IMG/VR virus record: IMGVR_UViG_2531839585_000005
Coordinates: 1 to 7,397 of that record
Length of the DNA stretch: 7,397 nt
DNA from: a virus
Taxonomy: Duplodnaviria; Heunggongvirae; Uroviricota; Caudoviricetes
Strand: one strand, 5' to 3'
In this document: piece after piece, positions 1-7,397 of the stretch
Position numbering within the stretch: position 1 is the stretch's first letter
Layout of the letters: the number at the start of each line of letters is the position of its first letter
The notes under the pieces: model-generated
Databases searched by the model: none
Seen by the model: only the letters and a program-made list of their open reading frames with translations
Told to the model about the DNA's origin: nothing
Position numbers and translations under genes: made by a program

Positions 1-151
1 CTGGATGACATCCGGGCGGGACGCATTGAGCGCGCCATTTCACGCTGTCGCAATATCTGGGCGTCCCTGCCGGGTGCCGGTTACGGTCAGCGTGAGCATT
101 CACTGGAAAAACTGGTCACCGTCTGGCGTACCGCGGGGCGTACCGGCTTAA
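1..151 (+). CDS. K: Phage endolysin, C-terminal part (lambda R / P2 K-type lysozyme); 5' end lies outside the window, 3' end uncertain
   Basis: Frame +1 from position 1 reads ...DDIRAGRIERAISRCRNIWASLPGAGYGQREHSLEKLVTVWRTAG..., matching the conserved C-terminal motif of lambda R-type endolysins (NIWASLPGAGYGQ.EH). Frame +1 has no stop until 229-231 and runs into the lysA ATG at 166. TAA codons sit in frame +2 at 149-151 and 158-160, so a 1-bp indel near 133-140 has probably displaced the true stop. Not in the ORF track because the start is outside the window. Confidence 0.65.
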   Translation, partial: WMTSGRDALSAPFHAVAISGRPCRVPVTVSVSIHWKNWSPSGVPRGVPA

Positions 152-165
152 ACGGAGTAAACACC

Positions 166-589
166 ATGAAGAAATTATCCCTTTCACTGATGCTGAACGT
201 GTCGCTGGCGCTGTGCTGGCACTGTCCCTGATTTACCCGCAGAGCGTGGCCGTCAGTTTTGTCGCCACCTGGGCGATTCTGGGACGGTTATCTGTGTGGT
301 TGCCGGTGGTGTCGGCGTGTATGCCACGGAGTATGTACTTGAACGCTACGGGCGGGAGCTGCCACCGGAATCGCTGGCCGTGAAGATTGTCACGTCGCTG
401 TTTTTGCAGCCGGTGCCGTGGCGCAGGCGGTCAGTGGCTCTGGTAGTGATGGTGGCGACGTTTATCTCGCTGGTCGCTGCCGGGTGGATTTTTACCGCGC
501 TGATTTATCTCGTGGCATCGGTGTTCTTCCGGCTGATACGTACGGCCTGCTGTCAGCGTTTTGAGGGGCGGGAACCATGTCAAAGCTGA
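166..589 (+). pseudogene. lysA: lysA-like lysis-timing membrane protein, frame-disrupted as sequenced (needs all three + frames)
   Basis: ATG at 166 sits 7-8 nt downstream of GGAG and opens MKKLSLSLMLNVSLAL in frame +1, which stops at 229-231. The continuation ...VLALSLIYPQSVAVSFVATWAILG is in frame +3 (about 213-283). The remainder, VICVVAGGVGVYATEYVLERYGRELPPESLAVKIVTSLFLQPVPWRRRSVALVVMVATFISLVAAGWIFTALIYLVASVFF..., is frame +2 and corresponds to track ORF 296-589. Hydrophobic segments fit a small membrane protein. The stop overlaps the lysB start. Position after the endolysin matches the P2 order K-lysA-lysB-lysC. Confidence 0.6.
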
Positions 590-1020
590 TGATTGTGCTG
601 GTTGTGTTGTTATCACTGGCGGTGGCCGGTCTGTTTCTGGTGAAACACAAAAATGCCAGCCTGCGCGCCTCGCTGGACAGGGCGAACAATGTCGCCAGCG
701 GGCAGCAGACGACCATCACCATGCTGAAAAATCAGCTTCATGTTGCCCTCACCAGGGCAGACAAAAACGAGATGGCGCAGGTGGCACTGCGTCAGGAACT
801 GGAGAACGCCGCGAAGCGTGAAGCACAGCGCGAGAAAACCATCACGAGGTTACTTAATGAAAACGAGGATTTCCGCCGCTGGTATGGCGCTGACCTGCCT
901 GATGCTGTGCGCCGGTTGCACCAGCGCCCCGCCTGCACCGACGCCAGTGATTGTCCACAACGCCTGCCCGAAAGTGAGTCTTTGCCCGATGCCGGGCAGC
1001 GACCCAGAGACGAACGGTGA
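577..1020 (+). CDS. lysB: LysB, Rz-like inner-membrane spanin (i-spanin)
   Basis: Intact 147-codon ORF. N-terminal MSKLMIVLVVLLSLAVAGLFLV is a single type-II membrane anchor, followed by a charged, helix-prone periplasmic domain (EMAQVALRQELENAAKREAQREK). GAGG lies upstream of the ATG. Sits in the P2 lysis cassette position and carries an embedded out-of-frame lipoprotein gene. Confidence 0.8.
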   Translation: MSKLMIVLVVLLSLAVAGLFLVKHKNASLRASLDRANNVASGQQTTITMLKNQLHVALTRADKNEMAQVALRQELENAAKREAQREKTITRLLNENEDFRRWYGADLPDAVRRLHQRPACTDASDCPQRLPESESLPDAGQRPRDER

Positions 1021-1147
1021 TTTAAGTGCCGATATCCGGCAGCTTGAGAACGCGCTGGCGCGCTGTGCCAGCCAGGTAAAAATGATTAAACACTGTCAGG
1101 ACGAAAACGATGCTCAAACCCGACAGCCTGCGCAGGGCGCTGACTGA
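857..1147 (+). CDS. lysC: LysC, Rz1-like outer-membrane lipoprotein spanin (o-spanin), starting inside lysB in the +1 frame
   Basis: ATG at 857 preceded by GAGG. Product MKTRISAAGMALTCLMLCAGCTSAPPAPTPV... has a lipoprotein signal peptide with a lipobox-like LCAGC and a proline-rich mature region. It is 96 aa, overlaps the lysB 3' end out of frame and extends past the lysB stop, which is the classic Rz/Rz1 overlapped architecture. The track ORF 740-1147 is the same frame with an upstream alternative start. Confidence 0.75.
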   Translation: MKTRISAAGMALTCLMLCAGCTSAPPAPTPVIVHNACPKVSLCPMPGSDPETNGDLSADIRQLENALARCASQVKMIKHCQDENDAQTRQPAQGAD

Positions 1148-1571
1148 TGCCGTCACGGTGCTGAAAACACCGAATGCTGCGGATATTCGTGGATACGGGA
1201 GTATTGCCTCCACGCTGGCGGCGTCGTTGTCATTCGAAAAGCGTTACACGCTCAATGTCATTGTGACCGACTTTACCGGTGATTTTGACCTGCTCATCGT
1301 GCCGGTGCTGGCGTGGCTGCGGGTAAATCAGCCCGACATCATGACCACCGACGCAGGTCAGAAAAAGGGCTTCACGTTTTATGCAGACATCAACAATGAC
1401 AGCAGCTTTGATATCAGCATCAGCCTGATGCTGACCGAGCGAACGCTGGTCAGTGAGGTGGACGGCGCGCTGCATGTGAAGAATATCCCGGAACCTCCGC
1501 CGCCGGAGCCGGTCACCCGCCCGATGGAGCTGTATATCAATGGCGAACTCGTGAGTAAGTGGGATGAATGA
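1110..1571 (+). CDS. R: Tail completion protein R
   Basis: Intact 153-codon ORF MLKPDSLRRALTDAVTVLK...FEKRYTLNVIVTDFTGDFDLLIVPVLAWL...PEPPPPEPVTRPMELYINGELVSKWDE, recognised as P2 gpR-family. Overlaps the lysC 3' end. Its stop is fused to the S start (ATGAATGA). Confidence 0.85.
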   Translation: MLKPDSLRRALTDAVTVLKTPNAADIRGYGSIASTLAASLSFEKRYTLNVIVTDFTGDFDLLIVPVLAWLRVNQPDIMTTDAGQKKGFTFYADINNDSSFDISISLMLTERTLVSEVDGALHVKNIPEPPPPEPVTRPMELYINGELVSKWDE

Positions 1572-2016
1572 GTTTAAGCGTTTTGAAGACCGGCTGACCG
1601 GACTGATTGAGTCGCTGTCACCGTCAGGGCGTCGGCGACTGAGTGCCGAACTGGCGAAACGTCTGCGGCAGAGTCAGCAGCGTCGGGTGATGGCACAGAA
1701 AGCCCCGGATGGCACACCCTATGCGCCACGCCAGCAGCAGAGCGCCAGAAAAAAGACCGGTCGCGTTAAGCGAAAAATGTTTGCGAAACTTATCACCAGT
1801 CGTTTTTTGCATATCCGCGCCAGCCCTGAACAGGCATCAATGGAGTTTTACGGCGGGAAGTCACCGAAAATAGCCAGTGTGCATCAGTTCGGTCTGTCGG
1901 AAGAAACCCGGAAAGACGGTAAGAAAATTGATTATCCGGCGCGTCCTCTGCTCGGCTTTACCGGTGAGGATGTGCAGATGATTGAAGAGATTATCCTGGC
2001 TCACCTCGACCGTTAG
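1564..2016 (+). CDS. S: Tail completion protein S
   Basis: Intact 150-codon ORF MNEFKRFEDRLTGLIESLSPSGRRRLSAELAKRLRQSQQRRV...PLLGFTGEDVQMIEEIILAHLDR, recognised as P2 gpS-family. Start overlaps the R stop, consistent with translational coupling. Confidence 0.85.
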   Translation: MNEFKRFEDRLTGLIESLSPSGRRRLSAELAKRLRQSQQRRVMAQKAPDGTPYAPRQQQSARKKTGRVKRKMFAKLITSRFLHIRASPEQASMEFYGGKSPKIASVHQFGLSEETRKDGKKIDYPARPLLGFTGEDVQMIEEIILAHLDR

Positions 2017-2082
2017 TTGTGCCATTCCCGACACCTCATCGTTACATTGCCGCCGGTATGACCCGGCGGCATCCTTCCCGTT
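2017..2082 (+). promoter_or_regulatory. S-V intergenic region with an 8-bp GC-rich hairpin (2049-2056 / 2063-2070) and a TGT-N10-ACA partial dyad (2018-2033); candidate late-operon promoter or RNA element for the V-W-J-I-H-G operon
   Basis: GCCGCCGG (2049-2056) and CCGGCGGC (2063-2070) are exact reverse complements around a 6-nt loop, with no following T-run. TGT at 2018-2020 and ACA at 2031-2033 resemble the TGT-N12-ACA Ogr-box of P2 late promoters, but the spacing is 10 nt rather than 12. In P2 a late promoter lies upstream of V. Confidence 0.3.
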
Positions 2083-2710
2083 ATGAACACTCTCGCAAAT
2101 ATCCAGGAACTCGCGCGCGCACTGCGCAACATGATCCGCACCGGCCTTGTCGTCGAAACCAACCTTAAAGCCGGTCGCTGCCGTGTGCAGACCGGCGGCA
2201 TGTGCACCGACTGGCTTCAGTGGCTGACTCGTGCCGGGCGTTCGCGCACTGGTGGGCACCTTCCGTGGGGGACAGGTGCTGATTCTGGCCGTGGGCGGTG
2301 AACTCGACACGGCGTTCGTTCTGCCGGGGATTTATTCCGGTGATAACCCCGCGCCGTCTGCGTCGGCGGATGCCCTGCATATCCGTTTCCCTGACGGGGC
2401 GGTGATTGAGTATGAACCCGAAACCAGCGCACTCACGGTAAGCGGAATTAAAACGGCCAGCGTGACGGCTTCTGATTCTGTTACTGCCACGGTGCCGGTG
2501 GTCACGGTGAAAGCATCAACCCGCGTACCCTGGACACACCGGAGGTGGTTGCACCAACAGGCTGATTACGGCACGCTGGAAGTGCAGAAGGGCGGGACGA
2601 TGCGCGGCAACATTGAACACACCGGCGGTGAACTCTCATCAAACGGTAAGGTACTGCATACCCATAAACACCCCGGCGACAGCGGCGGCACAACCGGGAG
2701 CCCTCTATGA
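2083..2710 (+). pseudogene. V: Baseplate spike / central hub protein V, frame-disrupted as sequenced
   Basis: Frame +1 ORF 2083-2301 gives MNTLANIQELARALRNMIRTGLVVETNLKAGRCRVQTGGMCTDWLQWLTRAGRSRT..., the gpV N-terminus. The continuation WWAPSVG is in frame +3, then QVLILAVGGELDTAFVLPGIYSGDNPAPSASADALHIRFPDGAVIEYEPETSALTVSGIKTASVTASDSVTATVPVVTVKASTRV is in frame +2 (track ORF 2231-2710). A second cluster at about 2525-2575 passes through frames +1 (TLDTPEVV) and +3 (CTNRLIT) before returning to +2 (GTLEVQKGGTMRGNIEHTGGELSSNGKVLHTHKHPGDSGGTTGSPL). The stop overlaps the W start (ATGA). Confidence 0.8.
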
Positions 2711-3054
2711 CAGCGCGTTATCTCGGAATGAATCGCAGTGATGGCCTGACTGTCACTGACCTTGAGCATATCAGCCAGAGTATCGGCGATATCCTGCGCA
2801 CACCGGTCGGCTCACGGGTGATGCGTCGTGATTACGGCTCGTTGCTGGCGTCAATGATTGACCAGCCGCAGACCCCGGCGCTTGAGTTGCAGATTAAGGT
2901 CGCCTGTTACATGGCGGTGCTGAAATGGGAACCCCGCGTCACCCTGTCATCCGTCACCACTGAGCGCAGTTTTGACGGGCGAATGACAGTTACGTTAACC
3001 GGCCAGCACAACGACACCGGCCAGCCACTTTCGTTAACCATCCCTGTGAGTTGA
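2707..3054 (+). CDS. W: Baseplate wedge protein W (T4 gp25-like)
   Basis: Intact 115-codon ORF MTARYLGMNRSDGLTVTDLEHISQSIGDILRTPVGSRVMRRDYGSLLASMIDQPQTP...SLTIPVS, recognised as P2 gpW-family with the expected length. Start overlaps the V stop. Confidence 0.9.
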   Translation: MTARYLGMNRSDGLTVTDLEHISQSIGDILRTPVGSRVMRRDYGSLLASMIDQPQTPALELQIKVACYMAVLKWEPRVTLSSVTTERSFDGRMTVTLTGQHNDTGQPLSLTIPVS

Positions 3055-3058
3055 AACC

Positions 3059-3949
3059 ATGCCGATTATCGACCTGAACCAGCTACCTGCACCGGATGTG
3101 GTCGAGGAGCTGGACTTTGAAACCATTCTTGCTGAACGCAAGGCGACACTGATTTCTCTTTACCCGGAAGACCAGCAGGAGGCGGTCGCCCGTACCCTGA
3201 CGCTGGAATCTGAGCCTCTCGCCAAACTGCTGGAGGAAAATGCTTATCGTGAGCTTATCTGGCGTCAGCGTGTGAATGAGGCCGCACGGGCGGTGATGCT
3301 GGCCTGTGCCGCCGGTAATGACCTTGATGTGATTGGTGCCAATTACAACACCACGCGCCTGACTATCACCCCGGCAGATGATTCGACCATTCCGCCGACA
3401 CCGGCAGTGATGGAATCTGACACCGATTATCGTCTGCGTATTCAGCAGGCGTTTGAGGCTTAAGCGTCGCCGGGTCGGTGGGGCTATCAGTATCATGGTC
3501 GCAGTGCCGACGGGCGTGTCGCGGATATTCTGTACCAGTCCGTCTCCGGCCTGCGTCACCATCTCGTGCTGTCACGTGAAAATAACGGTGTGCATCCGAA
3601 GACTGCTGGCGGGTGCGTAACGCCCTTAATGGCGAGGACGTCAGGCCGGTGGCCGACCGCGTGACCGTGCAGTCTGCCGCCATGTTGAATACCAGATAAA
3701 CGCCACGCTTTACCTTTACCCTGGTCCCGAAAGGAACCCATCCGCGCGCCGCCGTGAAAAAACTGGAAGCTAATCACGGCACAGCACCGGCTGGGGCGGA
3801 CATCCGTCTGTCTGCCATTTATGCCGCTTTGCATGTGGAAGGGTGCAGCGTGTCGAACTGGCTGCACCCTGGCCGACATCGTGCTCAACAGTACGCAGGC
3901 GTCTTTCTGTACCGAATACCGCGTCGTGACCGGAGGCTCGGATGAGTGA
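3059..3949 (+). pseudogene. J: Baseplate protein J, intact for the first ~134 codons, then heavily frame-disrupted
   Basis: Frame +2 ORF 3059-3463 gives MPIIDLNQLPAPDVVEELDFETILAERKATLISLYPEDQQEAVARTLTLESEPLAKLLEENAYRELIWRQRVNEAARAVMLACAAGNDLDVIGANYNTTRLTITPADDSTIPPTPAVMESDTDYRLRIQQAFE and then hits TAA. Downstream, recognisable gpJ segments appear piecemeal across all three + frames: YQYHGRSADGRVADI, TSPSPACVTIS, VLSRENNGV, VRNALNGEDVRPVADRVTVQSAA, VEYQINATLYLYPGPE, VKKLEA, ITAQHRLGR, DIRLSAIYAALHVEG, LADIVLNSTQASFCTEYRVVTGGSDE. The final segment is in frame with a TGA at 3947-3949 that overlaps the I start. Full-length gpJ is about 300 aa as I recall. Confidence 0.8.
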
Positions 3950-4472
3950 TTCGCGACTGCTGCCGACCGGCTCATCACCGCTTGAAGTCGCCGCCGCAAA
4001 AGCCTGTGCGGAAATTGAAAAAACGCCGGTCAGTATTCGTGAGCTGTGGAACCCGGATACCTGTCCGGCAAATCTGCTGCCGTGGCTGGCGTGGGCGTTT
4101 TCGGTCGACAGGTGGGATGAAAAGTGGCCGGAAGCGACAAAACGCGCCGTTATCCGCGATGCCTATTTCATCCACTGTCATAAAGGCACAATAGGTGCAA
4201 TCCGGCGTGTGGTGGAGCCGCTCGGCTATCTCATCAACGTGACGGAGTGGTGGGAAAACAGTGACCCGCCCGGCACCTTCCGGCTTGATATTGGTGTACT
4301 GGAAAGCGGCATCACAGAGGCAATGTATCAGGAAATGGAACGGCTGATTGCTGATGCCAAACCTGCAAGCCGTCACCTTATTGGCCTGAACATTACCCGG
4401 GACATTCCCGGCTACCTGTTCGCCGGTGGTGTGGCTTACGACGGCGATGTAATTACGGTTTATCCCGGATAA
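3942..4472 (+). CDS. I: Baseplate protein I
   Basis: Intact 176-codon ORF MSDSRLLPTGSSPLEVAAAKACAEIEKTPVSIRELWNPDTCPANLLPWLAWAFSVDRWDEKWPEATKRAVIRDAYFIHCHKGTIGAIRRVVEPLGYLINVTEWWENSDPPGTFRLDIGVLESG..., recognised as P2 gpI-family with the expected length. Start overlaps the J 3' end. Confidence 0.9.
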   Translation: MSDSRLLPTGSSPLEVAAAKACAEIEKTPVSIRELWNPDTCPANLLPWLAWAFSVDRWDEKWPEATKRAVIRDAYFIHCHKGTIGAIRRVVEPLGYLINVTEWWENSDPPGTFRLDIGVLESGITEAMYQEMERLIADAKPASRHLIGLNITRDIPGYLFAGGVAYDGDVITVYPG

Positions 4473-4482
4473 GTGAGGAATA

Positions 4483-6648
4483 ATGAGCACAAAATTCAGA
4501 ACCGTTATCACCACTGCCGGTGCAGCAAAGCTGGCAGCGGCAACCGCGCCGGGAGGGCGGAAGGTCAACATTACCACGATGGCCGTCGGGGATGGCGGTG
4601 GTAAATTGCCTGTCCCGGATGCCGGACAGACCGGGCTTATCCACGAAGTCTGGCGACATGCGCTGAACAAAATCAGCCAGGACAAACGAAACAGTAATTA
4701 TATTATCGCAGAGCTGGTTATTCCGCCGGAGGTGGGCGGTTTCTGGATGCGTGAACTTGGCCTGTACGATGATGCGGGAACTAATTGCCGTGGCGAACAT
4801 GGCCGAAAGTTATAAGCCAGCCTTGCCGAAGGCTCAGGGCGTTCGCAGACCTGCGCATGGTCATCATCGTCAGCAGTGTGGCCTCAGTGGGCTGACCATT
4901 GACACCACAACGGTGATGGCACGCAGGATTACGTTGATGACAAAATTGCAGACATGAACAGTCACGACGTCACCCGACGCCTCGCTGACCGCAAAAGGTT
5001 TTACTCAGTTAAGCATGCGACCAACAGCACGTCTGAAACACTGGCCGCAACGCCGAAAGCGGTAAAGGCCGCGTATGACTTGCTAACGGGAAATAACGCC
5101 AGGAGCCACCAAGCGCGAAAAGGCCTTGTCCAGCTCAGTAGGCCACCAACAGCGATTCTGAAACGCTTGCGGCAACGCCAAAGGCGGTTAAGACAGCGTA
5201 TGACCTTGCTAACGGGAAATACACTGCACAGGAGCCACCACGCGCGAAAGGTCTTGTCAGCTCAGTAGCGCCACCAACAGGATTCTGAAACGCTGGCTGC
5301 AACATCAAAAGCGGTGAAGTCTGCCTATGACAATGCTGAAAAACGTCTTCAGAAAGATCAGAACGGTGCGGATATTCCGGGAAAGGATACCTTCACGAAA
5401 AATATCGGTGCCTGTCGTGCTTATAGCGGCGCTTTGAGCACTGAAGCCGGAAACTGGACAACCGCTCAGTTTATTGAATGGCTGGATTCCCGTGGTGCAT
5501 TTAATCATCCGTACTGGATGTGCAAAGGCTCCTGGTCATATGCAAATAACAAAATCATTACGGATACCGGATGTGGTGATATCCACCTGGCTGGTTGTGT
5601 CGTCGAGGTCATGGGAACTAAATCTGCAATCACTATTCGAGTGACCACGCCGACAACATCAAGTGGTGGCGGTACAACCAGCGCGCAATTCACTTACATA
5701 AATCATGGGGACGGCTACTCCCCCGGCTGGCGTCGTGACTGGAATCGTCAGGGCGACGCAATGACCGGAACGATTAATCAGGATGGCGGAAGCCAGAATG
5801 CCTATATGTCTACGGCCTTATGTTCAGGCACCAGAGGCGGCAAAAAATATCTCAGAAAGTTTCGTGGTGGAGAAGGAGACACTATCTGGCATGAAACAGT
5901 ACAGGGCGGGGTAATTCGCTGGGCGACAGGAAACTATGACGCTCAGGAAGAATTATCACTCAGCTCCGCTTATGGTCTCCGTTCAAGAGGTGAGATTACA
6001 TCACTCAGTGCTAATGGTCTGCGCATTGCTTATGGCAATTATGGATTCTTTATCAGGAATGATGGCGGCAGCACATATTTAATGCTGACGGCCTCTGGCG
6101 ATAAATTAGGCACATAGAACAATTTAAGACCGCTGACTATAAATAACGCCAAGGGCGCAGTATCAATGGGGCATGGCCTGAATGTTACTGGTGATATTGT
6201 CTCAAGTACCAAAGTACGTGCCGGTAGCGGGAAAAAATTCACGGTCAGCAGCAGTAATACATCCACGAAGGAAGCCGCATTCAATTTGTGGGGAAACTCA
6301 AGTCGTCCGGTGGTGGCTGAATTAGGTGATGATGCAGGCTGGCATTTTTACAGTCAGAGAAATACAGATAACAGCATCACGTTTGCTGTTAACGGTCAGG
6401 TATCACCATCTAACTATAGTAATTTTGATTCACGCTATGTCCGGGATATCCGGCTTGGTGGTGCTGCCACATACAAACCTGCGAACAATGGCATGACATG
6501 GACACATCAGGCACCGTCCGGGTGTGTATATTCCGGCATTATTGTTCAGGATACCGGCTCAAACTCTGCCGATAACATTGGTGGCATATATTACAGACCG
6601 GTGCAGAAATACATTAACGGGACTTGGTATAACGTGGCGCAGGTATAA
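4483..6648 (+). pseudogene. H: Tail fibre protein H (mosaic). 5' third is frame-disrupted, one in-frame TAG at 6115-6117, otherwise continuous
   Basis: ATG at 4483 preceded by GAGG. Frame +1 reads MSTKFRTVITTAGAAKLAAATAPGGRKVNITTMAVGDGGGKLPVPDAGQTGLIHEVWRHALNKISQDKRNSNYIIAELVIPPEVGGFWMRELGLYDDAGT, the gpH N-terminus. From about 4778 the continuation (LIAVANMAESYKPAL, LAEGSGR, RMVIIVSSVASV, LTIDTTTVMA, then the ATNSTSETLAATPKAVK repeats) is scattered over three frames up to about 5280. From 5281 to 6648 a single frame +1 runs cleanly apart from the TAG at 6115-6117 (track ORFs 5314-6117 and 6166-6648). The C-terminus ...NFDSRYVRDIRLG...RPVQKYINGTWYNVAQV is the conserved P2-H-type tail-fibre terminus. 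Confidence 0.85.
5006..5337 (+). repeat. Three imperfect direct tandem repeats of ~126 bp inside H, encoding a repeated tail-fibre motif
   Basis: Copy 1 about 5006-5130, copy 2 about 5131-5258, copy 3 (partial, diverging) about 5259-5337. Each encodes a variant of QLSSATNS(T/D)SETLAAT(P/S)KAVK(A/T/S)AYDLANGKYTAQEATTARKGLV. The copies differ by substitutions and 1-bp indels. Confidence 0.7.
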
Positions 6649-6651
6649 TTT

Positions 6652-7179
6652 ATGCAGCATTTGATAAATATAACGGCAGGTAATCCAAAAACGGTTGAAC
6701 AATATCAATTGACAAAGGACTTTGATGTTGTCTGGTTTTTTTCAGAAGATGGTAAGAACTGGTACGAAGAACAAAAGTATTTTGCTGATGACACGATAAA
6801 AATAGCGTACGACAAAGATAATATCATCCGCTATGTGGAAAAGGATGTGACAGCTATCAGACCGGATGGATTAAGTGTGGTTGAAGTGGCGGATATTACT
6901 GCTAACCGACGGGCGGATATTTCAGGGGGCTGGATGTTTAAGGACGGCAAAGTGATTAAACGCATTTATACGGCAGATGAATTGCGGCGGCAGGCAGAAA
7001 TTCGGAAAGTCAGACTTCTTGCAGATGCTGAATCCGTGATTTTGCCGCTGGAGCGCGCTGTCAGGCTGAACATGGCAACAGATGAGGAGCGTAGCCGACT
7101 GGAAGCATGGGAGCGTTACAGCGTTCTGGTCAGTCGTGTGGATCCTGCAAATCCTGAATGGCCGGAAATGCCGCAATAA
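6652..7179 (+). CDS. G: Tail fibre assembly protein G (Tfa-type chaperone)
   Basis: Intact 175-codon ORF starting 3 nt after the H stop: [44 protein letters not shown]...[42 protein letters not shown]. The C-terminal half is recognised as the P2 gpG/Tfa family. Position immediately 3' of the tail-fibre gene fits. Confidence 0.9.
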
Positions 7180-7213
7180 GTTGTATGAGTTCTGGTGTGA
7201 GCTTACACATCTA

Positions 7214-7255
7214 TGGCACAGAGTAAAGCCTAATCTGACAGTTCGCTCTGTGCCA
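7214..7255. repeat. Perfect 10-bp inverted repeat (TGGCACAGAG / CTCTGTGCCA) separated by 22 nt, in the A+T-rich region after G
   Basis: Positions 7214-7223 and 7246-7255 are exact reverse complements. No T-run follows, so it is not a canonical intrinsic terminator. It could be a protein-binding site, an RNA stem-loop at the operon 3' end, or the junction of inserted DNA. Confidence 0.5.
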
Positions 7256-7397
7256 AGAGCGGACGTTACTACTACTCGACCTAAAGTAAAGCAATTGTAC
7301 TCATTAAATAGTGGTAATTGGGTCTGGTGCTTAATCGAACGAAATCTCATGTTAGGCGAAAAAAACGTCTGAAAAATCGATTAACACATACACCTGT

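Follow-up and report, generated by a model that had tools for sequence, protein, structure and literature searches.

The displaced stop codon of the endolysin gene K and the splitting of lysA over three reading frames are real features of the deposited sequence, but they are a matter of data quality and not of biology. Judged from sequence comparison, the K/lysA frameshifts are very probably a consensus artefact of an assembly that collapsed two P2-like prophage haplotypes, and the comparisons show a contig that reads as a consensus over both, with bases at some heterogeneous columns apparently dropped. The lost bases lie on SNP sites, the assemblies of sibling colonies disagree with one another, and repair of the sequence restores known intact proteins.

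Source of the contig and genomic context

The window analyzed here, 7,397 bp in length, is the entire contig APZI01000619.1 from the draft genome GCA_000356865.2 of Escherichia coli p0305293.13, and it contains only the letters A, C, G, and T. It covers the late region of a P2-like (Peduovirus) prophage, including the 3' end of K, lysA, lysB, lysC, R, S, V, W, J, I, H, and G; the contig does not reach the N-terminal part of K. According to a previous study (PMC4309559), a sibling colony, P0305293.1, is a 2011 ETEC isolate from Bangladesh associated with cholera-like illness, and its sequencing was performed at GSCID. A multi-colony ETEC study from the same centre (PMC4462620) describes Illumina HiSeq2000 paired-end sequencing, the Celera Assembler, coverage of >200x, and 36-687 contigs per genome, and the abstract makes a general statement of clonal populations. 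From the strain naming and PMC4309559, isolate.13 would belong to this multi-colony study. The p0305293.x isolates are taken as clonal, based on the common patient identifier P0305293 and the general statement in the abstract of PMC4462620.

The closest complete relative, ETEC strain 120899 (NZ_CP025916.1, locus L001), was used as the reference, and the same prophage was compared in two sibling-colony drafts, p0305293.15 (AQBW01000091.1, locus L006) and p0305293.6 (AQCB01000052.1, locus L129). The K-lysA alignment set consisted of two E. coli prophages, P2, and Yersinia phage vB_YpM_46 (YpM46). In addition, 119 P2-like IMG/VR loci were collected with the 38-mer of the K-lysA intergenic region, 117 of which were usable.

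The locus is a standard P2 lysis cassette, and K and lysA hold nothing new. It resembles the Y-K-lysA-lysB-lysC cassette of Peduovirus in gene order and sequence, with lysB (577-1020, plus strand), which is intact and has no haplotype drop-outs, and lysC following as in P2. Compared with the P2 cassette, the deposited record is short of four bases, which puts the K stop out of frame and splits lysA, and this deviation belongs to the record, not to the phage.

K read-through and split lysA as deposited

The 3' end of K, which encodes a P2-type endolysin, occupies positions 1-151 on the plus strand, as do all features described below. Frame +1 reads ...LEKLVTVWRTAG, which is the C-terminus of P2 K at 100%, and its first 46 codons match the C-terminus of both P2 K and L001 K exactly, up to ...VWRTAG. 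Past the K C-terminus, the frame goes on as RTGLNGVNT-MKKLSLSLMLNVSLALCWHCP* through the lysA ATG at 166. As written, the final four residues of K are swapped for a 30-residue read-through, which is terminated, together with a LysA stub, by a spurious TGA at 229-231. It is frame +2 that contains the TAA codons at 149-151 and 158-160; the former is the native K stop, in frame only when two lost bases are put back. Both in the alignment to four independent relatives and in a pairwise alignment, these two bases map to 134/135, where relatives have T or C, and to 136/137, where they have C or T (reference GC[T]GG[C]GGC). Because of the net loss of two bases at 134-137, K enters the lysA frame and reads through to the TGA at 229-231.

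The gene lysA (166-589), which encodes P2 LysA of the NCBIfam DNZ54_00345 family, runs over three frames, namely +1 at 166-213, +3 at 214-282, and +2 at 283-589. The ORF from the ATG at 166, as written, amounts to 21 residues, the frame +3 part reads LALSLIYPQSVAVSFVATWAIL, and the frame +2 part reads TVICVVAGG...EGREPCQS*. One base is lost at 213/214, base 1 of LysA codon 17 (CTG[A]TGC), which is A in the L001-type sequence and G in the sequence type of another locus, L112. The other is lost at 282/283, base 2 of LysA codon 40 (CTGG[T]GAC), where the L001-type has T and the L112-type, like most relatives, has C. All four single-base losses are specific to the window when compared with the four aligned relatives (two E. 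coli prophages, P2, and vB_YpM_46).

The preliminary description of this DNA, which had a stopless frame +1 running into the lysA ATG with TAA codons one frame over, gave coordinates that were all verified, and the frame changes that it saw in lysA near 213 and 283 are placed by alignment at 213/214 and 282/283. Its prediction of a junk extension on K and of a LysA ended at 21 residues agrees with the translation, and the frameshift-aware alignment that it proposed resolved the four 1-nt losses in the K end and lysA. It had also considered that a native K might extend this far, with a short LysA conserved in relatives. This is not what was found among relatives, since the K-lysA junction is colinear, with neither an indel nor a shift of the K stop or lysA, in 111/117 usable P2-like loci. 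The read-through of the window is absent from the other six of the 117 loci, too.

Restoration of the four bases

With the four bases restored, K ends ...VWRTAGGVPA*, with its TAA 14 nt upstream of the lysA ATG, and LysA becomes a protein of 141 aa, which is the same length as P2 LysA. The C-terminus of P2 K followed by TAA is obtained only after this repair. The repaired LysA matches NCBIfam NF038378 with 116.3 bits (cut-off 40) over profile positions 1-124/124, and phrog_162 over 1-141/141. In the unrepaired sequence, NF038378 is matched only by the 97-aa frame +2 piece (profile positions 45-124, 66.5 bits); a full-length match in a single ORF is thus lacking as written and present after repair. 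When repaired with L001-type alleles, LysA is identical to an intact protein found on 142 contigs, including a 5.2-Mb record. A local Pfam scan of K and the repaired LysA gave no matches, and precomputed matches to PF28015:LysA exist on the fragments encoded by the contig. K and lysA are ordinary P2 lysis genes, very likely intact in the strain.

Coincidence of lost bases with haplotype SNPs

Between the L001-type and L112-type sequences, the part corresponding to window positions 1-306 contains exactly four SNPs (T>C, C>T, A>G, and T>C, from L001 to L112), and these correspond one to one to the four missing bases. The locus L112 was chosen post hoc among 111 relatives; the test with L006 was not post hoc. 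Two complete E. coli genomes contain the L112-type sequence with 100% identity and have both genes annotated, and a scan of IMG/VR for the G allele at the 213 site found L112 as the sole carrier.

In a three-way alignment of the window, L001, and L006, 22/29 deletion events unique to the window coincide with SNPs between L006 and L001, which occupy only 2.6% of the columns (binomial P = 1.4e-29; per-base hypergeometric P = 1.8e-36). The other 7/29 events are without an L006-vs-L001 SNP, and some of them, such as 213 and 1194, are accounted for by other relatives. These haplotype-pair tests were used in place of a polymorphic-column test on 120 loci, in which the background fraction of 0.84 was inflated by divergent or misaligned fragments.

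Downstream of the junction, the window carries L001-type alleles over 307-395 and then L112/L006-type alleles over 427-654. In addition, an in-frame TAG in H (6115-6117) is a chimeric codon, corresponding to TGG (Trp) in L006 and TAT (Tyr) in L001, so that base 2 comes from one haplotype and base 3 from the other. This stop codon is an independent sign of allele mixing.

Deletion pattern across the window

Relative to L001, the window shows 123 substitutions, one insertion, a loss of 133 nt, and 51 small deletion events, of which 46 remove 1 nt, four remove 2 nt, and one removes 3 nt. The small deletions form clusters at 134-282, 1168-1194, 2228-2272, 2526-2568, 3455-3868, and 4781-5280 (index of dispersion 4.45, reached by 0/10,000 permutations), and 39/51 of the small deletions lie outside homopolymers. 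Together, the clusters cover 1,179 bp, and all 123 substitutions fall elsewhere. As a baseline, L001 was compared with P2 and with YpM46, which gave 56-78 substitutions per segment and no indels; in the same segments, the window has only 29 and 32 substitutions, yet 8 and 23 deletion events. The error profile of the window is unlike natural divergence or prophage decay.

A local-deletion signature common to K-lysA and the genes V, J, and H had been noted in the preliminary description, and clusters are indeed present in all three genes. In V, there are two drop-out clusters (2228-2272 and 2526-2568, together spanning 2228-2568), the first of which has 3/3 events on L006-vs-L001 SNPs and no further SNPs in its span. 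The cluster in J (3455-3868) comprises 17 events, 10 of which are common to sibling draft.15. The cluster in H (4781-5280) comprises 19 events, and in its sub-cluster at L001 6318-6662, 13/14 events fall on L006-vs-L001 SNPs. Beyond what had been noted, the net -2 site in K is now located, and R is a fourth affected gene, with a cluster at 1168-1194 (four events and six bases, net -6) that stays in frame and is locally scrambled, giving a protein of 153 aa in place of 155 aa (window 1110-1571). The earlier reading of local deletions holds, and the cause is now refined to losses at sites of haplotype difference, not generic deletion or decay.

The H cluster also contains the 133-nt loss, which follows position 5141 (window 5141/5142, L001 6693-6825) and lies within a tandem repeat of H (L001 6565-7020, 132-nt unit, 3.5 copies, 89% match). 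It represents either one collapsed repeat unit or natural copy-number variation plus one dropped SNP.

A 30-mer over the K lesion had no exact match in genome, viral, and metagenome collections. Matches to window 1-600 were found in 1,557 E. coli genomes, all of them below 99% identity, and among the top matches listed, every one spans 604 nt against the 600 nt of the window.

Comparison with sibling-colony assemblies

The drafts.13,.15, and.6, as well as locus L121 (IMGVR_UViG_2537561687_000006), carry one allele, the other allele, or a gap at common SNP sites, in combinations that differ between them. At site 134 (L001 T, L112 C),.13 and.6 have a gap, and.15 and L121 have C. At site 136 (L001 C, L112 T),.15 has C, and the other three have a gap. 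Site 213 (L001 A, L112 G) is a gap in.13 only, with A in.15,.6, and L121, while site 282 (L001 T, L112 C) is a gap in all three sibling drafts and T in L121. At site 307 (L001 T, L112 C), no base is lost, with T in.13 and.6 and C in.15 and L121. The frameshift sets of.15 and.6 overlap that of the window only partly; in draft.15, K and V are intact, and lysA is short of the 282 base only.

Locus L121 lacks the C at 136/137 and mixes L001-type and L112-type alleles, and probably represents a further draft affected in this way. As well, a protein named P0106 (ENG46079.1 / WP_001663566.1), encoded on a 28.6-kb contig, is an intact 141-aa LysA with an L112-type N-terminus and an L006-type body. Its accession is close to those of p0305293.15, and it may represent a second, correctly assembled prophage copy of a sibling isolate.

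Downstream of G (window 7269-7397), the contig has an L001-type flank, and L006 diverges completely from its position 17144 onward. Such a divergence is consistent with two prophage copies that differ in their cargo at the Z/fun position of P2, and it may also account for the end of the contig.

Alternative explanations

E. coli often carries defective P2-like remnants, and many late genes are broken in the window, so that the lesions might be genuine pseudogenes of a decaying cryptic prophage with frameshift deletions in K, lysA, R, V, J, and H. Cryptic-prophage pseudogenes are similar in that late genes are cut by 1-nt deletions, and the 282/283 deletion, common to three sibling assemblies, would be expected of such a lesion. 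Here, however, there is no substitution excess, the deletions sit on SNPs, and the pattern is not reproduced among siblings. Deletions outnumber insertions by 51 to 1 with no substitution in 1,179 bp of clusters, intact relatives show substitutions without indels, the deletion sets differ between clonal sibling colonies, and the coincidence with SNPs (P ~1e-29) is predicted by no mutational process. Neither lesions reproducible in clonal relatives, with the exception of the 282/283 loss, nor a normal substitution-to-indel ratio was found, and we consider genuine pseudogenes very unlikely. Random base-calling or low-coverage errors, such as homopolymer miscalls and poor read ends, would involve no second haplotype. 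The source is a fragmented draft contig, and a cluster spacing of ~1 kb was at first suggestive of read ends. According to the multi-colony study, though, the data are probably Illumina at >200x; moreover, the 39/51 events outside homopolymers, the lack of accompanying substitutions or insertions, and the position of the events on SNP sites make this origin extremely unlikely. Sanger read-end or homopolymer errors were dropped as a candidate, because the source is most likely Illumina/Celera and the deleted sites are SNP sites. It is also conceivable that the losses occurred in vivo, with co-resident P2-like prophages recombining and a mismatched base in the heteroduplex being excised without replacement, in a way that varies by colony, which we regard as exceedingly improbable. 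A far more modest version would have the 282/283 loss alone as a true lysA frameshift in one resident copy.

Programmed frameshifting or read-through, which would produce a K-LysA fusion and a multi-frame LysA, could draw on the PHROG family phrog_17029, a 241-position profile that models a K-LysA fusion of 241 aa in the same register. This profile, though, fits the product of sibling p0305293.6 end to end (557.6 bits, 1-241/241), and so the family appears to be derived from, and founded on, the same assembly artefact. Among ~5.8 billion proteins, the K extension is covered only by the 76-aa product of the contig and the 241-aa product of sibling.6, which fall in the same protein cluster, while K and lysA are separate single-frame ORFs in 111/117 relatives. 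The P2-like tail-chaperone genes with a programmed -1 frameshift (E/E+E') are superficially alike in having one product over two frames, but that signal is conserved in relatives and located elsewhere in the genome, whereas the relatives of K-lysA have single-frame ORFs. The chance that recoding accounts for the observations is next to negligible.

Some apparent parallels were also set aside. A LysA of 97 aa in two other assemblies is a truncation at the contig edge, with the gene starting from nt 15 of 0.8-1.0-kb contigs, and the remaining entries of this kind come from a sibling draft. In Peduovirus P24B2, a single-piece tblastn fusion is a low-identity read-through, and K and lysA are separate genes there.

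Proposed origin of the frameshifts

As expected of a consensus artefact, indels are found on inter-copy SNPs (4/4 at the junction and 22/29 window-wide), and the sibling assemblies, taken to be of one clone, differ from one another at these sites. The read set of p0305293.13 would have held two closely related P2-like prophage haplotypes, with mixed alleles at the four sites, most likely from two prophages co-resident in one chromosome and less likely from mixed DNA. In E. coli genomes, up to 3 copies of the region and up to 7 matching places were found. The assembler would have fused both haplotypes into one 7.4-kb contig, keeping one allele or the other in some stretches and emitting no base at disagreeing columns elsewhere. 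At the K-lysA junction, four haplotype differences would in this way have become four missing bases; two losses in the last codons of K would bring it into the lysA frame, and two in lysA would cause its two shifts. As for the software step, the multi-alignment consensus may have treated tie columns as gaps, or ambiguity codes may have been written out and then removed. K (...TAGGVPA*) and LysA (141 aa) are almost certainly intact in each of the two real copies. The 282/283 loss in three siblings could be one real frameshift or a reproducible software outcome.

Similar to collapsed-repeat or collapsed-haplotype errors in overlap-layout-consensus drafts, the contig contains alleles of two near-identical copies, with changes at heterogeneous columns only, differences between siblings, an apparently collapsed tandem unit, and a chimeric stop. 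Unlike the usual errors of this type, the case is unusually clean, in that the polymorphic base is deleted and not miscalled or ambiguity-coded.

Consequences for databases

The frameshifts have no biological consequence and are a matter of data hygiene. The artefactual products of the contig have been deposited as END27409.1, END27410.1, and END27413.1, and artefact proteins are now in GenBank, RefSeq, UniRef, and apparently PHROGs. The signature of dropped heterozygous columns, namely clustered, deletion-only, non-homopolymer events in substitution-free clusters on known SNP sites, should aid the automatic flagging of similar contigs. In sibling p0305293.6 (AQCB01000052.1), the K-LysA "fusion" of 241 aa is encoded at L129 7316-8041 and was deposited as ENH57891.1. 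Finally, the scrambled R protein is present as END27413.1 in GenBank, WP_001503645.1 in RefSeq, and UniRef100_UPI0002C8B439 in UniRef.

What the first reader, a model, noticed from the sequence alone, without database searches (positions are those of the whole stretch)
1..5300. Frame disruptions occur in four discrete blocks while intervening genes are pristine
Disrupted intervals are about 130-300, 2230-2580, 3455-3930 and 4770-5290. The genes between them (lysB, lysC, R, S, W, I), plus the 3' half of H and G, are intact and keep their translational-coupling overlaps. Within blocks the changes look like single-base deletions, and the encoded residues in alternate frames are still recognisable. 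The pattern suggests locally low-quality sequence (low-coverage or error-prone reads) rather than selection-driven decay, but a real mutational process cannot be excluded from sequence alone. Any functional inference about this prophage, such as whether it is defective or could act as a tailocin, depends on settling this first.
Basis: inference. Interest (0 to 1): 0.6.

Follow-up and report, generated by a model that had tools for sequence, protein, structure and literature searches.

The report
Assembly artefact from two merged prophages
The clustered "frameshifts" in this P2-like prophage are neither mutations nor poor reads: the assembler merged two nearly identical prophage copies and dropped one base wherever they differ, so this contig says nothing about prophage decay.

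Summary
The window is one whole draft contig, APZI01000619.1, from ETEC colony E. coli p0305293.13. It carries the P2-type late genes K'-lysA-lysB-lysC-R-S-V-W-J-I-H-G. The clustered single-base deletions are real in the deposited sequence: 56 individually lost bases in six clusters, plus a 133-bp gap. No insertions are unbalanced and no substitutions lie inside the clusters.

They are not low-coverage noise and not decay. 51 of the 56 lost bases sit on positions that vary between intact alleles or sibling assemblies, where 6.4% of positions vary (p~1e-46). 70% are third codon positions. 52 of 56 recur at the identical position in five other assemblies from the same project, but over a different stretch in each. 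A site deleted in one assembly is a plain SNP in another.

The window also has a TAG stop in H that combines TAT from one allele with TGG from the other. It joins a copy-B G gene to a copy-A cargo junction. Restoring one base per dropped column reopens all twelve genes.

Best explanation: the consensus of two collapsed P2-like prophage copies (Illumina reads, Celera Assembler, >200x average) lost a base at each column where the copies disagree. This is not a real feature. No inference about a defective prophage or a tailocin is justified.

The parts
1..151 (+). 3' end of the endolysin gene K; the contig starts inside the gene. Bases are dropped at 135 and 137.
   Evidence: Aligns to L001 1501-1653, annotated as a glycoside hydrolase.
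135..283 (+). Dropped-base cluster 1: four 1-bp losses (135, 137, 214, 283) that break the end of K and the start of lysA.
   Evidence: The same positions are lost in L006. L004, L005 and L010 show T>C and C>T SNPs at ref 1635 and 1638, and L010 and M8 show a SNP at ref 1786.
166..589 (+). lysA, broken by cluster 1.
   Evidence: Pfam LysA hit on the called fragment 296-589. 141 aa and open after repair.
577..1147 (+). lysB (577-1020) and overlapping lysC (902-1147), both intact.
   Evidence: 147 aa and 81 aa, the same as the reference.
1110..1571 (+). R (tail completion), 153 aa instead of 155, with a locally scrambled segment.
   Evidence: residues 21-30 differ from the 120899 protein.
1169..1195 (+). 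Dropped-base cluster 2: six bases lost, net in frame.
   Evidence: L004, L005 and L010 carry five SNPs at ref 2673, 2675, 2676, 2679 and 2682, and L004 alone carries a sixth at ref 2704 (lost in L005). Six SNP sites, six bases lost.
1564..2016 (+). S (tail completion), intact.
   Evidence: 150 aa, 0 aa differences.
2083..2710 (+). V (baseplate spike), broken by clusters 3a and 3b.
   Evidence: 211 aa and open after repair. Intact at 211 aa in the siblings L004, L005 and L011.
2229..2273 (+). Dropped-base cluster 3a: five bases lost.
   Evidence: Ref 3739-3741 ACA is CTG in L004 and L005, ref 3763 is A>G, and ref 3787 is G>A. Five SNPs, five bases lost.
2527..2569 (+). Dropped-base cluster 3b: three bases lost.
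   Evidence: L005 has SNPs at ref 4042, 4066 and 4086. The same bases are lost in L006, and two of them in L010.
2707..3054 (+). W (gp25-like baseplate protein), intact.
3059..3949 (+). J (baseplate), broken by cluster 4.
   Evidence: 302 aa and open after repair. The first called J fragment has a different length in each of the six assemblies: 134, 116, 202, 115, 188 and 174 aa.
3456..3869 (+). Dropped-base cluster 4: 17 events, 18 bases.
   Evidence: The limits of this cluster in reference coordinates differ by assembly: window 4974-5404, L004 4909-5404, L005 5050-5305, L006 4881-5139, L010 5088-5211.
3942..4472 (+). I (baseplate), intact.
4483..6648 (+). H (tail fibre), carrying cluster 5, the 133-bp gap and a hybrid stop codon.
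4782..5281 (+). Dropped-base cluster 5: 20 bases lost. All six assemblies are collapsed in this region.
   Evidence: 14 of the 20 are SNP sites in the intact allele of strain STS63-1-E.
5141..5142 (+). Site of the 133-bp gap, which is one 132-bp unit of the H tandem array plus one base.
   Evidence: The array is 132 bp x 3.5 in the reference and about 127 bp x 2.5 in the window. The intact H of strain 05-3629 naturally lacks one 132-bp unit.
6085..6159 (+). Stretch that alternates site by site between allele A and allele B.
   Evidence: The window carries the allele-B base at about two thirds of the differing sites and the allele-A base at the rest, interleaved.
6115..6117 (+). Premature TAG in H (codon 596), a hybrid of TAT (allele A) and TGG (allele B).
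6652..7179 (+). G (tail fibre assembly), intact and carrying copy-B alleles.
7243..7256 (+). Switch from copy-B alleles to copy-A sequence.
   Evidence: alternative alleles run up to ref 8932 and reference alleles start at ref 8945; the tail 7180-7397 scores 208/218 against the A-type loci L001, L004 and L011, and 83 against the B-type loci.
7180..7397 (+). Start of the variable cargo locus after G (copy-A type). The contig ends here.

Best explanation
The read set of E. coli p0305293.13 contained two P2-like prophage sequences about 95-98% identical across this region. Most likely they are two prophages in one genome: copy A, with the cargo gene found in strain 120899, and copy B, with the cargo gene found in strains 05-3629 and O121 201805972. 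The overlap-consensus assembler merged reads of both copies into one contig.

Where one copy's reads dominated, the consensus followed that copy. This produces phase switches, visible as patches of 'substitutions'. Where neither dominated, each column at which the copies disagree was emitted as a gap, so exactly one base was lost per inter-copy SNP. One tandem-repeat unit of H was also lost, or taken from the shorter copy.

Shown: the sites, their recurrence in other assemblies, their identity with SNP sites, the chimerism, and that repair reopens the genes. Inferred: that the two copies sit in one genome rather than in a mixed culture, and which step of the consensus software drops the column.
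For: 1. Only deletions: 52 against 1 compensated insertion. None of the 123 substitutions lie inside the clusters.
2. One base lost per SNP. Ref 3739-3741 ACA is CTG in the siblings and the window lost those 3 bases. Ref 2673-2704 has six SNP sites and the window lost six bases.
3. 51 of 56 lost bases fall on positions variable in siblings or intact genomes, where 6.4% of positions are variable (p~3e-46). 30 of 57 deleted bases (this count includes the compensated deletion at 5937) fall on SNPs between copy A and the intact copy-B proxy O121 201805972, against about 1.7 expected.
4. 32 of 46 unambiguously placed lost bases are third codon positions (p=6e-7), like the window's substitutions (74%). 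Pooled over six assemblies the figure is 57 of 70.
5. 52 of 56 recur at the identical position in other assemblies, yet the cluster limits differ between colonies of one patient. V is intact in three assemblies and broken in three.
6. The TAG stop is a hybrid of TAT and TGG. The G gene is B-type but joins an A-type cargo junction.
7. Both cargo types occur among the sibling contigs.
8. Complete ETEC genomes commonly hold two or more P2-like places.
9. Restoring one base per column reopens all 12 genes. Substitutions are 85 synonymous and 36 non-synonymous.
10. The genomes were sequenced on HiSeq2000 and assembled with Celera Assembler at >200x. This contig is number 619, in a project whose assemblies ranged from 36 to 687 contigs.
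Against: I could not inspect any raw reads, so the roughly 50/50 base mixture at dropped columns is predicted, not seen. I did not obtain a pure copy A or copy B from this strain. Five lost bases (ref 1716, 5263, 5278, 6519, 6662) match no SNP in the alleles sampled. I found no published description of this behaviour in Celera Assembler consensus. The supplementary table that would give this assembly's statistics is not held.
Confidence: 0.93

Rival explanations
1. Locally low coverage or error-prone reads produced random miscalls in a few stretches.
For: The clusters are discrete, the changes are single-base, and the assembly is highly fragmented (contig number 619).
Against: The errors would have to hit the same positions in six separate libraries (52 of 56 shared). 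They would also have to coincide with natural SNP sites (51 of 56), favour third codon positions, avoid homopolymers and never produce a substitution or insertion. Reported average depth is >200x.
Confidence: 0.02
2. The frameshifts are real: a decaying, defective P2-like prophage, or a tailocin-like remnant, inherited by related isolates.
For: The same truncated H fragments (110 aa and 52 aa) are recorded in four and six assemblies respectively, one of them from a differently named strain, 2770900.
Against: Colonies of one patient, reported as clonal for all but two other named patients, differ in which genes are broken and where each cluster starts and ends. Sites deleted in one colony are plain SNPs in another. 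There are no substitutions or insertions in the clusters, and 70-81% of lost bases are at third codon positions. The remaining differences are mostly synonymous. None of the 2251 complete E. coli genomes that match the window does so at 99% identity or more, as a shared allele would (best 97.2%). The sibling contigs carry terminase, capsid and lysis genes next to the tail genes, so this is a whole prophage and not a tail-only cluster.
Confidence: 0.02
3. The same consensus artefact, but the two alleles come from a mixed culture or cross-sample carry-over (two strains with one prophage each) rather than from two prophages in one chromosome.
For: Sequence alone cannot tell the two sources apart. 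The study did find patients with mixed ETEC populations.
Against: At least five colonies or assemblies show the same two-allele signal, which would need repeated contamination with the same partner. Co-resident P2-like prophages are common in complete ETEC genomes, with 2 to 6 places per record among the top hits. The isolates were picked as single colonies.
Confidence: 0.05

Closest known systems
P2-type (Peduovirus) late gene cluster, e.g. the intact prophage of E. coli 120899 (NZ_CP025916.1, 4154932-4162517)
   Same: Same gene order K-lysA-lysB-lysC-R-S-V-W-J-I-H-G. 97.2% identity over the whole window. The same Pfam families hit the called genes.
   Different: The window lacks 190 bases, has a hybrid stop codon in H, and mixes alleles of two copies. 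After repair it is collinear and open.
Collapsed-repeat or chimeric consensus artefacts of short-read draft assemblies (general knowledge; the same group notes that automated assembly misrepresents repetitive etpA, PMC4309559)
   Same: Two near-identical sequences are merged into one contig. The consensus switches phase between copies and a tandem-repeat unit is lost (for the etpA remark).
   Different: The usual outcome is a substitution chimera or a contig break. Here the disagreeing column is dropped, which creates runs of 1-bp deletions that look like frameshift decay. I found no published description of this outcome.
Genuinely degraded prophages and R-type tailocin clusters
   Same: Superficially similar: broken structural genes, with tail genes among the open ones.
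   Different: Real decay mixes substitutions, insertions and deletions of varied sizes and is stable among clonal isolates. None of that holds here. Head, terminase and lysis genes sit next to the tail genes in the sibling contigs.

Membership tests
P2-like (Peduovirus) prophage late operon | Gene order lysis cassette - R - S - V - W - J - I - H - G, with high nucleotide identity to P2-like phages | tested here: met
   93-95% identity to P2 and P2-like phages. 97.2% to the annotated E. coli 120899 prophage. Pfam hits to LysA, LysC, GpR, Phage_tail_S, Phage_spike, GPW_gp25, Baseplate_J, Tail_P2_I, Phage_tail_fib and Caudo_TAP.
Collapsed two-copy consensus artefact | Lesion sites coincide with the sites where the two copies differ | tested here: met
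   51 of 56 lost bases fall on known variable positions, where 6.4% of positions vary. One base is lost per SNP in clusters 2 and 3a.
Collapsed two-copy consensus artefact | The contig contains alleles of both copies (chimerism) | tested here: met
   Hybrid TAG from TAT and TGG, with site-by-site alternation at 6085-6159. A B-type G gene joins an A-type cargo junction.
Collapsed two-copy consensus artefact | Independent assemblies of the same clone give different lesion extents at the same candidate sites | tested here: met
   V is intact in three of six assemblies, and the first called J fragment has six different lengths.
Collapsed two-copy consensus artefact | Reads show two bases at each dropped column, at about double depth, with no read-level deletion | not testable with these tools
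   Raw reads are not available here.
Random low-coverage or low-quality read error | Errors are random in position, not reproducible between libraries, and mix substitutions with indels | tested here: not met
   52 of 56 are shared between assemblies. There are 0 substitutions and 0 net insertions in the clusters. Lost bases are biased to third codon positions. They are not homopolymer-associated.
Real pseudogenised or defective prophage | Lesions are heritable and identical among clonal isolates, with neutral substitutions alongside them | tested here: not met
   Extents differ among colonies of one patient. No substitutions lie in the clusters. Repair gives intact genes.
R-type tailocin | A tail and lysis module without head, packaging or replication genes | tested here: not met
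   The sibling contigs L004, L005 and L006 carry terminase, scaffold (GPO), capsid, small terminase and head-completion genes immediately upstream.

The most novel reading that the evidence does not exclude
The dropped bases are artefacts, but some of the different A/B allele patterns among the colonies could be real. That would mean ongoing gene conversion between two co-resident P2-like prophages within one patient's ETEC population, reshuffling baseplate and tail-fibre alleles.
Probability: 0.04. Interest if true: 0.4.

Novelty: not a real feature. Interest (0 to 1): 0.1.

Why it matters
There is no biology to pursue in the frameshifts. The prophage or prophages behind this contig are most likely intact, and any label such as 'defective prophage' or 'tailocin' drawn from this contig would be wrong.

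The practical value is a warning about data quality. The artefact is systematic. It recurs in at least six public assemblies from a project of about 200 ETEC genomes. It passes the intuitive test 'the same allele is seen in independent isolates'. It has also put artefactual proteins into public databases: the scrambled R protein WP_001503645.1, the V fragment WP_432762450.1, and fragments END27415, END27417 and END27419-21.

Three signatures expose this kind of artefact without reads: runs of deletions only with no substitutions among them, a bias of the lost bases to third codon positions, and coincidence with known SNP sites.

Tried and rejected
- **Homopolymer-type errors (454, Ion Torrent, Nanopore).** Rejected: 35 of 46 single-base losses are at bases outside any run, against a 56% background.
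- **Ambiguity codes or Ns stripped by a pipeline.** Rejected: the deposited contig is identical to the window and contains only A, C, G and T.
- **Unpolished stretches of a hybrid long-read assembly.** Dropped once the source proved to be Illumina-only with Celera Assembler.
- **Literature searches.** Searches for APZI and GCA_000356865 found nothing. The mBio paper's supplementary table is not held. A search for a published description of this consensus behaviour found nothing relevant.
- **Looking for a complete genome with the window's exact alleles.** None found; the best is 97-98%. That fits a chimera.
- **First repair attempt.** It wrongly filled the natural compensated indel pair at 5934/5937 and shifted H out of frame. 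Corrected.
- **Rfam and tRNA scans of the window.** Empty.
Full report
**What the window is.** The 7397 bases are one entire record: contig APZI01000619.1 of draft assembly GCA_000356865.2, from Escherichia coli p0305293.13. It holds the late region of a P2-like prophage: the 3' end of endolysin K, then lysA, lysB, lysC, R, S, V, W, J, I, H and G, and 218 bases of the variable locus after G. This rests on 93-95% identity to P2-like phages, 97.2% identity over the full length to an annotated intact prophage of E. coli 120899, and Pfam hits on the called genes. According to the source study, these isolates are ETEC colonies from patients with diarrhoea in Dhaka, several colonies per patient. They were sequenced on HiSeq2000 and assembled with Celera Assembler at an average depth above 200x, giving 36 to 687 contigs per genome (PMC4462620). 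P0305293.1 is listed as Bangladesh 2011 (PMC4309559).

**Checking the observation.** A global alignment to the 120899 prophage gives 123 substitutions, 52 deletion events and 1 insertion. The insertion is cancelled three bases later and is shared with siblings, so it is natural variation.

The deletions form six clusters: 135-283, 1169-1195, 2229-2273, 2527-2569, 3456-3869 and 4782-5281. They span 1178 bp and lose 56 bases individually. There is also a 133-bp gap at 5141/5142. None of the 123 substitutions fall inside the clusters, and only 38 of 7397 circular shifts reproduce that.

Three points were missed:
- The cluster in R nets -6 and scrambles about 10 residues.
- The 133-bp gap equals one 132-bp unit of the H tandem array plus one base.
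- There is a premature TAG at 6115-6117 in the supposedly intact 3' half of H.

**What the deletions are not.** They are not homopolymer errors: 35 of 46 single losses are at bases outside any run. No ambiguous bases were stripped out.

**The turning point.** Exact look-ups of the frameshift-truncated products showed that the 110-aa and 52-aa H fragments are on record in four and six assemblies respectively. These include p0305293.7, p0305293.8 and a differently named strain, 2770900.

Aligning the five other contigs to the same reference shows something else:
- 52 of the window's 56 lost bases are lost at the identical reference position in at least one other assembly.
- Each assembly loses them over a different contiguous stretch. 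For the J cluster the limits are window 4974-5404, L004 4909-5404, L005 5050-5305, L006 4881-5139 and L010 5088-5211.
- V is intact in three assemblies and broken in three. The first called J fragment has six different lengths.
- A position deleted in one assembly is an ordinary SNP in another. Ref 3739-3741 ACA is CTG in L004 and L005, and the window lost exactly those three bases. Ref 2673-2704 has six SNP sites and the window lost six bases. The window's substitutions at ref 4881, 4885, 4888, 4909 and 4942 are deletions in L006.

**Independent tests.**
1. *Codon position.* 32 of 46 unambiguously placed lost bases are third positions (p=6e-7). That matches the window's ordinary substitutions at 74%. 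Pooled over six assemblies the figure is 57 of 70.
2. *H cluster.* All six assemblies are collapsed there, so I used intact H alleles from complete genomes. In strain STS63-1-E, 34 of 701 positions differ from the reference, and 14 of the window's 20 lost bases fall on them.
3. *Two cargo types.* The sibling contigs continue into two different cargo genes after G. The second type occurs in six complete genomes. 30 of 57 deleted bases fall on SNPs between that intact prophage (O121 201805972) and the reference, against about 1.7 expected (p~1e-25). This count includes the compensated deletion at 5937.
4. *Overall.* 51 of 56 lost bases fall on positions variable in siblings or intact genomes, which make up 6.4% of positions (p~3e-46).

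**Direct signs of chimerism in the window.** The TAG at 6115-6117 takes its second base from TAT (reference, L005, L011) and its third from TGG (L004, L006, L010). It lies in a stretch that alternates site by site between the two alleles. The G gene carries second-copy alleles up to ref 8932. From ref 8945 the window is first-copy sequence, and its last 218 bases score 208/218 against first-type loci but only 83 against second-type loci. In the sibling L004, the same cargo junction follows a first-type G.

**Repair test.** Putting one base back at each dropped column restores all twelve genes to reference length and open frame. This holds whether or not the 132-bp unit is restored. Only the hybrid TAG remains. 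The window's substitutions are 85 synonymous and 36 non-synonymous, as expected between working alleles. An intact H that lacks exactly one 132-bp unit exists in strain 05-3629. The gap may therefore be the second copy's true length or a repeat collapse. I cannot tell which.

**Mechanism.**
- *Shown:* the lost bases mark the columns where two prophage alleles present in the read set disagree, and the contig is a patchwork of both alleles.
- *Inferred:* the two alleles are two P2-like prophages in one chromosome. Complete ETEC genomes related to the reference hold 2 to 6 such places. Both cargo types appear among colonies of a patient who is not one of the two patients reported as mixed.
- *Also inferred:* the consensus step emitted a gap where neither base had a majority. 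One way this could happen is that the two bases were placed in separate half-occupied columns. I found no publication that describes this, and no reads were available.

**Comparison and verdict.** The underlying element is an ordinary P2-like prophage. The pattern of disruptions is an assembly artefact, not low-coverage noise and not biological decay. The tailocin idea fails as well, because head, terminase and lysis genes flank the tail genes in the sibling contigs. Biological interest is low. The useful lesson is methodological: the artefact is systematic enough to recur in 'independent' isolates from one pipeline, and it has reached public protein databases.

Noticed in passing
window 1110-1571; 2231-2710; 6652-7179: Proteins translated from this artefactual contig have their own public accessions, and some are RefSeq or UniRef entries seen on this contig only. 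They are the scrambled 153-aa R (WP_001503645.1), a V fragment (WP_432762450.1) and the G protein (WP_001503652.1).
   Followed up: partly
window 7180-7397; L001 8869-10280; L002 8968-10074; hits: The locus between G and the sheath gene FI holds a different cargo gene in nearly every relative: a 311-aa hypothetical, DUF3800, S1 peptidase, Shedu nuclease, HNH endonuclease, DUF6615, or acetyltransferase plus HTH. From my own knowledge this is the P2 Z/fun position, a known hotspot for anti-phage genes. The window contains only its first 218 bases.
   Followed up: no
L018 4016-4801 and L019 3884-4669 (minus strand): The intact second-type prophages of 05-3629 and O121 201805972 carry an extra 786-nt hypothetical gene on the opposite strand between S and V. 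It is absent from the window and from 120899, so this is a second insertion site for accessory genes.
   Followed up: no
L004, L005 and L006, outside the window's span: In the sibling contigs the same fragmentation affects capsid, small terminase, head completion, sheath and tape-measure genes. The collapse therefore extends over the whole prophage, not only the region covered by the window.
   Followed up: partly
L011 (AQDW01000131.1; probably strain 2770900): This contig has few substitutions against 120899 and a partly different set of dropped sites in J and H. That is expected if this strain pairs the same first copy with a different second copy. Assigning this contig to strain 2770900 is my inference from accession order.
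   Followed up: partly
L012 (NZ_CP027325.1, strain 2013C-4830): The H tail-fibre gene of this complete genome is annotated 'frameshifted' in RefSeq. I did not check whether that is real or another assembly problem.
   Followed up: no

What the first reader, a model, noticed from the sequence alone, without database searches (positions are those of the whole stretch)
2230..2580. Baseplate spike gene V is readable only by hopping between all three forward frames
The gpV protein sequence is fully present but split. The N-terminus is in frame +1, a short piece in +3, the bulk in +2, and a second cluster near 2525-2575 passes through +1 and +3 before returning to +2. Each transition is consistent with a single-base deletion, several in short homopolymers (for example GGGGGA-CAGG near 2275). 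The flanking genes S and W are intact. A phage with this V gene as written could not build a baseplate hub.
Basis: partly seen in the sequence, partly recalled or inferred. Interest (0 to 1): 0.6.

Follow-up and report, generated by a model that had tools for sequence, protein, structure and literature searches.

The report
Assembly artefact, not a broken gene
The P2-type phage spike gene V really is split across three reading frames in this database record, but the missing bases are dropouts made when a short-read assembler merged near-identical prophage copies, so this is a data-quality artefact and not biology.

Summary
V (2083-2710) follows frames +1, +3, +2, +1, +3, +2 because six events remove 8 bases. 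The biological reading does not hold.

The window is the whole contig APZI01000619.1 of the draft genome of ETEC isolate E. coli p0305293.13. The project behind this isolate series used Illumina at over 200x coverage and Celera Assembler.

Against its closest relative the contig has 40 deletion events and no insertions. They also break K, lysA, R, J and H. They lie in blocks that contain no substitutions and alternate with substitution-only blocks of similar site spacing.

The lost bases are not in homopolymers. They sit on third codon positions (17 of 24) and on columns that vary among P2-type phages (32 of 46, against 8.5% background; P=1.5e-24). No other genome or phage searched shares them.

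The assembly of sibling isolate p0305293.7 carries a different subset. It drops bases exactly where this contig shows SNPs, and it calls the other allele elsewhere.

The best explanation is consensus dropout at sites where co-assembled prophage copies differ. Restoring the bases gives an intact 211-residue gpV. Interest is low.

The parts
2083..2710 (+). P2-type baseplate spike gene V, fragmented in this record. It is 628 nt here against 636 nt in relatives.
   Evidence: The frame path is. Repaired, the protein carries Pfam PF04717 and PF18715 and matches 3QR8 over residues 1-211. Gene callers split it into 72-aa and 159-aa products.
2228..2272 (+). First dropout block in V: ACA lost after 2228, A lost after 2249, G lost after 2272.
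   Evidence: All three ACA columns and the G column are polymorphic among relatives. The block is a pure subsequence of L001, L002 and L010.
2526..2569 (+). Second dropout block in V: C lost after 2526, T after 2548, T after 2568.
   Evidence: Two of the three columns are T/C polymorphic among relatives. The same three losses are inferred in the sibling assembly p0305293.7.
2305..2505 (+). Called-SNP block inside V. Eight sites (2305, 2341, 2366, 2368, 2410, 2419, 2428, 2505) differ from copy A. In the sibling assembly five of them (2366, 2368, 2410, 2419, 2428) are dropped and two (2341, 2505) carry allele A. Site 2305 is not resolved by the reconstruction.
134..282 (+). Dropout block in the end of K and in lysA (TG, A, T lost).
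1167..1194 (+). Dropout block in R. Six bases are lost, so the net change is in frame. The ORF stays open at 153 aa against 155 aa, with a short scrambled stretch.
3455..3868 (+). Dropout block in J: 15 events, 18 bases lost, 0 mismatches to copy A.
4781..5280 (+). Dropout block in H: 14 events. It includes a missing 133-nt unit of the tail-fibre tandem repeat.
6115..6117 (+). In-frame TAG that splits H. It looks like a chimera of two alleles, TAT in copy A and TGG in a B-like phage.
   Evidence: No database sequence searched is more than 94.1% identical to this stretch.

Best explanation
The window is a short-read draft contig in which reads from two or more near-identical P2-type templates were merged into one consensus. 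The templates are most likely two co-resident prophages, plus the tail-fibre tandem repeat units. Where the templates differ, the consensus step did one of two things. It called one allele, which gives the substitution blocks and a chimeric sequence. Or it emitted no base at all, which gives the deletion blocks. Each dropped base shifts the frame, so V, J, H, lysA and K appear frameshifted and R carries a short scrambled stretch.

The real V gene or genes in the strain are almost certainly intact.

Shown here: the lesions sit at inter-copy polymorphic sites, they replace SNPs block by block, and they differ between sibling assemblies.

Inferred, not shown:
- the exact software step, such as gap-majority columns in the Celera Assembler multi-alignment or removal of ambiguous calls;
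- the link from this particular assembly to the published methods.
For: 1. Source. The window is the complete 7,397-bp contig APZI01000619.1 of GCA_000356865.2, E. coli p0305293.13. The ICDDR,B ETEC multi-colony project used Illumina HiSeq2000 at over 200x coverage and Celera Assembler, giving 36-687 contigs per genome. Random read error cannot survive at that depth.
2. There are 40 deletion events and 0 insertions against the closest prophage.
3. Of 30 single-base losses, 23 are outside homopolymers.
4. Of 24 unambiguous single losses, 17 fall on third codon positions (P=2e-4).
5. Of 46 lost columns, 32 are polymorphic among only six relatives, against 8.5% of all columns (P=1.5e-24).
6. The 166 variant events form only 12 runs, against an expected 62 +/- 4.7. 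Deletion blocks contain no substitutions. Their site spacing (21-38 nt in five of six blocks) is similar to that of most SNP blocks.
7. Every deletion block is a pure subsequence of copy A. The V blocks are equally pure subsequences of relatives that differ from A only at the dropped sites.
8. The sibling isolate's V fragment ENH53887.1 is reproduced exactly by editing only the sites that vary between the window and A. It has dropouts at 2366, 2368, 2410, 2419 and 2428, where the window calls allele B. It has allele A at 2341 and 2505. It shares the dropouts at 2526, 2548 and 2568. Both alleles are therefore present in the read sets from this patient's isolates.
9. The V junction pattern has no exact match in the viral, genome or metagenome collections. 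No V match in 1,584 complete E. coli records or 91 phage records is gap-free.
10. The closest complete ETEC genomes hold 2-3 places matching this tail-fibre region.
11. In the called part of H, the window matches allele A at 26 and allele B at 35 of the 61 A/B-variable sites, and never neither. It alternates almost site by site at 6104-6162 and creates a TAG there.
Against: No reads were available, so neither the two templates nor their coverage ratio was seen directly.

No single database sequence was found that equals allele B over the whole contig.

Thirteen or fourteen of the lost columns are invariant among the few relatives sampled.

I found no paper that documents this exact behaviour of Celera Assembler.

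The methods paper does not name P0305293 in its main text and its Table S1 is not held. The link rests on the naming scheme, the sequencing centre and a second paper that lists P0305293.1 as a Bangladesh 2011 isolate.

Three V dropouts are shared by the two sibling assemblies. On its own, that could also be read as real deletions.
Confidence: 0.93

Rival explanations
1. Genuine pseudogenisation. The prophage is a decaying cryptic element whose late genes have accumulated real single-base deletions.
For: The frameshifts are present in the deposited sequence. Three of them are shared with a sibling isolate's assembly. Bacterial pseudogene decay is deletion-biased (general knowledge).
Against: The ratio of deletions to insertions is 40 to 0. 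There are zero substitutions inside the deletion blocks, for example 18 bases lost and 0 mismatches over 446 nt of J. Losses are targeted to wobble and polymorphic sites, which mutation cannot know about. Deletion blocks and SNP blocks alternate in 12 runs. The sibling has a different set of losses, placed exactly at this contig's SNP sites, within one patient's sample. No other genome shares any of it.
Confidence: 0.03
2. Random read-level sequencing error in a low-coverage or homopolymer-prone technology, such as 454, Ion Torrent, nanopore or Sanger read tails.
For: Errors are clustered and deletion-only. The draft has more than 600 contigs.
Against: The project used Illumina at over 200x coverage. 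Losses avoid homopolymers. Random error would not prefer third codon positions or polymorphic columns. It would not recur at the same three sites in a second assembly.
Confidence: 0.02
3. The same artefact, but the two templates come from a mixed culture or cross-contamination of two strains that each carry one P2-type prophage, rather than two prophages in one genome.
For: The contig number is unusually high, at least 619, near the top of the project's range of 36-687. Both alleles are visible across sibling assemblies.
Against: Two sibling assemblies show the same pair of alleles. The closest complete ETEC genomes already carry 2-3 copies of this region. A mixture would have to recur in separately picked colonies. 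This rival does not change the verdict on V.
Confidence: 0.12
4. Programmed ribosomal frameshifting or another recoding mechanism reads V through the shifts.
For: None beyond the fact that all pieces of the protein are present.
Against: Five shifts would be needed in one 628-nt gene. No V match in 1,584 E. coli records or 91 phage records aligns without the 8-base gap difference, and every relative checked is annotated with an intact V gene. The same lesions occur in five other genes.
Confidence: 0.001

Closest known systems
Bacteriophage P2 gpV, the baseplate central spike (PDB 3QR8; Pfam PF04717 Phage_base_V plus PF18715 Phage_spike)
   Same: The repaired product is 211 aa and colinear with 3QR8 over residues 1-211 (E=6e-134). 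It has both Pfam domains. The gene order around it is R-S-V-W-J-I-H-G.
   Different: As deposited, the ORF is broken into pieces by 8 missing bases. This is a property of the record, not of the protein family.
Consensus and collapse errors of short-read draft assemblies at near-identical repeats (collapsed repeats, chimeric consensus)
   Same: Errors are confined to sites where the copies differ. The called alleles are chimeric. The contig is bounded by repeat sequence. Assemblies of sibling isolates give different outcomes. Collapsed near-identical repeats are a recognised feature of Celera Assembler output (the consensus module is that of Denisov et al. 2008, cited there).
   Different: The usual textbook symptom is a wrong or mixed allele. 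Here many variant columns are dropped altogether, which gives deletion-only frameshifts. I found no paper that describes this specific signature.
Cryptic or defective P2-like prophages of E. coli with real pseudogenes
   Same: It is a P2-type late region in an E. coli chromosome with unreadable tail genes.
   Different: Real decay gives mixed substitutions, insertions, deletions and large truncations that are shared by related strains. None of that is seen here.

Membership tests
P2 gpV baseplate spike | N-terminal OB-fold domain (PF04717) followed by a C-terminal spike trimer domain (PF18715) | tested here: met
   The repaired protein scores 72.9 bits on PF04717 and 98.4 bits on PF18715, both above the curated cut-offs. 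The deposited 72-aa fragment is just below cut-off (23.5 against 23.8). The 159-aa fragment keeps only half of PF18715.
P2 gpV baseplate spike | Full-length colinearity with the solved P2 gpV | tested here: met
   3QR8 chain A, residues 1-211 against 1-211, E=6e-134.
P2 gpV baseplate spike | Position between S and W in the P2 late operon | tested here: met
   Annotated relatives have the order S-V-W-J-I-H-G at the homologous coordinates.
P2 gpV baseplate spike | A single uninterrupted reading frame | tested here: not met
   The deposited sequence has six frame segments. This is attributed to the assembly, not to the gene.
Genuine pseudogene | Lesions reproducible in independent sequences of the same lineage | tested here: not met
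   The sibling assembly shares 3 of this contig's V lesions. It has 5 others at this contig's SNP sites and calls allele A at two sites where this contig calls B. No other genome shares any of them.
Genuine pseudogene | A mutation spectrum blind to codon position and to population polymorphism, with substitutions accompanying indels | tested here: not met
   17 of 24 losses are at third codon positions. 32 of 46 lost columns are polymorphic. There are 0 substitutions within the deletion blocks.
Collapsed-repeat consensus artefact | Errors coincide with sites that differ between the merged copies | tested here: met
Collapsed-repeat consensus artefact | More than one copy of the sequence in the sequenced template | tested here: inconclusive
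   The evidence is indirect. Both alleles appear across the two sibling assemblies. The closest complete ETEC genomes have 2-3 places for this region. H contains a 127-nt tandem repeat.
Collapsed-repeat consensus artefact | Read pileups show two alleles at the lost positions and no reads carrying the deletion | not testable with these tools
   No read data were available.
Programmed frameshift site | A conserved slippery site, with the shift conserved in relatives | tested here: not met
   No V match among complete E. coli genomes or phages carries the shifts.

The most novel reading that the evidence does not exclude
The single-base losses are real. They would be produced by a recombination-associated process between co-resident, roughly 3%-diverged P2-type prophages that deletes the mismatched base in heteroduplex DNA. 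The process would be active enough to make colonies from a single stool sample differ.
Probability: 0.01. Interest if true: 0.8.

Novelty: not a real feature. Interest (0 to 1): 0.05.

Why it matters
There is no biological significance. The strain's V gene is most probably intact and the prophage may well be functional.

The practical significance is for data quality:
- Artefactual fragments from this contig have entered protein databases as 'phage baseplate assembly protein V' (END27415.1, WP_024254718.1, WP_432762450.1).
- Pseudogene or 'defective prophage' counts taken from this family of Celera-assembled Illumina drafts will be inflated.
- Even the undamaged-looking genes on the contig may be chimeric. 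G is unique among 153 billion gene positions, and H contains a chimeric TAG codon.

The signature found here is a cheap, read-free diagnostic for this class of artefact: deletion-only lesions, at wobble and polymorphic sites, in blocks that replace SNPs.

Tried and rejected
- **Homopolymer or indel-prone platform error.** Rejected. Losses avoid homopolymers and the project used deep Illumina sequencing.
- **Independent support for the deletions.** An exact-match search with a 49-nt pattern spanning two V junctions found nothing in the viral, GTDB-genome or metagenome collections.
- **Accession searches in the literature.** APZI and GCA_000356865 gave nothing relevant.
- **Direct look-up of the sibling's contig through P0003.** I decoded the sibling's DNA from its protein instead.
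- **Reaching more siblings.** A protein search with the out-of-frame signature peptide returned only unrelated fragments. One is a differently frameshifted V from another draft, GCA_005670885.1. It is not informative for this strain.
- **Locating a second, B-type prophage in the closest complete ETEC genomes.** I queried a SNP-dense block. B-like alleles exist in many genomes at 99.3%, but not in those ETEC strains and never at 100%. No single relative equals allele B along the whole contig.
- **Supplementary Table S1 of the methods paper.** It is not held.
- **A citation for the exact Celera consensus behaviour.** None was found.

Full report
**What the window is**

The 7,397 bases are a P2-type (Peduovirus) late-gene block. 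The gene order is: end of K (lysozyme), lysA, lysB/lysC, R, S, V, W, J, I, H, G. This order matches annotated relatives.

An exact look-up of the aberrant ORF products shows that the window is the entire contig APZI01000619.1 of NCBI draft assembly GCA_000356865.2. The products are named as coming from Escherichia coli p0305293.13 (END27415.1).

[quoted passage not shown] The paper on the multi-colony ICDDR,B series gives the methods: Illumina HiSeq2000 paired-end sequencing, over 200x coverage, assembly with Celera Assembler, and 36-687 contigs per genome. That paper's main text does not name P0305293 and its Table S1 is not held. The link from this assembly to those methods is therefore an inference from the naming scheme, the project and the dates.

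**Checking the observation**

Walking the alignment to an intact V gene gives these segments:
- frame +1 for 2083-2249
- frame +3 for 2250-2272
- frame +2 for 2273-2526
- frame +1 for 2527-2548
- frame +3 for 2549-2568
- frame +2 for 2569-2710

Five 1-nt deletions cause the shifts, after window positions 2249, 2272, 2526, 2548 and 2568. There is also an in-frame 3-nt deletion after 2228.

Restoring the 8 bases gives a 211-aa protein. It carries Pfam Phage_base_V and Phage_spike. It matches the P2 gpV structure 3QR8 over its full length (E=6e-134). S and W are undamaged.

Two statements in the finding do not hold:
- The deletions are not in homopolymers. In V, only the TTT case lies in a run.
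- V is not singled out. K, lysA, R, J (15 events) and H (14 events) carry the same lesions.

**The pattern of lesions**

Against the closest complete genome (ETEC strain 120899, locus L001), the contig shows 40 deletion events, 0 insertions and about 126 true substitutions. Four properties are incompatible with either mutation or random read error.

1. *Codon position.* Of 24 single losses with an unambiguous position, 17 are third codon positions (P=2e-4).
2. *Polymorphism.* Among only six relatives, 8.5% of alignment columns vary, yet 32 of the 46 lost columns do (P=1.5e-24). With seven relatives the count is 33 of 45.
3. *Blocks.* Ordered along the contig, the 166 variant events form 12 runs where about 62 are expected. 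There are six deletion blocks: 134-282, 1167-1194, 2228-2272, 2526-2568, 3455-3868 and 4781-5280. They alternate with substitution-only blocks. Site spacing is 21-38 nt in five of the six deletion blocks, similar to most substitution blocks.
4. *Pure subsequence.* Every deletion block is a pure subsequence of copy A, with zero mismatches and zero extra bases. One example is 18 bases missing and 0 mismatches over 446 nt of J. The two V blocks are equally pure subsequences of relatives that differ from A only at the dropped sites.

In short, the deletions stand where SNPs should be.

**The sibling test**

The 90% cluster of the 159-aa V fragment contains a 133-aa 'V family protein' from E. coli p0305293.7, a second colony from the same patient (ENH53887.1). 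It contains the same out-of-frame peptide, STRVPWTHRRWLHQQADYGTLEVQ. So the three losses at 2526, 2548 and 2568 recur in that assembly.

I allowed only the sites that differ between the window and copy A to take allele A, allele B or a gap. Under that restriction the sibling protein is reproduced exactly:
- gaps at 2366, 2368, 2410, 2419 and 2428, where this contig calls allele B;
- allele A at 2341 and 2505, where this contig also calls B;
- the three shared gaps.

The two assemblies of colonies from one stool sample resolve the same set of variable sites differently, as A, as B, or as nothing. Both alleles are therefore present in these read sets, and which outcome appears is a property of the assembly run.

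The two patients reported as non-clonal in the paper are P0299917 and P0299438, not P0305293.

**No outside support**

No V match in 1,584 complete E. coli records or 91 phage records aligns without the 8-base gap difference. A 49-nt pattern spanning two V junctions has no exact match in the viral, genome or metagenome collections. The J block behaves the same way against phages: 461 bases align to 479, and nearly all the difference is gaps.

**Mechanism**

The best-supported account is that reads from two or more P2-type templates about 3% apart were merged. The closest complete ETEC genomes have 2-3 places matching this region. H also contains a 127-nt tandem repeat, from which a 133-nt unit is missing here.

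At columns where the templates differ, the consensus step either voted for one allele or produced no base.

The called part of the contig also looks chimeric:
- In 5300-6458 there are 61 sites where copy A and Yersinia phage P37 (B-like) differ. The window equals A at 26 and B at 35, and never neither. There are only 2 private differences.
- Between 6104 and 6162 the window alternates A/B almost site by site.
- This creates an in-frame TAG at 6115-6117 from TAT (A) and TGG (B).
- Nothing in complete E. coli genomes or phages exceeds 94.1% identity over that stretch.
- The H fragments and even the intact G protein are unique to this contig among 153 billion gene positions.

The exact software step is inferred and could not be tested. 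It could be gap-majority columns after mismatches are aligned as paired indels in the Celera multi-alignment. I found no paper documenting it.

**Rivals**

- Genuine prophage decay would need 40 deletions against 0 insertions, no substitutions inside the blocks, knowledge of wobble and polymorphic sites, and different lesions in sibling colonies. I give it about 3%.
- Platform indel error is contradicted by the homopolymer, codon-position and recurrence results and by the coverage. I give it about 2%.
- A mixed culture instead of two prophages is possible, at about 12%, but it leaves the verdict unchanged.
- Programmed frameshifting is excluded by the relatives.

**Verdict**

It is not a feature of the phage or the bacterium. 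Novelty: not a real feature. Interest: about 0.05. The residual value is as a warning about this assembly series and as a read-free diagnostic signature. Read mapping or Sanger sequencing of V would settle the question definitively.

Noticed in passing
window 6115-6117 (context 6104-6162): An in-frame TAG splits tail-fibre gene H into ORFs 5314-6117 and 6166-6648. Copy A has TAT and a B-like phage (P37) has TGG. The window takes the A of one allele and the G of the other, and it alternates A/B alleles almost site by site over about 60 nt. This looks like a chimeric consensus codon rather than a nonsense mutation.
   Followed up: yes
window 6652-7179: The apparently intact tail-fibre assembly protein G (175 aa) occurs on no other contig among 153 billion gene positions, not even in sibling isolates. 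Undamaged ORFs on this contig may therefore also be chimeric consensus sequences.
   Followed up: partly
window 5020-5331: There is a tandem repeat in H (period 127, 2.5 copies, 83% matches). One 133-nt unit is missing relative to the closest prophage. Relatives have H genes of 1,929-2,619 nt, so the copy number may vary naturally or may have been collapsed by the assembler.
   Followed up: partly
window 1167-1194 (gene R, 1110-1571): R lost 6 bases in two events. The ORF stays open (153 aa against 155 aa) and looks intact to an ORF caller, but about 9 codons between the events are read out of frame.
   Followed up: partly
database records derived from window 2083-2301 and 2231-2710: The artefactual V fragments carry RefSeq and UniRef identifiers (WP_024254718.1, WP_432762450.1, END27415.1) and are named 'phage baseplate assembly protein V'. 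The error has propagated into reference protein sets.
   Followed up: no
L008 379-1106 (GCA_005670885.1, SEVL01000003.1): An unrelated E. coli draft assembly also has a P2-type V gene broken into 145-aa and 89-aa pieces, with a different frameshift pattern. That pattern includes a shift at the very end that runs into W. The cause was not examined.
   Followed up: no
window 400-700 (lysA/lysB): In this SNP-dense 'called' block, the window is 99.3% identical to many E. coli prophages but 100% identical to none of the 5,426 complete genomes. This is consistent with a near-natural allele carrying a few consensus errors.
   Followed up: partly

Follow-up and report, generated by a model that had tools for sequence, protein, structure and literature searches.

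The window analysed in this work is a stretch of 7,397 bp in which the baseplate gene J stays open for only 134 codons before it breaks into short out-of-frame pieces. Judging from sequence comparisons, we are highly confident that this contig is an assembly artefact, in which two closely related P2-like prophages of the p0305293 ETEC clone have been merged into one chimeric consensus. Two near-identical prophage sequences fed each of the assemblies compared below, the deposited consensus matches neither of them, and in six blocks all columns at which the copies differ are missing. From these observations we infer the algorithmic step that dropped the bases, as well as the presence of both copies in one genome rather than in mixed samples. 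If the assembler merged two prophages and dropped the bases at which they differ, the scrambled J would be a database error and not biology.

The whole window is the late-gene block of a P2-like (Peduovirus) prophage, with the gene order lysozyme 3' end (K), lysA, lysB/lysC, R, S, V, W, J, I, H and G, and it is closed by 218 bp of DNA 3' of G. Exact protein matching identified it as the entire contig APZI01000619.1 of E. coli p0305293.13 (GCA_000356865.2), which is contig 619 of a fragmented draft assembly. At the DNA level it shares approximately 97% identity with P2-like phages and with prophages found in some 1,500 complete E. coli genomes. Isolate P0305293.1 is catalogued as an ETEC that was obtained in Bangladesh in 2011 from cholera-like disease and sequenced at GSCID. 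According to the project paper, which deals with multiple ETEC isolates per patient, the genomes were sequenced as paired ends on Illumina HiSeq 2000 and assembled with Celera Assembler, at a coverage above 200x and with 36-687 contigs per genome; the link between p0305293.13 and that paper rests on strain naming and sequencing centre, the isolate itself being absent from the main text. The best intact relative, E. coli 120899 (NZ_CP025916.1, 4154932-4162517; locus L001), served as the reference for global alignment.

The late-gene block has a few further features that can be mentioned here. The S-V intergenic region (window 2016-2083) contains a GC-rich inverted repeat (ccgccgg...ccggcgg, about 2050-2068), and several natural relatives (L005, L008-L010 and L012) have a 261-aa reverse ORF inserted at the S-V junction. 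An unrelated long contig (L003; GCA_949281755.1, CASDNL010000173.1, 1-13335) carries the lysA-to-I block twice in tandem, both blocks then running into a truncated H (278 and 291 aa). Here, two P2-like prophages may lie in tandem or one within the other, unless this is a further problem of assembly.

The deposited state of gene J and its downstream neighbour is as follows.

3059..3463, + strand: N-terminal ORF of gpJ, 134 aa, deposited as END27417.1; native to codon 132, then frameshifted into the TAA at 3461-3463.
3455..3868, + strand: gpJ deletion block; 18 bases lost in 17 events, zero substitutions.
3869..3949, + strand: C-terminal segment of gpJ in the original frame; its stop TGA at 3947-3949 overlaps the gpI start.
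3942..4472, + strand: gpI, intact, 176 aa.

The identity of the gene, which a sequence-only reading of the window had proposed as a P2-type gpJ, is borne out by end-to-end homology and by W-J-I synteny: W (GPW_gp25) lies at 2707-3054, J starts at 3059 and stops at 3947-3949, and I starts at 3942. An end-to-end alignment of the window's J (891 bp) and that of E. coli 120899 (909 bp) contains 10 substitutions besides the 18 deleted bases, and the J region is 97% identical to Peduovirus J genes. Up to codon 132 there are 2 amino-acid differences from the intact 302-aa gpJ of that strain (L001 3377-4285), and restoring the 18 bases gives a 302-aa J, again with two amino-acid differences. The same reading took the first 134 codons to be intact; the ORF does have that length and is ended by the premature TAA at 3461-3463, as it had stated, but its sequence is native only as far as codon 132.

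Beyond this point the expectation of well over ten single-base deletions was correct. Losses follow window positions 3455, 3482, 3483, 3528, 3533, 3564, 3591, 3602, 3611 (2 bases), 3682, 3733, 3747, 3770, 3772, 3798, 3842 and 3868. The frame alternation that had been described is also there, the native frame switching 17 times between segments of 1-71 nt, and the last segment (3869-3949) is indeed in the original frame because the total loss is a multiple of three; its TGA overlaps the ATG of I at 3942. Between 3424 and 3986 the global alignment with the reference contains 0 substitutions and 0 insertions, which settles the earlier question whether substitutions are absent. The view that this pattern, with many 1-base deletions and no substitutions, is unlike pseudogene decay holds.

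The intact relative of J matches PF04865 (Baseplate_J) over residues 118-261 (E = 3e-24), and it is this part of gpJ that is scrambled in the window. A single ORF of about 302 codons with a Baseplate_J domain was not found in the J of the window, in which only the 134-aa ORF is open, and this ORF has no Pfam match in the profile library used. We attribute the absence of a full-length J ORF to the assembly, not to the gene. The scrambled J occurs in 0 of 5,426 complete E. coli genomes; among these the best match to the window is 97.5% identical, a shortfall that includes the gaps themselves. An exact 35-mer spanning two of the deletions (3476-3510) has no match in genome, viral or metagenome contigs, and the 134-aa protein is on no other contig in a search of 153 billion gene positions. 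The exact sequence of gpI is very common in public assemblies, and that of gpW is likewise too common to single out sibling contigs.

Sibling contigs could be found via the aberrant N-terminal fragment of H (4483-4815), which is exactly identical in three other assemblies of the p0305293 series: AQCD01000118.1 (p0305293.8; L025), AQBY01000088.1 (L026) and AQCC01000103.1 (p0305293.7; L027). Whereas the sequence-only reading had described the damage as a matter of J, there are five more deletion-only blocks elsewhere on the contig, together with chimeric mixing of alleles.

134..282, + strand: deletion block with 4 single-base losses in lysA and the 3' end of the lysozyme gene (K).
1168..1194, + strand: gpR deletion block; 6 bases are missing but the frame is kept, so that R has 153 aa.
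2228..2272, + strand: gpV deletion block; 5 bases lost, where the siblings L025 and L026 read CTG, G and A.
2526..2568, + strand: second gpV deletion block; 3 bases lost, the frame is restored and the aberrant peptide STRVPWTHRRWLHQQADYG results.
4781..5280, + strand: deletion block of the tail fibre gene H; 21 single bases lost and a 133-bp gap after 5141.

In the gpR block the 6 lost bases are exactly all 6 positions that separate a common natural variant (L004 and others) from the reference, and these two have no other difference nearby. The resulting 153-aa R is on no other contig among 153 billion gene positions. The second gpV block is common to the window and the sibling p0305293.7, whereas here L025 agrees with the reference and L026 carries the alternative alleles. 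A homology search with the V fragment gave no more aberrant relatives past the known cluster of 4 members.

In H, the deletions upstream of the 133-bp gap (window 4781-5111, reference 4818-5162) are shared by all four assemblies. The reference H contains three tandem units of 132 bp (L001 5361-5756) with 12-20 differences between units, and the H of the window is without one such unit plus 1 base (window 5141/5142, reference 5193-5325). This gap is probably a collapse of the three-unit repeat; the alternative is real variation in copy number. Collapse of the units was also considered as the cause of most single-base losses in H and was rejected, since only some of the deleted sites differ between units; it therefore covers the 133-bp gap and not most of the single-base losses.

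The deleted bases are far from randomly placed. Compared with the best intact relative, the window has 57 small deleted bases, 123 substitutions and essentially no insertions, and the substitutions avoid the deletion blocks altogether (0 within 1,283 bp of blocks vs. 123 in the other 6,303 bp). Of 56 deleted bases, 54 coincide with naturally polymorphic sites, as judged from 21 natural P2-like loci, while a permutation null gave 14 +/- 3.2 such sites with a maximum of 28 (5,000 runs). Codon position 3 accounts for 31 of the 40 unambiguous deletions (binomial p = 1.3e-8). The same holds for J on its own, where 17 of the 18 deletions are compatible with codon position 3 and all but one (reference position 3556) are at sites that vary naturally among P2-like J genes (10-locus panel).

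Homopolymers, on the other hand, are not enriched: 41 of the 57 deleted bases are in runs of length 1, against a background of 56%, and runs of 3 or more contain just 3 of them. The idea that the deletions fall in homopolymers was not supported in J either (12 of 18 outside runs, 6 in 2-base runs, 0 in longer ones), and the examples that had been given near 3455-3490 were misread, as the actual changes are GAAGG to GAGG and GGGAGCC to GGGGC. A polymerase, a sequencer or decay cannot know which sites are synonymous and polymorphic; a consensus of two copies can.

The sibling assemblies show what these sites look like when they are not lost. At a common set of sites the three siblings carry the reference allele, a second allele or a gap, and the choice differs block by block. 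At least one sibling retains the base at 35 of the 57 window-deleted positions (27 with the reference allele, 17 with an alternative, 9 with both); the remaining 22, mostly in H, are absent from all four assemblies. J is cut at 134, 116, 202+38 and 115+102 aa across the four assemblies; two of these have an intact V. The J of L026 reads G, T and T at reference positions 3475, 3502 and 3505, and C, C and G at 3832, 3877 and 3904, and is gapped between, while that of L027 is gapped at reference 3381-3711 and has the reference alleles thereafter. One example is the gpV fragment ENH53887.1 of p0305293.7, which has the odd peptide of the window's block 2526-2568 and is otherwise broken differently. 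It can be rebuilt exactly from the window by deleting bases 2366, 2368, 2410, 2419 and 2428 and by placing the reference allele at 2341 and 2505. All seven of these sites are substitutions between window and reference, which means that the variable sites are bases in one assembly and gaps in another. The sequence-only reading was right to consider an artefact; the deletions mark copy-variable sites and the siblings are broken differently.

Two copies are also visible in the flanking DNA. Downstream of gpG the siblings enter two flanks: L025 is 100% identical to the reference flank, whereas the flanks of L026 and L027 are mutually identical and unrelated to the reference flank after 91 bp. The two different flanks indicate that two P2-like prophages were present. 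The closest complete ETEC genomes have 2-6 P2-like places; ETEC B7A carries two copies, and their J genes disagree at 12 of the 18 window-deleted sites and at only one other position. Both underlying J genes of the p0305293 clone are presumably intact, with 302 codons. A copy B of J was reconstructed from the commonest alternative alleles; it has no exact natural match (the best is 98.5%) and at least one of its alleles is wrong, reference position 3502 having been guessed as G where L026 shows T.

Outside the deletion blocks, alleles of the two copies are mixed at two places.

6104..6162, + strand: stretch of H in which alleles of two natural haplotypes alternate almost from base to base.
7243..7256, + strand: immediately 3' of gpG, B-type alleles give way to A-type ones; the A-type flank continues to 7397.

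The mixing in H amounts to 15 haplotype switches over 44 informative sites, compared with 1-10 in natural sequences, which keep one H type throughout the stretch 6104-6162. The premature TAG at 6115-6117 is composed of bases from TAT (A type) and TGG (B type), and for this reason the split of H into 5314-6117 and 6166-6648 is probably also artefactual. After gpG, the ten sites that distinguish the flanks read BBBBBAAAAA, and the gpG of the window itself is on no other contig in the 153 billion gene positions.

The contig ends within the variable stretch that separates G from the sheath gene (window 7180-7397; L025 9294-10229; L026 and L027 9183-10208). In the siblings this slot holds two different cargo genes, a 311-aa forward ORF and a 341-aa reverse ORF, for neither of which Pfam matches were found, and differing cargo genes occupy it in many of the fetched P2-like loci.

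The following course of events would account for these observations. The two copies differ by only a few percent across the conserved late-gene block and by about 4% in the deletion blocks, and because they differ so little, short (100-base) Illumina reads of both would have been accepted into one layout. In some stretches the consensus would then emit no base at the conflicting columns, either by a gap call or through the loss of an ambiguity symbol, turning each SNP between the copies into a 1-base deletion; elsewhere it would pick either allele, which would produce the interleaved alleles and the chimeric stop codon. The error arose in consensus building and not in base calling. Consensus assemblies have been described as a mosaic of haplotypes, and Celera Assembler treats variant regions specially (Levy et al. 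2007, PMC1964779). A description of a consensus step that drops differing columns was not found in the literature that was read, and against the artefact it must be said that a plain majority vote would choose an allele and not a gap. Moreover, the loss of the H block in all four assemblies would fit a shared real mutation in H too.

The most serious competitor, though still an unlikely one, retains the consensus artefact and derives the second haplotype from a mixed culture or from cross-sample contamination of reads. Many sibling isolates were sequenced together in one project, and each sibling contig enters one flank only, as such mixing would allow. Yet each of the four sibling assemblies shows chimeric states, at least two P2-like prophages are present in related complete ETEC genomes, and light contamination is not expected to give a mix of alleles even enough to break the consensus. 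Less probable still is an error at the level of reads, in which single-base deletions stay uncorrected because coverage is low or the platform (454, Ion Torrent, Nanopore) is prone to homopolymer errors. In its favour, the differences are deletion-only and clustered in blocks, and the contig is number 619 of a fragmented draft; such an error would, however, be blind to codon position and to sites that vary among phages, yet 54 of 56 deletions are at polymorphic sites and 41 of 57 are outside any run. The project paper moreover has Illumina at more than 200x, and a second real allele stands in the siblings at deleted sites. Unpolished long-read repeats, the first suspicion, were ruled out by the lack of homopolymer bias together with the Illumina-only project paper.

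Real biology would require numerous independent 1-base deletions that knocked out J, V, R and H of the prophage in vivo, e.g. by error-prone or heteroduplex repair at mismatches between the prophages. We regard this as slightly less credible still than an error in the reads. In its favour, sibling assemblies have the H block and the second V block in common, and strain 2770900 shows the aberrant H fragment again, but a systematic error would fit the recurrence of the H block in all four assemblies and of the 2770900 fragment equally well. It is difficult to reconcile with more than 50 independent deletions that come without substitutions and almost all at synonymous polymorphic sites, with isolates of the same series that carry different subsets of the deletions and either of two intact alleles at those sites, and with the lack of any such J in the 5,426 complete E. 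coli genomes. We also know of no mechanism that removes exactly the mismatched base, and this counts against real mutation. A version in which recombination between the prophages forms a heteroduplex and some processing activity removes the mismatched base at each difference has in our opinion next to no chance of being true. If the deletions were real, the siblings would be snapshots of an ongoing inactivation of duplicated prophage genes.

It is useful to compare the window with known systems. Its gene order S-V-W-J-I-H-G is like that around gpJ of phage P2, a baseplate wedge protein (PF04865) encoded in a V-W-J-I operon, while its J, in contrast to P2 gpJ, consists of a 134-aa ORF plus out-of-frame pieces. 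The chimeric consensus resembles the collapsed repeats and haplotype mosaics of overlap-layout-consensus assembly, with a shared layout, a consensus that matches neither copy and interleaved alleles; it differs from them in that its six blocks drop the differing columns outright instead of keeping one allele. Errors of 454, Ion Torrent, Nanopore or unpolished hybrid assemblies likewise fragment repeated prophage genes by clustered, frameshifting 1-base deletions, but those of the window are at SNPs between copies and not at random or low-complexity positions, in an Illumina-only project. Finally, tail and baseplate genes interrupted by frameshifts and a stop codon recall the decay of cryptic P2-like prophages. 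In contrast to such decay, the blocks are without substitutions, large deletions or insertion sequences and keep gene overlaps and spacing, and the damage differs among sibling isolates, which is not the case for inherited pseudogenes.

The artefact is present in at least three sibling assemblies, and its products have reached nr, RefSeq and UniRef: the J fragment END27417.1, the V fragments WP_432762450.1 and WP_024254718.1, an R without two residues (WP_001503645.1), a gpG that is on no other contig (WP_001503652.1) and EMW43775.1. E. coli 2770900, one further isolate from this sequencing project, likewise has a deposited aberrant H fragment of 52 aa, so the artefact may affect many of the project's assemblies. 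A combination of deletion-only blocks, a lack of substitutions, and losses at third codon positions and at known polymorphic sites could serve as a signature in screening. As far as sequence comparison can tell, the scrambled J is almost certainly a database error and not a mutated gene, and there would be nothing biologically new in it. The practical value of the finding is a warning on broken and chimeric proteins in databases, as such contigs could inflate the counts of defective prophages, pseudogenes and novel protein clusters.

What the first reader, a model, noticed from the sequence alone, without database searches (positions are those of the whole stretch)
4770..5290. 5' third of tail-fibre gene H is frame-scrambled across a tandem-repeat region
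From about 4778 the gpH reading frame is lost and the recognisable peptide segments are spread over three frames until about 5280, after which about 1.37 kb reads cleanly. The scrambled block coincides with three ~126-bp tandem repeats, where both polymerase slippage and assembly errors are common. The track ORFs 4751-4957 and 4954-5268 are fragments of H, not separate genes.
Basis: partly seen in the sequence, partly recalled or inferred. Interest (0 to 1): 0.55.

Follow-up and report, generated by a model that had tools for sequence, protein, structure and literature searches.

The report
Assembly artefact scrambling prophage tail-fibre gene
The broken reading frame at the start of this P2-type prophage tail-fibre gene is very probably an assembly artefact: reads from two ~97%-identical prophage copies were merged into one consensus, which dropped a base at nearly every position where the copies differ.

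Summary
The frame scramble is in the deposited sequence. Gene H (4483-6648) loses its frame at 4781/4782 and changes frame 20 times. It regains frame 1 at 5281, because 21 single bases in total are missing.

The damage is almost certainly not in the DNA, and the tandem repeat did not cause it.
- The window is a whole 7.4-kb draft contig (APZI01000619.1).
- Against intact E. coli relatives it has 57 missing bases, no true insertions and almost no substitutions inside the damaged blocks. There are six such blocks, five of them outside any repeat.
- Three sibling draft assemblies lack bases at the same positions, but over different stretches.
- The missing bases sit mainly on third codon positions (51/85, p=4e-7).
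- They coincide with sites that differ between P2-like alleles (31 exact hits against 2.7 expected).
- Downstream, at 6081-6182, the window alternates 15 times between two alleles that the siblings carry in pure form. This creates a chimeric in-frame TAG at 6115-6117, so the "clean 1.37 kb" is not clean.

The ~127-bp repeats are ordinary 132-bp (44-aa) tail-fibre repeat units (PF03406). The window has one unit fewer than its siblings.

Verdict: a consensus of two collapsed alleles. It is not a biological feature and is of low interest.

The parts
4483..6648 (+). P2-type tail-fibre gene H as deposited, disrupted by the consensus artefact
   Evidence: 97% identical to intact annotated tail-fibre genes in E. 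coli. Pfam hits: PF12571 (N-terminal domain), PF03406 repeats and PF21446. Gene order is I-H-G.
4483..4781 (+). Undamaged N-terminal part of H, read in frame 1
   Evidence: Frame map. PF12571 hit on ORF 4483-4815, E=4.6e-37.
4781..5280 (+). Frame-scrambled block: 19 small deletion events (20 bases) plus a 133-base gap after 5141, giving 20 frame changes
   Evidence: The deletions lie outside homopolymers. 14 of 20 are on codon position 3. 7 of 8 in the non-repeat part lie on polymorphic columns.
5020..5331 (+). Tandem array of tail-fibre repeat units: 2.5 copies, apparent period 127 because bases are missing
   Evidence: TRF result. Intact relatives have period 132 with 0% indels, 3.5 copies in L002 and 2.5 in L001. 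Pfam PF03406 gives 4 and 3 stretches respectively.
5141..5142 (+). Junction where one 132-bp repeat unit, plus one further base, is missing relative to L002 and the three sibling assemblies
   Evidence: The compared stretch is 796-798 bp in the siblings and 675 bp in the window.
5281..6114 (+). H in frame 1 again, with no frameshift
   Evidence: The indel pair at 5934/5936 is an alignment effect of a substitution cluster, not a frameshift.
6081..6182 (+). Stretch that is a base-by-base chimera of two H alleles, including a chimeric in-frame stop TAG at 6115-6117
   Evidence: At the 32 sites that distinguish hapA (L004, same as L002) from hapC (L003, same as L005), the window switches allele 15 times. 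TAG is a mix of TGG (hapC) and TAT (hapA).
6652..7179 (+). Tail-fibre assembly gene G, intact
   Evidence: ORF of 175 aa. PF02413 Caudo_TAP.
3942..4472 (+). Baseplate gene I, intact
   Evidence: ORF of 176 aa. PF09684.
3455..3868 (+). Second large deletion block (17 events, 18 bases) that breaks baseplate gene J
   Evidence: 12 of 18 sites are on codon position 3, or 17 of 18 if homopolymer shifts are allowed. The extent of the block differs in each sibling assembly.
2228..2568 (+). Two small deletion blocks (2228-2272 and 2526-2568) that break spike gene V
   Evidence: V is intact (211 aa) in siblings L003 and L004.
1168..1194 (+). Deletion block with a net loss of 6 bases, in the lysC/R overlap
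   Evidence: 11 of 14 deletion sites in this region across the four assemblies lie within 1 bp of a proxy SNP.
134..282 (+). Deletion block of 4 bases, at the end of the lysozyme gene and in the lysA-like gene
7256..7397 (+). Flank specific to the A-type prophage; the contig stops 142 bp after the two prophage types diverge
   Evidence: Local alignments of L001 and L002. Siblings L004 and L005 continue into the B-type flank instead.

Best explanation
The sequenced culture holds two P2-like tail modules about 97% identical. One is close to the prophage of NZ_CP025916 (A), the other close to that of NZ_CP027373 (B), and there is a further H allele (hapC) in the distal part of the gene. The assembler merged their reads into one short contig.

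Where the two alleles differ at an isolated site, neither base had clear majority support, so the gap-tolerant consensus dropped the column. This left a 1-base deletion at each difference. Where differences are dense (6081-6182), the consensus instead picked bases from either allele column by column.

Both real H genes are expected to be intact tail-fibre genes. Each would have an N-terminal baseplate-attachment domain, 2.5 or 3.5 in-frame 44-aa repeats, a trimerisation domain and a receptor-binding end, followed by chaperone gene G.

Shown here: the deletion pattern, its agreement with allelic differences, and the chimerism. Inferred: the exact consensus algorithm and sequencing platform, and whether the two copies sit in one genome or in a mixed culture.
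For: 1. Against L002 the window has 57 missing bases apart from the repeat unit and no true insertion. There are 0-1 substitutions per 100 bp inside the blocks, and most deletions are outside homopolymers.
2. The window is an entire 7397-bp contig. Three sibling NCBI draft assemblies lack bases at identical positions, but the block boundaries differ. For example, the J block covers ref 3681-3939, 3709-4204, 3774-4204 or 3850-4105, and V is intact in two siblings.
3. Siblings run into two different downstream flanks. One is the L002 type; the other matches L001 at 99.4%.
4. Of 88 deletion sites, 31 fall exactly on an L001-vs-L002 SNP and 46 within 1 bp. The expected values are 2.7 and 7.5, and the maxima over 2000 permutations are 10 and 17.
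5. 51 of 85 sites are on codon position 3 (p=4e-7), or 67 of 85 allowing for homopolymer ambiguity.
6. In the non-repeat part of H, 7 of 8 deleted sites coincide with the 23 of 259 columns that vary among seven relatives (p=1.3e-7). Phage P2 itself carries the alternative bases at ref 5442, 5445, 5448 and 5454.
7. There are 15 allele switches over 32 sites at 6081-6182, and the stop codon there is chimeric.
8. The two proxies have 3.5 and 2.5 repeat units, which matches the unit-count difference between the siblings and the window.
9. Restoring the missing bases gives a continuous H frame as far as checked, 4483-5933.
10. General background: consensus indels from noisy reads cause frameshift errors, and mixing haplotypes causes allele switches (PMC8081667).
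Against: - No reads or coverage data could be examined, so doubled read depth and intact single-molecule haplotypes are predicted, not seen.
- The true second allele of this strain was not recovered. With proxies, only about half of the deletion sites fall on a known SNP.
- One H deletion (ref 5262) matches no polymorphism in the panel.
- The 5' end of the contig does not coincide with a divergence point between the proxies.
- It is not established why isolated differences became deletions rather than a choice of one base. The platform and assembler are unknown, and no paper citing these accessions was found.
Confidence: 0.9

Rival explanations
1. Mis-assembly or polymerase slippage confined to the 132-bp tandem repeats scrambled the frame.
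For: The 3' half of the block overlaps the repeat array. The window has one unit fewer than its siblings.
Against: - The block starts 240 bp upstream of the array.
- Five other blocks with the same signature lie in genes without repeats.
- A unit is 44 codons, so a change in copy number keeps the frame.
- Slippage does not explain the third-codon-position and SNP-site preference.
Confidence: 0.04
2. The four assemblies were completed or gap-filled against a common faulty template sequence that already carried the deletions.
For: The deletion positions are identical but their extents vary across four assemblies whose accession numbers are adjacent.
Against: - This does not by itself explain why the deletions sit on allelic SNP sites and third codon positions.
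- It does not explain the base-by-base allele chimera unique to the window.
- The template would itself have to be a collapsed consensus.
Confidence: 0.04
3. The deletions are real: H, J and V are pseudogenes of a decaying prophage, patched to different extents in different isolates by gene conversion from a second, intact prophage.
For: The deletions are shared by four assemblies. Cryptic P2-like prophages do decay (my own knowledge).
Against: - Real decay would give substitutions, insertions and homopolymer-biased indels, not 57 deletions with none of these.
- Frameshifting deletions have no reason to prefer third codon positions or sites that vary between functional alleles.
- 15 allele switches in 100 bp, with a chimeric stop codon, is not a plausible recombination product.
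Confidence: 0.02

Closest known systems
Tail-fibre protein gpH of phage P2 and P2-like (Peduovirus) prophages of E. coli
   Same: Same gene order I-H-G. Same domains: PF12571 N-terminal domain, PF03406 44-aa repeats and PF21446. The 5' part is 94-97% identical in DNA to P2, fiAA91-ss and many E. coli prophages.
   Different: As deposited, the gene has 20 frame changes, one repeat unit fewer than its siblings and a chimeric stop codon. These differences belong to the record, not to the gene family.
Collapsed-repeat or mixed-haplotype consensus errors in draft assemblies
   Same: Errors fall at the sites where two copies differ, alleles switch within the consensus, the contig is short, and the extent of damage varies between assemblies of related samples. 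The general phenomenon of consensus indels causing frameshifts and of haplotype switches is described in PMC8081667.
   Different: Here nearly every isolated allelic difference became a 1-base deletion rather than a choice of base. I attribute this to a gap-tolerant consensus step; that is inference from my own knowledge of graph-based consensus callers and was not tested.
Phase-variable genes switched by slipped-strand mispairing in tandem repeats
   Same: A tandem repeat lies inside a surface-recognition gene, and copy number varies between alleles.
   Different: The unit is 132 bp, or 44 codons, so copy-number changes keep the frame. The frame loss comes from scattered single-base gaps, many of them outside the repeat.

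Membership tests
P2 gpH-type tail fibre | N-terminal tail-collar fibre domain (PF12571) | tested here: met
   ORF 4483-4815 hits PF12571 at E=4.6e-37. It is truncated at profile position 99 of 150 by the first frameshift.
P2 gpH-type tail fibre | In-frame 44-aa tail-fibre repeats (PF03406) | tested here: inconclusive
   The repeats are present. They are out of frame in the window as deposited and in frame with 0% indels in intact relatives.
P2 gpH-type tail fibre | Position between baseplate gene I and chaperone gene G | tested here: met
   I is at 3942-4472, H at 4483-6648 and G at 6652-7179.
P2 gpH-type tail fibre | One continuous open reading frame | tested here: not met
   There are 20 frame changes and an in-frame TAG in the deposited sequence. 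The frame is continuous over 4483-5933 after the missing bases are restored. The failure is attributed to the record, not to the gene.
Collapsed two-copy consensus artefact | Errors located at sites that differ between the copies | tested here: met
   31 of 88 deletion sites fall exactly on proxy SNPs against 2.7 expected. Codon position 3 accounts for 51 of 85 sites, p=4e-7. 7 of 8 sites fall on polymorphic columns, p=1.3e-7.
Collapsed two-copy consensus artefact | Consensus switches between alleles at short range | tested here: met
   15 switches across 32 sites, and a chimeric TAG.
Collapsed two-copy consensus artefact | Two copies demonstrably present in the sample set | tested here: met
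   The sibling contigs carry two different downstream flanks and two pure H alleles. This was shown across the sibling assemblies, not within the window's own assembly.
Collapsed two-copy consensus artefact | About doubled read depth over the contig, with reads that separate into two intact haplotypes | not testable with these tools
   No read data were available.
Decaying prophage pseudogene | Mixed spectrum of substitutions, insertions and deletions with no codon-position preference | tested here: not met
   Deletions only, no true insertion, almost no substitutions inside the blocks, and a strong third-position bias.
Slipped-strand phase variation | Repeat unit whose copy-number change shifts the reading frame | tested here: not met
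   The unit is 132 bp, or 44 codons.

The most novel reading that the evidence does not exclude
The single-base gaps are real DNA: a lineage of E. coli carries a tail module in which each mismatch between two resident P2-like prophages was converted into a 1-base deletion. An aberrant repair of heteroduplex formed during recombination between the prophages could do this, and different isolates would be patched to different extents.
Probability: 0.02. Interest if true: 0.6.

Novelty: not a real feature. Interest (0 to 1): 0.06.

Why it matters
The value is practical rather than biological. Contig APZI01000619.1 and its sibling contigs should not be used to call pseudogenes, score prophage intactness or type tail fibres and host range. 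At least four genes here (lysA-like, V, J, H) are falsely broken, and the stop codon in H exists in neither allele.

The pattern also gives a diagnostic that needs no reads. Runs of single-base deletions that avoid homopolymers, carry no accompanying substitutions, sit on third codon positions and coincide with known allelic differences indicate a collapsed consensus of two near-identical elements. That check could flag similar false pseudogenes in other draft genomes.

Tried and rejected
1. I looked for the window in complete E. coli genomes and in phage records. No identical copy exists; the best matches are 97% identical and intact.
2. I tried to locate the true second allele.
   - The search with the B-type flank recovered L001-like prophages, but not in the genomes that hold the A type.
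   - The search with the hapC stretch led to a more distant phage (L007) that is no use as a proxy for the 5' part of H. The second allele is therefore represented only by proxies.
3. tblastn of intact H against the window ran straight through the scrambled part in one frame and did not show the frame changes. I replaced it with a frame map taken from the nucleotide alignment.
4. My first patched translation broke after 5933, because I restored a base at an alignment-only indel pair (5934/5936). That is not a real frameshift.
5. I tested whether the contig ends sit at points where the two prophage types diverge. This holds roughly for the 3' end (142 bp past the fork) but not for the 5' end.
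6. Two literature searches for the assembly accessions found nothing, so the sequencing platform and assembler remain unknown.
7. Homopolymer-type sequencing error was rejected. Most deleted bases are in runs of length 1.

Full report
**What the window is.** The window is the tail module of a P2-like (Peduovirus) prophage. The genes in order are the end of the lysozyme gene, a lysA-like gene, lysB/lysC, R, S, V, W, J, I, H and G. It is 97% identical over its full length to intact prophages in complete E. coli genomes. An exact-protein look-up showed that the window is an entire draft contig, APZI01000619.1 (7397 bp) of GCA_000356865.2. Three other NCBI draft assemblies encode the same truncated N-terminal H fragment: L003 (AQCD01000118), L004 (AQBY01000088) and L005 (AQCC01000103).

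**Checking the observation.**
- I aligned the window globally to the intact relative L002 (NZ_CP025916). H keeps frame 1 from 4483 to 4781.
- It then changes frame 20 times and returns to frame 1 at 5281.
- The cause is 19 small deletion events (20 bases), plus a 133-base gap after 5141. That gap is one 132-bp repeat unit plus one base.
- The 21 single bases missing match the 1201 vs 1222 bases seen against L001, which has the same number of repeat units.
- Putting the bases back gives a continuous frame from 4483 as far as 5933. After 5933 that patched translation breaks through my own error at the 5934/5936 indel pair. The unpatched frame-1 reading of 5314-6648 has only the TAG described below.
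- ORFs 4751-4957 and 4954-5268 read true H codons over only about a third of their length.

Three details in the finding are wrong.
- The repeat array is 5020-5331, with 2.5 copies of apparent period 127. The scramble therefore starts 240 bp upstream of it.
- The 1.37 kb after 5280 is not clean, because there is an in-frame TAG at 6115-6117.
- H is not the only damaged gene.

**The pattern is window-wide and is not sequencing noise.**
- Against L002 the window lacks 57 bases apart from the repeat unit. It has no genuine insertion.
- The gaps form six blocks: 134-282, 1168-1194, 2228-2272, 2526-2568, 3455-3868 (gene J) and 4781-5280.
- Inside the blocks there are almost no substitutions.
- Most deleted bases are not in homopolymers. 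This rules out the usual homopolymer errors.
- It also argues against real decay, which would bring substitutions and insertions as well.

**Sibling assemblies.** The three siblings lack bases at exactly the same reference positions, but over different stretches.
- The J block spans ref 3681-3939 in L005, 3709-4204 in L003, 3774-4204 in the window and 3850-4105 in L004.
- V is intact in L003 and L004 and broken in the window.
- The last five H deletions are absent from L003.
- L003 and the window continue into the L002-type flank downstream of G. L004 and L005 continue into a different flank that matches L001 (NZ_CP027373) at 99.4%.

Two P2-like modules, A (L002-like) and B (L001-like), are therefore present in this group of samples and are joined differently in each assembly.

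**The deleted positions are sites where alleles differ.**
- Of the 88 deletion sites seen in the four assemblies, 31 fall exactly on an L001-vs-L002 SNP and 46 fall within 1 bp. The expected values are 2.7 and 7.5, and the maxima in 2000 permutations are 10 and 17.
- Independently of any proxy, 51 of 85 coding sites are third codon positions (p=4e-7). The figure is 67 of 85 if a deletion may be shifted within a homopolymer. In the H block it is 14 of 20, or 16 of 20 with shifting.
- In the non-repeat part of H, 7 of 8 deleted positions coincide with the 23 of 259 columns that vary among seven relatives (p=1.3e-7).
- Phage P2 itself carries alternative bases at ref 5442, 5445, 5448 and 5454, all deleted in the window.

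Random errors or real frameshift mutations have no reason to pick synonymous, polymorphic sites. A consensus built from two functional alleles does.

**Direct sign of a mixed consensus.** Between 6081 and 6182, two alleles differ at 32 sites. L004 and L002 carry one allele (hapA), and L003 and L005 carry the other (hapC). The window alternates between them with 15 switches. Its stop codon TAG is a blend of TGG (hapC) and TAT (hapA). No plausible recombination event gives this pattern. A column-by-column vote on mixed reads does.

**The tandem repeat.** In intact relatives the unit is 132 bp with no indels, and there are 3.5 copies in L002 and 2.5 in L001. Each unit encodes one 44-aa PF03406 tail-fibre repeat. 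Copy-number change therefore keeps the frame. The repeat cannot be the source of the frame loss. The window has 2.5 units and its siblings have 3.5, in line with the two alleles.

**Most likely mechanism.** Reads from two ~97%-identical tail modules were collapsed into one contig. At isolated differences neither base had clear majority support, and the consensus dropped the column. At dense differences it picked bases from either allele. That a graph-based or gap-tolerant consensus behaves this way is my inference from general knowledge. The platform and assembler could not be found. Background on consensus indels causing frameshifts, and on haplotype switches when reads of two haplotypes are mixed, is in PMC8081667. 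The contig ends 142 bp after A and B diverge downstream of G. This fits a break in the assembly graph. The 5' end shows no such fork between the proxies.

**Limits.**
- No reads or coverage could be inspected.
- The strain's real second allele is known only through proxies, so about half the deletion sites have no matching proxy SNP.
- Whether the two copies are in one genome or in a mixed culture is open.

**Comparison and verdict.** The gene is an ordinary member of the P2 gpH tail-fibre family, and the damage belongs to the record. The finding is therefore not a biological feature. It is useful only as a warning about these contigs and as a read-free signature of a collapsed consensus. Confidence in the artefact explanation is about 0.9.

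Noticed in passing
window 6115-6117 (within 6081-6182): There is an in-frame TAG in the supposedly clean part of H. It is a blend of TGG and TAT from two alleles that sibling assemblies carry in pure form. The window switches allele 15 times over 32 sites.
   Followed up: yes
window 134-282, 1168-1194, 2228-2272, 2526-2568, 3455-3868: Five further blocks of single-base deletions break the lysA-like gene, V and J, and locally garble the lysC/R overlap (net loss of 6 bases, so the frame is kept). They have the same signature as the H block and contain no tandem repeats.
   Followed up: yes
window 6652-7397: Gene G carries the B-proxy allele at 18 consecutive variable sites, yet the contig continues into the A-type flank (7256-7397). 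The contig is therefore chimeric at a larger scale too, or the strain's A copy has a B-like G.
   Followed up: partly
L008 (Yersinia phage VB-YPM-4, ON146439.1) 184-735 and 732-1463: In this deposited phage genome the H gene is annotated as two overlapping hypothetical proteins. That suggests a frameshift or a repeat-region error in that record as well.
   Followed up: no
downstream of G: L001 8302-10020, L002 7669-8186, and hits: The space between G and the tail-sheath gene holds different cargo in different prophages. Examples are unrelated hypothetical proteins, a Shedu nuclease family protein, a DUF6615 protein, and an acetyltransferase with an HTH protein. I believe this is the known variable hotspot of P2-like phages (from my own knowledge).
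   Followed up: no
L001 2289-3074 (minus strand): The L001 prophage has an extra 786-bp hypothetical gene on the opposite strand between S and V. It is absent from the window and from L002.
   Followed up: no

Follow-up and report, generated by a model that had tools for sequence, protein, structure and literature searches.

The tail-fiber gene H and its in-frame TAG codon

The tail-fiber gene of a P2-type module in a draft Escherichia coli genome contains a TAG codon within its reading frame, which raises the question of whether the codon is an amber mutation of the phage or a product of the assembly. The window, the whole stretch of 7,397 bp that was analyzed, is the entire contig APZI01000619.1 of GCA_000356865.2, the draft genome of the ETEC isolate E. 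coli p0305293.13. The analysis indicates with high confidence that the TAG is an assembly artifact, a chimera created by base-by-base merging of two P2-type tail-fiber haplotypes, and not an amber mutation. The codon is present in the deposited sequence and almost certainly absent from the organism.

The module is composed of P2-type (Peduovirus) late genes, namely the lysis genes and R, S, V, W, J, I, H, and G. Gene H (4483–6648, plus strand) is placed between gpI (3942–4472) and the tail-fiber assembly gene G (tfa; 6652–7179, plus strand), the position required of a P2-type gpH. The tfa gene is an intact ORF with a PF02413 domain, and its sequence is a mixture of variants found in the sister assemblies. 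Precomputed Pfam matches place PF12571 on the N-terminal 110-aa piece of gpH and PF21446 on a 267-aa piece; both the N-terminal tail-collar fiber domain and the Gp34-like trimer domain expected of P2-type gpH are present. The gene order and the Pfam domains are those of the gpH-gpG (tfa) pair in P2-like (Peduovirus) prophages of E. coli, and the window DNA is 88–97% identical to intact prophages and to Yersinia and Escherichia peduoviruses.

Unlike P2-like gpH, which forms an uninterrupted ORF of ~700–800 aa, gene H of the window is a composite broken frame called as pieces of 110, 52, 267, and 160 aa, and its N-terminal third is split between frames 1 and 2. The interruptions consist of 14 gaps and the one TAG, all of which are ascribed to assembly; we judge the lack of a single ORF to be artifactual.

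The TAG codon occupies positions 6115–6117 on the plus strand in frame +1, in the local reading ...GGC ACA TAG AAC AAT TTA AGA.... It is preceded by an open frame of 267 codons (5314–6114), and the frame reopens for 177 codons (6118–6648). Translation of frame +1 across the site gives ...LMLTASGDKLGT-stop-NNLRPLTINNAKGAVSMGHGLNVTG..., the same as in the original prediction, whose coordinates, frame, and coding sequence on both sides of the codon are all confirmed. The description of the TAG as the single break in an otherwise continuous frame does not hold: the gene starts at 4483 and contains 14 additional frame-breaking gaps at 4782–5281.

Sense codons in homologs and sister isolates

The intact homologous gpH proteins (729 and 773 aa) are each encoded by one ORF that crosses the codon without a gene boundary, in agreement with the earlier view that the TAG interrupts one gene. 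Two allele types occur at the site. E. coli 90-3040 and Yersinia phage P37 carry the type A allele, ...DKFGT-W(TGG)-N(G/S)LRPLTINNANGGV..., and the finished genomes of E. coli 120899 and 05-3629 carry the type B allele, ...DRLG(S/T)-Y(TAT)-NNLRPLIINDATGAV.... Tyr (TAT), suggested earlier as the original codon, is one of the two residues in homologs; Trp (TGG) is the second.

The P0305293.x series consists of several stool colonies from a single patient in Bangladesh, who had cholera-like ETEC diarrhoea in 2011. Sequencing was done at IGS on the Illumina HiSeq 2000, and Celera Assembler was used for the assembly (PMC4309559; PMC4462620), the Illumina coverage being >200x (PMC4462620). Clonal populations were reported in 10 of 12 subjects, and the mixed pair was P0299917 and P0299438, not P0305293 (Sahl et al.; PMC4462620; PMC4309559).

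Assemblies of three sister isolates, p0305293.8, p0305293.3, and p0305293.7 (loci L011, L012, and L013), contain the same module, and in each the site lies within an unbroken ORF of 444 aa. Isolates.8 and.7 have the codon TGG (haplotype A), and.3 has TAT (haplotype B). The allele of a fourth isolate, p0305293.10, read from its protein sequence, is also of the W type (Trp). The TAG is therefore not reproduced in independent sequence of the same strain. The original prediction was to be abandoned if other sequence of the strain had a sense codon here, and this is what was found at the level of sister assemblies.

Over the rest of gpH, five isolates of the clone carry the same few variants in different combinations. 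The clonal isolates also display two gene contexts 3′ of tfa, as expected of two prophages. The 3′ end of the window has the context of p0305293.8 and 120899 and stops ~140 nt past its divergence from the.3/.7-type context; a contig break at a repeat boundary would give such an end. Two haplotypes and two contexts in one clone are most simply read as two P2-like prophages, which would have been merged differently in each assembly.

Across the prophage region, the phage genes that are split also differ among the three sister assemblies. The capsid gene is called as two pieces in all three, and the terminase small subunit, L, R, V, W, J, and sheath genes are split in varying combinations. The artifact thus extends over the entire prophage in all isolates of the series. 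The protein fragments from the split genes of the sister isolates have been deposited in NCBI nr.

Gaps concentrated on polymorphic columns

Alignment of the window to an intact relative reveals 40 indels of 1–5 nt. All are deletions in the window and lie within positions 1–5331, with none after 5281. All affect the plus-strand module and form five clusters. Five gaps are found in the lysis and tail-completion genes (135–1195; at 135, 214, 283, 1168, and 1195), in the two clusters 135–283 and 1168–1195. Six are located in the baseplate gene V (2229–2569), three of them specific to the assembly of the window and three common with p0305293.7. Fifteen are located in the baseplate gene J (3456–3869), as seen in alignment to relatives and sister assemblies, and 14 gaps of 1–4 nt in the part of gpH that comprises the N terminus and the repeats (4782–5281), most of which are present in all four strain assemblies. 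Genes V and J are broken by these gaps in the same way as gpH.

The gaps are not randomly placed. In a panel of seven intact genomes, 20 of the 32 deleted columns are polymorphic compared with 178 of the 2,732 retained columns (odds ratio 24, p=5e-16), and the deleted columns are mostly third codon positions. The indels are thus concentrated where the copies differ, as in collapsed copies. The gap sets are not identical between the clonal sister assemblies, and a gap in one assembly often corresponds to two alternative bases in the others. At 2526, 2549, and 2568, p0305293.8 has C/T/T and p0305293.3 has T/C/C, and the window and p0305293.7 are gapped. At 3798, 3842, and 3868, where the window is gapped, the sister assemblies have the alternatives C/T, C/T, and G/A. 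At the gap at 2229, p0305293.7 lacks the middle base only. The gaps at 4781–5141 are mostly identical in all four assemblies, which fits a deterministic pipeline; taken alone, they could also fit real lesions.

Poor Sanger read ends and long-read homopolymer errors were considered as sources of clustered gaps. They are rejected, as the gaps lie outside homopolymers and on polymorphic columns and the data are Illumina data assembled with Celera Assembler.

The many frameshifts in V, J, and H, together with the gaps at 4781–5141 that are mostly common to four assemblies, are what a decaying cryptic prophage would display, in which the TAG would be one of many true lesions accumulated under relaxed selection. 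Yet the set of lesions varies from colony to colony within one clone, and the sequence outside the gaps is about 97–98% identical to intact phages. Moreover, decay does not predict that 40 of 40 indels are deletions placed on naturally polymorphic, mostly synonymous columns. True decay of the prophage is therefore very unlikely, and the assembly artifact remains the preferred explanation of both the gaps and the TAG.

Two natural haplotypes and their alphabetical mixture

When IMG/VR was scanned for a conserved 32-mer of the window, 31 independent P2-like contigs were recovered. The codon is TGG in 14 of them, TAT in 17, and TAG in none. The 84 nt around the codon form exactly two haplotypes in these contigs, with ~30 discriminating sites in complete linkage, and no hybrid or intermediate haplotype is present among the 31. 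Haplotype A encodes the peptide ...DKFGT-W(TGG)-NGLRPLTINNANGGV... and haplotype B encodes ...DRLGS-Y(TAT)-NNLRPLIINDATGAV.... The corresponding k-mers are GGGACATGGAACGGT for haplotype A, GGCAGTTATAATAAT for haplotype B, and GGCACATAGAACAAT for the hybrid in the window.

At every discriminating site, the base in the window is of either the A or the B type, so two haplotypes explain all variant bases. The tract at 6081–6104 (plus strand) is pure haplotype A (TGG type), matching it at 10 of 10 discriminating sites. It is directly followed by a tie zone at 6104–6182 (plus strand), in which 23 consecutive A/B sites all carry the alphabetically first of the two bases (A<C<G<T), producing 14 haplotype switches in 79 nt. 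The window is mostly haplotype B 3′ of about position 6200. Outside the run, the alphabetically first base is found at only 47 of 104 sites, which shows that a general bias is absent. A run of 23 sites did not occur in any of 200,000 simulations of 127 sites (simulated P<5e-6). Such dense, non-biological switching and deterministic choice of base are marks of collapsed copies. At the codon, the alphabetical rule turns T-[G/A]-[G/T] into T-A-G. The TAG at 6115–6117 is accordingly a chimeric codon, with the A of position 2 from the TAT haplotype and the G of position 3 from the TGG haplotype.

These features bear directly on the proposal that the TAG is a real amber nonsense codon in an otherwise functional gpH, such that a suppressor host would be needed or the fiber would be truncated. 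The codon is one base away from the TAT or TGG of homologs and has an open frame on both sides. In this it resembles the classical sus (amber) mutations of late phage genes, which require supE or supF hosts and can place an in-frame TAG in a tail-fiber gene, one base from a Tyr or Trp codon. Unlike a sus mutation, the TAG of the window is not reproducible in sister isolates, the four others checked all having a sense codon. It also resides in an artifactual hybrid tract, its flanking bases being an alphabetical interleaving of haplotypes A and B. An amber-suppressor tRNA was sought in the window, where no tRNA is encoded. The rest of the gene is not intact either: 14 gaps upstream of the TAG already disrupt the gpH frame, so an amber suppressor could not give a full-length protein from the window sequence. 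A real amber mutation is highly improbable, and the claim of a suppressor-dependent or truncated fiber is not supported.

The hybrid tract might alternatively be a real recombinant, formed by gene conversion between the H alleles of co-resident prophages with a junction inside the codon (TA from TAT and G from TGG). Tail-fiber genes are known recombination mosaics, and both parental haplotypes occur in the clone. If true, the hybrid in p0305293.13 would be a natural case of inter-prophage recombination inactivating a receptor-binding protein. But recombination would need 14 switches in 79 nt, each landing by chance on the alphabetically first base, and partial hybrids are absent from the 31 natural contigs and from finished genomes. 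We regard genuine recombination as scarcely credible next to the merging of two haplotypes during assembly. Reassignment of TAG or programmed readthrough, for which the open frame on both sides is the one favorable point, is excluded for practical purposes, because TAG (2014–2016, plus strand) is the ordinary terminator of gene S, an intact gene of this module (150 aa in the window and likewise in relatives), the E. coli host uses the standard code, and homologs have ordinary sense codons at the site.

Searches for the hybrid and for both templates

A search of the GTDB representative genomes, IMG/VR, and the JGI metagenome contigs for the hybrid 29-mer, with any codon allowed at the site, gave no match. 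The top match of the 161-nt patch is 92.5% among 5,426 complete E. coli genomes and 93.8% among 50,697 phage records. The 267-aa and 160-aa protein products were found in a single contig, that of the window, among about 15 billion proteins. A natural third haplotype with a sense codon was considered and rejected, as none is present in complete E. coli genomes, phages, GTDB representatives, IMG/VR, or JGI metagenomes.

A finished genome of the clone, or one holding both exact templates, was not found, and the sister contigs match finished genomes at no more than 97.9–98.7%. The sister contigs are thus mosaics themselves. The finished genome of ETEC TW10722 (loci L014 and L015) contains the TGG- and TAT-type patches in two different P2-like prophages, and thus the A and B allele types co-occur in a single natural genome. 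As a genome with both templates it was rejected, since one of the two allele types resides in a much more divergent P2-like phage. In one of the P2-like prophages of TW10722, the lysis cassette is divergent and the arrangement of the tail genes is inverted.

Proposed origin of the TAG

The clone yields two versions of the P2-type tail module that are about 97% identical, and the most likely source would be two co-resident P2-like prophages. We infer that these reside in one genome rather than, for instance, in a mixed culture. The draft assembly would have merged both copies into a single contig, with a consensus called separately for each column. The contig would follow the dominant copy wherever there was one. 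Where the columns were tied, as proposed for 6104–6182, the alphabetically first base would be taken, making TAG from the two sense codons. A column would be dropped wherever the aligner paired mismatching bases with gaps, leaving gaps of 1–5 nt at polymorphic sites.

At >200x coverage, exact ties among raw reads are unlikely, and an intermediate software step is assumed to have made them; pre-collapsed reads, or ambiguity codes resolved later, are possibilities. As an alternative to a tied consensus, the codon could have passed through the ambiguity codes T-R-K, each being resolved later to its first base. IGS assemblies of the period may have used super-read pre-collapsing (MaSuRCA); the paper is silent on this, and no weight is placed on it.

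The proposed origin resembles the collapsed-repeat consensus errors of short-read drafts, in which near-identical copies are merged and variant columns are resolved independently, resulting in chimeras and spurious indels. The contig of the window is also short (7.4 kb), and it ends close to the divergence of the two contexts, as collapsed repeats do. The signatures in the window are unusually clean for an error of this kind: 23 sites resolved in strict alphabetical order, and polymorphic columns dropped.

The clone most likely possesses intact tail-fiber genes of both the W type and the Y type, and nothing points to a suppressor host. The TAG has no biological consequence, and its value lies in a caution on draft assemblies. 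Artifactual protein fragments from the contig of the window and from the sister contigs are present in public databases (END27417–END27423 and the equivalents from sister isolates). Before an in-frame stop or a frameshift in a short, repeat-derived contig of an old draft is given any meaning, it should be compared with sister assemblies and with the haplotypes found in nature. Two signatures serve as quick diagnostics, namely gaps that fall on polymorphic columns and variant sites resolved in alphabetical order.

Variation of the module among relatives

The gpH protein contains tandem 44-aa units (...ATNS(T/D)SETLAATPKAVKAAYDLANGKYTAQDATTARKGLVQLSS...), located at 4990–5300 in the window. The copy number of the unit varies among relatives, as in the 773-aa and 729-aa proteins (L001:5084-7402 and L002:5084-7270, respectively), and the window aligns to the repeat region in two registers.

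The variable P2 positions, after tfa and between S and V, hold differing cargo genes among relatives. One relative (L006) has a SIR2-family gene after tfa and a gene for an ATP-binding protein between S and V. In four others (L002, L005, L008, and L009), the S–V interval is occupied by a minus-strand gene of 786 nt. In the window, nothing is inserted from the end of S (2016) to the start of V (about 2083).

In E. coli 90-3040, a pseudogene fragment annotated as 's protein' (L003:2839-3099) overlaps the 3′ end of the tail-fiber gene. Its presence in a finished genome points to a natural mosaic or a remnant C-terminal cassette. Some tail-fiber fragments in the 90% protein clusters P0010 and P0017 are named 'sugar ABC transporter permease', which looks like a propagated misannotation.

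What the first reader, a model, noticed from the sequence alone, without database searches (positions are those of the whole stretch)
5006..5337. Tandem ~126-bp repeats encoding a repeated motif in the tail-fibre shaft
Three direct repeats encode variants of SSATNSTSETLAATPKAVK.AYDLANGKYTAQEATTARKGLV. P2 H carries the same motif in fewer copies as I recall. Copy-number change by slipped-strand or recombinational expansion would alter fibre length. The third copy is where homology switches to the divergent distal region, so the repeat may be the recombination joint of the mosaic.
Basis: partly seen in the sequence, partly recalled or inferred. Interest (0 to 1): 0.45.

Follow-up and report, generated by a model that had tools for sequence, protein, structure and literature searches.

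The report
Known tail-fibre repeat in a mis-assembled contig
The repeat is real but ordinary: three copies of a catalogued 44-amino-acid phage tail-fibre module whose number varies from 2 to 6 among close relatives, read here from a draft contig whose frameshifts, stop codon and odd 126-bp period are assembly errors.

Summary
Window 4976-5358 holds three tandem copies of the Pfam repeat PF03406 (Phage_fiber_2). They sit in gene H, the tail fibre gene of a P2-like prophage, between the baseplate-attachment domain and a Mu-S-like distal part.

- **Period.** In intact relatives the unit is exactly 132 bp (44 codons). The 125-130 bp seen here comes from missing bases.
- **Source.** The window is a whole draft contig, APZI01000619.1. 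All 47 indels against an intact relative are deletions.
- **Cause of the errors.** The missing bases fall on sites that are polymorphic among relatives (26 of 34, against 19% background). The in-frame TAG is a site-by-site blend of two alleles that sister assemblies carry separately. The contig is therefore a consensus of two co-assembled alleles.
- **Copy number here.** Three units is uncertain; three sister drafts show four.
- **Copy number in relatives.** It does vary: 2, 3, 4 and 5 units in 74 complete genes, and up to 6 elsewhere. Some allele pairs differ by exactly one 132-bp unit and 2-4 substitutions.
- **Mosaic joint.** Homology with other fibre genes ends at the KAVK motif of a unit, or about 20 codons later at a conserved NGADIP box. 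In a Mu-like phage that box lies just before the Gin inversion site.

The feature is already known.

The parts
4483..6650 (+). Tail fibre gene H of a P2-like prophage. It is broken into five ORFs in this contig by 21 missing bases and one TAG.
   Evidence: ORF list and three-frame translation. 96.8% identical over its full length to intact 728-aa H genes in complete E. coli genomes. The repaired protein hits PF12571, PF03406 (three stretches) and PF21446.
4483..4929 (+). N-terminal baseplate-attachment domain (PF12571, aa 1-151).
   Evidence: Pfam 196.8 bits; coordinates mapped.
4976..5101 (+). Phage_fiber_2 unit 1 (DASLTAKGFTQLSSATNSTSETLAATPKAVKAAYDLANGKYTAQ). 126 nt here, 132 nt in intact relatives.
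5102..5231 (+). Phage_fiber_2 unit 2 (DATTARKGLVQLSSATNSDSETLAATPKAVKTAYDLANGKYTAQ). 130 nt here.
5232..5358 (+). Phage_fiber_2 unit 3, the last unit (…SETLAATSKAVKSAYDNAEKRLQKD). 127 nt here.
   Evidence: The AATSKAVK variant is also present in relatives.
5359..5379 (+). Conserved linker box ending in NGADIP. DNA identity to the other common distal cassette types is lost just after it.
   Evidence: Identity profile; protein alignment with SfMu S; coordinates.
5380..6650 (+). Distal part of the fibre. It starts with a segment like the variable part of Mu S (GKDTFTKNIGACRAYS…), then a T4 gp34-type trimerisation domain (5950-6141), then a P2-H-like C-terminal tip.
   Evidence: PDB sequence hits 8ju3, 5yvq and 4uxe; SfMu translation; Pfam PF21446.
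4781..5280 (+). Patch of 21 missing bases (assembly artefact) covering the end of the N-terminal domain and the whole repeat array.
6116..6118 (+). In-frame TAG. It is a chimera of TGG (allele seen in L087, L089 and L001) and TAT (allele seen in L088).
6652..7179 (+). Gene G, the tail fibre assembly chaperone (Caudo_TAP), partner of H.

Best explanation
The feature is an array of 44-residue Phage_fiber_2 (PF03406) modules in the proximal shaft of a P2-type tail fibre. It lies between the domain that plugs into the baseplate and the exchangeable receptor-binding part.

Shown:
- The unit is 132 bp.
- The array length differs among otherwise near-identical genes in exact 132-bp steps.
- Sequence variation in the N-terminal domain and the repeats is unlinked to the type of distal cassette.
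- The edge of shared homology lies at the KAVK end of a unit or at the NGADIP box just after the array.

Inferred:
- Copy number changes by in-register unequal homologous recombination or replication slippage between adjacent units, which share long identical stretches.
- Each unit adds a fixed length to the trimeric shaft.
- The conserved array and linker give different phages a common stretch of homology through which distal cassettes are swapped.

This particular contig is a column-by-column consensus of two co-assembled alleles. Its frameshifts, its stop codon and its ~126-bp period are artefacts, and its three-unit count is not secure.
For: Identity of the module:
- PF03406 is found three times in the intact homologue and in the repaired window protein, and four times in other relatives.
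- Gene order lysB-lysC-R-S-V-W-J-I-H-G.

Copy number:
- 2 (5 genes), 3 (2), 4 (54) and 5 (13) units in 74 complete IMG/VR genes, all 248 spacings 44 aa.
- 3 (41 proteins), 4 (64), 5 (10) and 6 (5) units in the best 120 database proteins.
- Both 2189-bp (three-unit) and 2321-bp (four-unit) versions occur in complete E. coli genomes.
- One distal type occurs with 3, 4 and 5 units.
- L001 equals L004 minus exactly 132 bp, with 4 mismatches in 1134 nt. L075 equals L015 minus 132 bp, with 2 mismatches. In both, the crossover interval lies within 50-108 nt shared by adjacent units.

Joint:
- Identity profiles.
- In the 60 rows, which are sampled at even steps down the ranking of E. coli records, the homology end points cluster at nt 592-594, 726 and 858-876 of H. 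These are the ends of KAVK/SAYD in units 1, 2 and 3.
- Linkage to distal type is absent up to the 5' half of the last unit (distance ratio 0.99-1.25) and appears only in its 3' half and linker (1.62).
- The module is shared with Mu-like, P1, lambda Stf and Stx-phage fibre genes. Lambdoid genes share about 200 bp of it at roughly 85% DNA identity.

Artefact:
- 47 deletions and 0 insertions, in patches.
- 26 of 34 deleted columns are polymorphic against 546 of 2931 other columns, P = 6e-13. Simulated random deletions hit polymorphic columns only 23.6% of the time.
- At all 46 sites where sister drafts L087 and L088 differ, the window carries one base or the other. It alternates site by site over 6108-6162, and that alternation creates the TAG.
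- The window is the whole contig APZI01000619.1. Three sister drafts have four units.
Against: - No structure of the module could be obtained. The AlphaFold2 monomer model has pLDDT 23-37 over the repeats, so the length added per unit and any functional effect are untested.
- The main joint among close relatives is not inside the repeated DNA. It lies about 20 codons downstream.
- Clustering of homology end points at module edges would also arise if only chimeras joined at domain borders survive selection.
- The raw reads were not available, so the two-allele consensus model is inferred from the pattern of errors.
- The 80 IMG/VR loci are the hits most similar to the query, and many come from draft assemblies that can mis-count repeats.
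Confidence: 0.85

Rival explanations
1. The three-unit count is itself an assembly collapse. The source prophage or prophages would carry four or more units, and reads from different units were stacked together.
For: - Three sister drafts from neighbouring accessions share the same missing bases in H but have four units.
- Inside the array the missing bases sit where units differ from one another.
- Many database H proteins are 'partial', cut at contig ends, which shows that this region breaks short-read assemblies.
Against: Genuine three-unit alleles exist in complete genomes, including NCTC11476 and E1, so three units is biologically possible. The window's junction is in register.
Confidence: 0.45
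2. Gene H, and also V and J, are true pseudogenes of a decaying prophage. The single-base deletions and the stop codon would then be real mutations.
For: - Several deletions are shared by four independent assembly records.
- Bacterial pseudogenes do show a bias towards deletions.
Against: - 47 deletions against 0 insertions, confined to three patches, with no excess of substitutions outside the repeat array.
- The deletions fall on population-polymorphic sites with an odds ratio of 14. No mutational process predicts that.
- The TAG is a position-wise mixture of two alleles that are found separately in sister drafts.
- Which genes are broken differs among sister drafts: V is intact in L087 and L088.
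Confidence: 0.05
3. The repeat DNA does not promote exchange. Homology ends pile up at unit and linker edges only because chimeric fibres fold when joined at module borders, so the pattern reflects selection rather than a recombination hotspot.
For: - The commonest joint lies after NGADIP, outside the repeated DNA.
- Each distal cassette keeps a K..F..NI(G/N) motif at the protein level while its DNA is unrelated.
Against: - DNA identity of 96-100% runs right up to the joint and then drops to random.
- Unrelated lambdoid fibre genes share the unit at about 85% DNA identity over roughly 200 bp, which is enough for relaxed homologous recombination.
- The two views are not exclusive.
Confidence: 0.35

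Closest known systems
Pfam PF03406, Phage_fiber_2 ('Phage tail fibre repeat'), first noted in lambda Stf and P2 gpH
   Same: Same module, scoring well above the curated cut-off (176.7-256.5 bits against 22). It is arranged in tandem in a tail fibre protein.
   Different: Nothing essential. This work adds the exact 44-residue period and the 2-6 copy range in P2-like H genes.
Bacteriophage P2 gpH (669 aa; AF063097 type)
   Same: Same N-terminal domain, same first units, same gene order and the same G chaperone downstream.
   Different: P2 has two units and leaves the shared sequence right after KAVK of unit 2 (…KAVKTVMDETNKK…). Its distal part is unrelated until the extreme C-terminal tip.
Mu and SfMu tail fibre S (gp49) with the invertible G segment
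   Same: - One Pf2 unit followed by the KD(R/Q)NGADIP box.
- The window's distal part matches the variable part of S from NGADIPGKDTFTKNIGACRAYS onwards.
- In SfMu the G-segment inverted repeat (gix) begins at codon 166, FIQNVGLQE, directly after that box.
   Different: - The window has no invertase.
- It has no gix-like site: 0 matches at up to 3 mismatches.
- It has no second fibre cassette.
- It carries three units instead of one.
Length-variable collagen and coiled-coil segments in EHEC prophage side tail fibres (PMC3368898)
   Same: Fibre proteins that contain a Pf2 module and whose shaft length varies in whole repeat units between prophage copies.
   Different: There the variable parts are Gly-X-Y triplets and heptads. 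Here the Pf2 module itself is the variable unit.

Membership tests
Pfam PF03406 Phage_fiber_2 repeat | Sequence scores above the curated gathering threshold (22 bits). | tested here: met
   Repaired window protein 176.7 bits with three stretches. Raw window ORFs 47.6 and 35.6 bits. Intact homologues 190.7 and 256.5 bits.
Pfam PF03406 Phage_fiber_2 repeat | Occurs as a repeated module of about 40 residues in a phage tail fibre protein. | tested here: met
   Period exactly 44 aa in 248 of 248 spacings. The host protein has the PF12571 fibre N-terminal domain and is followed by a Caudo_TAP chaperone gene.
P2-type (Peduoviridae) tail fibre gene H | N-terminal PF12571 domain and the gene order V-W-J-I-H-G. 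| tested here: met
   91-97% DNA identity to Peduovirus H genes.
P2-type (Peduoviridae) tail fibre gene H | A single intact open reading frame. | tested here: not met
   Five ORF fragments and a TAG in this contig. This is attributed to assembly error, so it does not argue against homology.
Invertible tail-fibre segment (Gin/Cin/Min type) | Invertase gene, inverted crossover sites, and two opposed variable fibre cassettes. | tested here: not met
   No gix-like site at up to 3 mismatches. Only short, chance-level inverted repeats. No invertase ORF, and a single H-G pair. SfMu served as a positive control and shows the sites.
Phase-variable contingency repeat (on/off by slippage) | A change in copy number shifts the reading frame or the promoter spacing. 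| tested here: not met
   The unit is 132 bp, or 44 codons, so every observed copy number (2-6) stays in frame.

The most novel reading that the evidence does not exclude
The Pf2 array could be a fast-evolving length dial. Unequal crossover would add or remove 44-residue shaft segments (2 to 6 seen), tuning how far the receptor-binding tip reaches through O-antigen or capsule. Copy number would then be selected together with host surface type, independently of which distal cassette is attached.
Probability: 0.25. Interest if true: 0.4.

Novelty: already known. Interest (0 to 1): 0.15.

Why it matters
Biologically this adds little. The module is a curated Pfam family, and the mosaic nature of P2, Mu, P1 and lambda fibre genes has been discussed since the early 1990s (Haggard-Ljungquist 1992 and Sandmeier 1994, as cited in PMC3945230 and PMC8986868).

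Three things are useful:
- A clean record that the array changes in exact 132-bp steps among near-identical prophages.
- A more precise position for the cassette joint, the NGADIP box next to the place where Mu has its gix site. This is relevant to the design of chimeric P2 fibres.
- A practical warning. Draft contigs of multi-prophage E. coli genomes can be per-site blends of two alleles, producing false frameshifts, false stop codons and unreliable repeat counts.

Tried and rejected
- **Structure of the repeat.** An AlphaFold2 monomer model of a three-unit homologue (P0091, 30-sequence alignment) gave mean pLDDT 42, and 23-37 over the repeats. It was not used and no fold search was run.
- **Solved structures.** The PDB sequence search found Mu S entries that contain one unit in their sequence (5yvq, 8ju3) but no P2 gpH structure. 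The Mu cryo-EM paper modelled only the N-terminus of gp49 (PMC11915804). PF03406 had no known structure in 2021 (PMC8078820).
- **Literature on copy number.** Searches for a published description of copy-number variation in P2 H found none in the held library. The 1992 P2 paper, PMC206541, is not held.
- **Clustering repeat units into a few DNA types.** This failed: 55 centroids at 95.5% identity. Units at the same position are 2.5-4 times more diverse than the N-terminal domain.
- **Pseudogene decay.** Rejected on the polymorphic-site and allele-blend evidence.
- **Invertible segment and phase-variable repeat.** Both rejected.

Full report
**What the window is.** The ORF map gives the late-gene order of a P2-like prophage: lysB/lysC, R, S, V, W, J, I, H, G. 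The closest intact relatives are annotated the same way. An exact-protein look-up shows that the window is the whole 7397-bp contig APZI01000619.1 of NCBI draft assembly GCA_000356865.2 (locus L090, confirmed identical). The tail fibre gene H spans 4483-6650. It is 96.8% identical over its full length to intact 728-aa H genes in complete E. coli genomes and 91-97% identical to Peduovirus phage H genes.

**Is the repeat there?** Yes.
- TRF finds 5020-5331, period 127, 2.5 copies, 83% matches, score 416.
- The direct-repeat tool finds three copies of an 87-nt core spaced 125 and 127 nt apart.
- The best ungapped self-match scores 45 at lag 125, against 9.7 +/- 1.4 in 200 dinucleotide shuffles.
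- The repeat is Pfam PF03406, Phage_fiber_2 ('Phage tail fibre repeat'). It gives three stretches in the intact homologue and in the repaired window protein, and four in other relatives. Even the raw, frame-broken ORFs of the window pass the curated cut-off.
- In the Pfam register the units are 4976-5101, 5102-5231 and 5232-5358.

**What is wrong with the observation.** The window does not encode the motif in one frame. Between 4781 and 5280 the reading frame changes about every 30-40 nt, and there is a TAG at 6116-6118. Against the intact E. coli E1 homologue, all 47 indel columns in 2083-7264 are deletions in the window and none are insertions. They fall in three patches, in genes V, J and H. 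In every intact relative the units are exactly 44 codons (132 bp) apart, in 248 of 248 spacings. The window's 126, 130 and 127 nt units are therefore a by-product of the missing bases.

**Why the missing bases are assembly artefacts.** Four results point the same way.
- In an alignment with 56 intact relatives, 26 of 34 deleted columns are polymorphic, against 546 of 2931 other columns (odds ratio 14, P = 6e-13). All nine deleted columns in 4781-4975 have a minor-allele count of 5 or more out of 56.
- As a control, random single-base deletions were simulated in intact relatives and re-aligned in the same way. They fall on polymorphic columns only 23.6% of the time against a 19.2% background, so gap placement does not explain the enrichment.
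- Three sister drafts (GCA_000358695.2, GCA_000358655.2, GCA_000359095.2) carry the same truncated 110-aa H ORF and share the missing bases at 4781-5111. They differ in which other genes are broken.
- In 5340-6650 there are 46 sites where sisters L087 and L088 differ. At all 46 the window has one base or the other. Over 6108-6162 it alternates between them site by site. The TAG is made of T, then A from the TAT allele, then G from the TGG allele. Recombination does not produce single-nucleotide alternation.

A column-by-column consensus of two co-assembled alleles explains all of this. That could be two similar prophages in one genome or a mixed template. Where the two alleles differ, the consensus either picks one base or drops the base. 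A decaying pseudogene is very unlikely.

**Consequence for the copy number here.** The three sister drafts are otherwise identical across this region, share its missing bases, and have four units. Inside the array the missing bases sit where units differ from each other. The window's three units may therefore be a collapse. However, true three-unit alleles exist in complete genomes such as NCTC11476 and E1, so the count cannot be settled without reads or PCR.

- Among 74 complete H genes from IMG/VR whose first 180 residues are at least 98% identical to the query, 5 have 2 units, 2 have 3, 54 have 4 and 13 have 5.
- In the best 120 hits of the large protein database the counts are 3 units (41 proteins), 4 (64), 5 (10) and 6 (5).
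- Complete E. coli genomes show both the 2189-bp (three-unit) and 2321-bp (four-unit) versions of this very allele.
- One distal type occurs with 3, 4 and 5 units.
- Some pairs are recent. E1 (three units) equals Yersinia phage vB_YpM_46 (four units) minus exactly 132 bp, with 4 mismatches in 1134 nt. L075 equals L015 minus 132 bp, with 2 mismatches. In each case the possible crossover interval is a 50-108 nt stretch identical between adjacent units.

This is the footprint of in-register unequal recombination or slippage. Because the unit is 44 codons, no copy number breaks the frame, so this is not a phase-variation switch.

**Where the mosaic joint is.** DNA identity was profiled from the start of the last AATPKAV motif.
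- Against three other distal cassette types it stays at 96-100% for about 60 nt, is 83-86% at +60 to +90, and drops to about 40% from +90. The break is right after …KDQNGADIP.
- Against canonical P2 the break is at about +30, directly after KAVK.
- One search lists 60 E. coli records sampled at even steps down the ranking. Their homology end points cluster at nt 592-594, 726 and 858-876 of H, which are the KAVK/SAYD ends of units 1, 2 and 3. Lambdoid side-tail-fibre genes share only about 200 bp of the unit, at roughly 85% identity.
- Sequence variation in the N-terminal domain and in all units up to the 5' half of the last one is unlinked to distal type (between-type to within-type distance ratio 0.99-1.25). 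Linkage appears only in the last 84 nt (ratio 1.62).

So the distal cassettes have been shuffled against the proximal part at, or just after, the end of the array. For the common cassettes, though, the joint is the NGADIP linker box and not the repeated sequence itself.

**Link to Mu.** The unit plus linker occurs in P2-like, Mu-like, P1, lambda Stf, Stx-phage and Gifsy-2 fibre genes. In SfMu the fibre gene S has one unit followed by KDRNGADIPNKPL. The inverted repeat that bounds the invertible G segment begins at the next codon, codon 166 (FIQNVGLQE), and the Gin invertase gene lies nearby. The variable part of S then begins with a second NGADIPGKDTFTKNIGACRAYS, which is the start of the window's distal region. 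The P2-type joint therefore corresponds in position to the boundary between the constant and variable parts of Mu S. The window has no gix-like site, no invertase and no second cassette, so it is not an invertible system. That invertase sites flank fibre cassettes was proposed by Sandmeier in 1994, as cited in PMC3945230 and PMC8986868.

**How it most likely works.**
- Shown: the module identity, the period, the copy-number polymorphism in exact unit steps, and the position of the homology edges.
- Inferred: each unit adds a fixed segment to the trimeric shaft between the baseplate-binding domain (PF12571) and the receptor-binding part. Array length changes by unequal crossover. The conserved array and linker supply the homology through which distal cassettes move between phages.
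- Not obtained: the structure of the module. The monomer AlphaFold2 model is unreliable over the repeats, and the papers I could read give no structure for it.

**Verdict.** The unusual aspects of this copy (odd period, degenerate-looking motif variants, broken frame, stop codon) are assembly artefacts.

Noticed in passing
window 6108-6162 (TAG at 6116-6118): The sequence alternates base by base between two alleles that sister drafts carry separately. The stop codon is a TGG/TAT chimera, so the contig is a blend of two alleles.
   Followed up: yes
window 2228-2568 (gene V) and 3456-3868 (gene J): The same kind of missing-base patches break the baseplate genes V and J. In sister drafts L087 and L088, V is intact, so the damage differs between assemblies.
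   Followed up: yes
window 2017-2082; L001 1637-2574: The gap between genes S and V is 64 bp here. In E. coli E1 it is 938 bp and holds a reverse-strand hypothetical ORF (L001 1706-2491). This looks like a variable cargo slot.
   Followed up: no
window 7180-7397: Similarity to E1 ends at about 7264, shortly after gene G, and the contig stops at 7397. Sister drafts carry different genes after G. This looks like a second cargo slot and probably explains why the contig ends there.
   Followed up: partly
L091 (SfMu) 4167-4224 and 7210-7267: The G-segment inverted repeat starts at codon 166 of S, right after the single Pf2 unit and the NGADIP box. A second NGADIP box opens the variable part, so the box flanks the inversion site on both sides.
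   Followed up: partly
P0001-P0120: A large share of database H proteins are labelled 'partial', that is, cut at contig ends. The repeat array or the multi-copy prophage commonly breaks short-read assemblies.
   Followed up: no
repeat units across L005-L084: Units at the same position are 2.5-4 times more diverse at the DNA level (4.7-7.2%) than the adjacent N-terminal domain (1.8-2.0%). This suggests shuffling or conversion between units.
   Followed up: partly

What the first reader, a model, noticed from the sequence alone, without database searches (positions are those of the whole stretch)
5314..6117. Distal tail-fibre region differs from P2 H: mosaic receptor-binding module
The N-terminus (4483 to about 4780) and the extreme C-terminus (from about 6230: SSSNTSTK...WHFYSQRNTDNS...NFDSRYV...QKYINGTWYNVAQV) look P2-H-like. 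The intervening about 270 codons (KSAYDNAEKRLQKDQNGADIPGKDTFTKNIGACRAYSG ... GLRIAYGNYGFFIRNDGGSTYLMLTASGDKLGT) do not match what I recall of P2 H and resemble distal fibre segments seen in other enterobacterial phages. This suggests horizontal exchange of the host-range determinant, a known behaviour of tail-fibre genes, so the receptor specificity of this element probably differs from P2.
Basis: partly seen in the sequence, partly recalled or inferred. Interest (0 to 1): 0.5.

Follow-up and report, generated by a model that had tools for sequence, protein, structure and literature searches.

The report
Ordinary mosaic P2-type tail fibre
The tail-fibre gene of this P2-like prophage does carry a distal block unrelated to phage P2's, but the same block is common in E. 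coli prophages and Yersinia phages, is built from known phage Mu and T4-type fibre domains, and the gene's breaks look like assembly errors, so this is an ordinary mosaic fibre.

Summary
In gene H (4483-6648), the block 5317-6231 (305 codons) has no detectable similarity to P2 H. The flanks are P2-like: 96% nt upstream, and 79% and 94% aa in two C-terminal stretches.

It is bounded by frameshifts upstream and an in-frame TAG (6115-6117).

The block contains two known modules:
- C1 (5317-5754) is 68% identical to the phage Mu G(-) fibre gp52 (PDB 8JU3) and 84% to a lambdoid side tail fibre.
- C2 (5755-6231) is a T4 gp34-type trimerisation domain, as in Mu S (5YVQ).

The same block is 96-100% identical in Yersinia phage vB_YpM_46. 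It is present in 193 of 5426 complete E. coli genomes.

It co-varies with the N-terminal half of the chaperone G.

So receptor specificity probably does differ from P2, but the best-supported determinant lies outside the flagged interval.

The window is a whole draft contig. Its roughly 50 single-base deletions and the TAG look like a collapsed consensus of two related prophages.

Already known kind; low interest.

The parts
4483..4975 (+). H segment A: the N-terminal baseplate-attachment (tail-collar fibre) domain. It is in frame up to about 4781 and then broken by single-base deletions.
   Evidence: Pfam PF12571 covers aa 1-151, E 2.6e-58. 97% aa identity to P2 H 1-167. Deletions at 4782, 4822, 4854, 4891, 4921 and 4953 relative to L004 and YpM46.
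4976..5316 (+). H segment B: three Phage_fiber_2 shaft repeats (SETLAATPKAVK...), heavily frameshifted in this record. P2 has two repeats, YpM46 and the ETEC prophage four, and 14EC001 five.
   Evidence: Pfam PF03406, three stretches, E 4.4e-57. Repeat counts. The window has a 135-nt repeat unit fewer than L004, plus about 12 one-base deletions. Peptide coordinates.
5317..5754 (+). H segment C1: first part of the non-P2 block. A Cys-containing domain of about 146 aa of the Mu S' (gp52, G(-) fibre) type, preceded by the conserved joint motif LQKDQNGADIPGKDTFTKNIG.
   Evidence: No similarity to P2 H. 100% to YpM46, 14EC001 and the ETEC prophage, 87% to fiAA91-ss, 84% to lambdoid mEp460 Stf. 68% (108/160) to Mu gp52 aa 12-171. 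PDB 8ju3 residues 177-332, E 1.4e-69. phrog_21834, E 3.8e-85.
5755..6231 (+). H segment C2: second part of the non-P2 block. It contains a T4 gp34 C-terminal trimerisation-type domain, as in Mu S, and is interrupted by the TAG at 6115-6117.
   Evidence: Pfam PF21446 Gp34_trimer covers aa 497-560, 93 bits against a cut-off of 27. PDB 5yvq (Mu S) 264-343, E 2.5e-28, and 4uxe (T4 gp34), E 6e-17. 96% to YpM46, and no similarity to P2, fiAA91-ss or mEp460. T-even gp36/gp37 hits at 44-60%.
6115..6117 (+). In-frame amber codon TAG where homologues have TGG (Trp) or TAT (Tyr). Most likely a chimeric consensus call.
   Evidence: The A at 6116 is the ETEC120899 allele (TAT) and the G at 6117 is the 14EC001/YpM46 allele (TGG). 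No base in 5900-6460 is unique to the window, and in 6108-6162 the two allele types alternate every 1-5 nt. The 146-nt patch is at most 93.8% identical to any of 5426 complete E. coli genomes.
6232..6459 (+). H segment D: the conserved proximal part of the C-terminal tip domain (KKFTVSSSNTSTK...WHFYSQRNTDNS...NFDSRYVRDIRLG). P2-like.
   Evidence: 79% aa and 73% nt identity to P2 H 540-615. Also matches T4 gp34 (4uxe 99-142).
6460..6594 (+). H segment E: hypervariable tip patch of 45 aa (GAATYKPANNGMTWTHQAPSGCVYSGIIVQDTGSNSADNIGGIYY). It is positionally equivalent to HR2 of phage P88 and is the best-supported receptor-specificity determinant. Not P2-like.
   Evidence: No similarity to P2 or YpM46. 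100% to the ETEC prophage, 96% to fiAA91-ss, 87% to 14EC001. Aligns with P88 aa 711-746. An HR2 swap changed P88 host range (PMC5285337). Lies within the stretch aligned to the C-terminal receptor-binding region of Mu S (5yvq 413-503, E 6e-15).
6595..6648 (+). H segment F: the conserved C-terminal 17 aa (RPVQKYINGTWYNVAQV) plus the stop codon.
   Evidence: 94% to P2 and YpM46, 100% to fiAA91-ss and ETEC. The same motif ends Mu S (RPVQKNINGTWYNVASA).
6652..7179 (+). G: tail fibre assembly chaperone (Tfa), intact, 175 aa. Its N-terminal half (6652-6936) co-varies with tip patch E.
   Evidence: Pfam PF02413 Caudo_TAP, E 6.4e-33. phrog_136. The N-half is 98% to fiAA91-ss and ETEC G but 67-68% to P2 and YpM46 G. 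The C-half is 81-94% to all four. 71% to Mu U.

Best explanation
The flagged interval is the middle of gene H, the long tail fibre of a P2-like (Peduovirus) prophage. The fibre is a homotrimer built from exchangeable modules.

Module order:
- A P2-type N-terminal domain that docks on the baseplate.
- Three shaft repeats.
- A non-P2 block made of a Mu-S'-type domain (C1) and a T4-gp34/Mu-S-type trimerisation domain (C2).
- A tip domain whose framework (D, F) is P2-like but whose 45-aa hypervariable patch (E) is not.

The downstream chaperone G folds the tip, and its N-terminal half matches the E type.

Shown here: the module boundaries, their nearest relatives, and their wide distribution.

Inferred:
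1. The modules were exchanged by homologous recombination at conserved joints. These are the last fibre repeat with the NGADIPGKDTFTKNIG motif upstream, segment D, and segment F plus G downstream.
2. Receptor contact, most likely with the LPS core as for P2 and Mu, is made chiefly by the tip (D-E-F). E sets specificity, while C1-C2 act mainly as shaft or spacer domains.
3. Specificity therefore differs from P2 and from vB_YpM_46, which shares C1-C2 but has the P2-type tip. It should resemble fiAA91-ss and the ETEC prophage alleles.

The frameshifts and the TAG that break H in this record are most likely artefacts of a draft assembly that collapsed two related P2-like prophages into one consensus.
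For: Operon context and Pfam domains.

Segment-by-segment identities against six references. DNA breakpoints.

Solved-structure relatives:
- 8ju3 (Mu gp52), E 1e-69, for C1.
- 5yvq (Mu gp49) and 4uxe (T4 gp34) for C2.
- 5yvq 413-503 for the tip.

Direct comparison with Mu S and Sv'.

Distribution:
- At least 80% of the block is present in 193 of 5426 complete E. coli genomes.
- C2 through the start of G is present in 146 genomes.
- The full window matches seven ETEC chromosomes at 97%.
- Five Yersinia pestis-isolated peduoviruses carry the block.

E equals P88 HR2 by alignment, and an HR2 swap transfers host range while an HR1 swap does not (PMC5285337).

The Tfa N-half co-varies with E.

Artefact reading:
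- The window is the complete 7397-bp contig APZI01000619.1 of a draft assembly.
- About 50 indel events against L004 are all deletions. They sit in six clusters that contain no substitutions.
- Deleted sites are polymorphic among P2-like references in 13 of 28 cases, against 30 of 741 neighbouring columns (Fisher p 1.6e-10).
- Every variable base in 5900-6460 equals one of two known alleles, with base-by-base alternation around the TAG.
Against: - No receptor or adsorption data exist for this allele or for vB_YpM_46.
- The P88 experiment tested one phage pair, whose region upstream of the tip differs from this one. C1-C2 were never swapped.
- In Mu, the whole Sv/Sv' segment switches host range, including the C1-type domain. 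A contribution of C1 is therefore not excluded.
- 14EC001 has an E patch 87% identical to the window's, but a G N-half only 69% identical. E/Tfa co-variation is thus not strict.
- The assembly-artefact reading is inferred from the pattern. Reads and coverage were not available.
- Fine-scale allele alternation can also arise from patchy mismatch repair after real recombination.
Confidence: 0.82

Rival explanations
1. The flagged C1-C2 block is itself the primary receptor-binding, host-range module. The tip patch would only fine-tune specificity.
For: - It is the largest non-P2 stretch.
- C1 belongs to the variable, inversion-switched part of the Mu G(-) fibre and is shared with lambdoid side tail fibres.
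- PMC11821841 states that the two Mu fibres recognise different LPS core regions.
Against: - vB_YpM_46 shares C1-C2 at 96-100% yet carries a P2-type tip and a P2-type Tfa N-half. C1-C2 therefore assort independently of the tip.
- In P88, the tip patch alone transferred host range and the upstream variable region did not.
- C2 is a trimerisation-type domain of T4 gp34, the proximal half-fibre, which does not bind the receptor (Pfam description).
Confidence: 0.15
2. H is truly inactivated in this genome. On this reading the prophage is defective, and the frameshifts and amber codon are real pseudogenising mutations.
For: - The public contig itself carries them; the window is identical to APZI01000619.1.
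- V and J are also broken.
- Defective P2-like remnants are common in E. coli (general knowledge).
Against: - About 50 deletions and no insertions.
- The deletions are confined to stretches with zero substitutions against L004.
- They are 11-fold enriched at sites that vary among P2-like phages.
- The TAG is a base-wise chimera of two natural sense codons.
- This pattern fits consensus-calling on mixed reads, not neutral decay.
Confidence: 0.1
3. The P2-like/non-P2 junction is an assembly chimera that joins pieces of two different prophages. No real fibre would then have this architecture.
For: The contig shows signs of collapsed repeats.
Against: The same junctions occur in closed chromosomes (ETEC 120899, 14EC001) and in complete phage genomes (vB_YpM_46, P37). 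In all of these H is one intact annotated ORF of 764-819 aa.
Confidence: 0.03

Closest known systems
E. coli ETEC strain 120899 prophage tail fibre WP_000104742.1 (NZ_CP025916) and six sister ETEC genomes
   Same: Same module order throughout (A, B, C1, C2, D, E, F) and the same Tfa type. 97% nt identity over the whole window. C1 and E are 100%, C2 93%, D 99% and F 100% identical.
   Different: It has four shaft repeats instead of three and an intact ORF of 772 aa. It has the TAT (Tyr) codon where the window has TAG, and a locally different allele in 5914-6160.
Yersinia phage vB_YpM_46 tail fibre YP_010107789.1 (also P37, vB_YpM_115, vB_YpM_117 and VB-YPM-4)
   Same: An isolated, viable peduovirus with the same non-P2 block (C1 100%, C2 96%, D 100%) and a P2-like N-terminus.
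   Different: Its tip patch E and its Tfa N-half are of the P2 type (E 22%, G N-half 68%). It has four repeats.
Bacteriophage P2 gpH / gpG (NP_046775 / NP_046776)
   Same: Same gene position. N-terminal domain 97% identical. Same fibre repeats and tip framework (D 79%, F 94%). Same Tfa family.
   Different: P2 aa 244-539 are unrelated in sequence to window aa 286-590. Tip patch E is unrelated. Two repeats. G N-half is 67% identical.
Phage Mu tail fibres S (gp49, PDB 5YVQ) and S' (gp52, PDB 8JU3)
   Same: C1 is 68% identical to gp52 aa 12-171. The C2 core is about 70% identical to S 264-343. The tip is homologous to S 413-503. The chaperone is 71% identical to U.
   Different: Mu puts these domains in two alternative fibres switched by Gin inversion. 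Here one S'-type and one S-type domain sit in tandem in a single fixed gene. There is no gix site and no invertase in the window. The N-terminal attachment domain is P2-type, not Mu-type.
Enterobacteria phage fiAA91-ss gpH / gpG (YP_008766936/7)
   Same: A P2-like phage with three repeats. C1 is 87%, E 96%, F 100% and the G N-half 98% identical. DNA is 93% identical across 6388-7269.
   Different: It lacks the window's C2 and has a different D (9% and 37%).
Phage P88 tail fibre hypervariable region HR2 (PMC5285337)
   Same: The same position in the tip: between RLG and RP(I/V)QKYING, 17-18 aa from the C-terminus.
   Different: The P88 and P2 HR2 sequence is unrelated to window segment E. P88 is a Xuanwuvirus with an invertase and a second fibre set.

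Membership tests
P2 gpH-type long tail fibre (Peduoviridae) | N-terminal tail-collar fibre domain (PF12571) highly similar to P2 H | tested here: met
   PF12571 covers aa 1-151, E 2.6e-58. 97% identity to P2 H 1-167.
P2 gpH-type long tail fibre (Peduoviridae) | Position in the late operon between gene I and the Tfa gene G | tested here: met
   I lies at 3942-4472, H at 4483-6648 and G at 6652-7179. Synteny matches P2, YpM46 and the ETEC prophage.
P2 gpH-type long tail fibre (Peduoviridae) | Phage_fiber_2 shaft repeats | tested here: met
   PF03406, three stretches. Three SETLAATxKAVK motifs.
P2 gpH-type long tail fibre (Peduoviridae) | One uninterrupted reading frame | tested here: inconclusive
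   In this record the frame is broken by about 20 one-base deletions (4782-5281) and the TAG at 6115-6117. The pattern points to an assembly artefact, but reads were not available.
   aa 286-590 and 667-711 have no similarity to P2 H.
Mu S/S' invertible tail-fibre system | Sequence homology of distal domains to Sv' and Sv | tested here: met
   68% to gp52 aa 12-171. 40% over 291 aa to S 227-502, with a core of about 70%.
Mu S/S' invertible tail-fibre system | gix crossover site in the fibre gene, an inverted alternative Sv'/U' set and a Gin-type invertase | tested here: not met
   No match to the Mu gix-coding sequence with up to 3 mismatches. No second fibre or Tfa ORF and no invertase in the window. 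The contig ends 218 nt after G.
T4 gp34 C-terminal trimerisation domain (PF21446) | Score above the Pfam gathering threshold | tested here: met
   93 bits against a cut-off of 27, aa 497-560, profile positions 54-116. PDB 4uxe 159-233, E 6e-17.
Tail fibre assembly protein (Caudo_TAP, PF02413) partnered with the fibre tip | Tfa gene immediately downstream, with its variable N-half matching the tip type | tested here: met
   PF02413, E 6.4e-33. The N-half is 98% to the G of phages sharing E and 67-68% to the G of phages with a P2-type tip. 14EC001 is a partial exception.
Host-range-determining tip patch (HR2 of P88) | Exchange of the patch changes host range | not testable with these tools
   Only positional equivalence is shown. 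The functional evidence comes from P88/pro147 (PMC5285337).

The most novel reading that the evidence does not exclude
The fibre could be bispecific. On this reading the Mu-S'-type domain C1, placed mid-shaft, is a second lateral receptor-binding site, for example for an inner-core LPS epitope as reported for the Mu G(-) fibre. It would act together with the hypervariable tip. Shuffling C1 and the tip independently, as seen between vB_YpM_46, fiAA91-ss and this allele, would then generate combinatorial host ranges without an inversion switch.
Probability: 0.1. Interest if true: 0.35.

Novelty: already known. Interest (0 to 1): 0.12.

Why it matters
It matters little as a discovery. Tail-fibre mosaicism among P2, Mu, P1, lambda and T-even phages is textbook knowledge. 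This allele is already annotated as 'tail fiber protein' in hundreds of RefSeq genomes and in isolated phages.

It has three practical uses:
- It gives a clean module map (A to F, plus the Tfa N-half) with natural junctions. These could guide chimeric P2/P4 or tailocin fibre engineering.
- It shows that the likely specificity patch (6460-6594) is not the large divergent block.
- It warns that this draft contig's frameshifts and stop codon should not be read as pseudogenisation.

Tried and rejected
- **Exact-pattern scans.** I scanned for the patch around the TAG in genome contigs (twice, once with the middle base of TAG free) and in viral contigs. There were no matches. The local sequence is absent from those collections, which fits a chimeric consensus.
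- **Source organism.** A literature search for the WGS prefix APZI found nothing, so the source organism of GCA_000356865.2 was not identified.
- **Structure prediction.** Single-sequence AlphaFold2 of 5317-6114 gave mean pLDDT 32.6 and pTM 0.22, which is unusable. No fold search was run. I ran no further search on building an alignment, because solved structures already match C1 and C2 by sequence (E 1e-69 and 1e-28).
- **NCBIfam.** No hits for the three ORF fragments.
- **GC content.** I considered GC as evidence of recent import. GC drops from 0.55-0.58 to 0.44-0.50 across distal H, but P2's own distal H shows the same drop (0.48, 0.46). It is not diagnostic.
- **Invertible segment.** I rejected a hidden invertible segment: there is no gix-like site.
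- **Casjens & Grose 2016 (PMC4969182).** Not held in the library.
- **My recollection of the P2 H C-terminus.** It was wrong and was corrected against NC_001895.
Full report
**What the window is.** The 7397-base window is a P2-type late operon. It carries lysis genes, R and S, the baseplate genes V, W, J and I, the tail fibre gene H (4483-6648) and the tail fibre assembly gene G (6652-7179). It is identical to, and the same length as, the public draft contig APZI01000619.1 of assembly GCA_000356865.2. Its best matches are P2-like prophages in seven closed ETEC chromosomes, at 97% identity over 100% of the window. Among isolated phages the best matches are the Yersinia pestis-propagated peduoviruses vB_YpM_46, P37, vB_YpM_115, vB_YpM_117 and VB-YPM-4.

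**Checking the observation.** H is not one open frame in this record. Frame 1 runs from 4483 to about 4781. The reading then hops between frames until about 5284. An ORF runs 5314-6117 and ends in TAG (6115-6117), and a last ORF runs 6166-6648. I repaired the one-base gaps against the closest closed genome, which gives a 728-aa protein.

Results against authentic P2 H (NC_001895), with aa values and blastn values:

| Repaired aa | Window | Segment | Versus P2 H |
|---|---|---|---|
| 1-167 | 4483-4975 | A | 97% aa |
| 168-285 | 4976-5316 | B | fibre repeats, three versus two |
| 286-590 | 5317-6231 | C1 + C2 | no significant aa alignment; no blastn hit in 5320-6231 |
| 591-666 | 6232-6459 | D | 79% aa; 73% nt (6232-6440) |
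| 667-711 | 6460-6594 | E | no aa similarity; no blastn hit in 6441-6593 |
| 712-728 | 6595-6648 | F | 94% aa; 77% nt (6594-7268, includes G) |

Across A and B, blastn gives 96% nt identity up to about 5194/5319.

Three corrections apply:
- The non-P2 block ends at 6231, not 6117.
- The stretch 4782-5316 is also P2-like, but frameshifted.
- The 'P2-like' C-terminus contains a 45-aa non-P2 patch.

**What the block is.** It consists of two modules.

C1 (5317-5754) opens with the joint motif LQKDQNGADIPGKDTFTKNIG and contains five cysteines.
- It is 68% identical (108/160) to the start of Mu gp52, the variable part of the G(-) fibre S'.
- It matches PDB 8JU3 with E 1.4e-69.
- It is 84% identical to the side tail fibre of lambdoid phage mEp460 and 87% to the P2-like phage fiAA91-ss.

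C2 (5755-6231) carries a Pfam Gp34_trimer domain, at 93 bits against a cut-off of 27.
- It matches Mu S (5YVQ 264-343, E 2.5e-28) and T4 gp34 (4UXE).
- It matches T-even distal and proximal fibre genes at 35-60% identity.

P2 H has its own, different Mu-S-like stretch and a weaker hit to the other half of the same Pfam profile. The two fibres may therefore be architecturally analogous in this region, although they are unrelated in sequence there.

The window has no Mu-type gix site and no invertase. The S'-type and S-type domains sit in tandem in one fixed gene.

**Distribution.**
- At least 80% of 5314-6117 is present in 193 of 5426 complete E. coli genomes, mostly at 95-99% identity and always chromosomal.
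- The stretch from C2 through the start of G (5900-6700) is present in 146 genomes.
- tblastn finds parts of the block in 853 phage records. Only 21 cover 80% or more of it.
- vB_YpM_46 has C1 at 100% and C2 at 96% identity.

The block is a common, already annotated allele.

**Where specificity most likely resides.** The C-terminal 138 aa (D-E-F) align with the C-terminal region of Mu gp49 crystallised with its chaperone (5YVQ 413-503, E 6e-15).

Within it, segment E (6460-6594) is hypervariable. It is unrelated to P2 and vB_YpM_46, and it is 100% identical to the ETEC prophage allele and 96% to fiAA91-ss.

Aligned with phage P88, E coincides with HR2 (aa 716-746). In P88, swapping HR2 for the pro147 version conferred the pro147 host range. 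Swapping the larger upstream variable region HR1 did not (PMC5285337).

The N-terminal half of chaperone G tracks E. It is 98% identical to the G of fiAA91-ss and the ETEC prophage, but 67-68% to the G of P2 and vB_YpM_46. The C-terminal half is 81-94% identical to all four. DNA identity to fiAA91-ss is 93% across 6388-7269, so tip plus chaperone look like one exchanged cassette. From memory, and not checked here, North et al. 2019 reported that the variable N-domain of Tfa proteins binds the fibre tip.

The window's H is thus best described as a vB_YpM_46-like gene up to about 6458, joined to a fiAA91-ss-like tip and chaperone from about 6388.

Receptor identity is unknown. LPS core is the expectation by analogy with P2 (from my own knowledge) and Mu (PMC11915804, PMC11821841). 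OmpA has been reported as one receptor of the P2-like phage HQ103 (PMC11177050 abstract).

**Mechanism of exchange (inferred).** Breakpoints fall at sequences conserved across many fibres:
- the last Phage_fiber_2 repeat and the NGADIP joint, which in Mu lies next to the Sc/Sv boundary;
- segment D;
- the terminal RPxQKxINGTWYNV motif plus the 3' half of G.

This is the classical pattern of homologous recombination at conserved linkers. GC content falls along distal H and G, but it does so in P2 as well, so it adds no information.

**The broken reading frame.** Against the ETEC prophage the window has 123 substitutions, one missing 135-nt repeat, and about 50 small indels. All of the indels are deletions in the window. 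They are grouped in six clusters (135-283, 1169-1195, 2229-2273, 2527-2569, 3456-3869, 4782-5281), and those clusters contain no substitutions at all.

Deleted sites are polymorphic among ETEC, vB_YpM_46 and P2 in 13 of 28 cases. For neighbouring columns the figure is 30 of 741 (Fisher p 1.6e-10).

In 5900-6460 no base is unique to the window. Each variable base equals either the ETEC allele or the 14EC001/YpM46 allele, and in 6108-6162 the two types alternate every 1-5 nt. The TAG takes its A from TAT (ETEC type) and its G from TGG (the other type). The resulting 146-nt patch is at most 93.8% identical to anything in 5426 E. coli genomes, while its flanks are 97-99% identical.

The simplest reading is a collapsed consensus of two related P2-like prophages in a fragmented draft assembly. 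Conflicting positions would have been dropped or voted base by base. Real decay of a defective prophage is much less likely, and only reads can exclude it. The mosaic architecture itself is not an artefact, because closed genomes and phage genomes carry it as one intact ORF.

**Verdict.** Interest is low.

Noticed in passing
window 135-283, 1169-1195, 2229-2273, 2527-2569, 3456-3869, 4782-5281: About 50 one- to three-base deletions relative to the closest closed genome, with no insertions. They sit in clusters that contain no substitutions and are enriched 11-fold at sites polymorphic among P2-like phages. They break V, J, H and other genes. This looks like a collapsed two-prophage consensus in draft contig APZI01000619.1, not pseudogenisation.
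   Followed up: yes
window 6108-6162 (TAG at 6115-6117): Alleles of two known H variants alternate base by base. The amber codon is a chimera of TAT and TGG. The patch is at most 93.8% identical to any complete E. coli genome.
   Followed up: yes
window 6460-6936: The tip patch E and the N-terminal half of chaperone G co-vary as a cassette shared with fiAA91-ss and ETEC prophages. E aligns with the experimentally defined HR2 of phage P88.
   Followed up: yes
window 4976-5316: The number of 44-aa fibre repeats varies among close relatives: P2 two, window and fiAA91-ss three, vB_YpM_46 and ETEC four, 14EC001 five. This implies fibre-length variation by unequal recombination. The window's count could itself be affected by assembly collapse.
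   Followed up: partly
window 7180-7397: Similarity to P2 ends at about 7268. The contig ends 218 nt after G in a low-GC (0.41) stretch, at the position where P2 carries the variable fun(Z) locus and relatives carry other cargo genes. A contig break here fits divergence between co-resident prophages.
   Followed up: no
L008 (phage P88) 24860-27564: P88, a P2-like Xuanwuvirus, carries a second, inverted fibre-tip and Tfa set and a DNA invertase downstream of H/G. This is a Mu/P1-style switch that the window lacks.
   Followed up: no
L003 (P2 H aa ~370-480) versus L009 (Mu S aa ~171-264): P2 H's own middle region is nearly identical to part of Mu S (LGLQETVNRA...KWDAL). The P2 reference fibre is thus itself a Mu mosaic, using a different Mu-derived stretch from the window's (sequences).
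   Followed up: partly

Follow-up and report, generated by a model that had tools for sequence, protein, structure and literature searches.

The window, by which we mean the whole stretch of DNA that was analysed (7397 bases), is the entire draft contig APZI01000619.1 of assembly GCA_000356865.2. On its plus strand lie the late genes of a P2-like phage (Peduovirus), from lysA to G. Annotation of the backbone was read from the homologous regions of vB_YpM_46, E. coli 120899 and P2, and the order V-W-J-I-H-G, closing the V operon, runs collinearly with the annotation of P2, of vB_YpM_46 and of prophage regions in E. coli. The features recognised are given below; genes were placed by ORF and Pfam analysis, and for the other features the supporting evidence is indicated in brackets.

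1–4482, plus strand: P2-type backbone, comprising the 3' end of K, lysA, lysB/lysC, R, S, V, W, J and I (ORFs, Pfam, annotation of relatives)
Window start, plus strand: K, 3' end only
296–589, plus strand: lysA
577–1020, plus strand: lysB
Between lysB and R in the gene order, plus strand: lysC
1110–1571, plus strand: R
1564–2016, plus strand: S
2083–2710, plus strand: V
2707–3054, plus strand: W
3059 to about 3945, plus strand: J
3942–4472, plus strand: I
4483–6648, plus strand: tail fibre H
4483–5019, plus strand: proximal H with the collar domain PF12571 (Pfam on the ORF 4483–4815 and on the homologue)
5020–5331, plus strand: 2.5 copies of a 132-base (44-residue) phage tail fibre repeat, PF03406 (tandem-repeat search; Pfam on the homologue)
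5340–5740, plus strand: sub-module A of distal H (start of homology to Sv' of D108, P1 and vB_YpM_44; match to mEp460; breaks at 5740)
5741–6400, plus strand: sub-module B of distal H (Pfam; matches to T4-like phages; breaks at 6191 and 6458 in E. coli genomes)
About 5950–6114, plus strand: Gp34_trimer domain (Pfam)
6115–6117, plus strand: in-frame TAG in H (TGG or TAT in relatives)
6401–6648, plus strand: H tip, last ~80 residues (co-inherited with the G N-terminal domain)
6652–7179, plus strand: tail-fibre assembly protein G, 175 residues
6652–6999, plus strand: G N-terminal domain, residues 1–116 (PF02413; alignment to Mu U; composition; variable among Peduoviruses)
7000–7179, plus strand: G C-terminal domain, residues 117–175 (conserved in all nine Peduoviruses compared)
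7180–7397, no strand: non-coding, G+C 0.41 (3' of G, contig end)

At 97.2% identity and 100% coverage, prophages in chromosomes of enterotoxigenic E. coli are the nearest complete sequences, together with the Yersinia phages vB_YpM_46 and P37. The contig stops 218 bases past G, at the beginning of the variable region in which fun(Z) is located in P2. Both the S-V gap and the sequence 3' of G were searched, and no terminator-like or promoter-like site was found in either. In H an N-terminal collar is followed by PF03406 repeats, and a 97% identical intact homologue has PF12571 and four PF03406 stretches by Pfam. The repeat array counts 3.5 copies in the complete homologue L002, and in P37 the same number of copies as in the window, so that loss of a 132-base unit by assembly collapse need not be invoked. 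The reading frame of H in the contig is not intact: one-base gaps (4781–5280) and the TAG at 6115–6117 divide it into five or more ORFs.

When compared with its closest relative, the contig shows 57 one-base gaps and not a single insertion. The gaps are clustered at 134–282, 1168–1194, 2228–2568, 3455–3868 and 4781–5280, with none past 5331, and they fragment V, J and H, the H frame being broken from 4781 on. Among the nine Peduoviruses described below, 31 of the 45 scorable gap columns (69%) are polymorphic, vs 11% of columns elsewhere (odds ratio 17, p 2.5e-19). Since the gaps fall, unlike real mutations, at sites that vary in other phages, they are probably an assembly artefact, that is, the consensus of at least two co-assembled P2-like copies from which ambiguous columns were dropped. 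Prophage decay was rejected as the main cause of the frameshifts, all of them being deletions at sites polymorphic among relatives, and users of this assembly should not take the frameshifts in V, J and H for such decay. The gaps take about 1% of the backbone bases and leave the composition results reported below unaffected.

A sequence-only reading of the window had proposed that the DNA becomes conspicuously A+T-rich from about 5300 through most of G, with G+C-rich composition returning only at the G C-terminus (about 7000), and that this reflects a laterally acquired host-range cassette grafted onto a P2-type backbone. The drop was located exactly where proposed: in the whole 7397-base window the best single G+C change point by maximum likelihood is base 5300, with a log-likelihood ratio of 35.9 that was reached by none of 500 shuffles of 50-base blocks, and two segments were preferred over one by BIC. 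The G+C content is 0.573 over 1–5299 and 0.464 over 5301–7397. The backbone genes (1–4482) have a G+C of 0.576 and a GC3 of about 0.63, and 4483–5299 is still backbone-like (0.556). G+C falls to 0.471 over 5300–7179 and to 0.414 over 6652–6999. A finer segmentation, alongside which the profile was also drawn with 300-base windows, gave 0.479 for 5301–6640, 0.343 for 6641–6850 (the lowest value, at the start of G) and 0.507 for 6851–7280. The return at the end of G was borne out in part: raw G+C is indeed 0.533 in the last 180 bases (7000–7179), but the rise begins nearer to 6850 and, as detailed below, codon choice stays cassette-like.

Codon usage, checked against the backbone genes, likewise differs past about 5300. 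GC3 is 0.626 in 1100 in-frame backbone codons and drops to 0.454 in distal H (chi-square p 8e-10 vs backbone), to 0.414 in G codons 1–116 (p 1e-5) and to 0.49 in G codons 117–175 (p 0.05). Synonymous codon usage of the cassette vs the backbone gave a chi-square of 103.6 vs a permuted mean of 41.8, a value reached in 0 of 2000 permutations, to be read knowing that backbone usage is itself somewhat uneven (chi-square 65.2 between its two halves). From backbone to cassette the share of CTG falls from 0.56 to 0.32, that of ACC from 0.48 to 0.19 and that of GAC from 0.47 to 0.26. When located on L002, the intact homologue, the change point in GC3 is spread over the H repeat zone, at the equivalent of window positions ~4930–5290, and is not sharp at 5300.

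A shift of this kind might have no separate history and follow only from the residues that abound in a beta-rich fibre and in its chaperone (Asn, Ser, Thr, Gly, Tyr, Lys, Ile). We therefore recoded the proteins of the cassette using the codon preferences of the backbone, which splits the G+C drop into two shares. Of the 0.089 lost in distal H, 0.035 is due to amino-acid content and 0.055 to codon choice (~40% and ~60%), while in the G N-terminal domain, where the drop is 0.156, the two shares are 0.092 and 0.063 (~60% and ~40%). In the G C-terminal domain amino-acid content contributes −0.028 and codon choice 0.055. The codon-choice offset is thus steady, at 0.055–0.063, through to the end of G. 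The rise of raw G+C in the last 180 bases is an amino-acid effect, wholly explained by content (GC1 0.68); as the codon-choice deficit of this domain (~0.055) equals that of the rest of the cassette, backbone codon usage is not regained within G. Protein composition accordingly has a real share in the shift, but as its sole cause it is very unlikely, and it is already largely refuted by the fall in GC3 from 0.63 to 0.45 and 0.41 and by the permutation test on synonymous usage; the mosaic junctions and the homologues in unrelated phages described in the following paragraphs also speak for a separate history.

Nine Peduoviruses were aligned to the window (P2, L-413C, HQ103, P37, P24C9, fiAA91-ss, vB_EcoM-12474III, vB_YpM_46 and the E. 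coli 120899 prophage). Up to about 5200 the backbone is 92–100% identical in all nine, proximal H apart, of which P37, P24C9 and L-413C carry a second allele (75–83% identity over 4401–5000). Beyond this point homology is lost at different places in different phages, namely at 5194–5319 in P2 and HQ103, at 5079–5386 in P24C9 and L-413C, at 5740 in 12474III and fiAA91-ss, and at ~6458 in vB_YpM_46 and P37. Over 6601–7000 three of the nine phages are 96–98% identical to the window and the other six 67–80%, and over 7001–7200 all nine are back at 83–95%. Exactly the same three phages that share the H tip (93–98%) share the G N-terminal domain (96–98%), and the remaining six, with a G N-terminal domain at 67–80%, have a different tip, so that tip and G N-domain alleles agree in nine of nine phages.

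The same breaks recur on a larger scale. In a set of 5426 complete E. coli genomes, a match to at least part of the window is present in 2251, but only 469 have any of 5340–7000 and 146 have most of it; partial matches end at the recurring positions 5740, 6191, 6458 and 6388/6419, and those spanning 6388/6419–7000 run across both H and G. Overall, recurring junctions lie at ~5194–5386, 5740, 6388–6458 and 7000. The repeat array at 5020–5331 is the junction zone in which the backbone ends, and what lies beyond it is made up of at least three sub-modules, each with its own junctions (~5340, 5740, 6388–6458 and 7000), rather than of a single cassette.

A composition step at a tandem repeat, which is a typical mis-assembly point, might also be artefactual, the contig being a chimera of two prophages joined at the repeat array, and the signs of a mixed-copy consensus do extend up to 5280 with none after. 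Nevertheless, L002 and six further complete E. coli chromosomes (100% coverage) contain the same junction at 96–97% identity, as do the isolated phages vB_YpM_46 and P37, the latter with the repeat copy number of the window. A chimeric contig is on this evidence extremely unlikely.

Outside the Peduoviruses, the cassette is related to tail-fibre genes carried by quite different backbones. Nucleotide identity is ~70% with S'/U' of D108 and SfMu and 70–72% with S/U' of P1 and RCS47, and a lambdoid tail-fibre gene (mEp460) is 76% identical over 5302–5740. A 65-base island at 6038–6102 is up to 92% identical to gp34 genes of T4-like phages. At the protein level distal H is 71% identical to its counterpart in D108 and 56% in P1, G is 66–71% identical, and distal H also matches the structures of Mu S and S'. 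The nearest relative outside the P2 group is the 49-kb Yersinia phage vB_YpM_44, not a Peduovirus, with 83% nucleotide and 87% protein identity over 5350–6191; over the final 86 residues of H the proteins are 81% identical. Its homologue is the silent cassette of an invertible segment that adjoins a hin invertase gene, within an unrelated and A+T-richer genome (nearby baseplate genes have a G+C of 0.38–0.40). These findings, joined to the same backbone carrying varying distal H and G N-terminal parts, uphold the proposed lateral acquisition of a host-range cassette on a P2-type backbone.

Three phages, D108 (gin), P1 (cin) and vB_YpM_44 (hin), thus carry homologues of the cassette within an invertible segment. 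In the G/C segments of Mu/D108 and P1, where Gin or Cin flips Sv-U and Sv'-U' cassettes, the counterparts of the window are Sv' and U/U', with homology from ~5345 on and the same composition. Similarity between the window and D108 or vB_YpM_44 sets in ~25 bases inside the gix/hix crossover site of these phages, and in the alignment this site is replaced, in the window, by the end of the P2-type repeat. The window was searched for gix/cix/hix crossover sites, and no match to the AAACCNNGGTTT core beyond chance was found. Neither a serine invertase gene nor a second inverted cassette is present among the ORFs of the window, which ends 218 bases past G, and in L002 the next gene after G is a hypothetical protein, not an annotated invertase. 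An invertible module at this locus was ruled out, there being no site above chance and the site being missing in the alignment. Whereas the Mu/D108 and P1 segments flip, the P2-type module, with no site, invertase or second cassette, is fixed here and is swapped only by recombination between genomes; it starts at about the same point as the segment flipped by Gin, Cin or Hin.

G belongs to the Tfa chaperones, since it has a Caudo_TAP domain (PF02413, E 6e-33) and aligns over residues 1–175 with Mu U (PDB 5YVQ chain B, E 2e-81). Its C-terminal domain has 83–95% nucleotide identity across all nine Peduoviruses and is 78–84% identical at the protein level to P2 G, P1 U and D108 U, while its N-terminal domain is variable and matches the fibre tip. 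In Tfa proteins, whose modular action has been described (PMC9608196), the fibre is bound by the variable N-domain and trimerisation occurs via the conserved C-domain, and Mu U physically binds the fibre and is needed for its folding (PMC9608196, citing North et al. 2019). Co-inheritance of the tip and the G N-domain fits this structural work, in which the N-domain is the fibre-binding part (PMC9608196). G of the window resembles Mu U (PDB 5YVQ, complex with fibre S; North et al. 2019) in PF02413, in the full-length alignment, in a variable N- and conserved C-domain and in the inheritance of the N-domain with the tip; Mu U has been solved as a structure with its fibre, whereas the G allele of the window is known here from sequence.

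The low G+C of the cassette is the same whichever allele is carried, P2's included. In D108, P1, vB_YpM_44 and the nine Peduoviruses, Sv parts have a G+C of 0.44–0.48, U-type N-domains 0.39–0.43 and C-domains 0.47–0.53. In P2 (NC_001895; genome G+C 0.502) essential structural and lysis genes have a G+C of 0.53–0.63 and a GC3 of 0.58–0.72, with the exception of distal H and G: G+C and GC3 are 0.48 and 0.45 for H residues 251–669, 0.39 and 0.36 for G residues 1–116, and 0.53 and 0.48 for G residues 117–175, while H residues 1–250 have a G+C of 0.55. P2 shares with the window the V-W-J-I-H-G order, ~96% backbone identity up to 5194, the domain plan of H, a 175-residue G and this composition pattern. 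On the contrary, there is no nucleotide homology between the two over 5320–6230, protein identity is only 59% for the tip and 69% for the G N-domain, and orf30, present in P2, is absent from the window. Since every allele, that of P2 included, has the low G+C, the shift is a family-wide signature and not a recent event in this contig. The P2 non-essential inserts orf30, fun(Z), tin and old have a G+C of 0.33–0.35; we considered whether distal H and G could be such moron inserts, which are often on the opposite strand, and rejected this, both being essential virion-assembly genes on the V operon strand with a G+C of 0.41–0.48.

The low GC3 could instead be held by selection acting on the module, through slow translation favouring trimer folding or through weaker expression of the genes that close the V operon, and not be a relic of origin. 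The same composition is indeed found in an A+T-richer (vB_YpM_44) and a G+C-richer (P2) backbone, and the codon-choice offset is steady over three different domains. However, a shared pool with rapid exchange would give the same constancy without selection, and other trimeric tail proteins of P2, such as the spike V, are backbone-like in composition. We consider this quite unlikely and, as for an amino-acid effect or a chimeric contig, at most a minor contributor.

Taken together, the observed step in composition, the junctions, the relatives found in other backbones and the way in which tip and G N-domain are inherited as a pair argue that ~5340–7000 is an exchangeable host-range module of a P2-like phage, made up of the distal, receptor-binding part of H and the fibre-binding N-domain of G and drawn from a shared pool, to which we assign a probability of about 0.85. 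This gene pool would be common to enterobacterial phages of the P2, Mu, P1 and lambdoid types, extending by short motifs to T4-like ones, and would have its own composition (G+C 0.40–0.48, GC3 0.35–0.47) in any backbone; as the composition of the pool is constant, the module stands out from the G+C-rich structural genes of P2. Modules would be swapped via recombination at conserved stretches, with putative swap points at the end of the repeat array in H (~5200–5340), at motifs near 5740 and 6400 and at the conserved G C-domain (~7000). Turnover by recombination may, in light of published work, outpace the drift of a module toward P2-backbone composition. In the same light, the module would set the host range, the G N-domain would bind the fibre tip and the G C-domain would trimerise.

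The proposed graft thus stands as regards the foreign nature of the module; it does not as regards a single cassette, at least three sub-modules being recognised, nor as regards a recent event in this prophage. From composition alone a transfer can be neither dated nor given a direction, and what the shift marks is an old, continually exchanged gene pool that is family-wide. An exchangeable tail-fibre tip with its chaperone is already a known phenomenon, for P2 since 1992. In that year Haggard-Ljungquist, Halling and Calendar reportedly proposed horizontal transfer of the P2 tail-fibre genes. Their work (Haggard-Ljungquist et al. 1992, PMID 1531648) is cited on this subject in the reference list of PMC2266997. 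Furthermore, host range was altered when the C-terminal region of H in P2 was replaced and the matching chaperone gene was supplied from the same plasmid (PMC9942202).

A more general proposal, which we put forward tentatively and hold to be possible rather than probable, is that tail-fibre tips and chaperones constitute a pan-phage enterobacterial gene pool with its own equilibrium composition, kept either by fast exchange or by selection on trimer translation. It is suggested by a synonymous-site offset that is constant over distal H and both G domains and at the same level in P2-, Mu-, P1-like and other backbones. If true, the composition of the pool might be usable as a quantitative clock of host-range module turnover. 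As to this prophage itself, the step at 5300 marks the beginning of its receptor-binding module and has little import beyond annotation. For the design of P2/P4 particles with altered host ranges, the positions ~5340, 5740, 6400 and 7000 offer natural splice points, and the co-inheritance of the tip and the G N-domain confirms that in such designs the N-domain of the chaperone must move together with the tip.

Mosaicism in the tail fibre was also found upstream of the G+C step at about 5300. Over window positions 4401-5000 the proximal part of H occurs as a second allele class in P37, P24C9 and L-413C (75-86% identity), which in L-413C also takes in the last bases of I. No large composition change accompanies this second class, thus indicating that the fibre is mosaic on this side of the step too. 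A 132-base tail-fibre repeat was present in the window and in the E. coli 120899 prophage (L002), an intact near relative, as follows:

Window 5020-5331, repeat array, 2.5 copies
L002 6565-7020, repeat array, 3.5 copies

The copy number of P37 is the same as that of the window.

Within distal H, a 65-base island (6038-6102) falls in the Gp34_trimer Pfam domain and shows up to 92% identity to the gp34 genes, coding for the long-tail-fibre proximal subunit, of many T4-like phages; it is likely a common motif used for recombination. The closest relative of distal H outside the P2 group was a silent cassette of the Yersinia phage vB_YpM_44 (L005), an unclassified 49-kb phage having the following segment:

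L005 5329-10424, hin invertase gene adjoining two opposed fibre-tip and chaperone cassettes

This is an invertible host-range segment of the Mu/P1 style. Across G (window 6600-7200) the G-over-C skew was strongly positive (0.26-0.33) and the A-over-T skew was likewise positive, making the coding strand purine-rich.

When compared with the closest E. coli prophage, the window carries 57 one-base gaps and no insertions, by which V, J and H are split into several ORFs. The gaps cluster at:

Window 134-282
Window 1168-1194
Window 2228-2568
Window 3455-3868
Window 4781-5280

Among nine Peduoviruses, 69% of the 45 gap columns that were scorable were polymorphic versus 11% of the other columns (p = 2.5e-19). 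This pattern probably arose because prophage copies were assembled together into one consensus, with ambiguous columns dropped. An in-frame TAG in distal H (6115-6117), replaced by TGG in vB_YpM_46 and P37 and by TAT in E. coli 120899, could be either a true nonsense mutation or a base-call error.

The genes S and V are separated by only 66 bases (2017-2082), and orf30, an A+T-rich gene (G+C 0.34) on the opposite strand, is not present in this gap. It lies between S and V in P2, vB_YpM_46 and 12474III, whereas L-413C, HQ103, P37 and the E. coli 120899 prophage lack it, like the window.

What the first reader, a model, noticed from the sequence alone, without database searches (positions are those of the whole stretch)
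7180..7397. A+T-rich non-coding DNA after G: likely edge of the variable accessory locus of P2-like phages, truncated by the window
After the G stop (7179) the sequence becomes A+T-rich, with stop codons in all six frames near the window end and no credible ORF. In P2 the position between G and the sheath gene FI holds the non-essential Z/fun gene, and in P2-like prophages this position is described as a variable cargo or anti-phage-defence hotspot. If this element carries an uncharacterised system, it most likely starts just past position 7397. Nothing in the window itself encodes one.
Basis: partly seen in the sequence, partly recalled or inferred. Interest (0 to 1): 0.6.

Follow-up and report, generated by a model that had tools for sequence, protein, structure and literature searches.

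The report
Left edge of P2 cargo hotspot
The 218 bases after the tail-fibre assembly gene are the left border of the well-known variable "Z/fun" cargo slot of P2-like prophages: a conserved palindromic boundary site, then the non-coding start of a gene cassette that, in near-identical relatives, carries two uncharacterised nuclease-like candidate defence genes.

Summary
G ends at 7179. The tail has 40.8% GC against 54.6% upstream, stops in all six frames, and no credible ORF.

The window is a whole 7,397-bp draft contig, so the cut is an assembly break. Homology to other P2-like phages ends at about 7255-7267. Bases 7268-7397 are 100% identical to 8 complete E. coli genomes; 5 more carry a 98.6% variant. 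In all 13, the sheath gene FI starts 3.5 kb after G.

That island holds two separable cassettes:
- a 311-aa protein with a remote Mrr-like PD-(D/E)xK fold;
- a 288-aa HEPN (invariant Rx4H) plus zinc-ribbon protein.

Neither matches a validated defence system.

Window 7241-7264 is a 9-6-9 palindrome (GTTCGCTCT-GTGCCA-AGAGCGGAC). It forms the core of the left arm of a 36-nt inverted repeat that brackets this hotspot in 73 loci with 45 distinct cargo junctions. Copies also separate cassettes inside composite islands. The same site family flanks cargo in lambdoid prophages (K-12 Qin flxA), in a Serratia chromosome and in other Proteobacteria.

Both the hotspot and its flanking inverted repeats were already published. 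The cargo, and possibly the breadth of the site family, are the new parts. No recombinase was identified.

The parts
6652..7179 (+). Gene G, tail fibre assembly protein (175 aa); last gene before the hotspot
   Evidence: ORF; Pfam Caudo_TAP; 96% identical DNA annotated 'tail fiber assembly' in P2-like phages
7180..7255 (.). Conserved P2-backbone 3' flank of G. It runs up to and including the outer half-site and spacer of the boundary site.
   Evidence: 596 E. coli genomes match the start of the finding region, most listed ones over only about the first 88-91 nt. Alignments A1 and A5. Per-position conservation is at least 0.9 up to arm position 24 (window 7255) and drops at position 25.
7232..7267 (.). 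Left arm of the 36-nt inverted repeat that brackets the G-FI hotspot (AATCTGACAGTTCGCTCTGTGCCAAGAGCGGACGTT). The partner arm lies about 220 nt upstream of FI in full-length relatives.
   Evidence: the repeat finder I1 in L001: 40 nt, 80% complementary, 3,232 nt apart. Score 20 against 14.0 +/- 1.7 in 100 shuffles, reached by 1 of 100. Both arms are present in 73 loci with 45 distinct junction pairs.
7241..7264 (.). Palindromic 9-6-9 boundary site, 'L-type': GTTCGCTCT / GTGCCA / AGAGCGGAC. Candidate recombination site; it also forms an RNA hairpin on the + strand (stem spans 7236-7268).
   Evidence: Site scans: 43 L-type spacers GTGCCA and 30 R-type TCGCTC in 42 distinct hotspots; random expectation 0.04-0.36 sites per 10 kb. 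RNA fold -16.8 kcal/mol, z = -3.4, 0 of 200 shuffles as stable; the - strand is not significant.
7268..7397 (+). First 130 nt of cassette 'A': non-coding leader of a 311-aa Mrr-like nuclease-domain gene whose start codon would lie 258 nt beyond the contig end. By conservation the cassette-specific part may begin at 7256, the inner half-site.
   Evidence: 100% identical to L001 12089-12218. 87% identical, as part of a 1,463-nt block, to the Serratia marcescens chromosome at L006 5603-7064. No phage record matches it. No promoter, terminator or Rfam hit.

Best explanation
Window 7180-7397 is the left border of the Z/fun accessory-gene hotspot of a P2-like (Peduovirus) prophage, cut off by the end of a draft contig. 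It has three layers.

(1) 7180-7255 is backbone 3' flank of gene G.

(2) 7241-7264 is a 9-6-9 palindromic site (spacer GTGCCA). It is the core of the left arm (7232-7267) of the inverted repeats that flank every cargo at this hotspot. Cassettes are gained, lost and swapped at these sites.

(3) 7268-7397 is the non-coding leader of a 1.44-kb cassette.

By inference from 130/130 identical bases, the source genome continues as in E. coli 120899. Cassette A encodes a 311-aa protein with an N-terminal PD-(D/E)xK nuclease fold and a helical C-terminal domain. An internal R-type site (spacer TCGCTC) follows. Then comes cassette B, encoding a 288-aa HEPN protein with an RNNLQH motif plus three zinc ribbons. 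After it come the right arm, a terminator-like hairpin, the FI upstream region and FI.

Shown: the location, the junctions, the site architecture, the modularity and the domain folds.

Inferred: that the two genes are expressed from the prophage and protect the lysogen against other phages by cleaving DNA (A) or RNA (B). Also inferred: that exchange at the sites is site-specific, by a recombinase acting in trans.
For: Context and identity:
- The window is the whole contig APZI01000619.1.
- It is 96.6-97.4% identical to the prophage in L001.

Island:
- It is annotated in L001 and L002 and present complete in 13 of 5,426 E. coli genomes.
- Its GC is 39.7% against 53% for the prophage.

Junction and sites:
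- The junction is mapped in A1 and A5.
- Internal sites were found only in larger islands: 8 of the 14 distinct hotspots of at least 2.3 kb, against none of those below 2.3 kb apart from one threshold-level hit with an atypical spacer.

Cassette mobility:
- Cassette A is 87% identical in a Serratia chromosome. There it is flanked by its own L-type and R-type sites with the same spacers but different outer half-sites.
- Cassette B occurs alone behind other cargo in 15 genomes, again preceded by an R-type site.
- Homologues of A occur without B, and homologues of B without A.
- An independent cassette (flxA) is 98.8% identical between a P2-like hotspot and the K-12 Qin prophage, with homology ending at the two sites.

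Protein A:
- Model pLDDT is 90.5. The top fold hits are MspJI, EcoO109I, Avs4, Card1 and Cap4 nuclease domains.
- E19, D49, Q63 and K65 are invariant.

Protein B:
- Model pLDDT is 87.7. The fold hits are HepT toxins and Csm6.
- PADLOC candidate PDC-S64 matches at 4e-21 over the HEPN part.
- R119, N120, Q123, H124 and the cysteines are invariant.

Literature:
- The hotspot is described in the papers read.
- The flanking inverted repeats and exchange with bacterial genomes are described in PMC8987985, citing Nilsson 2004.
Against: - The source genome beyond 7397 was not seen. Continuation is inferred from 130 identical bases.
- No recombinase was identified. No serine recombinase gene lies near most sites.
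- The arms show no covariation with each other.
- Protein A misses Pfam Mrr_cat: 0 hits for the protein itself, and 3 of 56 relatives at E of 4e-4 or weaker.
- Protein B is below the Pfam HEPN threshold (14.9 against 22 bits).
- The fold-search E-values are weak (7.8e-3 and 0.11).
- No validated defence family matches either protein, and no experiment on either was found.
- Between sites in other genomes, gene content includes housekeeping genes such as nadA, so the sites are not specific to defence cargo.
- No convincing sigma-70 promoter was found upstream of gene A.
Confidence: 0.85

Rival explanations
1. The palindromes are not recombinase sites. They are portable hairpins (3' mRNA stabilisers or weak terminators/insulators) that travel with genes. 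Cassette exchange is ordinary or short-homology recombination between these 24-36-nt shared sequences, as with boundary sequences in mosaic phages.
For: The left site forms a stable hairpin only on the G-sense RNA strand. Sites sit just after gene 3' ends in many genomes, next to ordinary genes such as nadA. No nearby recombinase was found. There is no arm-to-arm covariation.
Against: No U-tract follows the hairpin, and the terminator scan does not call it. Spacers fall into only two or three invariant classes. Conservation drops exactly at the spacer/inner half-site boundary on both arms. The sequence is conserved across alpha-, beta- and gamma-proteobacteria, which an RNA stem alone does not require. 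Copy number is low, a median of 1 per matching E. coli genome.
Confidence: 0.35
2. The contig ends at 7397 because the prophage is truncated or rearranged there in the source genome (IS insertion, deletion, repeat collapse). Under this reading the A/B island does not follow.
For: The contig ends 130 nt into the cargo. The assembly is of poor quality: 51 single- or few-base deletions in 5.3 kb relative to L001. Degraded P2 remnants exist, such as L025, which lacks FI.
Against: The 130 cargo bases are 100% identical to the intact island. Every complete genome with this edge has the whole island. No repeat or IS end is visible at the contig end.
Confidence: 0.1
3. The tail is a plain intergenic spacer and the sheath gene follows almost at once.
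For: None was found. It is logically possible only because the window ends.
Against: In the 10 G-FI intervals measured directly, the gap from the G stop to the FI start was 1,061-3,578 nt. Across 72 loci the distance between the two flanking sites was never below 724 nt. No 'empty' site was found in IMG/VR. The cargo-specific sequence begins inside the window.
Confidence: 0.02
4. The 96-aa ORF 7082-7372 (+), or the 142-aa ORF 6922-7350 (-), is a real overlapping gene.
For: Both are open in the window and in L001.
Against: Both overlap G out of frame or antisense. Both cross the backbone/cargo junction, so they cannot be conserved in P2-likes carrying other cargo. The 96-aa ORF has no PHROG match (the 142-aa ORF was not scanned).
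Confidence: 0.02

Closest known systems
Z/fun locus (hotspot 2) of phage P2 and P2-like coliphages (Calendar 1998; Nilsson 2004; Vassallo 2022)
   Same: Same position between G and FI, same conserved flanks, low-GC foreign cargo, flanking inverted repeats, and exchange with bacterial chromosomes.
   Different: The cargo is not fun. P2's fun-type cargo lies on the other strand. Here there are two plus-strand genes in two cassettes. None of the PD-T4, PD-T7 or PD-lambda systems reported from this hotspot matches (PADLOC).
pdif modules of Acinetobacter plasmids and integron gene cassettes (from my own knowledge, not checked here)
   Same: Small promoter-poor cassettes are bounded by short palindromic sites with a 6-nt central region. 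Arrays show site-cassette-site-cassette order. The same cassette is found in unrelated replicons.
   Different: The site sequence is unlike dif/pdif or attC. No XerCD-type half-sites are present. No integrase is linked. The recombinase is unknown.
Res/crossover sites of small serine recombinases such as gamma-delta resolvase site I (from memory)
   Same: Inverted 12-nt half-sites begin YGTCYG. Total length is about 30 bp. Both spacer classes have a central GC dinucleotide.
   Different: The resemblance is only a 6-nt motif recalled from memory. Serine recombinase genes lie within 8 kb of only 2 of 71 site-bearing loci.
HEPN ribonuclease defence/toxin proteins (HepT of MntA-HepT, Csm6, PADLOC candidates PDC-S64, PDC-S19, HEC-08)
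   Same: Protein B has a helical HEPN fold, an invariant Rx4H motif, and an N-terminal match to PDC-S64 at 4e-21.
   Different: The C-terminal half is three zinc ribbons (TFIIB-type ribbon, E = 0.0011) and is not covered by PDC-S64. No MNT antitoxin or CARF domain is present. The family is small, with 16 clusters at E of 1e-30 or better among 1.84 billion representatives.
Mrr-like PD-(D/E)xK nuclease effector domains (Mrr, MspJI, Avs4, Card1, Cap4)
   Same: The N-terminal 150 aa of protein A have the fold and a D...QxK motif. UniRef names some relatives 'Restriction endonuclease type IV Mrr domain'.
   Different: It is below the Pfam thresholds. The C-terminal helical domain (residues 158-311) has no recognisable relative. 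It has no ATPase, SAVED or CARF partner domain. It stands alone as a single gene in Serratia and Vibrio.

Membership tests
P2 Z/fun cargo hotspot | Lies directly after the tail fibre assembly gene G of a P2-like late region | tested here: met
   G at 6652-7179; gene order lysA-lysB/C-R-S-V-W-J-I-H-G in the window
P2 Z/fun cargo hotspot | Bounded on the other side by the sheath gene FI | tested here: inconclusive
   Not visible in the window because the contig ends. Met in all 13 complete genomes with the same edge and in L005.
P2 Z/fun cargo hotspot | Content differs between otherwise collinear relatives; low GC | tested here: met
   45 distinct junction pairs in 73 loci; different annotated cargo; island GC 39.7% against 53%
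P2 Z/fun cargo hotspot | Cargo flanked by inverted repeats (Nilsson 2004, as cited in PMC8987985) | tested here: met
   Left arm at window 7232-7267; both arms present in all 73 loci in which a right arm could be located
Validated anti-phage defence systems (PADLOC-DB v2.0.0) | Significant match of a cargo protein to a model of a named, validated system | tested here: not met
   Protein A: no hit. Protein B: hits only to candidate families (PDC-S64, HEC-08, PDC-S19) and weak HEPN/Csm6 models.
PADLOC candidate PDC-S64 | Full-length match to the 339-position profile | tested here: not met
   Only residues 1-139 of B match profile positions 1-129. The HEPN domain is shared and the rest differs.
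HEPN domain ribonucleases | Rx4-6H catalytic motif in a four-helix HEPN fold | tested here: met
   RNNLQH, with R119, N120, Q123 and H124 invariant in 29 sequences. Fold hits to HepT, AF_0298 and Csm6 with probability 0.87-0.95 but E = 0.1-0.4.
HEPN domain ribonucleases | Pfam HEPN (PF05168) gathering score | tested here: not met
   14.9 bits against a cut-off of 22
Mrr-like PD-(D/E)xK restriction endonuclease domain | Pfam Mrr_cat or Mrr_cat_2 match | tested here: not met
   No hit for protein A at E <= 1, nor for its 99% relative P0001 at E <= 0.01; 3 of 56 relatives for each family, best E = 4e-4
Mrr-like PD-(D/E)xK restriction endonuclease domain | alpha-beta-beta-beta-alpha-beta core with E...D...(E/Q)xK residues | tested here: met
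   Model pLDDT 90.5. Top PDB hits MspJI (E = 7.8e-3, probability 1.0), EcoO109I, Avs4 and Card1. E19, D49, Q63 and K65 invariant.
Intrinsic (rho-independent) terminator | GC-rich hairpin followed by a U-tract | tested here: not met
   The hairpin at 7236-7268 is stable but is followed by CUACUAC, and the scan does not call it. A canonical terminator-like site lies instead after the right arm (L001 15426-15442).
Site-specific recombination core site | Two inverted half-sites around a short central region; breakpoints at the central region; cognate recombinase | tested here: inconclusive
   The 9-6-9 (12-6-12) architecture and the breakpoints at sites are met. The recombinase is not identified. 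Strand exchange cannot be tested with these tools.
Rfam RNA families | Covariance-model match | tested here: not met
   Only one chance-level hit (E = 0.33), elsewhere in the island

The most novel reading that the evidence does not exclude
The 24-30-nt palindrome at window 7241-7264 belongs to a widespread, so far unnamed family of cassette-boundary sites (consensus AAY-GTCYGCTYT-N6-ARAGCRGAC-RTT, with spacer classes GTGCCA, TCGCTC and GGGTCA). At these sites an unidentified recombinase acting in trans would move promoter-poor gene cassettes between P2-like phages, lambdoid prophages, plasmids and chromosomes across several classes of Proteobacteria. Cassettes A and B would then be two new single-gene anti-phage nucleases delivered by this system.
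Probability: 0.3. Interest if true: 0.75.

Novelty: new member of a known kind. Interest (0 to 1): 0.42.

Why it matters
For the finding as given, little changes. It is a correct call of a known hotspot, and the interesting genes lie outside the window.

Three things follow from the work.

1. Two uncharacterised candidate defence genes sit in a hotspot that has already yielded validated systems. They can be tested directly. Both are mainly carried by enterotoxigenic E. coli prophages.

2. The island is built from separately mobile cassettes, so guilt-by-association should be applied per cassette and not per island.

3. The boundary site is precise and recognisable. It recurs in lambdoid prophages (including the K-12 Qin relBE/flxA region), plasmids and distant Proteobacteria. 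If a dedicated enzyme acts on it, it would explain how phage 'moron' and defence cargo is exchanged so cleanly. It would also give a sequence tag for finding cargo slots in any genome.

Tried and rejected
- Rfam on the whole G-FI interval: nothing.
- Promoter/terminator scan: no plus-strand promoter in the leader, and the left hairpin is not terminator-like.
- Long-range pairing of the two arms: rejected. There is no covariation at any variable position, and the four mismatches are fixed.
- Search for an 'empty' hotspot with adjacent arms in IMG/VR: one unrelated chance hit and nothing else.
- A and B as a two-gene system: rejected. Each occurs without the other, and the neighbours of B homologues are unrelated to A.
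- The small minus-strand ORF (L001 13689-13994) as a conserved partner of B: no similarity to the ORF at the same place in Raoultella and no family hit.
- Tn3-type inverted repeats or target-site duplications around the arms: none seen by eye in the sequences.
- A serine recombinase encoded near the sites: 2 of 71 site-bearing loci against 0 of 49 without a site, too few to say.
- Full-text search for the site sequence: no paper.
- Nilsson 2004 could not be read.
- A or B in isolated phages (INPHARED): absent, apart from one distant non-phage hit.
- A REP-like high-copy repeat: rejected for E. coli, with a median of one copy per matching genome.

Full report
**1. What the window is**

The window is a complete 7,397-bp contig, APZI01000619.1 of assembly GCA_000356865.2. 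Its end is therefore an assembly break, not a biological end. It carries the late genes of a P2-like (Peduovirus) prophage, from lysA through R, S, V, W, J, I and H to G. It is 96.6-97.4% identical to a prophage in E. coli 120899, fetched as L001.

Over the first 5.3 kb the window differs from L001 by 51 indels. All are deletions in the window, and only 3 lie in homopolymer runs. This explains the split V, J and H reading frames as probable sequencing errors. The 218-nt tail has no indel against L001.

**2. The observation**

G is ORF 6652-7179, and its stop ends at 7179. Bases 7180-7397 are 40.8% GC against 54.6% upstream. Only 2.9% of equal-sized windows in the contig are as low.

All six frames contain stops. 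The two mechanical ORFs that reach into the region (96 aa on +, 142 aa on -) overlap G and cross the cargo junction; the 96-aa one has no PHROG match.

GC already falls from about 5300, within the H 3' part and G. The first third of the region is conserved backbone, not cargo.

**3. Where the backbone ends**

Phage records align with the window only up to about 7252-7267. Bases 7240-7397 match no phage record, even at low stringency.

Among 5,426 complete E. coli genomes, 596 match the start of the region. Most of those listed align over only about its first 88-91 nt. Only 13 share all 218 nt.

In alignments with loci that hold other cargo, similarity stops at 7255-7267. All five differences between the window and L001 lie in the backbone part. 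The cargo part, 7268-7397, is 130/130 identical.

**4. What follows in relatives**

In L001, G ends at 12000 and the sheath gene FI starts at 15548. L002 has the same layout, with FI 3,530 nt after G.

The 3.2-kb insert (L001 12089-15295) is 39.7% GC against 53% for the prophage. It holds three annotated or mechanical ORFs:
- gene A, 12476-13411, 311 aa;
- a small minus-strand ORF, 13689-13994;
- gene B, 14196-15062, 288 aa.

Downstream, about 250 nt of conserved backbone contain a terminator-like hairpin with a T-run (15426-15442) and the FI upstream region.

The complete island occurs in 13 genomes, 8 at 100% and 5 at 98.6% identity. These are mostly ETEC strains. It also occurs in a metagenome contig and in several IMG/VR prophages.

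**5. The cargo is two independent cassettes**

- Fifteen further E. coli genomes carry only the right 56% of the island (the small ORF plus B). It sits behind different genes (DUF2971, DUF4236 and an S1 peptidase) in a degraded P2 remnant.
- The left 1.44 kb (L001 12089-13530) includes the window's 130 nt. It is 87% identical over 1,463 nt to the Serratia marcescens chromosome, where gene A sits alone between LacI-type and LysR-type regulator genes.
- A 54% homologue of A stands without B in Vibrio.
- B homologues lie in Klebsiella plasmids and in Serratia and Raoultella islands. Their neighbours are unrelated to A.
- The small ORF is not conserved next to B homologues.

**6. The proteins**

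Protein A:
- It has no Pfam, NCBIfam or PADLOC hit. It belongs to PHROG 8991, of unknown function.
- Its AlphaFold model has pLDDT 90.5. The N-terminal domain matches PD-(D/E)xK nucleases: MspJI (E = 7.8e-3, probability 1.0), EcoO109I, and the nuclease domains of Avs4, Card1, Cap4 and LlaBIII.
- E19, D49, Q63 and K65 are invariant in 56 relatives.
- Only 3 of 56 relatives touch each of Mrr_cat and Mrr_cat_2, at E of 4e-4 or weaker.
- The helical C-terminal half has no recognisable relative.

Protein B:
- It belongs to PHROG 20819, of unknown function.
- Its N-terminal HEPN domain matches PADLOC candidate PDC-S64 at 4e-21 over residues 1-139 only. It also matches HEC-08 and PDC-S19, with weak hits to Csm6 models. 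The Pfam HEPN score is sub-threshold.
- The RNNLQH motif is invariant.
- The model has pLDDT 87.7 and resembles HepT toxins and Csm6, although the E-values are only 0.1-0.4.
- The C-terminal half holds twelve conserved cysteines in three ribbon-like units. A TFIIB-type ribbon matches at E = 0.0011.
- The family is small: 16 clusters at E of 1e-30 or better, 52 at 1e-10 or better and 640 at 1e-3 or better, among 1.84 billion representatives.

Neither protein is a member of any validated defence system in PADLOC. A defence role is an inference from domain type and location.

**7.

A repeat search on the G-FI interval found a 40-nt, 80% complementary inverted repeat whose arms bracket the island exactly. 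Its score is 20 against 14.0 +/- 1.7 in shuffles, and 1 of 100 shuffles reaches it. The left arm is window 7232-7267.

I collected further loci with an exact-match scan of IMG/VR for the left arm. Both arms are present in 73 loci with 45 distinct junction pairs, and the two arm cores lie 0.7-5.9 kb apart. The consensus sequences are:
- left arm: AATCTGACAGTCCGCTCTGTGCCAGGAGCGGACGTT;
- reverse complement of the right arm: AATCTGACAGTCTGCTTTGAGCGAGAAGCGGACGTT.

Four mismatches between the arms are fixed. The variable positions of the two arms do not covary. This argues against long-range pairing and for sequence-level conservation of each arm.

Each arm is itself a palindrome: a 9-nt half-site, a 6-nt spacer and a 9-nt half-site. 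In the window it reads GTTCGCTCT-GTGCCA-AGAGCGGAC at 7241-7264. There are two spacer classes:
- GTGCCA next to G (L-type);
- TCGCTC next to FI (R-type).

Their counts are 43 and 30 in 42 distinct hotspots. The random expectation is 0.04-0.36 sites per 10 kb.

Conservation is at least 0.9 up to arm position 24 and drops at position 25, the spacer/inner half-site boundary, on both arms. The outer half-site therefore stays with the phage, and the inner half-site varies with the cargo.

Eight of the 14 distinct hotspots of at least 2.3 kb contain internal copies of a site between their gene modules. Those below 2.3 kb contain none, apart from one threshold-level hit with an atypical spacer. In L001 an R-type copy at 13502 separates cassettes A and B. 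In Serratia, cassette A has its own L-type and R-type sites, with the same spacers but different outer half-sites.

On the G-sense RNA strand, the left site also folds into a 13-bp hairpin of -16.8 kcal/mol (z = -3.4). No U-tract follows it. The other strand and the right arm are not significant.

**8. Beyond P2**

A review (PMC8987985, citing Nilsson et al. [quoted passage not shown] The bracket is therefore known in principle. I could not read the 2004 paper.

I scanned species-representative genomes with only the spacer plus the inner half-site. In 66 of them the unconstrained outer half-site completes the palindrome; by my own binomial estimate about 3% would do so by chance. The extended consensus is AAY-GTCYGCTTT-GTGCCA-RAAGCGGAC-RTT.

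Judging by the record titles, the hosts span Enterobacterales, Alphaproteobacteria and Betaproteobacteria. Further sites often lie 0.7-6 kb away. R-L doublets 40-42 nt apart also occur.

In E. coli the site is low-copy. It matches in 3,674 of 5,426 genomes, with a median of 1 place and a maximum of 7, and 203 places are on plasmids.

- The K-12 copy lies in the Qin prophage beside relBE, under the annotated 'ydfV'.
- In another lambdoid prophage, an L-type and an R-type site flank a DUF4209/DUF7380 gene at the same place.
- The clearest case is the flxA cassette. The 1-kb cargo of one P2-like hotspot (L057) is 98.8% identical to K-12 Qin ydfV-flxA. Homology begins at the L site and ends in the R site, and the outside flanks are unrelated.

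Gene content between sites elsewhere is mixed. It includes a transposase, nadA, transporters and an autotransporter. The sites are therefore not a defence-specific signal.

No recombinase gene is consistently nearby. No paper in the library contains the site sequence.

**9. Interpretation**

With high confidence, the 218 nt consist of backbone flank, the left boundary site and the leader of cassette A. With good confidence, the source genome continues with cassettes A and B.

How the sites work is open. The architecture, the discrete spacer classes, the sharp breakpoints and the shared cassettes in unrelated replicons favour site-specific recombination by an enzyme acting in trans. The rival is portable hairpins serving as short homology for general recombination, perhaps doubling as RNA 3' structures. 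That rival is not excluded.

The resemblance of the half-site start (YGTCYG) to resolvase half-sites rests only on my memory. It is a lead, not a test.

**10. Verdict**

The in-window content is a boundary and not a system. The cargo just outside is a new, untested pair of nuclease-type candidates. The boundary-site family may be broader than has been described.

Noticed in passing
window 1-5331 (for example 2229-2273, 3456-3869, 4782-5281): 51 indels relative to the 97%-identical prophage in L001. All are deletions in the window and only 3 lie in homopolymers. They split V (2083-2301 / 2231-2710), J (3059-3463, then a gap) and H (4483-4815, 4799-4957, 5314-6117, 6166-6648). They look like assembly or sequencing errors rather than pseudogenes.
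   Followed up: partly
window 5300-7179: GC falls to 44-48%, with a minimum of 34% near 6607, across the 3' part of H and G. This stretch is only 81% identical to L002 while the rest of the backbone is 96% identical. This suggests a separately exchanged receptor-binding module.
   Followed up: no
L244 4002-5019 (E. coli K-12 Qin prophage, ydfV-flxA) and L057 about 3334-4351: The flxA cassette of Qin is 98.8% identical to the cargo of a P2-like Z/fun hotspot, and the homology is bounded by the L-type and R-type sites. The annotated gene 'ydfV' overlies the palindromic site, so it may not be a real gene.
   Followed up: partly
L245 4002-6105 (lambdoid prophage, E. coli MLI106K1): A DUF7380/DUF4209 protein gene (595 aa) is flanked by an L-type site (4002) and an R-type site (6082). 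It occupies the position that relBE/flxA occupy in K-12 Qin, which points to a second prophage cargo slot using the same sites.
   Followed up: partly
L124-L243 (GTDB species representatives): Complete palindromic sites (AAY-GTCYGCTTT-GTGCCA-RAAGCGGAC-RTT) are present in 66 of 120 loci from Alpha-, Beta- and Gammaproteobacteria. A third spacer class, GGGTCA, appears in loci that the record titles mark mainly as alphaproteobacterial. R-L doublets 40-42 nt apart occur in Citrobacter (L194) and Pantoea (L201). What the element is and which enzyme acts on it are unknown.
   Followed up: partly
L074 (and L068, L082, L089, L118): Some P2-like hotspots carry two copies of the whole left arm about 1.2 kb apart. 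A few of these loci (L068, L082, L089) encode a serine recombinase a few kb away. The iLund4u preprint notes that invertases are often encoded in this locus.
   Followed up: no
L001 15426-15442: A conserved GC-rich hairpin with a T-run lies after the right arm and before FI. It is the only canonical terminator-like site in the interval, so plus-strand cargo may be read through from the V-G late operon up to this point.
   Followed up: no
L002 6129-6914 and L021, L023, L024 (between S and V): A 261-aa minus-strand hypothetical gene occupies the orf30 variable position in some relatives. It is absent from the window (S ends at 2016, V starts at 2083) and from L001.
   Followed up: no
L013 3911-7500 and L015 2137-3702: B homologues in a Klebsiella plasmid and a Serratia chromosome sit next to an SMC_N/AAA_15 ATPase gene. 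In Klebsiella a 362-aa unknown gene ends 2 nt before B, possibly in an operon. These may be defence-island contexts.
   Followed up: no
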